In this document: positions 1-32,000 of the stretch, one piece after another
How the letters are laid out: each line of letters opens with the position of its first letter
How positions within the stretch are numbered: the first letter of the stretch is position 1
NCBI GenBank assembly: GCA_964551375.1
Contig: CAZKBG010000001.1
Span: 390,001-422,000, forward strand
Direction of reading: 5' to 3'
DNA length: 32,000 nt
From: an uncultured archaeon
GTDB taxonomy: Archaea > Iainarchaeota > Iainarchaeia > Iainarchaeales > JAAZKV01
Notes under the pieces: model-generated
Told to the model about the DNA's origin: nothing
The model's input: only the letters and a program-made list of their open reading frames with translations
The model's database searches: none
Translations under genes and position numbers: made by a program

Positions 1-9500: not shown

Positions 9501-9579
9501 AAGACGCAGCTAATGCAGTCTGGAGAAATAAAAATAAAACTGCAAGGACTGCAAGAGAGAGAAAAAATTTATTTTTCAT
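6559..9579 (-). CDS. Giant (about 1000 aa) Cys-rich cell-surface protein with signal peptide, MopE-like CNGxDDDCDG motif and C-terminal TM anchor
   Basis: ORF track gives 6559..9600. The ATG at 9577-9579 yields a classical signal peptide (MKNKFFLSLAVLAVLFLFLQTALA). Cys-rich region at aa 87-245 includes EICNGADDDCDGSRDEG (8929-8979). Internal duplication around the motif DPDVF. C-terminus is TVPDSNPFVLIIVALVALFILLGRNKKGKKINL. Confidence 0.85.
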   Translation of the reverse strand: MKNKFFLSLAVLAVLFLFLQTALAASCVAPNATYTQGAMNITGGDYNCSYYYDKTRVPNGQPYFGQMYVGDFPFYNMYDSCDSPDLNYNEQMCVCTGDGDYCAKCKNGANKVNLCLDKSPSCCCSCTDGQCGAGNTQICNNCRWQASTCSVLNQCSGNFSQRCTGCEWAPSECSAIGVCKANTTGKKCNGCAYVNVSGVAEICNGADDDCDGSRDEGFQCINGTLNGDQTMFCNNSCVWEKVKLPPQATQRAAPYTTSIVSTATVLTINIVGECTANKTTIASANGCMWAVAPADCSIINSVVTSQNGGVVKINTAQLTCTNVNSRTFDLNLIATDSEGLITTTTTQVSITSIVCDPNAQFLNIQNTIPSIPQMSPSTDKNALSGSMRVYVGPVIDPDVFVTGQVLKYSGGVYIFGSPPTLAVPYSTSNSFVKSDLNRALDNCIMVSVFDGIIDVNSATSNCLPVVDNITIWNSTAGGQLQGTKYLRNHFNSGGDPGEELSCSFASHDADTPQINYTIKLFAKRPSMAPVVAGQASGTMLSGATVTVPFQITNYPSTSHTYPVGTRFYCSAEINDSFFNDVLSSASLSTWTPKGSWDGDTSAPNGYIEVVNTIPQKAVMASIDRDNLSRLIFTRVSSGVDPDVFIVAEGGQSLSYFARIFVADVNLPPASYGTNLIKGDFNTADSSGVFSQTLTMERDFCSEGRVFDGIEYSPVSNKKCSLETPFNPDCPDFTVVVSPPESVCVNNPEGKTSVISGISCARNNAHIDEDWNLGIFNAQVKNANQFVMPVSGFIGITDCNETVQTSRVVYDSNIEGIYSIEYYYGGLYNNVPLSCTKQIQVITKGCDSNNPVIYENNSSGCSSLGFLVSNLRILPKANNKTDVNFAISCTRQTAVNLITLKRNSAIVAQSYVNPSYNINCPAGSLVNVSSTFDSNAAGSYDLFIDFNSSACRAVASFNVSPAGVSLEIPKPETVTVPDSNPFVLIIVALVALFILLGRNKKGKKINL
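6562..6660 (-). other. C-terminal tripartite sorting-signal-like segment: TVPDSNPF motif, hydrophobic helix, Lys-rich tail
   Basis: Read from translation. Closely matches the C-terminus of the 26080..27273 protein (TIPDNNIFVLLVLLAGIIFIVTKNKGNKRLKK). Confidence 0.5.
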
Positions 9580-9583
9580 CCAA

Positions 9584-10468
9584 TCACTGACTTTGCTCAA
9601 ATGACCTTACTGCATAATTTGGAATTTGAGAAGTATCCTGTGAAGAAGCCGATACTGTAATATATCCGTCAGTGCTGTTTGCCACACAATAAAGTTTTCC
9701 CCCGACTTTTGCTTTAGGAACATCAAAAGTGTAACCTGCGGTTGTTCCGACATACTGCGGAGATTCTAAAAGCTTTGAAGTTGAGCCGTCTCGGTTAATT
9801 ACCCACAAACTTATCTTTGATCCAACAGTATCTCCATCTGCATCAGACACATCAACTTTGCAAAATATTCTGTCCTGAGCCGCGTTATAATTTAACATGT
9901 AATCAACAAAGCTCACCCCAATTCTTGCTGGAAGAGAGGCATTTTTAATTTCAATTTTTGAGATTACAGGAGGACGGTTTATAAGATAATTAATTGAGCC
10001 ATAATTTCTTCCGCCGGAGCAATCTTCATAATTTCCGCCGGAACTGGTAAAACTCACACCAAAACCCGATACTGTTTTCCACCCGGGGCTCATTGAAGCT
10101 AAAAAACTGCCCGCCCCTGAAGTCGCGCAATTAGTGCTCCTTAATACGCAACAGTTCAAAAGAGTCTTGCAGCCAACAGCACCTGTATTTCCCGGCTGAA
10201 CAAGAGCGCCTGAAAATAAGAAGCACCCATCAGCCAAGCCGTACTCCGCCTGTCTAATCCATAAATTTAACGAGTTTGTTCCGCCGTTAGCGCAAACTCC
10301 TCCTGAGCCGTAACCGTTTACAAAAACAGTTTCGCCAGGATTATACACATCTTTATTTGTAGCAAAAGAATAAACTGCATTGCCTGCATAAAATGTCGCC
10401 CCTGAGGCGCTTACAAATGAAGCAATTACTAAAAGCACCGCTAAAATTAATATTTTCTTAAACAACAT
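9584..10468 (-). CDS. Secreted protein (signal peptide, Cys-containing N-domain, Ig-like C-domain)
   Basis: 294-aa ORF with N-terminus MLFKKILILAVLLVIASFVSASG. The stop overlaps or abuts the start of the downstream giant gene. Confidence 0.75.
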   Translation of the reverse strand: MLFKKILILAVLLVIASFVSASGATFYAGNAVYSFATNKDVYNPGETVFVNGYGSGGVCANGGTNSLNLWIRQAEYGLADGCFLFSGALVQPGNTGAVGCKTLLNCCVLRSTNCATSGAGSFLASMSPGWKTVSGFGVSFTSSGGNYEDCSGGRNYGSINYLINRPPVISKIEIKNASLPARIGVSFVDYMLNYNAAQDRIFCKVDVSDADGDTVGSKISLWVINRDGSTSKLLESPQYVGTTAGYTFDVPKAKVGGKLYCVANSTDGYITVSASSQDTSQIPNYAVRSFEQSQ

Positions 10469-10475
10469 AATCGCC

Positions 10476-11780
10476 TCATTTTTTTGCTCTCTTTTTTATA
10501 ATTACCACAACTGCAATTATTATAATCAAAATTACTATTACTCCACCAATTAAAACTAAAACTCCCCCATTACCCATTCCGCCAGTCTGGGGTTCACTTG
10601 CTGGATCATATACTAAGCCAGTAACTTTTGTGAAGCGCTCTTCCTGACCAGGAGTTGAATTAAATATTTCAGCTTTCATCTCATCAAGAACATTTCCATT
10701 CTTTCCGAGAAGTTTTACTGTAACTACAGGATTAGGACAATTTGCATTAATTGGAACTGATAACTGGACAAGCCAGTCCTTATTTTTAGCCATTGCCTTT
10801 GATTCATTACTAGAACAGGATGTTCCATTAGAAGACAAGCTTGCTTCAACAGTCATTCCTTCAAACAAAGTTGTTTTTCTTGCGTTTGGATATGAATCTG
10901 CTGAAGGAGTCCAAAACACATTTAATATCGCATTTTCTCCTGTGGAGTAGCTTTTTTTATCAGCAGTAATATTTTGAACAGTCCCTGATTCTCCGCTCAA
11001 AACATAATGAGCAACTATTTTATTTGAAACTTCTTTTCCTGTTCCATCGACAAGAACTGCTACCACATCATAAGCCTGAGGTTTTACTGGGTTAGGAAGA
11101 TTAATTTCAAAATCAGGTTTTGCGCCGCTAAGTTCAATCACTTGAGCAGTATCATCAACTGCGGAAACTAATTCCCCATAAATACTTCTAAAATATGTTG
11201 AAAATTTTGGGTGAACGCTTATATTTCCAAGCCCGTTTTCAGAACTGCACGAAAGGCTTAATTTTTCATCAGCAGTAAAAGCAACCCCTTCAATTAAACT
11301 AAAAGTGTTATTTTCATCAGCAATTTTTATTTTGCAAAAAGAAGGCATTACTTCAATCATCCCTTTTGCTCCGCTTATCTGAACATCCCCAGCTCTTGCA
11401 ACTGCAAGCTCTAATCCTTTAGGATTTCTTACTGAAACCCAAACTTGGTAAAAACCATCAGTTAAATTTGAAAGACTTATATTCGCCGAAACCAAAACTT
11501 TAGAATTAGCATCAAGATTAATTATTTTATCAAACACTTCTTCAAACGCCACAAATTCGCCCTTTATTGTCGGCTTAATTAACTTCACGCCGTACTTCAA
11601 TTGAGGCTGATAATTTCCTGCATTTAGAATAGTAAAATTTACATCAAGTTGCGAGCCGGTCTGAACTGATTCAATGCTCACAACCCCAACATTTGCAACC
11701 ACTTGAGGCTCCTCTGCAAATGAAATTGAACAAACTGCAATAAGAAGCAAAAAAATTGCCAACACTTTTCTAAAATCCAT
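10476..11780 (-). CDS. Surface protein with signal peptide, repeated beta-sandwich (CARDB-like) segments and C-terminal TM anchor
   Basis: 434-aa ORF. N-terminus MDFRKVLAIFLLLIAVCSISFA. C-terminus GGMGNGGVLVLIGGVIVILIIIIAVVVIIKKRAKK. Confidence 0.75.
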   Translation of the reverse strand: MDFRKVLAIFLLLIAVCSISFAEEPQVVANVGVVSIESVQTGSQLDVNFTILNAGNYQPQLKYGVKLIKPTIKGEFVAFEEVFDKIINLDANSKVLVSANISLSNLTDGFYQVWVSVRNPKGLELAVARAGDVQISGAKGMIEVMPSFCKIKIADENNTFSLIEGVAFTADEKLSLSCSSENGLGNISVHPKFSTYFRSIYGELVSAVDDTAQVIELSGAKPDFEINLPNPVKPQAYDVVAVLVDGTGKEVSNKIVAHYVLSGESGTVQNITADKKSYSTGENAILNVFWTPSADSYPNARKTTLFEGMTVEASLSSNGTSCSSNESKAMAKNKDWLVQLSVPINANCPNPVVTVKLLGKNGNVLDEMKAEIFNSTPGQEERFTKVTGLVYDPASEPQTGGMGNGGVLVLIGGVIVILIIIIAVVVIIKKRAKK

Positions 11781-11849
11781 CTGAATTATTACTGATTTGA
11801 GATATATTAATATTACTAGTTAAACAAACTTGATAATATTTTGACAAAT

Positions 11850-11857
11850 TTTATAAA
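11850..11857 (+). promoter_or_regulatory. TTTATAAA TATA box with BRE-like acaaat on its low-coordinate side; would drive a plus-strand transcript starting near 11880
   Basis: Read directly. The BRE consensus RNWAAW fits on the plus orientation only. Alternative reading: on the minus strand the same T-rich stretch could act as a terminator. Confidence 0.4.
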
Positions 11858-11879
11858 ATAAACTAATTAATCCTGACAC

Positions 11880-12156
11880 TAGCATAACATGTGACCAAGC
11901 AAAACAAAGTTTTGCGGGTCCCGTAAAACCTGCTGGTTTTACTTGGAGCGCTAGCGAACCCAGACAGCTAATGCGAAGCCAGTGGAGCGCAAGCGACACA
12001 CTCGGCGTCAACCGACGTGTCGGTTGAGGCAAAGGAGGAGGCCACAATAGCCGTTGAACAACAATTAGTCAAGCCTGTTCAACTGCTACTGATGCAAAGC
12101 CGGGGCCGAATTCATGCTTGGGGTTGGGGTTGGGCGCATGAAAATGACTTTTTTTC
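11880..12156. ncRNA. GC-rich, hairpin-dense island (core 11895-12092); candidate structured RNA of unknown family, strand unresolved
   Basis: Perfect hairpins: gcaaaac-aaa-gttttgc (11899-11915), gtaaaacc-tgct-ggttttac (11923-11942), tcaaccga-cgtg-tcggttga (12008-12027). A long hairpin spans 12045-12091. Direct repeat ggagcgcTagcgaA / ggagcgcAagcgaC at 11945 and 11984. T7 on the plus strand at 12150-12156. The only ORF here (11820..12047) has implausible composition. Confidence 0.45.
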
Positions 12157-12598
12157 CTGACCTTACACTTACTAAGTGGCCTTCTCTCGCTAATCTATTT
12201 AAACGCTGGCTTGCAGCGTTCGTATTTCTATAGGAAAGTCTCAACTGAATGTCCTGTGCCGAAACCATTCCGACTTCAGCAATCATTTGCATGATGTGCT
12301 GGTCTGGCTCCGAAAGGATTTTTTGCTGAGCTGTGCTGGAGTTATTGGAGTTATTTTTCACTAACAATTCCTCAATCTTCGCGAACTTCTGCTCCAACCT
12401 GGCAAGTATTCGGTTGGTTTCTTCTCTCTCTTTTGTAAGTTTGTATAGTAATGCTGCGAGGAAAGCTGGATTGGATGACTCTTTCATGACTTCCTGCATA
12501 TCAACGCTTAAGTCACTAAACTCAGGAGAAATACGCTTAACCGCGTTCAGTTCGTTTAGTAACTTCTGGGCATCATACGAAGTATCATGATCAGCCAT
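12086..12598 (-). CDS. Winged-helix transcription regulator with N-terminal coiled coil
   Basis: 170-aa ORF. C-terminal wHTH-like SAQDIQLRLSYRNTNAASQRLNRLAREGHLVSVRSGKKVIF. The P/T-rich tail is read from the GC island. Confidence 0.65.
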   Translation of the reverse strand: MADHDTSYDAQKLLNELNAVKRISPEFSDLSVDMQEVMKESSNPAFLAALLYKLTKEREETNRILARLEQKFAKIEELLVKNNSNNSSTAQQKILSEPDQHIMQMIAEVGMVSAQDIQLRLSYRNTNAASQRLNRLAREGHLVSVRSGKKVIFMRPTPTPSMNSAPALHQ

Positions 12599-12624
12599 AT
12601 CAGTATCATGATACTATCATGATA
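12582..12624. promoter_or_regulatory. Three copies of the palindrome ATCATGAT (cores 12584-12591, 12605-12612, 12616-12623) around the start codon and TATA box of the wHTH gene; candidate autoregulatory operator
   Basis: Read directly. Copy 2 is the 12-bp perfect palindrome GTATCATGATAC. Centre spacing is 21 and 11 bp. TATA (tatataaata on minus) lies at 12623-12632, about 30 nt upstream of the ATG at 12598. Confidence 0.55.
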
Positions 12625-12810
12625 TTTATATACTTATGCCCTTTCGAAATGCAACCCGACAAAAGCTTACGACTTGCCTTTCCAAACCAATAGAATTAGC
12701 ATCAGTAAGCGCAAAAGAACTATTTAAATGTTATTAAACTCAAAAAAAATTTAAAATATTAAATAAAACAAAAACTAAGCATCCGAATAATAAAAATTAA
12801 ATCTTTCAAT

Positions 12811-12855
12811 AAAAAAAGGCTAAATAAAAAAATAAATTAGCGGGAAAAATCCCGC
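12811..12855 (-). terminator. Hairpin gcggga-aaaa-tcccgc followed by T-rich runs, downstream of Alba
   Basis: Stem at 12840-12855. On the minus strand it is followed by taatttatttttttatttagccttttttt. Confidence 0.5.
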
Positions 12856-12866
12856 AAAACTGTTCG

Positions 12867-13232
12867 TTACTTCTTTGTCAAAATGATTTCAATTGATGAA
12901 ACTTTAAGAGGCCTTCCGTCCTGAGTAACAACCTCTTCAGTCGCAATGCTGATATTAACAATCTTAATTGTAGTGTCACGATTTCTCACAATTTCAGCAA
13001 CATCAACCGCTCTTGAAATTGATTTTCCCCTTGCTTTAATTATAACCTCTTTAGCTCCAGTGCCAAACTGTGTTACAACTGCTAAAACGTAAGCCATCGC
13101 CCCTTTTTTGCCAATGTAAACAAAGTTGCCTATTGCTTCCTGCACTTGCTCTTCTGCGACTTCCTTTGCCATATCCTTTGTGTTTTCCTTTGCTTCCTTT
13201 GCTTCTTTCTTTGATTCTTTTCTTTCCGCCAT
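12867..13232 (-). CDS. albA: Alba chromatin / RNA-binding protein with about 35-aa Lys/Glu-rich N-terminal extension
   Basis: The core [50 protein letters not shown] is typical Alba. GGAGG lies 8 nt upstream of the ATG. Confidence 0.85.
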
Positions 13233-13389
13233 GATAGATTCCTCCGAGAGTATTGCTTAACCAATTGCCCATTGAAAATAATTAAAAAGGCATCGAGAGA
13301 GTGATAAAACGCATTGAAAAACGACGCAGAATACAGGCCAAAAAAATTCGAATTAAAAAAACCACCAAATTAACTTAAAATTAAAATTA

Positions 13390-13447
13390 GAAAAAAATAA
13401 AAAAAATAAAAAGAGAGGGATGAGCGAAATGCACTCGCATTCGCTCA
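13390..13447 (-). terminator. Hairpin (tgagcgaaatgc / gcattcgctca) plus long T-rich run downstream of the 13462 gene
   Basis: About 11-bp stem at 13421-13447. On the minus strand it is followed by ccctctctttttattttttttattttttt. Confidence 0.55.
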
Positions 13448-13461
13448 CTTCTTTTCTATAT

Positions 13462-14316
13462 CTACTTTAAGTAGAATATAGTGTTGTTGAAGATTCCAGG
13501 AGTCATCCCAGGATCGTAGTTGAAATAAATTACTGTGCCCATCATTGGGAAGCTCTTCTTTTCAAGGATAGCATCAAATGTCTTTGATACGCTTTCTCCC
13601 TGGATGTAAGCTACTCTCTTAGCGCCTGCGTCAGGAGCAATTTCAAGAGTTCTTACTACTATTGGAGCCTGTCCTACTGGAGGAGCAGTTTCAATTCCGT
13701 TCATGATTGGGTGCTCATAATCCTGAGCCCAAACTCTGCCTACTACGCTTACTTCTTTTCCTTCAGCGCATGAAGGCACACCGTCAGAACCTGCAATGCA
13801 GTTAGCCGGAACTATATCACCCATTGTGGCTTTCCAGTTAGTTACATCGTTTGAAGTATAACCTCCAAATCCAGCGCTCTGATAAACGCCTGAGTTCATT
13901 ACGACAACTAATTTGCCGCCCTTTTGAACATATTTTTGAAGCGCTTCTCCTAGAGAAACAGTTATACTTTTGTCTGCTATGTTACTTTGATCTAAAATTA
14001 CAATATCATACTGATGGAATTCTTCAGTTGAAGCCATTCCAAATGTTGCTGCATCTCTTTGTCTCCATGTAACAAAATAAGATAGTCTGTCAAGACCAGC
14101 TCTCTCCCCAAGCGAAGGCTCTCCGATAAACAAAACGTTTACCCTTGCGCTTCCTTTTGGAAGATAAGGCACATCAACAACACCAAAATAGTTTAGTGAC
14201 GCAACCCCGATTATTACTAAGAGAATCAAAGGAATAATACCTTCAAGGTTCATCCTTTTTACTGCACCGCCAAGAGCAGGAGCTCCAGCGCCAGCATCTT
14301 CTCCTCCTTCATACAT
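13462..14316 (-). CDS. Membrane-anchored protein with class I glutamine-amidotransferase-like (ThuA/DUF4159-like) domain; paralog of the next gene
   Basis: N-terminal TM. Motif series RVNVLFIGE ... YDIVILDQ ... LQKYVQKGGKLVVV ... EHPIMNGI ... RVAYI. GGAG-type SD upstream. An alternative start exists at Met22. Confidence 0.5.
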   Translation of the reverse strand: MYEGGEDAGAGAPALGGAVKRMNLEGIIPLILLVIIGVASLNYFGVVDVPYLPKGSARVNVLFIGEPSLGERAGLDRLSYFVTWRQRDAATFGMASTEEFHQYDIVILDQSNIADKSITVSLGEALQKYVQKGGKLVVVMNSGVYQSAGFGGYTSNDVTNWKATMGDIVPANCIAGSDGVPSCAEGKEVSVVGRVWAQDYEHPIMNGIETAPPVGQAPIVVRTLEIAPDAGAKRVAYIQGESVSKTFDAILEKKSFPMMGTVIYFNYDPGMTPGIFNNTIFYLK

Positions 14317-14488
14317 CTAAAACCCTCTCCTTTTTTCACTTAATCAAATGAATTGATTAAATTTACTAAATATTACTCTTTTTCGTAGTTTTTAATGGTT
14401 TCGCCCAATCAAAAACCAAGAAAAGTAACGATTTTGTGATTAATAAACCTTACCTAAACAAAACCGCCAAAATTTCACTTGACAAAAA

Positions 14489-15508
14489 TCATCTCCCCAT
14501 CATTCCAAAGTACATTCTTTTCACGTACTGGAAATAATTATTGTCAGAATAAAACCATTCAGGAGGATATGCATAATACGCAACTCTCTCTCCAAGACCG
14601 ATTGAAGAAGTCGCAATGATTGGAATATTTTTTGGAATCTGCACAGTCTTTCCATTCCCCACTCCGCCGTGATTTAAGTTAAGAACAATATTTCCAACTG
14701 AAGAATCTGAAATTGGTTTCACAATTGCAAAATCCCTTTCTTTTGTAATTTTAAAATTAAGAGCCGAAGCTGTGCCGTAAATTAATGGATGCTCGCCTGT
14801 AACTTCAGCTTCAAGAGAACCAACGCTAAAAGGAGTCTCTGGGCAATTCACTTGGCTGCAATAATTATCAACATATTTTAATCCAAGGAATTCATCAAAA
14901 TTAACCAAGTCATAGCTTGTAGCAGTATCTTTGATTCTAAACCATGGATTGTCTGCAACTTTTGGCCCGGTATCGGAACAATTAATATCTTCCCTCACAG
15001 TGCCGAACTCATCAGAAGGAACTGTCCTTACTCCAATTGAATTTCTTTCGCAAATACTGTCAGAATAATCCCTTACTTCACCCTCTCCAAATTCAACTCC
15101 TGAATCCCCAATCCACACCAGGCGCCCGCCGTTCTTATTTACATAATCTTCAAACATCAATAACTGGTCGGCTGAAAGCTTTCTTGCATGCTCAACAATG
15201 ACTAATTTATATTTTTTTAAATTCCCGATTGTAACCCTATCCACGTGCTGGGCATCAACCGCGCCAACGCCGACATATCTTGCGTCCTGAAGAAGAGTTT
15301 TTAATTTTTCAGGCTCGCCCATTCCAGAGTCGCCGTAAACAATCAAAACTCTTGGAGAGCCGATTACCGCATCATATGCTTGGCACCAATACGGAGAAAT
15401 GTCCTTGCACTCAGTAATACCAGTCCAAGTGAGAATGAACAAAACTACCGCAATAAGAATTAATATCCCAAGAACCTTCATTCCCAAATCAAATTTTTCT
15501 TCCAACAA
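14489..15508 (-). CDS. Membrane-anchored GATase1-like domain protein, paralog of 13462..14316
   Basis: Same motif order: RVLIVYGD ... YKLVIVEH ... EDYVNKNGGRLVWIG ... EHPLIYG ... RVAYY. N-terminal TM. Confidence 0.5.
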   Translation of the reverse strand: MLEEKFDLGMKVLGILILIAVVLFILTWTGITECKDISPYWCQAYDAVIGSPRVLIVYGDSGMGEPEKLKTLLQDARYVGVGAVDAQHVDRVTIGNLKKYKLVIVEHARKLSADQLLMFEDYVNKNGGRLVWIGDSGVEFGEGEVRDYSDSICERNSIGVRTVPSDEFGTVREDINCSDTGPKVADNPWFRIKDTATSYDLVNFDEFLGLKYVDNYCSQVNCPETPFSVGSLEAEVTGEHPLIYGTASALNFKITKERDFAIVKPISDSSVGNIVLNLNHGGVGNGKTVQIPKNIPIIATSSIGLGERVAYYAYPPEWFYSDNNYFQYVKRMYFGMMGR

Positions 15509-15592
15509 ATCACCAAAAACTACTTTTATAAACCTGTCAGCATTTAATGAATACTAGTAAGAGTATTCTCTAACACATATAAAAATGGTGAT

Positions 15593-15775
15593 GTGATGGT
15601 AAAATTTGTTAAATCAAAGCCTTCTGAAGCAGGAAGCGGCCCAAGCTCGGCAATTGGAATCATGAGATTCTTTGACGCTGACTCAAAAAGCCCTCAAATA
15701 AGCCCATATTTTTTAATCGGCGTAACAATCGTTTTTGTTATAGCTCTGCTTGTTCTAAAATCAATGTGGAGATAA
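15593..15775 (+). CDS. secG: Preprotein translocase Sec61-beta / archaeal SecG
   Basis: 60 aa. SSAIGIMRFFDADSKSPQISPYFLIGVTIVFVIALLVL matches the archaeal Sec61-beta pattern (xGLxRYxDE...KIxPxxV plus C-terminal TM). Confidence 0.75.
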   Translation: MMVKFVKSKPSEAGSGPSSAIGIMRFFDADSKSPQISPYFLIGVTIVFVIALLVLKSMWR

Positions 15776-15928
15776 AAACTCCACAAAACAGTTTTTTAAT
15801 AAAAAAAACACAACACTTGACTTTTTTAGCTCTTGTCAAAGGCAAGTGAGATAAAAATTAAATTAACTTTTTAAAAAAAGAAGAAGTTTTTGTTAGATTA
15901 ATTTTATTTTTATCTAATTAGTTCAATT

Positions 15929-18763
15929 TTATTTTATTATTTGTATTTTTGCTTTTCCTTTTTGCACAGCAACTTCTTTTGAGCCTTCTTTAGCGCTTCC
16001 AAGCACAAGAGTTTTTGCCTGAACAGAGCGTTTAATTTCTGCGCCGAACTGTGAAACTGATTTTTGAACAATCGGATCAGCTGATTCAACAACAATATCA
16101 ACAATATCATTCAGCGTAAGCTTCATTTCTTTTCGCATTTCATTAATCTGCCTTATTACTTCCCTTGAAGCCCCTTCAACAATTAATCTTTCGGTCAAAT
16201 TCAAATCAAGCTCGACTTTTAATTCATCGCCTGATTTAACTTCAACATTTTTAACATTTAATTCATCCATTATCAGAACAAAATATTCTTTCTTTACCCT
16301 CGCGCCGTAAATTATTACTTTACTTAAAGGCTGTTTTACCGCGACACCGCACTTCTTTCTCTCATCAAGAGCTTTTGTAACAACTGCCCTTACTTCATCC
16401 ATTTCTTTTCCAATATTGTCGTCAATTAATGTTTCATTAAAGTGAGGCCATTTTTCAAGATGCACTGAAGCGGGAGTTGCAAAGTTTCCCCCATGCAATG
16501 ACTGGTAAATTTCCTCGGCAATAAACGGAGTTATTGGAGCAATTACTTTTGAAAGAGAATCAAGGGCATACGCGAATGTGTTGATTGCATTCTGCTTTTC
16601 TTTTTTATCCTCGCTTTTGAATCTTTCCCTGCTTCTACGAACATACCAAGTGGATAAATTATCAACATAAGTCAACACTTGCGAGCACACAAGAGTTGTA
16701 TTGTAATCATCCATATTTCTTGTTGAATTTCTGATTAAGGATTCTGTTTCGCTAATCAGCCACTTGTCCAAAATATGCTTTGAGGATTTATCGTCAAATA
16801 CTTTATTTTCTTTCGCAAACAATTCATAAAAGTTTTTGATATTCACAAGCATTGTGATTAACTTTCTGTGAACTTCTTTTACATTATCATCAAGGAAATT
16901 CAAATCCTGCGCGCGCATTAACTGAGAGGACATCAAGTAAAATCTCATCGCATCAGCGCCGTAAGTTTCAAACAATTTATTCGGATCAGTGTAATTGTTT
17001 TTTGATTTGGACATTTTTGCTCCGTCAGCTGCAAGAATTGTTCCTGAAACTACAACGTTTTTGAAGGGAGCCCTGTCCATCAATAGAACGCCAAGAACAT
17101 GCATGTAATAGAACCAAGCTCTTACCTGTGCAATATATTCTGAAATAAAATCCGCAGGATAATTATCTTCCATCCAGGATTCGTTCTCAAACGGATAATG
17201 CTTTGCCGCATAAGGCATGCTTCCTGATTCAAACCAGCAGTCAAGAACTTCAGGAATTCTTGTCATTGATTTAGCGCACTCGCACTTTAAGTGAATGTTA
17301 TCAACAATATGCTTGTGCAAATCAACATCATCAGCCACTTTTTCAATTGCATTCTCCTGCAATTCTTTAATGCTTCCAATAACTTTAATTTTACCGCACT
17401 CGCATCTCCAAACAGGAATTGCAGTCGCCCAAAATCTGTTTCTTGAAATACTCCAGTCAGGAGCTGTTTCTAAAATATACTTAAACCTGCCTTCTTTGAT
17501 TTGAGCGGGGTACCAGTTAATGTCTTTTGCCCTGTCAAGAAGCCTTGGCTTTAATTTTGTAATATCAACAAACCAAGAATCAACTGCATTGTAAATTAGA
17601 GGAGTATCGCATCTGTAACAGAAAGGATAAGAGTGAGTGTATTCTTTTGCCTCAACTAAAAGCCCTCTTGAATACAAATCTTCAATCACATCAGCGTCAA
17701 GTTTTTTGAACCACTTTCCAATCCAAGCAGCTGGACCAAGAACAAGTTTACCGTCTTTTCCAATGTGCTGAACAGCAGGAAGATTGTATTTTTTTATCAT
17801 CTCAAAATCAAAGTCACCGTAAATCGCCATATGAACAATTCCGGTTCCTTCTTCAGCAGTAACTCCGGCAGTTCCGTCAATTACATAATATCCTTTTTTT
17901 CCTTCAGTAGGCAAATCATAAAGCGGCTCATACTCTAAGCCCAGAAGTTCAGTTCCTTTTACTTCTTTAACAAACTCTGAATGCTTGAAATTCTTTTCTA
18001 CCAGTTCCTTTGCTAAAATAAACTTTTTCCCAAACACATCAACCATCACGTAATTTAATTTTGGATTAATCGCAAGCGCAACATTCCCAATCAAAGTCCA
18101 AGGAGTAGTAGTCCAAGCTAGGAGGTATTCGTTTTCTCTTCCCTTAATTTTAAAACCAACAGTTGCAGTTTTTTCTGTAACATCTTTGTATGAATTATCC
18201 ATCTGGATTTCAGAATTTGCAAGAGGAGTCTGGCACCTTGGACAGTACATCAAAATTTTCTTGCCTTCATAAATGTACCCCTCATCAAAAAACCGCTTGA
18301 ACATCCACCAAACAGTTTCCATATAAGTCGTATCCATTGTTTTGTAAGAATCATCAAAATCAATCCACTTCCCCATTGTTCGAACTGTTTTTTTCCATTC
18401 ATTTGCGAAGTACAAAACTTTTGAGCGGCAAAATTCATTAAACTTTGAAACACCCATTACTTCAATTTCCTGCTTATTCCTAACTCCAAGCTCTTTTTCA
18501 GCAATATTTTCAATCGGAAGCCCGTGGCAGTCCCAGCCCCACTTTCTTTCAACCCTAAATCCTTTCATTGTCCAATATCTTGGAAAAACATCTTTGCTTG
18601 TCAAGCCCAAAATGTGCCCGTGATGAGGAACTCCAGTCGCAAAAGGAGGGCCGTCATAGAAAACGTACTGCTTATTTTCAGGGCGCTCGCTTACTGAGCG
18701 TTCAAATGTCTTATTTTTTTCCCAGAACTGGGTGATTTTTTCTTCAAATTCGTTTCGACCCAC
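15929..18763 (-). CDS. ileS: Isoleucyl-tRNA synthetase
   Basis: PPFATGVPHHGHIL (HIGH-type), KMSKSK, and editing-domain TTTPWTL. The start codon is GTG (18761-18763). Confidence 0.95.
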   Translation of the reverse strand: MGRNEFEEKITQFWEKNKTFERSVSERPENKQYVFYDGPPFATGVPHHGHILGLTSKDVFPRYWTMKGFRVERKWGWDCHGLPIENIAEKELGVRNKQEIEVMGVSKFNEFCRSKVLYFANEWKKTVRTMGKWIDFDDSYKTMDTTYMETVWWMFKRFFDEGYIYEGKKILMYCPRCQTPLANSEIQMDNSYKDVTEKTATVGFKIKGRENEYLLAWTTTPWTLIGNVALAINPKLNYVMVDVFGKKFILAKELVEKNFKHSEFVKEVKGTELLGLEYEPLYDLPTEGKKGYYVIDGTAGVTAEEGTGIVHMAIYGDFDFEMIKKYNLPAVQHIGKDGKLVLGPAAWIGKWFKKLDADVIEDLYSRGLLVEAKEYTHSYPFCYRCDTPLIYNAVDSWFVDITKLKPRLLDRAKDINWYPAQIKEGRFKYILETAPDWSISRNRFWATAIPVWRCECGKIKVIGSIKELQENAIEKVADDVDLHKHIVDNIHLKCECAKSMTRIPEVLDCWFESGSMPYAAKHYPFENESWMEDNYPADFISEYIAQVRAWFYYMHVLGVLLMDRAPFKNVVVSGTILAADGAKMSKSKNNYTDPNKLFETYGADAMRFYLMSSQLMRAQDLNFLDDNVKEVHRKLITMLVNIKNFYELFAKENKVFDDKSSKHILDKWLISETESLIRNSTRNMDDYNTTLVCSQVLTYVDNLSTWYVRRSRERFKSEDKKEKQNAINTFAYALDSLSKVIAPITPFIAEEIYQSLHGGNFATPASVHLEKWPHFNETLIDDNIGKEMDEVRAVVTKALDERKKCGVAVKQPLSKVIIYGARVKKEYFVLIMDELNVKNVEVKSGDELKVELDLNLTERLIVEGASREVIRQINEMRKEMKLTLNDIVDIVVESADPIVQKSVSQFGAEIKRSVQAKTLVLGSAKEGSKEVAVQKGKAKIQIIK

Positions 18764-18793
18764 AAAATCACTAACTAATTTGTTAAACTTAAA

Positions 18794-18868
18794 TGGTCGC
18801 TAGCGGATTTGAACCGCTGACCCCTAGTGTATAAGACTAATGCTCTAACCAGGCTGAGCTAAGCGACC
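18794..18868 (-). tRNA. tRNA-Ile (anticodon UAU), no encoded CCA
   Basis: Manual cloverleaf: acceptor GGTCGCT/AGCGACC; D-arm GCTC-AGCCTGGTTA-GAGC; anticodon stem TTAGT/ACTAG with loop CTTATAC; T-arm AGCGG-TTCAAAT-CCGCT; discriminator A. Confidence 0.85.
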
Positions 18869-19070
18869 TTACTAATTTTAACTCCGCTTTGCGGGGCTAA
18901 AACATGCCCATATAGTTTACACTAACTTAAAATGAATGAATCACTTCAAAATTAGAGTACTTGTTCTTATGGCTAATTAATTCAAAGTTGAATGGCAGTC
19001 CGTATGGCCAACCACCCTAAGATTTTATTTGAAGCCATAATAACACTAAAGTAAAGAAGACCGCAAGAGT

Positions 19071-19093
19071 TTAAAAAACTGCCCCCAAGGGCA
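19071..19093 (-). terminator. Hairpin tgccc-ttgg-gggca followed by T6, immediately after the stop of the 19098 gene
   Basis: Minus strand reads tga-tttt-TGCCCTTGGGGGCA-GTTTTTTAAAC. Confidence 0.6.
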
Positions 19094-19097
19094 AAAA

Positions 19098-19766
19098 TCA
19101 CTTCTTCTTTCTAAGCTCTTTAATGATGATTTTTGCTTCACCCTGCATGGCAAGCCCAAAGCTTAGTCCAACAATTAGTGCAAGCGCTAAAATAAAACCG
19201 GCAAATGCAATTAAAAATGCCCATTCAAGCATTTCAGTCGGAAGTCCAATCATCTTAATACCCATAACCACCGCAACATAAACAATCGCAACTTCAACAA
19301 TAAGCCCCGCGATTTTTCTAAATGAATGCGTGGTAAGTTCAATTGCATTTCTAACATATCTTGCGATAATTAATCCAGCAATTATTACCACAACTGCAGC
19401 AATTACAGTAAGACCAAAGTTAATCCAAAACCCAAGCACTTCGCTTATAGTTGACAAACTCACAAGAGAAACTGCCTGTTTTAAAAAAACAAAAAAAACA
19501 TACCACTTCAAAACAGAGCCGCTGATTTCAGTAATTTTTTTATTCCCGATTGAATTTGATAATTTATTTTCAACAATCCAATCATCAAGATGAAATGACC
19601 TTAACAAGCGCACAACAAAAAGTTTTGCAAGCCAGCCGATAATAAAGCCAGCAACAATTAAGATTATTGCGGCAAAAATTAAAGGCAATTGTCCAATAAA
19701 AGCTGAGCTCAACTGCCCAAACGCCCCGAAAACTGCCCCGATAGGATCAGAAACAAAATCCACCAT
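19098..19766 (-). CDS. Polytopic membrane protein (conserved-TM-helix-repeat-like, mechanosensitive-channel-related?)
   Basis: 222-aa ORF with 4-5 hydrophobic helices and a repeated pattern of long helices followed by basic stretches. Functional assignment is weak. Confidence 0.5.
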   Translation of the reverse strand: MVDFVSDPIGAVFGAFGQLSSAFIGQLPLIFAAIILIVAGFIIGWLAKLFVVRLLRSFHLDDWIVENKLSNSIGNKKITEISGSVLKWYVFFVFLKQAVSLVSLSTISEVLGFWINFGLTVIAAVVVIIAGLIIARYVRNAIELTTHSFRKIAGLIVEVAIVYVAVVMGIKMIGLPTEMLEWAFLIAFAGFILALALIVGLSFGLAMQGEAKIIIKELRKKK

Positions 19767-19797
19767 AACAATAACAGGACAGTGAAATGATTTTAAA

Positions 19798-20412
19798 TCA
19801 AACTATTTCCAATAAATCAACAATTATTTTCTTTACATCATCAACTGATGATTTAAGCGCGTCATTTACCACCAAGTAATCAAATTTATTCTCAAGCTTA
19901 AGCTCCTCTTTGGCAGTTTTTAATCTTGTCTCAATAACATCCGCCGAGTCCTTTCCTCTTGCAATTAATCTTTTCTTTAAAACCTCAAGCGAAGGAGCTT
20001 TAATAAAAATAACCACTGAAGAAGGGAAAACTTTTTTCAATGTTTTTGCGCCCTGAATATCAACGCAAATAACAACACTTTTTCCATAGTTAACCATTTC
20101 TTCAACTTCTGAGCGGAGGGAGCCGTAATAATTCCCGTAAACAGTAGCATACTCCAAAAGAGCGCCTTTTTTTAGATACTCCTCAAACTTTTCCTTTGAG
20201 ATGAAATAATAATCAACGCCGTGCTTTTCCCCTTTTCTGGGAGCGCGGGTTGTGCAAGTCACAATTCTTTTGCAAAAAGGCAAATCTCTTAAAACCGCAG
20301 CCATTAAAGTTGATTTTCCTGAGCCGCTTGTTCCAGTGAAAACAAAAAGCAATCCCTTCTTTACAGGCTCTTTCTTTGGAACGGATTTTTCACCATTTGA
20401 CTTTGATTTCAT
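19798..20412 (-). CDS. gmk: Guanylate kinase
   Basis: P-loop GTSGSGKST, TTRAPRKGEKHGVDYYF, YGNYYG. Confidence 0.85.
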   Translation of the reverse strand: MKSKSNGEKSVPKKEPVKKGLLFVFTGTSGSGKSTLMAAVLRDLPFCKRIVTCTTRAPRKGEKHGVDYYFISKEKFEEYLKKGALLEYATVYGNYYGSLRSEVEEMVNYGKSVVICVDIQGAKTLKKVFPSSVVIFIKAPSLEVLKKRLIARGKDSADVIETRLKTAKEELKLENKFDYLVVNDALKSSVDDVKKIIVDLLEIV

Positions 20413-20498
20413 GAATATATGAAAACAGATAAAAAATATAAAGAGTGGTGTGCAAGTTTTGCACCCACAAAAATAGTTAATTTAATTTGAAATGGACT

Positions 20499-22136
20499 TC
20501 ACATGTCCATTCCGTCGCCCATGCCGCCCATTCCAGGACCGCCAGTAGGCATCTTTGCTTTTGAAGAGCCCAAAATGATGTCATCAATTCTTAAAATCAT
20601 TTCAGCAACTTCGCTAGCCGAGTCAATTGCCTGTGTTTTTACCTGCAACGGCTCAAGGCATCTTGCGTTTTTCATGTCCTCGATTTTTCCTTTGTGAACA
20701 TTTACTCCAACGTACTTTCCGCCCTTTTGAGCGTGAGCGCTTCTTAATGTAACAAGAGCATCAATTGGATCCATTCCGGCAGTTTCTGCGAGTGTCCTTG
20801 GTATTACTTCAAGAGCCTCAGCGAATGCCTCAATAGCAAGCTGTTCTCTTCCGCCGATAGTTTTAGCAAATTCTCTTAACTTATGCGCAACTTCTGATTC
20901 GCATGAGCCTGCTCCAACCAAAACTTTTCCCATTTCAATCGCGCTTGAAACCGAGCCGATTGCGTCAACTAAAGCTCTTTCAGCTTCGTCAACTATGTGC
21001 TCTGTTCCGCCTCTGATTAAAATTGAAACGCTTTTTGGATTCTTGCAGTCTTCAACAAAAACCATTGCGTCTCCCGCAACTTTCTTATCATAAACTTTTC
21101 CAGCGTTTCCCAAATCTTTAGCAGAAAGCTCTTTCATGCTGTTTACAATGCTTGCGCCTGTAGCTCTTGCTAATGCATCCATGTCGGATTTTTTTACTCT
21201 TCTAACAGCAATTATTCCTTCTTTTGCTAAAAAGTGCTGAGCAAGGTCGTCAATTCCTTTTTGAGTAATAACAACATTAGCCCCAACTTTCTTAACTTGG
21301 GCAACCATGTCTTTCAACTGCTTTTCTTCAGTGTCAATGAAAGCCTGTAATTGTTCAGGAGTGTTGATTTCAATTTTTGCATCGCTTTCAGGCTCTCTAA
21401 CTTCAAGAGCTAAATCAAGCAAGGCAATTTTTGCATTAGAAATGCTTCTTGGCATTCCAGTATGAACAATTTCCTTGTCAATTACAATACCGCTGATTAA
21501 TTGAGTGTCCTTTAATGACCCGCCTGTTTTCTTTTCAAGTTTTATATTATCTTCATCAATAGTAACTTTCCCATTCTTTTGGTCAGTAACATTTGAAATC
21601 GCATCAACTACTAAATCAGCAAGCTCTTCAGCGGATTCAGCTGATTTTCCAGTGATTGAAGTTAGAGCAATTATTTTTAGCGTTTTTTTGTCATCAAATT
21701 TAACATCATCAGCTGTTTCAGCATAAAACTGTTTAGCTTTTGTAGCAGCCTGCATGTAACCGTTTACAATAATGCTTGGGTGAATTGAATCATCCAAAAG
21801 CTTTTCAGCCTTTTCCAAAAAAGTTCCTGCCAAAATTACAGCAGTAGTAGTTCCGTCTCCGACTTCAGCATCCTGAGTCTTCGCAACATCAACCATCATT
21901 TTTCCAACAGGGTGCTCGATAGCCATTTCGCTCAAAATTGTTGCTCCGTCATTTGAAATAGTAACATCGCCAAGCTCATCAACAATCATTTTGTCCATTC
22001 CCTTAGGACCAAGAGTTGATTTAACCGCCTGCGCAACCGCTCTTGCGATTAAAATATTCATTCTCTGAGCATCTCTCCCTCTTGTTCTTTTAGTTCCCTC
22101 GCTCATGAAAGCGTTTTGTTGTTCCTGTTCAGCCAT
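20499..22136 (-). CDS. ths: Thermosome subunit (group II chaperonin)
   Basis: [15 protein letters not shown], and C-terminal [14 protein letters not shown] tail. ORF track starts at 22172, but MAEQEQQ at 22134-22136 is preceded by GGAGGGTGA (22141-22149) and fits thermosome N-termini. Confidence 0.95.
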
Positions 22137-22158
22137 ACACTCACCCTCCAAAATAAAC

Positions 22159-22176
22159 CTAAATGACTTCATTTAG
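22159..22176. promoter_or_regulatory. 18-bp palindrome CTAAATGA-nn-TCATTTAG between the TATA-like box (22180-22188) and the thermosome SD/ATG; candidate stress-regulator operator
   Basis: Perfect 8-bp inverted arms read directly. Position fits an operator between TATA and TSS. Confidence 0.45.
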
Positions 22177-22280
22177 CCAAAATATAATCAGTCAATACTT
22201 AAGTAAAAGTCATAAAAAAGGAATAAAAAGGTTGCTGTACAGGGGTAAAAGAGATTTATGTTAGGCCAATTTACAGTTCC

Positions 22281-23138
22281 TTAACCGTTCTTGCAGCACC
22301 AAATATCAAGCCTATAAGTCGCATGCGAATGGTTAGGATCATACTCAAAACAACCATTTCTAACTCCATCAGGATTCATTACTCTTTCCAAATAAGTATT
22401 CTCCCCTCCAAGACCAGTTCTTGATGAATTAAAAGCCGTGCACGCACCATCTGAAGCACAACTGTAAATGGTTTCAAGATAAGTTTCTGGAGCGGAGTCA
22501 TCAACCATGTTGCAACTGAAAAGAATTGGATAAGAACTAGGACAATAAAGCACAGCATCCTTGCTCATTGCGGCACCTCTTTTCCAAGTGCACTGCTGGG
22601 TAATCATAAATACTGTTGTCCCAGCAACAGTTTCATCAGCAGCACAAGCCCAAAAAGAACCATTCCACTTTACAACCTGACCGGCAGAACAGGAAGGCAG
22701 AGTAGTCCCAGAATTATCCGATGAGCAAATCCAGGTAGTTCCATTATATTTCAAAACCTGACCATTGGAACAAGAAGGAAGGCTGCCGGCATTATCACTT
22801 CCGCAAACCCAAGCTCCTGATTGCCATTTCAAAACCTGCCCGTCCGAGCAAGAAGGAAGCCCAGTAACTGATACAGAAACCCCTCCGCAAACCCAAGAAT
22901 TTTGAGCACTGCTCCACTTTAACAAATTTCCATCAGCACAGCTGGCAACACTTGTTCCGCCATACTTAGCAAGCAAAACATTATTGCTATCCACTACTGA
23001 TTCAACCCCAACCGCAACCTGTGAAAATTGATGAAACGGACGAGATTGATCAACATTCACCGCGACAGTGAAAATTACTCCAAGAACAAGAACAAAAAAA
23101 ACAATCACTATTTTATCAAAACCGCTAAACGAAACCAT
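22281..23138 (-). CDS. Fibre-like surface protein P1: conserved N-terminal anchor module, 4 Cys-bracketed GQVLKW repeats, Cys-rich C-terminal domain
   Basis: 285-aa ORF. N-terminus [23 protein letters not shown]...PFHQFSQVAVG. Repeats such as LPSCSDGQVLKWQSGAWVCGSDNAG. Confidence 0.8.
   Translation of the reverse strand: MVSFSGFDKIVIVFFVLVLGVIFTVAVNVDQSRPFHQFSQVAVGVESVVDSNNVLLAKYGGTSVASCADGNLLKWSSAQNSWVCGGVSVSVTGLPSCSDGQVLKWQSGAWVCGSDNAGSLPSCSNGQVLKYNGTTWICSSDNSGTTLPSCSAGQVVKWNGSFWACAADETVAGTTVFMITQQCTWKRGAAMSKDAVLYCPSSYPILFSCNMVDDSAPETYLETIYSCASDGACTAFNSSRTGLGGENTYLERVMNPDGVRNGCFEYDPNHSHATYRLDIWCCKNG
22629..22949 (-). repeat. Four tandem ~26-aa coding repeats (CxxGQxLKWxxxxWxC) in P1
   Basis: Cys pairs C67-C84, C97-C112, C123-C138, C150-C165 in my count of the translation. 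Confidence 0.75.
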
Positions 23139-23192
23139 CCAATCAAATCCTAATTAAATAAAAAATACTTTAACTTATCTAAACATTATCAA

Positions 23193-23972
23193 CTATTGCC
23201 CGCAAATAGGAGAAGCGCCAGCAGAATAAGTCCCGCATGTTGAAATCGCTGATGACTGCGTCCAAGTTCCATTAGCATTGCAAGTCTGCCGATAAACATT
23301 CCACCACTGCATTCCAGCGCAAGGAATTTGAGTAAAACAAAAAGTTCCTGCGCTATAAGTTTTTCCATTCCAAGTGCAAGGCGCAACACCAGCAGGACCA
23401 GCAGGGCCAGTTGGACCAACAGGACCTTGAATACCCTGCGCACCAGGAGCACCATTAGATCCGTTAGCTCCGGCAGGACCTTGAATACCCTGCGGACCTT
23501 GAGGACCAGCAGGACCAGGAGGACCAGCAAGCAAATCTCCGCAAATCCAAGCGCTTCCATTATACTTCAAAATCTGCCCGTTAGCGCAAGTTGGCAAAGT
23601 CACACCAGCACCGCCAGCATTATCCGTTCCGCAAGCCCAAACACTTCCATTAACTTTCAAAACCTGCCCATTAACACAAGTCGGCAAACTAACTCCAGCA
23701 CCGCCAGAATTGTCAATCCCGCAAGTCCAGCTCCCGCTAGCGCCGCCGCTCCACTTTAGCACATTTCCGTCTGCGCAATAAACAACCCCTGTTCCCCCAA
23801 ACTTTGCAAGAAGAATATTACTATCCGCTACCGACTCATTCCCAACGGCTATTTGAGAAAATTGATGATATGGTCTTGATGGCTCAACATTTAACGCAGT
23901 AGCAAAAATTACTCCAAGAACAAGAACAAAAAAAATAATTAGAATTTTATCAAAACCGCTTAAAGAAGCCAT
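23193..23972 (-). CDS. Fibre-like surface protein P2: same N-terminal module, 3 GQVLKW repeats, collagen-like triple-helix segment, small 8-Cys C-terminal knob
   Basis: 259-aa ORF. N-terminus [23 protein letters not shown]...[11 protein letters not shown]. Also [25 protein letters not shown] and [22 protein letters not shown]. Confidence 0.85.
23388..23525 (-). repeat. Collagen-like G-X-Y repeat, 15 uninterrupted triplets (aa 150-195 of P2)
   Basis: [46 protein letters not shown] read from the translation. It generates spurious ORFs in other frames. Confidence 0.85.
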
Positions 23973-24075
23973 GTTTATAGTAAAGCTTTTGATTATTTAA
24001 ATATTAGTTTAGCCAAGCAATAACAAAGTATGCAATAAATACCTAATATTAATTCGTGCTAACCTAAATCAATTA

Positions 24076-24654
24076 ATGAAATTCACAAAAATTAAGCAGA
24101 TTGCAAAAGGATGGAGCTCTTACGTGTGGCTAGTACAGACAGAGAGCGGAAAAGAGCTTGTGCTAAAAGAAGTGCGCGAGAAGAGCCCAAGAAAAGACTT
24201 GGCGGAGAGAGAAGGAAAAATGCTTTTGCTTGCAAACAGAGTCGGCGTTGGCCCAAAAGTCGAAGAAGTTAACTTTGAAGAAAATTATGTTATTATGGAA
24301 CTCGTGAAAGGAAAAAAACTGCTTGACTGGATACTGAGCGAAGAGTTTGAAAAAAACATTGCAAAAGAAGAAGTCTGGGAATTTTTAAAAAAGCTCTACA
24401 AACAACTTCTTTCGCTTGACTCAATTAATTTAAGCCACAATCAGCTCCAAGTCGGAAAAAACATTCTTGTAGTCGAACAAATCGGCAAAAACCTTGAAAG
24501 AGAATTTATCCCAGTGATAATTGATTTTGAAAAAGCGTCAATAAAAGAAAACAACCGCACAAAAAACATAGGACAGATTGAAGCATTCCTCTTTTACAAC
24601 CCTCATTCAATTGTAGCGCAGAAATTTAGAGCCAAGTTTGAAGTCGCGCTCTGA
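24076..24654 (+). CDS. Small Bud32/RIO-like protein-kinase-fold protein with substituted catalytic Asp (possible pseudokinase or ATPase)
   Basis: 192 aa. Gly-rich-loop-like IAKGWSSYVW, VAIK-like LVLKEV, hinge VIMELVKGKKL. The catalytic loop is SHNQLQVGKNILV instead of H-x-D-L-x-x-x-N. DFG-like IIDFEKA. Confidence 0.55.
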   Translation: MKFTKIKQIAKGWSSYVWLVQTESGKELVLKEVREKSPRKDLAEREGKMLLLANRVGVGPKVEEVNFEENYVIMELVKGKKLLDWILSEEFEKNIAKEEVWEFLKKLYKQLLSLDSINLSHNQLQVGKNILVVEQIGKNLEREFIPVIIDFEKASIKENNRTKNIGQIEAFLFYNPHSIVAQKFRAKFEVAL

Positions 24655-24700
24655 AAATTAGAGTTAAGAAGAAATTAAAATTAAAAAGAATTAATGCTGC

Positions 24701-26044
24701 TTAAAAATCACAAACACTGATTAAAAAATAAACATACGCATTCCAAGTGCTGTTTGATTGAAGATAATAAACTGAATTCGGGCTTGATTCTGAAAATCCA
24801 TAATCATCCCAAATATCAAGACCTTCATCCCAGCCGAGGAATTTTTTATTAACTCCGTCCCCGTTAACTCCGGTATTGTCTCCGTATGCGTCATGCCAAT
24901 AATGAACATTTGAAATATTTTTCTGCCTAAACATTACAGGATAGCTTGTGTAAAACTTTGCGCCCGCTGGACGATAACTAGCGCCTCGAGTATCATACTT
25001 CCAAATTCTATAAGAACAACCGTCATCATCCTCGCAAATATTTCTGCCGTTTTTTATTAGTGAAATAACTCCATTCTGCCCATTAGTTGCAGTATCAATA
25101 GTGTTGCAAAAAGTAACTGCGCTGCTTTGAGTCATAGACGTGTTTGTAACTGTAACCGCTCCTGTTGAAGCGCTCACGCTAATACCAGCCCCAGCAGCAA
25201 CGCTAGTAACGCCAGTATTTGAAACTGCAACATTTCCTGTTCCGCCTGCTGGATTTACACTAATTCCAGTTCCTGCAGAAACTCTAGTCACTCCAGCCGC
25301 GCCAACATCATCACTCGCACAAGCCCATGTTGTTCCATTATGCTTCAAAACCTGCCCGCTCAAACAAACAGGCAATGGAGTTCCGCCAGTTGAAACTGCC
25401 CTGGGACAAAAATAAGATACGGTTCCAACAAGATTTGTATAAGTAGAATAATCAGTGCCGTCATTATGCCTATATATGGCAATTCCCCCATTTTCAAAGA
25501 CAGCAGATGTCAATCCTGAATAAGTGTGCACTGTGCCACCAGGATTATTTATAGTCCCCATTCCCCAAAATCCGTTTCCGCCCGGATTTATTGACTTCGC
25601 TGCAACCGCACCGCCTTCAGCAGAAAAAGTTGATAAAACACCAACACACCCAGCGCTTGGAAGTCCTGCTGAACAATCAGCAGCAGTCCAACCATAACTA
25701 GCCCAGCCACCATAAGAATATACAAATGTCTTAGAACAAACAGTATTCAAATCAAAAACAGTTGTTGAGCCAGCTCCGCCTGAATTATCAGCACAAATCC
25801 AAGACCCGCTTGAACTGCCAGTCCATTTTAGTGTCTGCCCGCTGCTGCAAAATGGAACTCCCGTACCGCCGTACTTCGCAAGCAGAACATTATTATCAGA
25901 AATCGACTCTACACCAACCGCAACCTGCGAAAACTGATGAAAAGGCTTTGCGGGGTCAACATTACCCGCAACAGTAAAAATTACTCCAAAAACAAGAACT
26001 AAAAAAAGAACAAGAATTTTATCAAACTTGCTGAACGAAACCAT
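24701..26044 (-). CDS. Fibre-like surface protein P3: same N-terminal module, GQxLKW repeats, G[TA]GISV beta-helix-like repeats, aromatic-rich C-terminal domain
   Basis: ORF track gives 24701..26053. I prefer MVSFSKFDKI (ATG ending at 26044) by homology to P1 and because TTTATAAA lies at 26062-26069. Contains LPVCLSGQVLKHNGTTWACASDD and VSAGTGISVNPAGGTGNVAVSNTGVTSVAAGAGISVSASTGAVTVTNT. Confidence 0.8.
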   Translation of the reverse strand: MVSFSKFDKILVLFLVLVFGVIFTVAGNVDPAKPFHQFSQVAVGVESISDNNVLLAKYGGTGVPFCSSGQTLKWTGSSSGSWICADNSGGAGSTTVFDLNTVCSKTFVYSYGGWASYGWTAADCSAGLPSAGCVGVLSTFSAEGGAVAAKSINPGGNGFWGMGTINNPGGTVHTYSGLTSAVFENGGIAIYRHNDGTDYSTYTNLVGTVSYFCPRAVSTGGTPLPVCLSGQVLKHNGTTWACASDDVGAAGVTRVSAGTGISVNPAGGTGNVAVSNTGVTSVAAGAGISVSASTGAVTVTNTSMTQSSAVTFCNTIDTATNGQNGVISLIKNGRNICEDDDGCSYRIWKYDTRGASYRPAGAKFYTSYPVMFRQKNISNVHYWHDAYGDNTGVNGDGVNKKFLGWDEGLDIWDDYGFSESSPNSVYYLQSNSTWNAYVYFLISVCDF

Positions 26045-26079
26045 TATTACCACAATAATTATTTATAAAATATTTTTAA

Positions 26080-27273
26080 TTACTTTTTCAGCCGCTTATT
26101 GCCTTTGTTTTTTGTAACTATGAAAATAATCCCTGCAAGAAGAACTAATAAAACGAAAATATTGTTGTCAGGTATTGTCTGATTCTCGCCCGGCGCTTTT
26201 GTCACAGGGAAGAAAGTATCTTTCATGCATTTTCCAACGCTAAGTCTTGCAAAGAAAGGATTTCCCGAAATTGAAGAAGGAATTTTAAAATTATTAAAAT
26301 CTTTTTCAATAGTTCCGCAATTTAATCCATTCACTTCCTTAAGCACATTTCCCATAGGGTCAAAAATTATTATATTTGCGTCAAGGTTATTATATTTACA
26401 AGCGTATTTTAGCAAAACATTTGTGTCATAATAAATTTTTCCCGCTTCAAACTTTGAAATATTACAATCCCCGCCAGGACCCGGAGGAGTAACTGGCCCG
26501 CTGCCGCCCGCTGCAATGTTAAAAGTAATTACTGAAGAAGGACATGCTGGAGTGGAGTTTCTTGTAATAATTGCAGTAAAATCCTTGCTTGAGAGCCCGC
26601 CCATATTCAAAGTTGATGAATTAATATCAAATGTTGTCACAACTGGAGAACACTGGTTTGAATCTTTTCTAAAAAAGTTCAAATTATCAGGCCCGATTAA
26701 AATATTCATGTCAACTGAAGCCGGAGAGCCGCCTATGCACTGATAGCTGAAAATAATTTTTTCCCCAACCGTGTAATATGATTTGTTTGTAGAAAAATTT
26801 GTTGTTGCAGGACAAGCAGGCGGAACCAGCGGAGCTTTGCAGCAGAATTTTACTTCCTCTGCCCCGAAAATATTGCATGAAGACAAATGAGCATTAGTAA
26901 AATCGCTTAACCCGAATTTGCAGCTATCCCCCGCAGTGCACGCAGCGCCTTTTGCGGTGTAATAACAATTTGCTGTAAAATAAGCTGAGTTCATGCAGAT
27001 ATTATTATCCCTATAAAATGCATACGCATTTGTTTCAGCATGAGCATTAGTAGGGTCGCTTAAGCCAAGAACTCTTACAGAGCCCGCAGTGCCGCAGGCA
27101 GCAGCGCCTGTTGAGTCAATCATTGCAATATTAGTGTAACCGCAAAGACCATGCCCAGTTTTGCAAGCATGCGATTCAACTGAACTGTTGTAATATGATA
27201 CAAGCGGAACATCAGCCGCAAAAACAAGCGAAGCCGCAATAAGGATAAACAATAGGATAAGTAATTTCTTCAT
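26080..27273 (-). CDS. Cys-rich surface protein with signal peptide, two GLSDxTNAH repeats, two Ig-like segments and C-terminal TIPDNNIF-TM-Lys-rich anchor
   Basis: 397-aa ORF. N-terminus MKKLLILLFILIAASLVFA. Also VLGLSDPTNAHAE and KFGLSDFTNAHLS. C-terminus TIPDNNIFVLLVLLAGIIFIVTKNKGNKRLKK. Confidence 0.8.
   Translation of the reverse strand: MKKLLILLFILIAASLVFAADVPLVSYYNSSVESHACKTGHGLCGYTNIAMIDSTGAAACGTAGSVRVLGLSDPTNAHAETNAYAFYRDNNICMNSAYFTANCYYTAKGAACTAGDSCKFGLSDFTNAHLSSCNIFGAEEVKFCCKAPLVPPACPATTNFSTNKSYYTVGEKIIFSYQCIGGSPASVDMNILIGPDNLNFFRKDSNQCSPVVTTFDINSSTLNMGGLSSKDFTAIITRNSTPACPSSVITFNIAAGGSGPVTPPGPGGDCNISKFEAGKIYYDTNVLLKYACKYNNLDANIIIFDPMGNVLKEVNGLNCGTIEKDFNNFKIPSSISGNPFFARLSVGKCMKDTFFPVTKAPGENQTIPDNNIFVLLVLLAGIIFIVTKNKGNKRLKK
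26083..26178 (-). other. C-terminal tripartite sorting-signal-like segment (TIPDNNIF motif, hydrophobic helix, Lys-rich tail)
   Basis: Matches TVPDSNPFVLIIVALVALFILLGRNKKGKK of the 6559 gene. Confidence 0.5.
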
Positions 27274-27382
27274 TTAACTCAATACTAAGAAAAACTTTCA
27301 AATATAAAAACATGACTAAATGACGCTTTAAATGAAATTTTTGAGAAAAATTGGAAAAACCCATAAAAAAAACAGGCTTTTT

Positions 27383-28207
27383 TTAAATTTTGAATTTATG
27401 GTTAACTTCAACTATTAATAAATCGCAGATTGTTCTCATTGATTCCATCTGCTGAATAATTCTTTCCTTCTCAAGCTCAATTTCACCCACAGCTTCATAG
27501 GGTTCAACTGATTCCTTAAACATAGATCTGTCAATGTAAGGATACGGATAGGAATCCATTTTCTTTGAAACTTTAGCAACTAAATTTCCAAGCCAAACAT
27601 TCAACCCTCTTTTAACAGGACCCTTAATTGTTTTCTTGTCATCAAGATGCTTTCTTAATTTATTAGTAATTGTAGCTTTTGGAAAAGGCAAATCATCCTG
27701 CTCAAGCTTTAATGAAACAGCTTTTGATTTTGCTTCAGCGTCAATCTGAGAAATAACAGCATCGCACTCAACTTTTATTGAATTTATCTTCTTGATTAAC
27801 TCTTCGCGCTGTTTGTTTATGCTTTGAAGATCGTCATAAGGCGCAATTGAATCTTTTAACATGTCATAATTAACGTAAGTATAGGGCTGGGAGTTCATTT
27901 TTTTTGCAATTCTTTCAACCATGGTGTTAACCCAAAGGTTCATTTCATCCTTAACAGTCCCCTTAATCTGCTTTCCTTTTGAAACGTTTTTTCTAACCAG
28001 ATTAGTTATTGTTGCTCTTGGAAAAGGCAGTTTTTCATCATCGCCTTCAGCCCCGTTTGATTCGGAAACTGCGCCATTATCATCATCAGCATCATCAAAA
28101 TCAGATTCTTCAAGCCCAGAAGCGTCTTTTTCATCAGCATTTACTTCTTTTTCCATATCCTCGTCCTGCTTAACTGCGTCCTTTTTAGCCTGTTTTTGTT
28201 CAACCAT
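27383..28207 (-). CDS. Internally duplicated protein with two histone-fold-like (DUF1931-like?) units and a ~58-aa highly acidic N-terminal tail
   Basis: 274-aa ORF. Units L60-D156 and L173-N269 align without gaps (LPFPRATITNLVRKNVSKGKQIKG... / LPFPKATITNKLRKHLDDKKTIKG...). The first ~62 aa of each can be threaded onto the helix-loop-helix-loop-helix layout of HMfB. The fold assignment is tentative. Confidence 0.4.
   Translation of the reverse strand: MVEQKQAKKDAVKQDEDMEKEVNADEKDASGLEESDFDDADDDNGAVSESNGAEGDDEKLPFPRATITNLVRKNVSKGKQIKGTVKDEMNLWVNTMVERIAKKMNSQPYTYVNYDMLKDSIAPYDDLQSINKQREELIKKINSIKVECDAVISQIDAEAKSKAVSLKLEQDDLPFPKATITNKLRKHLDDKKTIKGPVKRGLNVWLGNLVAKVSKKMDSYPYPYIDRSMFKESVEPYEAVGEIELEKERIIQQMESMRTICDLLIVEVNHKFKI
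27401..28030 (-). repeat. Two ~97-aa coding repeats (27740-28030 and 27401-27691)
   Basis: Gap-free alignment at roughly 40 percent identity, done by eye. Confidence 0.8.
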
Positions 28208-28377
28208 AAGCCCACCAAATTAAGGATTTATTGCAACAAGAAGCATATAAATCATTCGCTCACATCGAAAAAATTTAAAAAAAAGCCCCTCACTTGCAAT
28301 AATTTAAAAAGATTTATAAAGCCAAGCCGTTTAAAATGACATGATTATTTTAATTTTTTAACCCATTTTACGCTGCT

Positions 28378-29028
28378 TTATCCAACAATTGAAGCAAACA
28401 TGAATGCGATACTTGTTAAAACAAGCATTCCAAGCATTACAATCTGCGCCATATCAAGAGCCTTAAAGTTCATTAAAAACAATGCCAATACAACGATAAA
28501 CAATACTGCTCCGCAGGAAAGCATCACATAAGAAAAAAGCATTGATTTTTTTCTGAATTTATGAACCTTCATCTGCTCAACATCAAGCTCAAGCTGGGCA
28601 ATTCTTGCACCAAGAGAATCAAGCGCAACTTTAACAAGCGAAACAGTTTTCTGCGATTCAGTAATAACGCGGTTAACTCTTCCTTCAAAATCCTTTGACT
28701 CGTTGATAATATTTTCCCTCACATCCTTTAACTGAACAGAAGCAATTTCAGCAACCTGGGATTTTTCCTGCTGCTCAATTTTATGAATCTCGCTTTTTAT
28801 CAAATTATCAATATCGCTTCTCTGCGCGTCAACTTCAGCGCGCACAAGACTGCCGATTTCTTTTTTTAACAAAGTAAAAGTATCCGCTTCAGCAATCAAA
28901 AGAAGCCTTTTTGACTGGTCATCATCAACCCCAAGATCGCGAAGACTTGAAATAATCTTTTCACGAGGCTGGCCTTCCTGAACCATCTTCTGAATTACAT
29001 CAATAATTGATTGTTCCTGTTTAGCCAT
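28378..29028 (-). CDS. Coiled-coil protein with two C-terminal TM helices
   Basis: 216-aa ORF. Long heptad-like middle region. C-terminus MLFSYVMLSCGAVLFIVVLALFLMNF...IVMLGMLVLTSIAFMFASIVG. Starts 2 nt after the upstream gene ends. Confidence 0.65.
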   Translation of the reverse strand: MAKQEQSIIDVIQKMVQEGQPREKIISSLRDLGVDDDQSKRLLLIAEADTFTLLKKEIGSLVRAEVDAQRSDIDNLIKSEIHKIEQQEKSQVAEIASVQLKDVRENIINESKDFEGRVNRVITESQKTVSLVKVALDSLGARIAQLELDVEQMKVHKFRKKSMLFSYVMLSCGAVLFIVVLALFLMNFKALDMAQIVMLGMLVLTSIAFMFASIVG

Positions 29029-29030
29029 AA

Positions 29031-29744
29031 TTACTGCCCCTCATATACACTAATAGTACCATTATAATCTTTTGTTCTTGAGCCGACTTTTAGCAAAAAG
29101 AAAATCGGCACTTCGCCAGTCACTCTTGGCGTCAAAGTAGAATATATTATTTTGCAATCGCCTTTCTTTAACGGAATTGAGCGCTCAAAAAAATTATCGC
29201 TAAAACCATTTGCCTTATCCACTTCAAGCCAAATAACCGCGGGCAAATCATTTGGAGAATTATTGCACAATTTTGCGGAATAAGTGTACTCTTCTCCTAC
29301 CGGAAGAGATTTTGGAAGATAAATTATTGGAATAACAGGATTAAGCAAATCATCAGTGAGAGGGAATCTTAGGTTAATCGGACGGTTGAACGGAGAAGTT
29401 ATTGAAACAAAATAATCCTTATCCCCTTCGTTAAGCGGAACCGCTGCAATAAAATCATAGGATTCATTTGCGTCAAGCTTTGAATTAAAATCAAAACCCC
29501 CTTTAAGCCAGTAAGTGTGCTCCTCTTTTCCGTGCCTTACAATAATTTTAATATTATCAACAGTGTGCGCGGAATAATTATGAAGATTCATAGTGATTTT
29601 GATATCATTTCCGCTAATCGCATAAGAAGGCCTTACCACTTCAATTGACTGGGAGAAAAACACTATGTACAAAAGTCCGAAAAACCCCAAAAGGAAAAGT
29701 ATGGTGAAAAACGGGTAAAATATTTTTCTTGAAACGAAGTTCAT
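29031..29744 (-). CDS. N-terminally anchored beta-rich protein (unknown function)
   Basis: 237-aa ORF. N-terminal TM FYPFFTILFLLGFFGLLYIVFF. The remainder is beta-strand-like. Confidence 0.65.
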   Translation of the reverse strand: MNFVSRKIFYPFFTILFLLGFFGLLYIVFFSQSIEVVRPSYAISGNDIKITMNLHNYSAHTVDNIKIIVRHGKEEHTYWLKGGFDFNSKLDANESYDFIAAVPLNEGDKDYFVSITSPFNRPINLRFPLTDDLLNPVIPIIYLPKSLPVGEEYTYSAKLCNNSPNDLPAVIWLEVDKANGFSDNFFERSIPLKKGDCKIIYSTLTPRVTGEVPIFFLLKVGSRTKDYNGTISVYEGQ

Positions 29745-29806
29745 GAAATACTAAACAAAAAGAAGTATTTAATCTTGCCTAATGAGCCAACTATAAGGGC
29801 AAAAAA

Positions 29807-30484
29807 TCACATAAACTTCTTTATTTCAACGGATTCATCAAAAAACTGGGAAAGCTTCTGATACAACCCCTTGTTTGACGAAATGTAATACGCGCTCACG
29901 CTGTTCTTTCTAAGCAGTTTTGTGATTGAATTCATAAACTTCAGCACCACATCCTCGTTGTGATAAAGAGTAAGAGGCCACACCGAGTCAAAGATAAATG
30001 AAACCTTCTTTCCCTCTTTAAGAAACTGGACAATTTTTATCTGAAGCTGGGTTAAATTTCTCAAAGAATCAATAAACATTACTCCGTCAAAATCTTCTGC
30101 GTTTGAAATGCTTTTTGAAACGCAGTCAATTACAAAAAACTTCTGATAAACGCCTGATTCGCTCAAAATAGAAGCAACCCCTTTGTAATTTCCGTTAAAA
30201 AGAACCAGCACCGGAATTTCGCCGTTTTGAATGACAAGCTTTGAAAGCGCTGCAAAAAGATCCCTTGAATTTGTTACATCGCAGGAAAAAAGCGCCTGCC
30301 CTTTAAAAGAAGCCGGAAGCTTTGACTTAACTTCAGTCAAAATCTTTTCAGGACCCAAAAGAGAAGAAAATGCGTCAAATTTAGCGGACTGTTTTGAAAC
30401 TTCAGACGCGGTTGTCTCGCGATTTGATAAAATCGCCTCAAAAGCCTTTTTCTGCTCGTCAGTCAAAGTAAAAGATGATGCCAT
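29807..30484 (-). CDS. KaiC/RecA-fold-like (DUF835-like) protein lacking a Walker A P-loop
   Basis: 225-aa ORF. No GxxxxGK[ST] anywhere. Strand-type motifs VLVLFNG, FFVIDC, VMFIDSLRNL and SFIFDSVWPLTLYHNEDVVLKFMNSITKLL resemble inactivated KaiC-like/DUF835 domains. Confidence 0.45.
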   Translation of the reverse strand: MASSFTLTDEQKKAFEAILSNRETTASEVSKQSAKFDAFSSLLGPEKILTEVKSKLPASFKGQALFSCDVTNSRDLFAALSKLVIQNGEIPVLVLFNGNYKGVASILSESGVYQKFFVIDCVSKSISNAEDFDGVMFIDSLRNLTQLQIKIVQFLKEGKKVSFIFDSVWPLTLYHNEDVVLKFMNSITKLLRKNSVSAYYISSNKGLYQKLSQFFDESVEIKKFM

Positions 30485-30612
30485 GCAAGAGAAATATGAC
30501 TTAACTTGTTAATAAATCTAAAGTAGCGAAAAAAGATGGATAAATTTAAAATAAACTGAAAAAATCAAAAAAAATCCAATAAATAACTCTGCAAAAACTC
30601 CATAAAGCCATC

Positions 30613-30620
30613 TTTATAAA
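30613..30620 (+). promoter_or_regulatory. TTTATAAA TATA box about 44 nt upstream of the ATPase ATG
   Basis: Read directly. Confidence 0.4.
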
Positions 30621-30663
30621 CAAGAAAGAAGTAATATTGATTGAAAAAAAAAGCGTGAACTTG

Positions 30664-32000
30664 ATGGGGTTATTCTCTGGAAAAAAAGAAGCCAAAGGCG
30701 GCCTTGGGGAGATAAAAAACCTGACAATGGGCGCAAATAAGGCTGATTCGGGCAATAAAAATGAGGAGAAGTTAGTGTCAAGCTCCGTGGATAATGATGT
30801 AAAACTATTTAAGGAACAGCAAAAAGCAGCAGAGAACCAGTCAATCGAACTTGATAAAGAAAAAACAAGCCTGTTTGAAGAAGCTAAAGCGCCAAGCGCG
30901 TTTGACAAACTGCGAAATCTTTCAAACACAGTAACTGAAATCCCTAAAACAAAAACAATCACCACTGAAAACTTTTCAAAACCCGTTGTAAGCCAGCCCG
31001 CTCCTGAAAAAGTGGTGCCGACGAATGTTGGATTTGAAATTAAAAGAGAAGGAAATGCTCCAAAAATAATAAAAGAAAAAAATATTGCCAGCGCGCTTGA
31101 AACCCAGAGCACAAAAACTGACGCTGGGGATAAAAAGGACGTTTTCTTTGACTGGATGAAACAACCCCCAATTGATGCTCCGCTTGCTGATGATTTTAAA
31201 GAACAAAAAGAAGCCCCTATTGTTAATGAAGAAATTAAAATCAGCGTTGATACGCAGCTAAAGACTCCTATTGACGAACTTTTCAATACGCTTGAACAAT
31301 ACCCTATGCTTGATACTGGAAGACTCGCAGAGCTTTCAGGATTATCCTCTGAAATGATAGAACAAATAGCAAAATTGTTTGAAGAAGACGGGGTAATTGA
31401 AATAGAATATCCTGCAAGCCTTACAAAAAAACCAATTTTGAGGCTGAAAAATCCGGTAACAAGCAAAATAAACAAAGTGCCGAATGGAAAAGTGCTTGAA
31501 GAGTATCTTCTTGAAGTGGATTATGTTCCTGCAAAAATAAAAATAATACTTGCAGCAGGAGAAGCAAGGCCGATTTATGCTGTTGAGCTTCCTTCAATTG
31601 GAAAATACACTCTGCGGTTTTTGCAGTTCATAAAAGATGAAGTAGCAGAAACAATGCCGATTGATCTTGAAGAAATTGTCGACCCTAAAAAATCAAGAAA
31701 ACTAAAAGAAAGATTCTTTAATGAATTAAACTCTCACATGACAAAATACTTCCCGACTTCCCCAAAAGAAATTATCAGCATGCTTTCAGGAGTACTACTT
31801 CATGACATGTACGGACTGGGAAATATTGAACTAATAATGGGAGACGACATGCTTGAAGAAGTAAGCATAAACTCTTCAAAAACACCAATCACTGTTTATC
31901 ACAGAGTACAAGGATGGCTAAAGACAAACCTGCAGCCTGGAACTGAAGAAGAAATCAATAACTTATCCTCGCAAATCGGAAGAAAAATCGGAAGGGAAAT
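30664..32000 (+). CDS. Type IV pilus / archaellum-family secretion ATPase (PilB/ArlI/GspE-like) with long low-complexity plus wHTH-like N-terminal extension; partial, runs off the window end
   Basis: Absent from the ORF track (open-ended). My translation from ATG 30664 shows no stop through nt 32000. The distal part ...LLHDMYGLGNIELIMGDDMLEEVSINSSKTPITVYHRVQGWLKTNL matches the N-terminal domain upstream of the ATPase core in this family. The 309-aa minus ORF 30546..31475 is its antisense shadow. Confidence 0.8.
   Translation, partial: MGLFSGKKEAKGGLGEIKNLTMGANKADSGNKNEEKLVSSSVDNDVKLFKEQQKAAENQSIELDKEKTSLFEEAKAPSAFDKLRNLSNTVTEIPKTKTITTENFSKPVVSQPAPEKVVPTNVGFEIKREGNAPKIIKEKNIASALETQSTKTDAGDKKDVFFDWMKQPPIDAPLADDFKEQKEAPIVNEEIKISVDTQLKTPIDELFNTLEQYPMLDTGRLAELSGLSSEMIEQIAKLFEEDGVIEIEYPASLTKKPILRLKNPVTSKINKVPNGKVLEEYLLEVDYVPAKIKIILAAGEARPIYAVELPSIGKYTLRFLQFIKDEVAETMPIDLEEIVDPKKSRKLKERFFNELNSHMTKYFPTSPKEIISMLSGVLLHDMYGLGNIELIMGDDMLEEVSINSSKTPITVYHRVQGWLKTNLQPGTEEEINNLSSQIGRKIGRE

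Follow-up and report, generated by a model that had tools for sequence, protein, structure and literature searches.

Putative modular surface fibres with a shared N-terminal module and unrelated tips in an uncultured archaeon

Three neighbouring minus-strand genes in a 32,000-nucleotide stretch of DNA from an uncultured archaeon (hereafter the window) begin alike and end in unrelated sequence, which raises the question of what kind of protein they encode. All three open reading frames were found where the preliminary description had placed them: P1 (285 aa; 22281-23138, stop codon included), P2 (259 aa; 23193-23972) and P3 (447 aa; 24701-26044). The frame of P3 runs up to a GTG at 26053, but translation from the ATG at 26044 yields an N-terminus in line with those of P1 and P2. 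Alignment of the first ~65 residues bore out the N-terminal module of ~62 aa said to be common to the three proteins, with 40 invariant columns in an alignment of five close members. Likewise, the 31-nt run reported as identical in P1 (23071-23101) and P2 (23905-23935) was confirmed without a mismatch; P3 contains a further copy (25977-26007) that differs at 2 positions, and no copies were expected by chance (100 shuffles). A profile HMM of the module detected P1 (E = 5e-38), P2, P3 and no further family member in the window, and these were also the only three on the 946-kb contig. Alignments of family members placed the base module proper at aa 27-62 of P1 (VNVDQSRPFHQFSQVAVGVESVVDSNNVLLAKYGGT; 22953-23060) and at aa 27-61 of P2 and P3; P34, H36 and Q40 of this module were nearly invariant among 30 aligned members.

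The extent of the family was determined by an exhaustive HMMER search of 1.84e9 representative proteins with a 66-position profile of the N-module (cut-off, E<1e-3). This yielded 29 representatives, with the match beginning within the first 9 residues in 27 of them; an exception, P0034, is a 102-aa fragment that starts inside the hydrophobic stretch. The other exception, P0038, a repetitive protein matched in three stretches at residues 69-90, is probably a spurious hit. Sequence searches of Pfam, NCBIfam, PHROGs and PDB with the module and the repeat returned no curated family or solved structure, in agreement with the earlier remark that the module was not recognizable as a described archaeal family. 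By these searches, P1 to P3 appear to belong to a rare, undescribed family of uncultured small-genome (DPANN-type) archaea. The architecture of shared base, shaft repeats and variable tip held family-wide. The tips were diverse and comprised collagen plus knob, a phage tail-collar/Gp10_C domain (in one member, P0037) and large Cys-rich arrays; collagen was present in P2, P0026, P0028, L008 and L020.

The hydrophobic stretch at the N-terminus had been described as a membrane anchor. In P1, this region (aa 1-26; 23061-23138) consists of MVSFSGFDK, a 14-residue hydrophobic core and TVA, and aa 1-26 were likewise assigned as the signal in P2 and P3. Leaders across the family showed an n-h-c organization with a hydrophobic core of ~14-18 residues. 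Position -1, directly ahead of NVD, was A or S in 28/40 sequences, and position -3 was A, T, V, S or G in 36/40. Such a small-x-small site before NVD..RPxH fits a cleavable Sec signal peptide and makes a permanent anchor doubtful. The "membrane anchor" is an interpretation and not an observation, and the stretch is most likely a cleavable Sec signal peptide. The even Cys counts (16 in P1, 12 in P2 and 12 in P3), together with the n-h-c leader and its -3/-1 site, suggest an extracellular location of the three proteins.

It is possible, though we consider it the less probable reading, that the stretch acts as an uncleaved signal-anchor. P1 to P3 would then be type II membrane proteins held by three N-terminal helices in the cytoplasmic membrane, with the tip outward and without a docking partner. 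An AlphaFold2 (AF2) monomer of P1 contained a continuous helix at residues 6-27, with a block-mean pLDDT peak of 95 at residues 11-20, and P1 to P3 have no C-terminal anchor, both of which favour retention. Moreover, the M-x-F-S-x-F-D-K n-region is far more conserved than the n-regions of ordinary signal peptides; an ordinary cleaved signal peptide does not account for this conservation, which suggests a retained, functional segment. However, the hydrophobic core is short for such an anchor, small residues occupy -1 and -3 just before the conserved NVD in nearly all members, and some members (L023 and L017) have ordinary leaders of MKK type or ending in AFA↓A. Furthermore, the neighbouring protein CysTM carries a similar site in an undisputed signal peptide.

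The Cys-bracketed repeat of ~26 aa described behind the module proved to be real both in protein and in DNA, where five 90-nt copies had 61-72% identity to the reference copy. Its copy number, given before as 1-4, was corrected to 2-4. P1 has four copies (aa 63-172; 22623-22952), P2 three (aa 62-147) and P3 two (aa 62-90 and 222-250), the latter lying on either side of an insert of ~130 aa. The first copy in each protein deviates from the others in that its cysteines are spaced further apart and the LP start is missing. In the AF2 monomer of P1 (pTM, 0.25), four beta-hairpins were modelled at pLDDT 70-84 and the tip at <50, giving a row of hairpin beads and no shaft geometry. The repeats of P1 to P3 are therefore predicted to be beta-hairpins closed by a Cys pair, presumably as disulfides. 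The hairpin repeat also matched an Mtd_N protein (E 4.5e-9) and a protein with YadA_head and Peptidase_S74 domains.

Beyond the repeats, the complete divergence claimed for P1, P2 and P3 was confirmed, and their tips are unrelated to one another. For the P1 tip, a domain of 113 aa with 8 Cys (aa 173-285; 22284-22622), no homologue was detectable in searches that included the positional orthologue in a sister genome. P2 contains the expected collagen triple-helix segment of 15 GXY triplets (aa 150-195; 23388-23525; Pfam Collagen PF01391, 6.8e-9), to which the PDB matches of P2 to collagen and BclA were confined. The knob that follows (aa 196-259; 23196-23387) has 6 Cys (Cys 199, 212, 218, 231, 246 and 257) and not 8 as first counted; it recurs behind collagen in P0028 and without collagen in P0005 (BLASTP 9e-8 and 5e-5). 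In P3, the inserted domain spans aa 91-221 (25382-25774). The G[TA]GISV repeats noted in this protein were found as two G[TA]GISV...NTGVTS units (aa 251-300; 25145-25294), a repeat shared with the Peptidase_S74 (tail-fibre chaperone) proteins P0061, P0064 and P0066. The P3 tip (aa 301-447; 24704-25144) occurs on three different N-termini, namely, in P0004, in P0045 of the other stalk subfamily and in the short proteins P0067-69 from Nanoarchaeota MAGs. Its AF2 model (pLDDT 70, pTM 0.69) was almost all beta-strand and, in Foldseek searches of PDB and BFVD, had no match and no known receptor-binding fold. Since the P3 tip and the P2 knob each occur in differing contexts, the distal modules appear to be interchangeable.

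We then compared the locus among relatives. The sister genome, whose thermosome is 96.7% identical over 541 aa by BLASTP (96.3% over 546 aa), has three fibre genes at the same positions as P1, P2 and P3. The tip of P1 was unrelated to that of its counterpart P0002 (BLASTP E 24), and the insert of P3 was unrelated to that of P0004 (BLASTP E 0.23), although the flanks align. Tip swapping had been put forward earlier as something that shared 5' ends would allow. Replacement of tips at orthologous loci was observed directly between two genomes with ~96-97% identical thermosomes, and the survey of related genomes revealed differing tips and not one invariant copy. At 87-93% thermosome identity, relatives lack any fibre family member at the locus and carry other surface proteins instead; a relative with a 78% identical thermosome has a fibre gene in the slot, and pilin-like genes (QG↓TIEYL) occupy the same genomic island in relatives. 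The dN was 0.03 for the thermosome, 0.10 for the kinase-like and histone-like neighbours and 0.15-0.48 for the fibres; dS was saturated, which precludes a demonstration of positive selection. Support for gene conversion at the 5' ends was weak (p=0.013 for one pair; other pairs not significant). Flanked by conserved housekeeping genes, the locus is a hypervariable island of surface-protein genes, with both replacement and presence/absence variation. Different tips or absent fibre genes in close relatives fit a fast-changing toolkit for attachment or partner recognition.

Locus comparison also drew attention to CysTM (26080-27273, minus strand), a Cys-rich, C-terminally anchored surface protein encoded directly upstream of P3. 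Its N-domain, which contains two S[DE]xTNAH motifs, follows a Sec signal, and its C-terminal part has an IPDNN motif, a TM helix and a basic tail. The CysTM gene lies immediately upstream of a fibre gene at nine loci. Its N-domain was detected at eight of these, L010 at a contig edge retaining the C-terminal end only, and was absent from three fibre-less relatives. The pairing is missing in other family branches (the P0005/P0006 loci and L008). CysTM is the leading candidate for a docking partner of the base module, as nine loci keep the two genes side by side and fibre-less relatives have lost both. The APH/Pkinase-like gene interposed between P2 and P3 (192 aa; 24076-24654, plus strand) is retained in this position by fibre-less relatives and is probably a housekeeping gene outside the fibre system.

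Our preferred explanation, to which we give about an even chance, is that P1 to P3 are secreted homotrimeric fibres for adhesion or recognition that dock via the shared module and have interchangeable tips; we infer both the function and the trimer. A Sec-type N-terminal signal would export each protein, and cleavage at the conserved small-x-small site would expose the conserved base module of ~36 aa (NVD..RPxH..SQ.AVG.ES..D.N.LLAKYGGTG), followed by 2-4 Cys-closed beta-hairpin repeats and the distal module. Assembly as parallel homotrimers is most likely, since the base precedes collagen, which is obligately trimeric, in several members, and tail-fibre-type repeats or a tail-collar domain are found in others. 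The base module would hold the fibre on the cell envelope, possibly on CysTM, with the distal modules binding ligands outside, for example on the surface of a partner cell, a host cell or a particle. Exchange of distal modules could take place by recombination both within the repeats and behind them and so generate strain-specific repertoires. In an episymbiont, P1 to P3 might serve host recognition.

An unlikely alternative is a generic envelope coat resembling the "hair-like nap" of BclA, providing hydrophobicity, protection or phage shielding, with tip variation reflecting escape from viruses or grazers. The combination of a conserved N-terminal targeting part, collagen and a C-terminal knob is indeed of BclA type, P2 matches BclA via its collagen segment, and fast evolution with presence/absence variation is typical of surface proteins that act as virus receptors. 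However, only one of P1 to P3 has collagen, the tips of the family include receptor-binding-type domains such as Collar/Gp10_C, and total absence from the relatives with 87-93% identical thermosomes is unexpected of a structural coat. A role as secreted toxins targeted to receptors, or as effectors resembling bacteriocins, with C-terminal killing or binding modules exchanged as in polymorphic toxins, is even less probable. The conserved N-terminal export or trafficking part, polymorphic C-termini and tandem paralogues are in keeping with this, as is a weak, non-significant match of P2 to an NCBIfam lectin-like bacteriocin (E 0.012, 15 bits versus a 275-bit cut-off), but no tip has a recognizable toxin or enzyme domain, the tips are not followed by any small gene of immunity type, and they consist of modules typical of structural binders, namely, collagen, fibre repeats and Cys knobs. 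Finally, receptor-binding proteins of an integrated or episomal archaeal virus, suggested by repeat types and a Collar/Gp10_C tip common to proteins with phage-tail-fibre Pfam domains, are very improbable given the lack of any capsid, portal, terminase or integrase gene in the 32 kb and of N-module matches in phage records, and given a context that appears chromosomal and native by its housekeeping neighbours (thermosome, guanylate kinase, IleRS and a conserved histone-like protein, in an order kept in at least 8 genomes), a GC3 of 0.29-0.32 like that of the neighbours and the absence of N-module matches in IMG/VR.

By analogy, the logic proposed here for P1 to P3 is already known from phage tail fibres and BclA. 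Tail fibres (Peptidase_S74, Mtd_N, Collar/Gp10_C) are likewise built from a conserved part for attachment at the N-terminus, a shaft of repeats and C-terminal binding modules that can be exchanged, have GQVLKW-type hairpins and GTGISV...NTGVTS repeats in common with the family and undergo tip replacement between close relatives; one family member even bears a Collar/Gp10_C tip. Unlike tail fibres, P1 to P3 are encoded in a cellular chromosome beside housekeeping genes, have a Sec-type leader that virion proteins lack, have Cys-stapled repeats and have no S74 chaperone. The tail-fibre affinity noted previously therefore holds for the repeats and tip shared with tail-fibre-domain proteins, but it is indirect: tblastn of the repeat region and the C-terminal half of P3 against 50,697 phage records returned nothing, so that the link rests on metagenomic proteins with tail-fibre Pfam domains.

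P2 and several relatives resemble BclA exosporium filaments of Bacillus and streptococcal Scl1/Scl2 in having a short conserved part for targeting at the N-terminus, then collagen and finally a globular knob, and in forming several paralogues with a common targeting part and a presumed role in a surface nap or adhesion. In contrast to BclA/Scl, there is no sequence similarity outside GXY (NCBIfam, 24-30 bits versus cut-offs of 325-500), the P2 knob is a 6-Cys module in which sequence searches found no C1q/TNF-like domain, P2 has Cys hairpins between base and collagen, P1 and P3 have no collagen, and LPXTG is absent. Archaeal filaments with class III (type IV pilin-like) signals also are extracellular and have a conserved N-terminus with a hydrophobic helix, but P1 to P3 lack a [KR][GA] motif ahead of the hydrophobic stretch, the residue before FDK varies in the family (G, K, S, E, N, R), and the small-x-small site follows the hydrophobic core instead of preceding it. 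YadA-family trimeric autotransporters differ in their YadA head, stalk and beta-barrel anchor domains, none of which Pfam detected in P1 to P3, in their reversed orientation and in their hosts, which, unlike an archaeon, have an outer membrane. They are alike in being modular trimeric fibrous adhesins with exchangeable heads, as P1 to P3 may be, and the distant repeat-sharing protein P0016 has YadA_head repeats.

The three minus-strand genes of the preliminary description were found as open reading frames at 22281-23138 (P1, 285 aa), 23193-23972 (P2, 259 aa) and 24701-26044 (P3, 447 aa). The P3 frame is open up to a GTG at 26053, and the N-terminus that matches P1 and P2 comes from the ATG at 26044. 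We observed that the ~65 N-terminal residues of the three proteins align nearly gap-free, in agreement with the shared module proposed earlier. The 31-nt identical run reported for P1 and P2 is an exact match at 23071-23101 and 23905-23935; P3 holds a third copy with 2 mismatches, and no copies of the run are expected by chance. A Cys-bracketed unit, LP.C..GQ[VI]LK[WY].G..W.C..DN.G, is present in four, three and two copies in P1, P2 and P3, respectively, so that the repeat stands but its copy range is 2-4 and not the 1-4 first counted. The first copy in each protein deviates from this pattern, its two Cys being spaced further apart and the LP at its start missing, and at the DNA level the unit appears as five 90-nt copies. 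Total Cys numbers are even (16, 12 and 12 in P1, P2 and P3). The parts following the repeats are mutually unrelated, as had been claimed. In P2 we found the expected 15 GXY triplets (Pfam Collagen, PF01391, 6.8e-9), followed by a knob that has 6 Cys instead of the reported 8. Long ORFs that run across P2 and P3 in alternative reading frames or on the opposite strand, at 23189-23560 (-), 23328-23759 (+) and 25140-25415 (+), have Leu/Val/Arg-rich, low-complexity translations; these are by-products of Gly/Pro/Ala-rich coding and not genes.

We then investigated whether the module belongs to a described family. Searches of Pfam, NCBIfam and PHROGs with P1-P3 and with CysTM, a Cys-rich, C-terminally anchored protein encoded directly upstream of P3 at 26080-27273 (-), returned the collagen in P2 and otherwise weak sub-threshold matches only. 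PDB searches with single sequences (P1, P3, CysTM) and with profiles (N-terminal module, P3 tip) gave nothing meaningful, the best E value being 0.011 for the P3-tip profile and every other at least 0.33. The module, which the preliminary description did not recognise as a described archaeal family, is thus recognised by none of these resources, collagen excepted, and literature searches did not find the P1-P3 family described. The family is undescribed, and the finding is real. When 1.84 billion cluster representatives were searched exhaustively with HMMER, a profile of 66 N-terminal positions detected 29 proteins at E<1e-3, 19 of them at E<1e-10. For 27 of these proteins the match begins at residue 9 or earlier; the exceptions are P0034, a fragment beginning inside the hydrophobic stretch, and P0038, a repetitive and probably spurious match. 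A profile scan of all window ORFs recovered exactly three family members, the only ones contributed by the 946-kb contig. The family consists of two subfamilies, the P1-P3 type reading ...H[QD]F[SA].Q.A.G.ES...LLAKYGGTG and the second reading ...H.LQQ[IV]...S[VI]D.DGDG.ID. Common to both are NVD..[KRQ]P[YFW]H...Q and often the n-region M.FS.FDK. A first scan of JGI data with the P1-type module gave no match; a second scan with a sister-subfamily query did.

Cataloguing the tips carried by the module across relatives, as had been proposed, showed that they are diverse within the family. Collagen with a Cys knob occurs in P0026, P0028, L008 and L020, a tail Collar/Gp10_C domain in P0037 (Gp10_C 4.6e-9, Collar 3.9e-5), and a 632-aa Cys-rich array in P0025; many other tips are orphan domains. 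The P3 tip recurs on P0045, whose stalk is of the second subfamily, and on short proteins from Nanoarchaeota MAGs that begin with a different leader, and the P2 knob occurs both with and without collagen.

The hydrophobic helix at the N-terminus was previously taken as a membrane anchor. The helix itself is predicted by AF2 (residues 6-27 of P1, with a block-mean pLDDT peak of 95 at residues 11-20). We aligned 40 non-identical family members on the proline of the PxH motif. The residue 8 positions upstream of this proline is A or S in 28 of the 40 members, and the residue 10 positions upstream is A, T, V, S or G in 36. These small residues at -3/-1 follow a ~14-residue hydrophobic core and directly precede the conserved NVD, an n-h-c organisation typical of Sec-type signals. 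Moreover, some members carry ordinary leaders, such as MKKWLL...VIA|QSSNVD in L023 and ...LAFA|ATGDVD in L017, and the canonical signal of CysTM has the same kind of cleavage-type site. Given the classical signal-peptidase pattern and the ordinary leaders, signal cleavage appears more likely than permanent anchoring. The anchor model is less likely but stays alive, since the strongly conserved n-region M.FS.FDK would not be accounted for by a cleaved signal. A class III (type IV pilin-like) signal was rejected: the [KR][GA] site immediately before the hydrophobic stretch is absent, the residues before the core are F-[DN]-[KR] in most members, and the position preceding FDK varies among G, K, S, E, N and R across the 40 sequences. 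A second leader type was seen on the small secreted proteins P0067, P0068, P0069, P0015, P0016 and P0020, which are other DPANN-type proteins. It reads MK.x.N.x.K, then a hydrophobic stretch, then PGHSLSTIEG, GHSFSEIE or GGTHNYAEVG, is similar to the P-x-H...Q[IV] motif in the fibre base, and in some cases is followed by the Cys hairpin or the P3-type tip seen in the fibre family.

AF2 modelling of P1 from a 30-sequence alignment gave a mean pLDDT of 59 and a pTM of 0.25. In this model each of the four repeats corresponds to a beta-hairpin (pLDDT 70-84); the tip is unmodelled. Since each Cys pair brackets one hairpin, it is plausible that a disulfide staples each of them. The P3 tip, modelled from 6 sequences, is a domain of almost entirely beta-strand (pLDDT 70, pTM 0.69), for which Foldseek found no match in PDB or BFVD. 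Collagen is obligately trimeric. We infer that the fibres are probably parallel homotrimers, because several members have collagen placed after the same base and hairpins and because other members bear S74-type and collar-type modules. Most likely, the family would provide a DPANN-type archaeon with secreted homotrimeric fibres, stabilised by disulfides, for adhesion or recognition, and the base module, the conserved ~36 aa after the hydrophobic stretch, would hold these fibres on the envelope.

Phage tail fibres and BclA-type filaments follow the same design principle, in which a repetitive shaft joins a common base to swappable tips. With phage tail fibres, the family shares a conserved N-terminal attachment part and an exchangeable C-terminal part, and P1 and P3 contain fibre-type repeats common to tail-fibre-domain proteins. 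Indeed, the P1 hairpin repeat matched the Mtd_N-domain protein P0011 (whole-database E 4.5e-9), whose repeats are of a Cys-free GQVLK[FWY].G..W type, and P1 matched P0016 (TM leader, YadA_head and Peptidase_S74) at E 8.8e-5. The GTGISV...NTGVTS units of P3 matched the Peptidase_S74 proteins P0061, P0064 and P0066 (E 1e-4 to 9e-4), and by direct reading the KYGGTG-x5-G[NQ].L stretch resembles an NGGTG......G[QN]VL motif in the Peptidase_S74 matches. Peptidase_S74, Collar, Gp10_C and Mtd_N domains were not detected in P1-P3 at E<=1. A tblastn search of 50,697 cultured-phage records with the repeat region and the C-terminal half of P3 gave no match, nor did a scan of IMG/VR with the P1-type N-terminal module, which argues for shared building blocks and against membership in a phage protein family. 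That P1-P3 are themselves tail fibres of a virus or prophage is very unlikely given their housekeeping neighbours, and we found no virion genes around them. The likeness to BclA and Scl proteins lies in the GXY region, which P2 has and P1 and P3 lack. The NCBIfam models SclB, Lcl and SclA scored 24-30 bits against cut-offs of 325-500 and covered the collagen alone, as did the PDB sequence match of P2 to BclA (1wck; aa 148-195). In contrast to BclA and Scl, P1-P3 have no family-specific anchoring part, neither the N-terminal exosporium motif of BclA nor a C-terminal LPXTG, and unlike trimeric autotransporter adhesins they have no YadA-type head, stalk or C-terminal beta-barrel Pfam domains. Tail-fibre-like 'antennae' have been noted by cryo-ET in another DPANN system, but there they belong to the host cell (PMC11329633).

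In a further step, the locus was compared with those of relatives. The cassette is flanked on one side by IleRS, an MscS-like gene, guanylate kinase and thermosome and on the other by a conserved duplicated histone-like protein; Alba and NUDIX genes are also among the neighbours. Synteny with housekeeping genes is kept in at least 8 genomes. The histone-like gene (27383-28207, -) encodes 274 aa, an acidic N-terminus followed by two tandem ~110-aa units with the motif LPFP[RK]ATITN..RK...K.IKG.VK..LN.W...KKM.S.PY; no Pfam family matches it, and all relatives examined have kept it. A 192-aa APH/Pkinase-like protein of Bud32-like size is encoded on the opposite strand inside the cassette (24076-24654, +) and is probably housekeeping, since it is retained at the same place in fibre-less relatives. 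The sister MAG, uncultured archaeon binchicken_co115_24 (L001, L002), has the same three fibre genes in identical order. Amino acid identity between the two genomes is 96.7% for the thermosome (96.3% over a slightly longer alignment), 84% for the kinase-like protein, 82% for the histone-like protein and 66% for CysTM. P3 and its counterpart P0004 are 51% identical with unrelated inserts (E 0.23), and P1 and its counterpart P0002 are 67% identical over the first 145 aa only, with unrelated tips (E 24). Accompanying this, dN climbs from 0.03 in the thermosome to 0.15-0.48 in the fibres, values that carry no statement on positive selection because dS is saturated (about 0.65-2.4).

Relatives with thermosome identities of 93.5%, 89.9%, 87.1% and 86.8% lack a fibre-family gene in the interval from the histone-like gene to the thermosome, and carry there giant Cys-rich proteins, pilin-like proteins with a class III signal or a LamG-like protein. 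A relative with 77.6% thermosome identity has a fibre in this slot. The content of this slot thus differs among relatives, making it a hypervariable island of surface proteins, and the distribution of the fibre family is patchy. The island spans 22173-27382 in the window, with equivalent slots in L024, L025, L026 and L030; the class III signal of the pilin-like adhesins in such slots reads QG|TIEYL. On the P0005/P0006 branch of the family (L007 7870-8640 and 10001-11050; L003 10001-11080), fibre genes flank SepF and adjoin Cdc6, and P0021, one of two paralogues of this branch, occurs in one genome but is lacking from the corresponding position of a close relative. The first ~90 nt of P2 are 84% identical to a paralogue versus 67% to the orthologue (p=0.013), and such 5' homogenisation was not significant in the other pairs, which weakly supports within-genome gene conversion of the 5' ends. 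Recent horizontal acquisition of the fibre genes is unsupported, since their GC3 (0.29-0.32) equals that of the neighbours; their higher overall GC stems from codon position 2. A diversity-generating retroelement (DGR) target was dismissed, as the window ORFs scanned contain no RT domain, there is no template repeat, and direct repeats in 22200-26100 are paralogous 5' ends, hairpin units and collagen codons only.

CysTM begins with a Sec leader, followed by a Cys-rich N-domain in which the motif S[DE]xTNAH occurs twice and by a variable middle; its C-terminal part combines an IPDNN motif, a TM helix and a basic tail. In nine loci (window, L002, L009, L010, L011, L012, L013, L017 and L022), the gene immediately upstream of a fibre gene encodes a homologue. 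The N-domain profile was detected at 8 of these, L010 having only the C-terminal end at a contig edge, and was undetected in three fibre-less relatives. At the P0005/P0006 loci and in L008, the CysTM neighbour is absent in the available sequence. On the basis of gene order and co-loss, CysTM would be the best candidate docking partner of the shared base module. We consider it possible, if rather unlikely, that the locus encodes, in two parts, a cellular equivalent of a phage baseplate and its tail fibres. CysTM, membrane-anchored and with its own sorting-like IPDNN/TM/basic-tail signal, would be the pedestal on which interchangeable homotrimeric fibres dock via their ~36-aa NVD..RPxH..Q module. 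If so, a tiny archaeal symbiont could direct itself to other hosts or partners by exchanging the tips of its fibres, which may have been acquired from viruses, and would do so in a dedicated hypervariable island. Little is known about the means by which DPANN-type archaea recognise and hold partner cells, and candidate molecules are few for uncultured groundwater lineages. The fibre family provides small, expressible candidates with a defined conserved base, a natural tip library and a candidate partner protein, and these are testable partner-recognition candidates in an uncultured symbiotic lineage. Together with island content that differs between near-identical genomes, they make strain-level specificity testable, and the apparent use of tail-fibre-type modules by a cell behind a Sec leader bears on virus-cell module exchange.

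The C-terminal module of CysTM, an Ig-like stretch followed by a (T)IPDNN/VPDN motif, a TM helix and a basic tail, is shared with a 1013-aa window ORF (6559-9600, -) and a 1177-aa L024 protein (2445-5945), matched by a profile of the last 110 aa of CysTM at E 0.004 and 2e-12, respectively. This tripartite terminus resembles sortase/archaeosortase-type sorting signals, and no NCBIfam model matches it. The 1013-aa protein is Cys-rich, with a weak MopE-like motif, and belongs to a gene run at 5226-11780 (-) that may be another envelope or secretion cluster, together with a HerA/DUF87-like ATPase (5226-6533, -) and two orphan proteins (9584-10468 and 10476-11780, -). ARAGORN identified a tRNA-Leu(TAG) at 4203-4287 (-), which lies below the Rfam tRNA gathering score, and a tRNA-Ile(TAT) at 18794-18868 (-), which reaches it.
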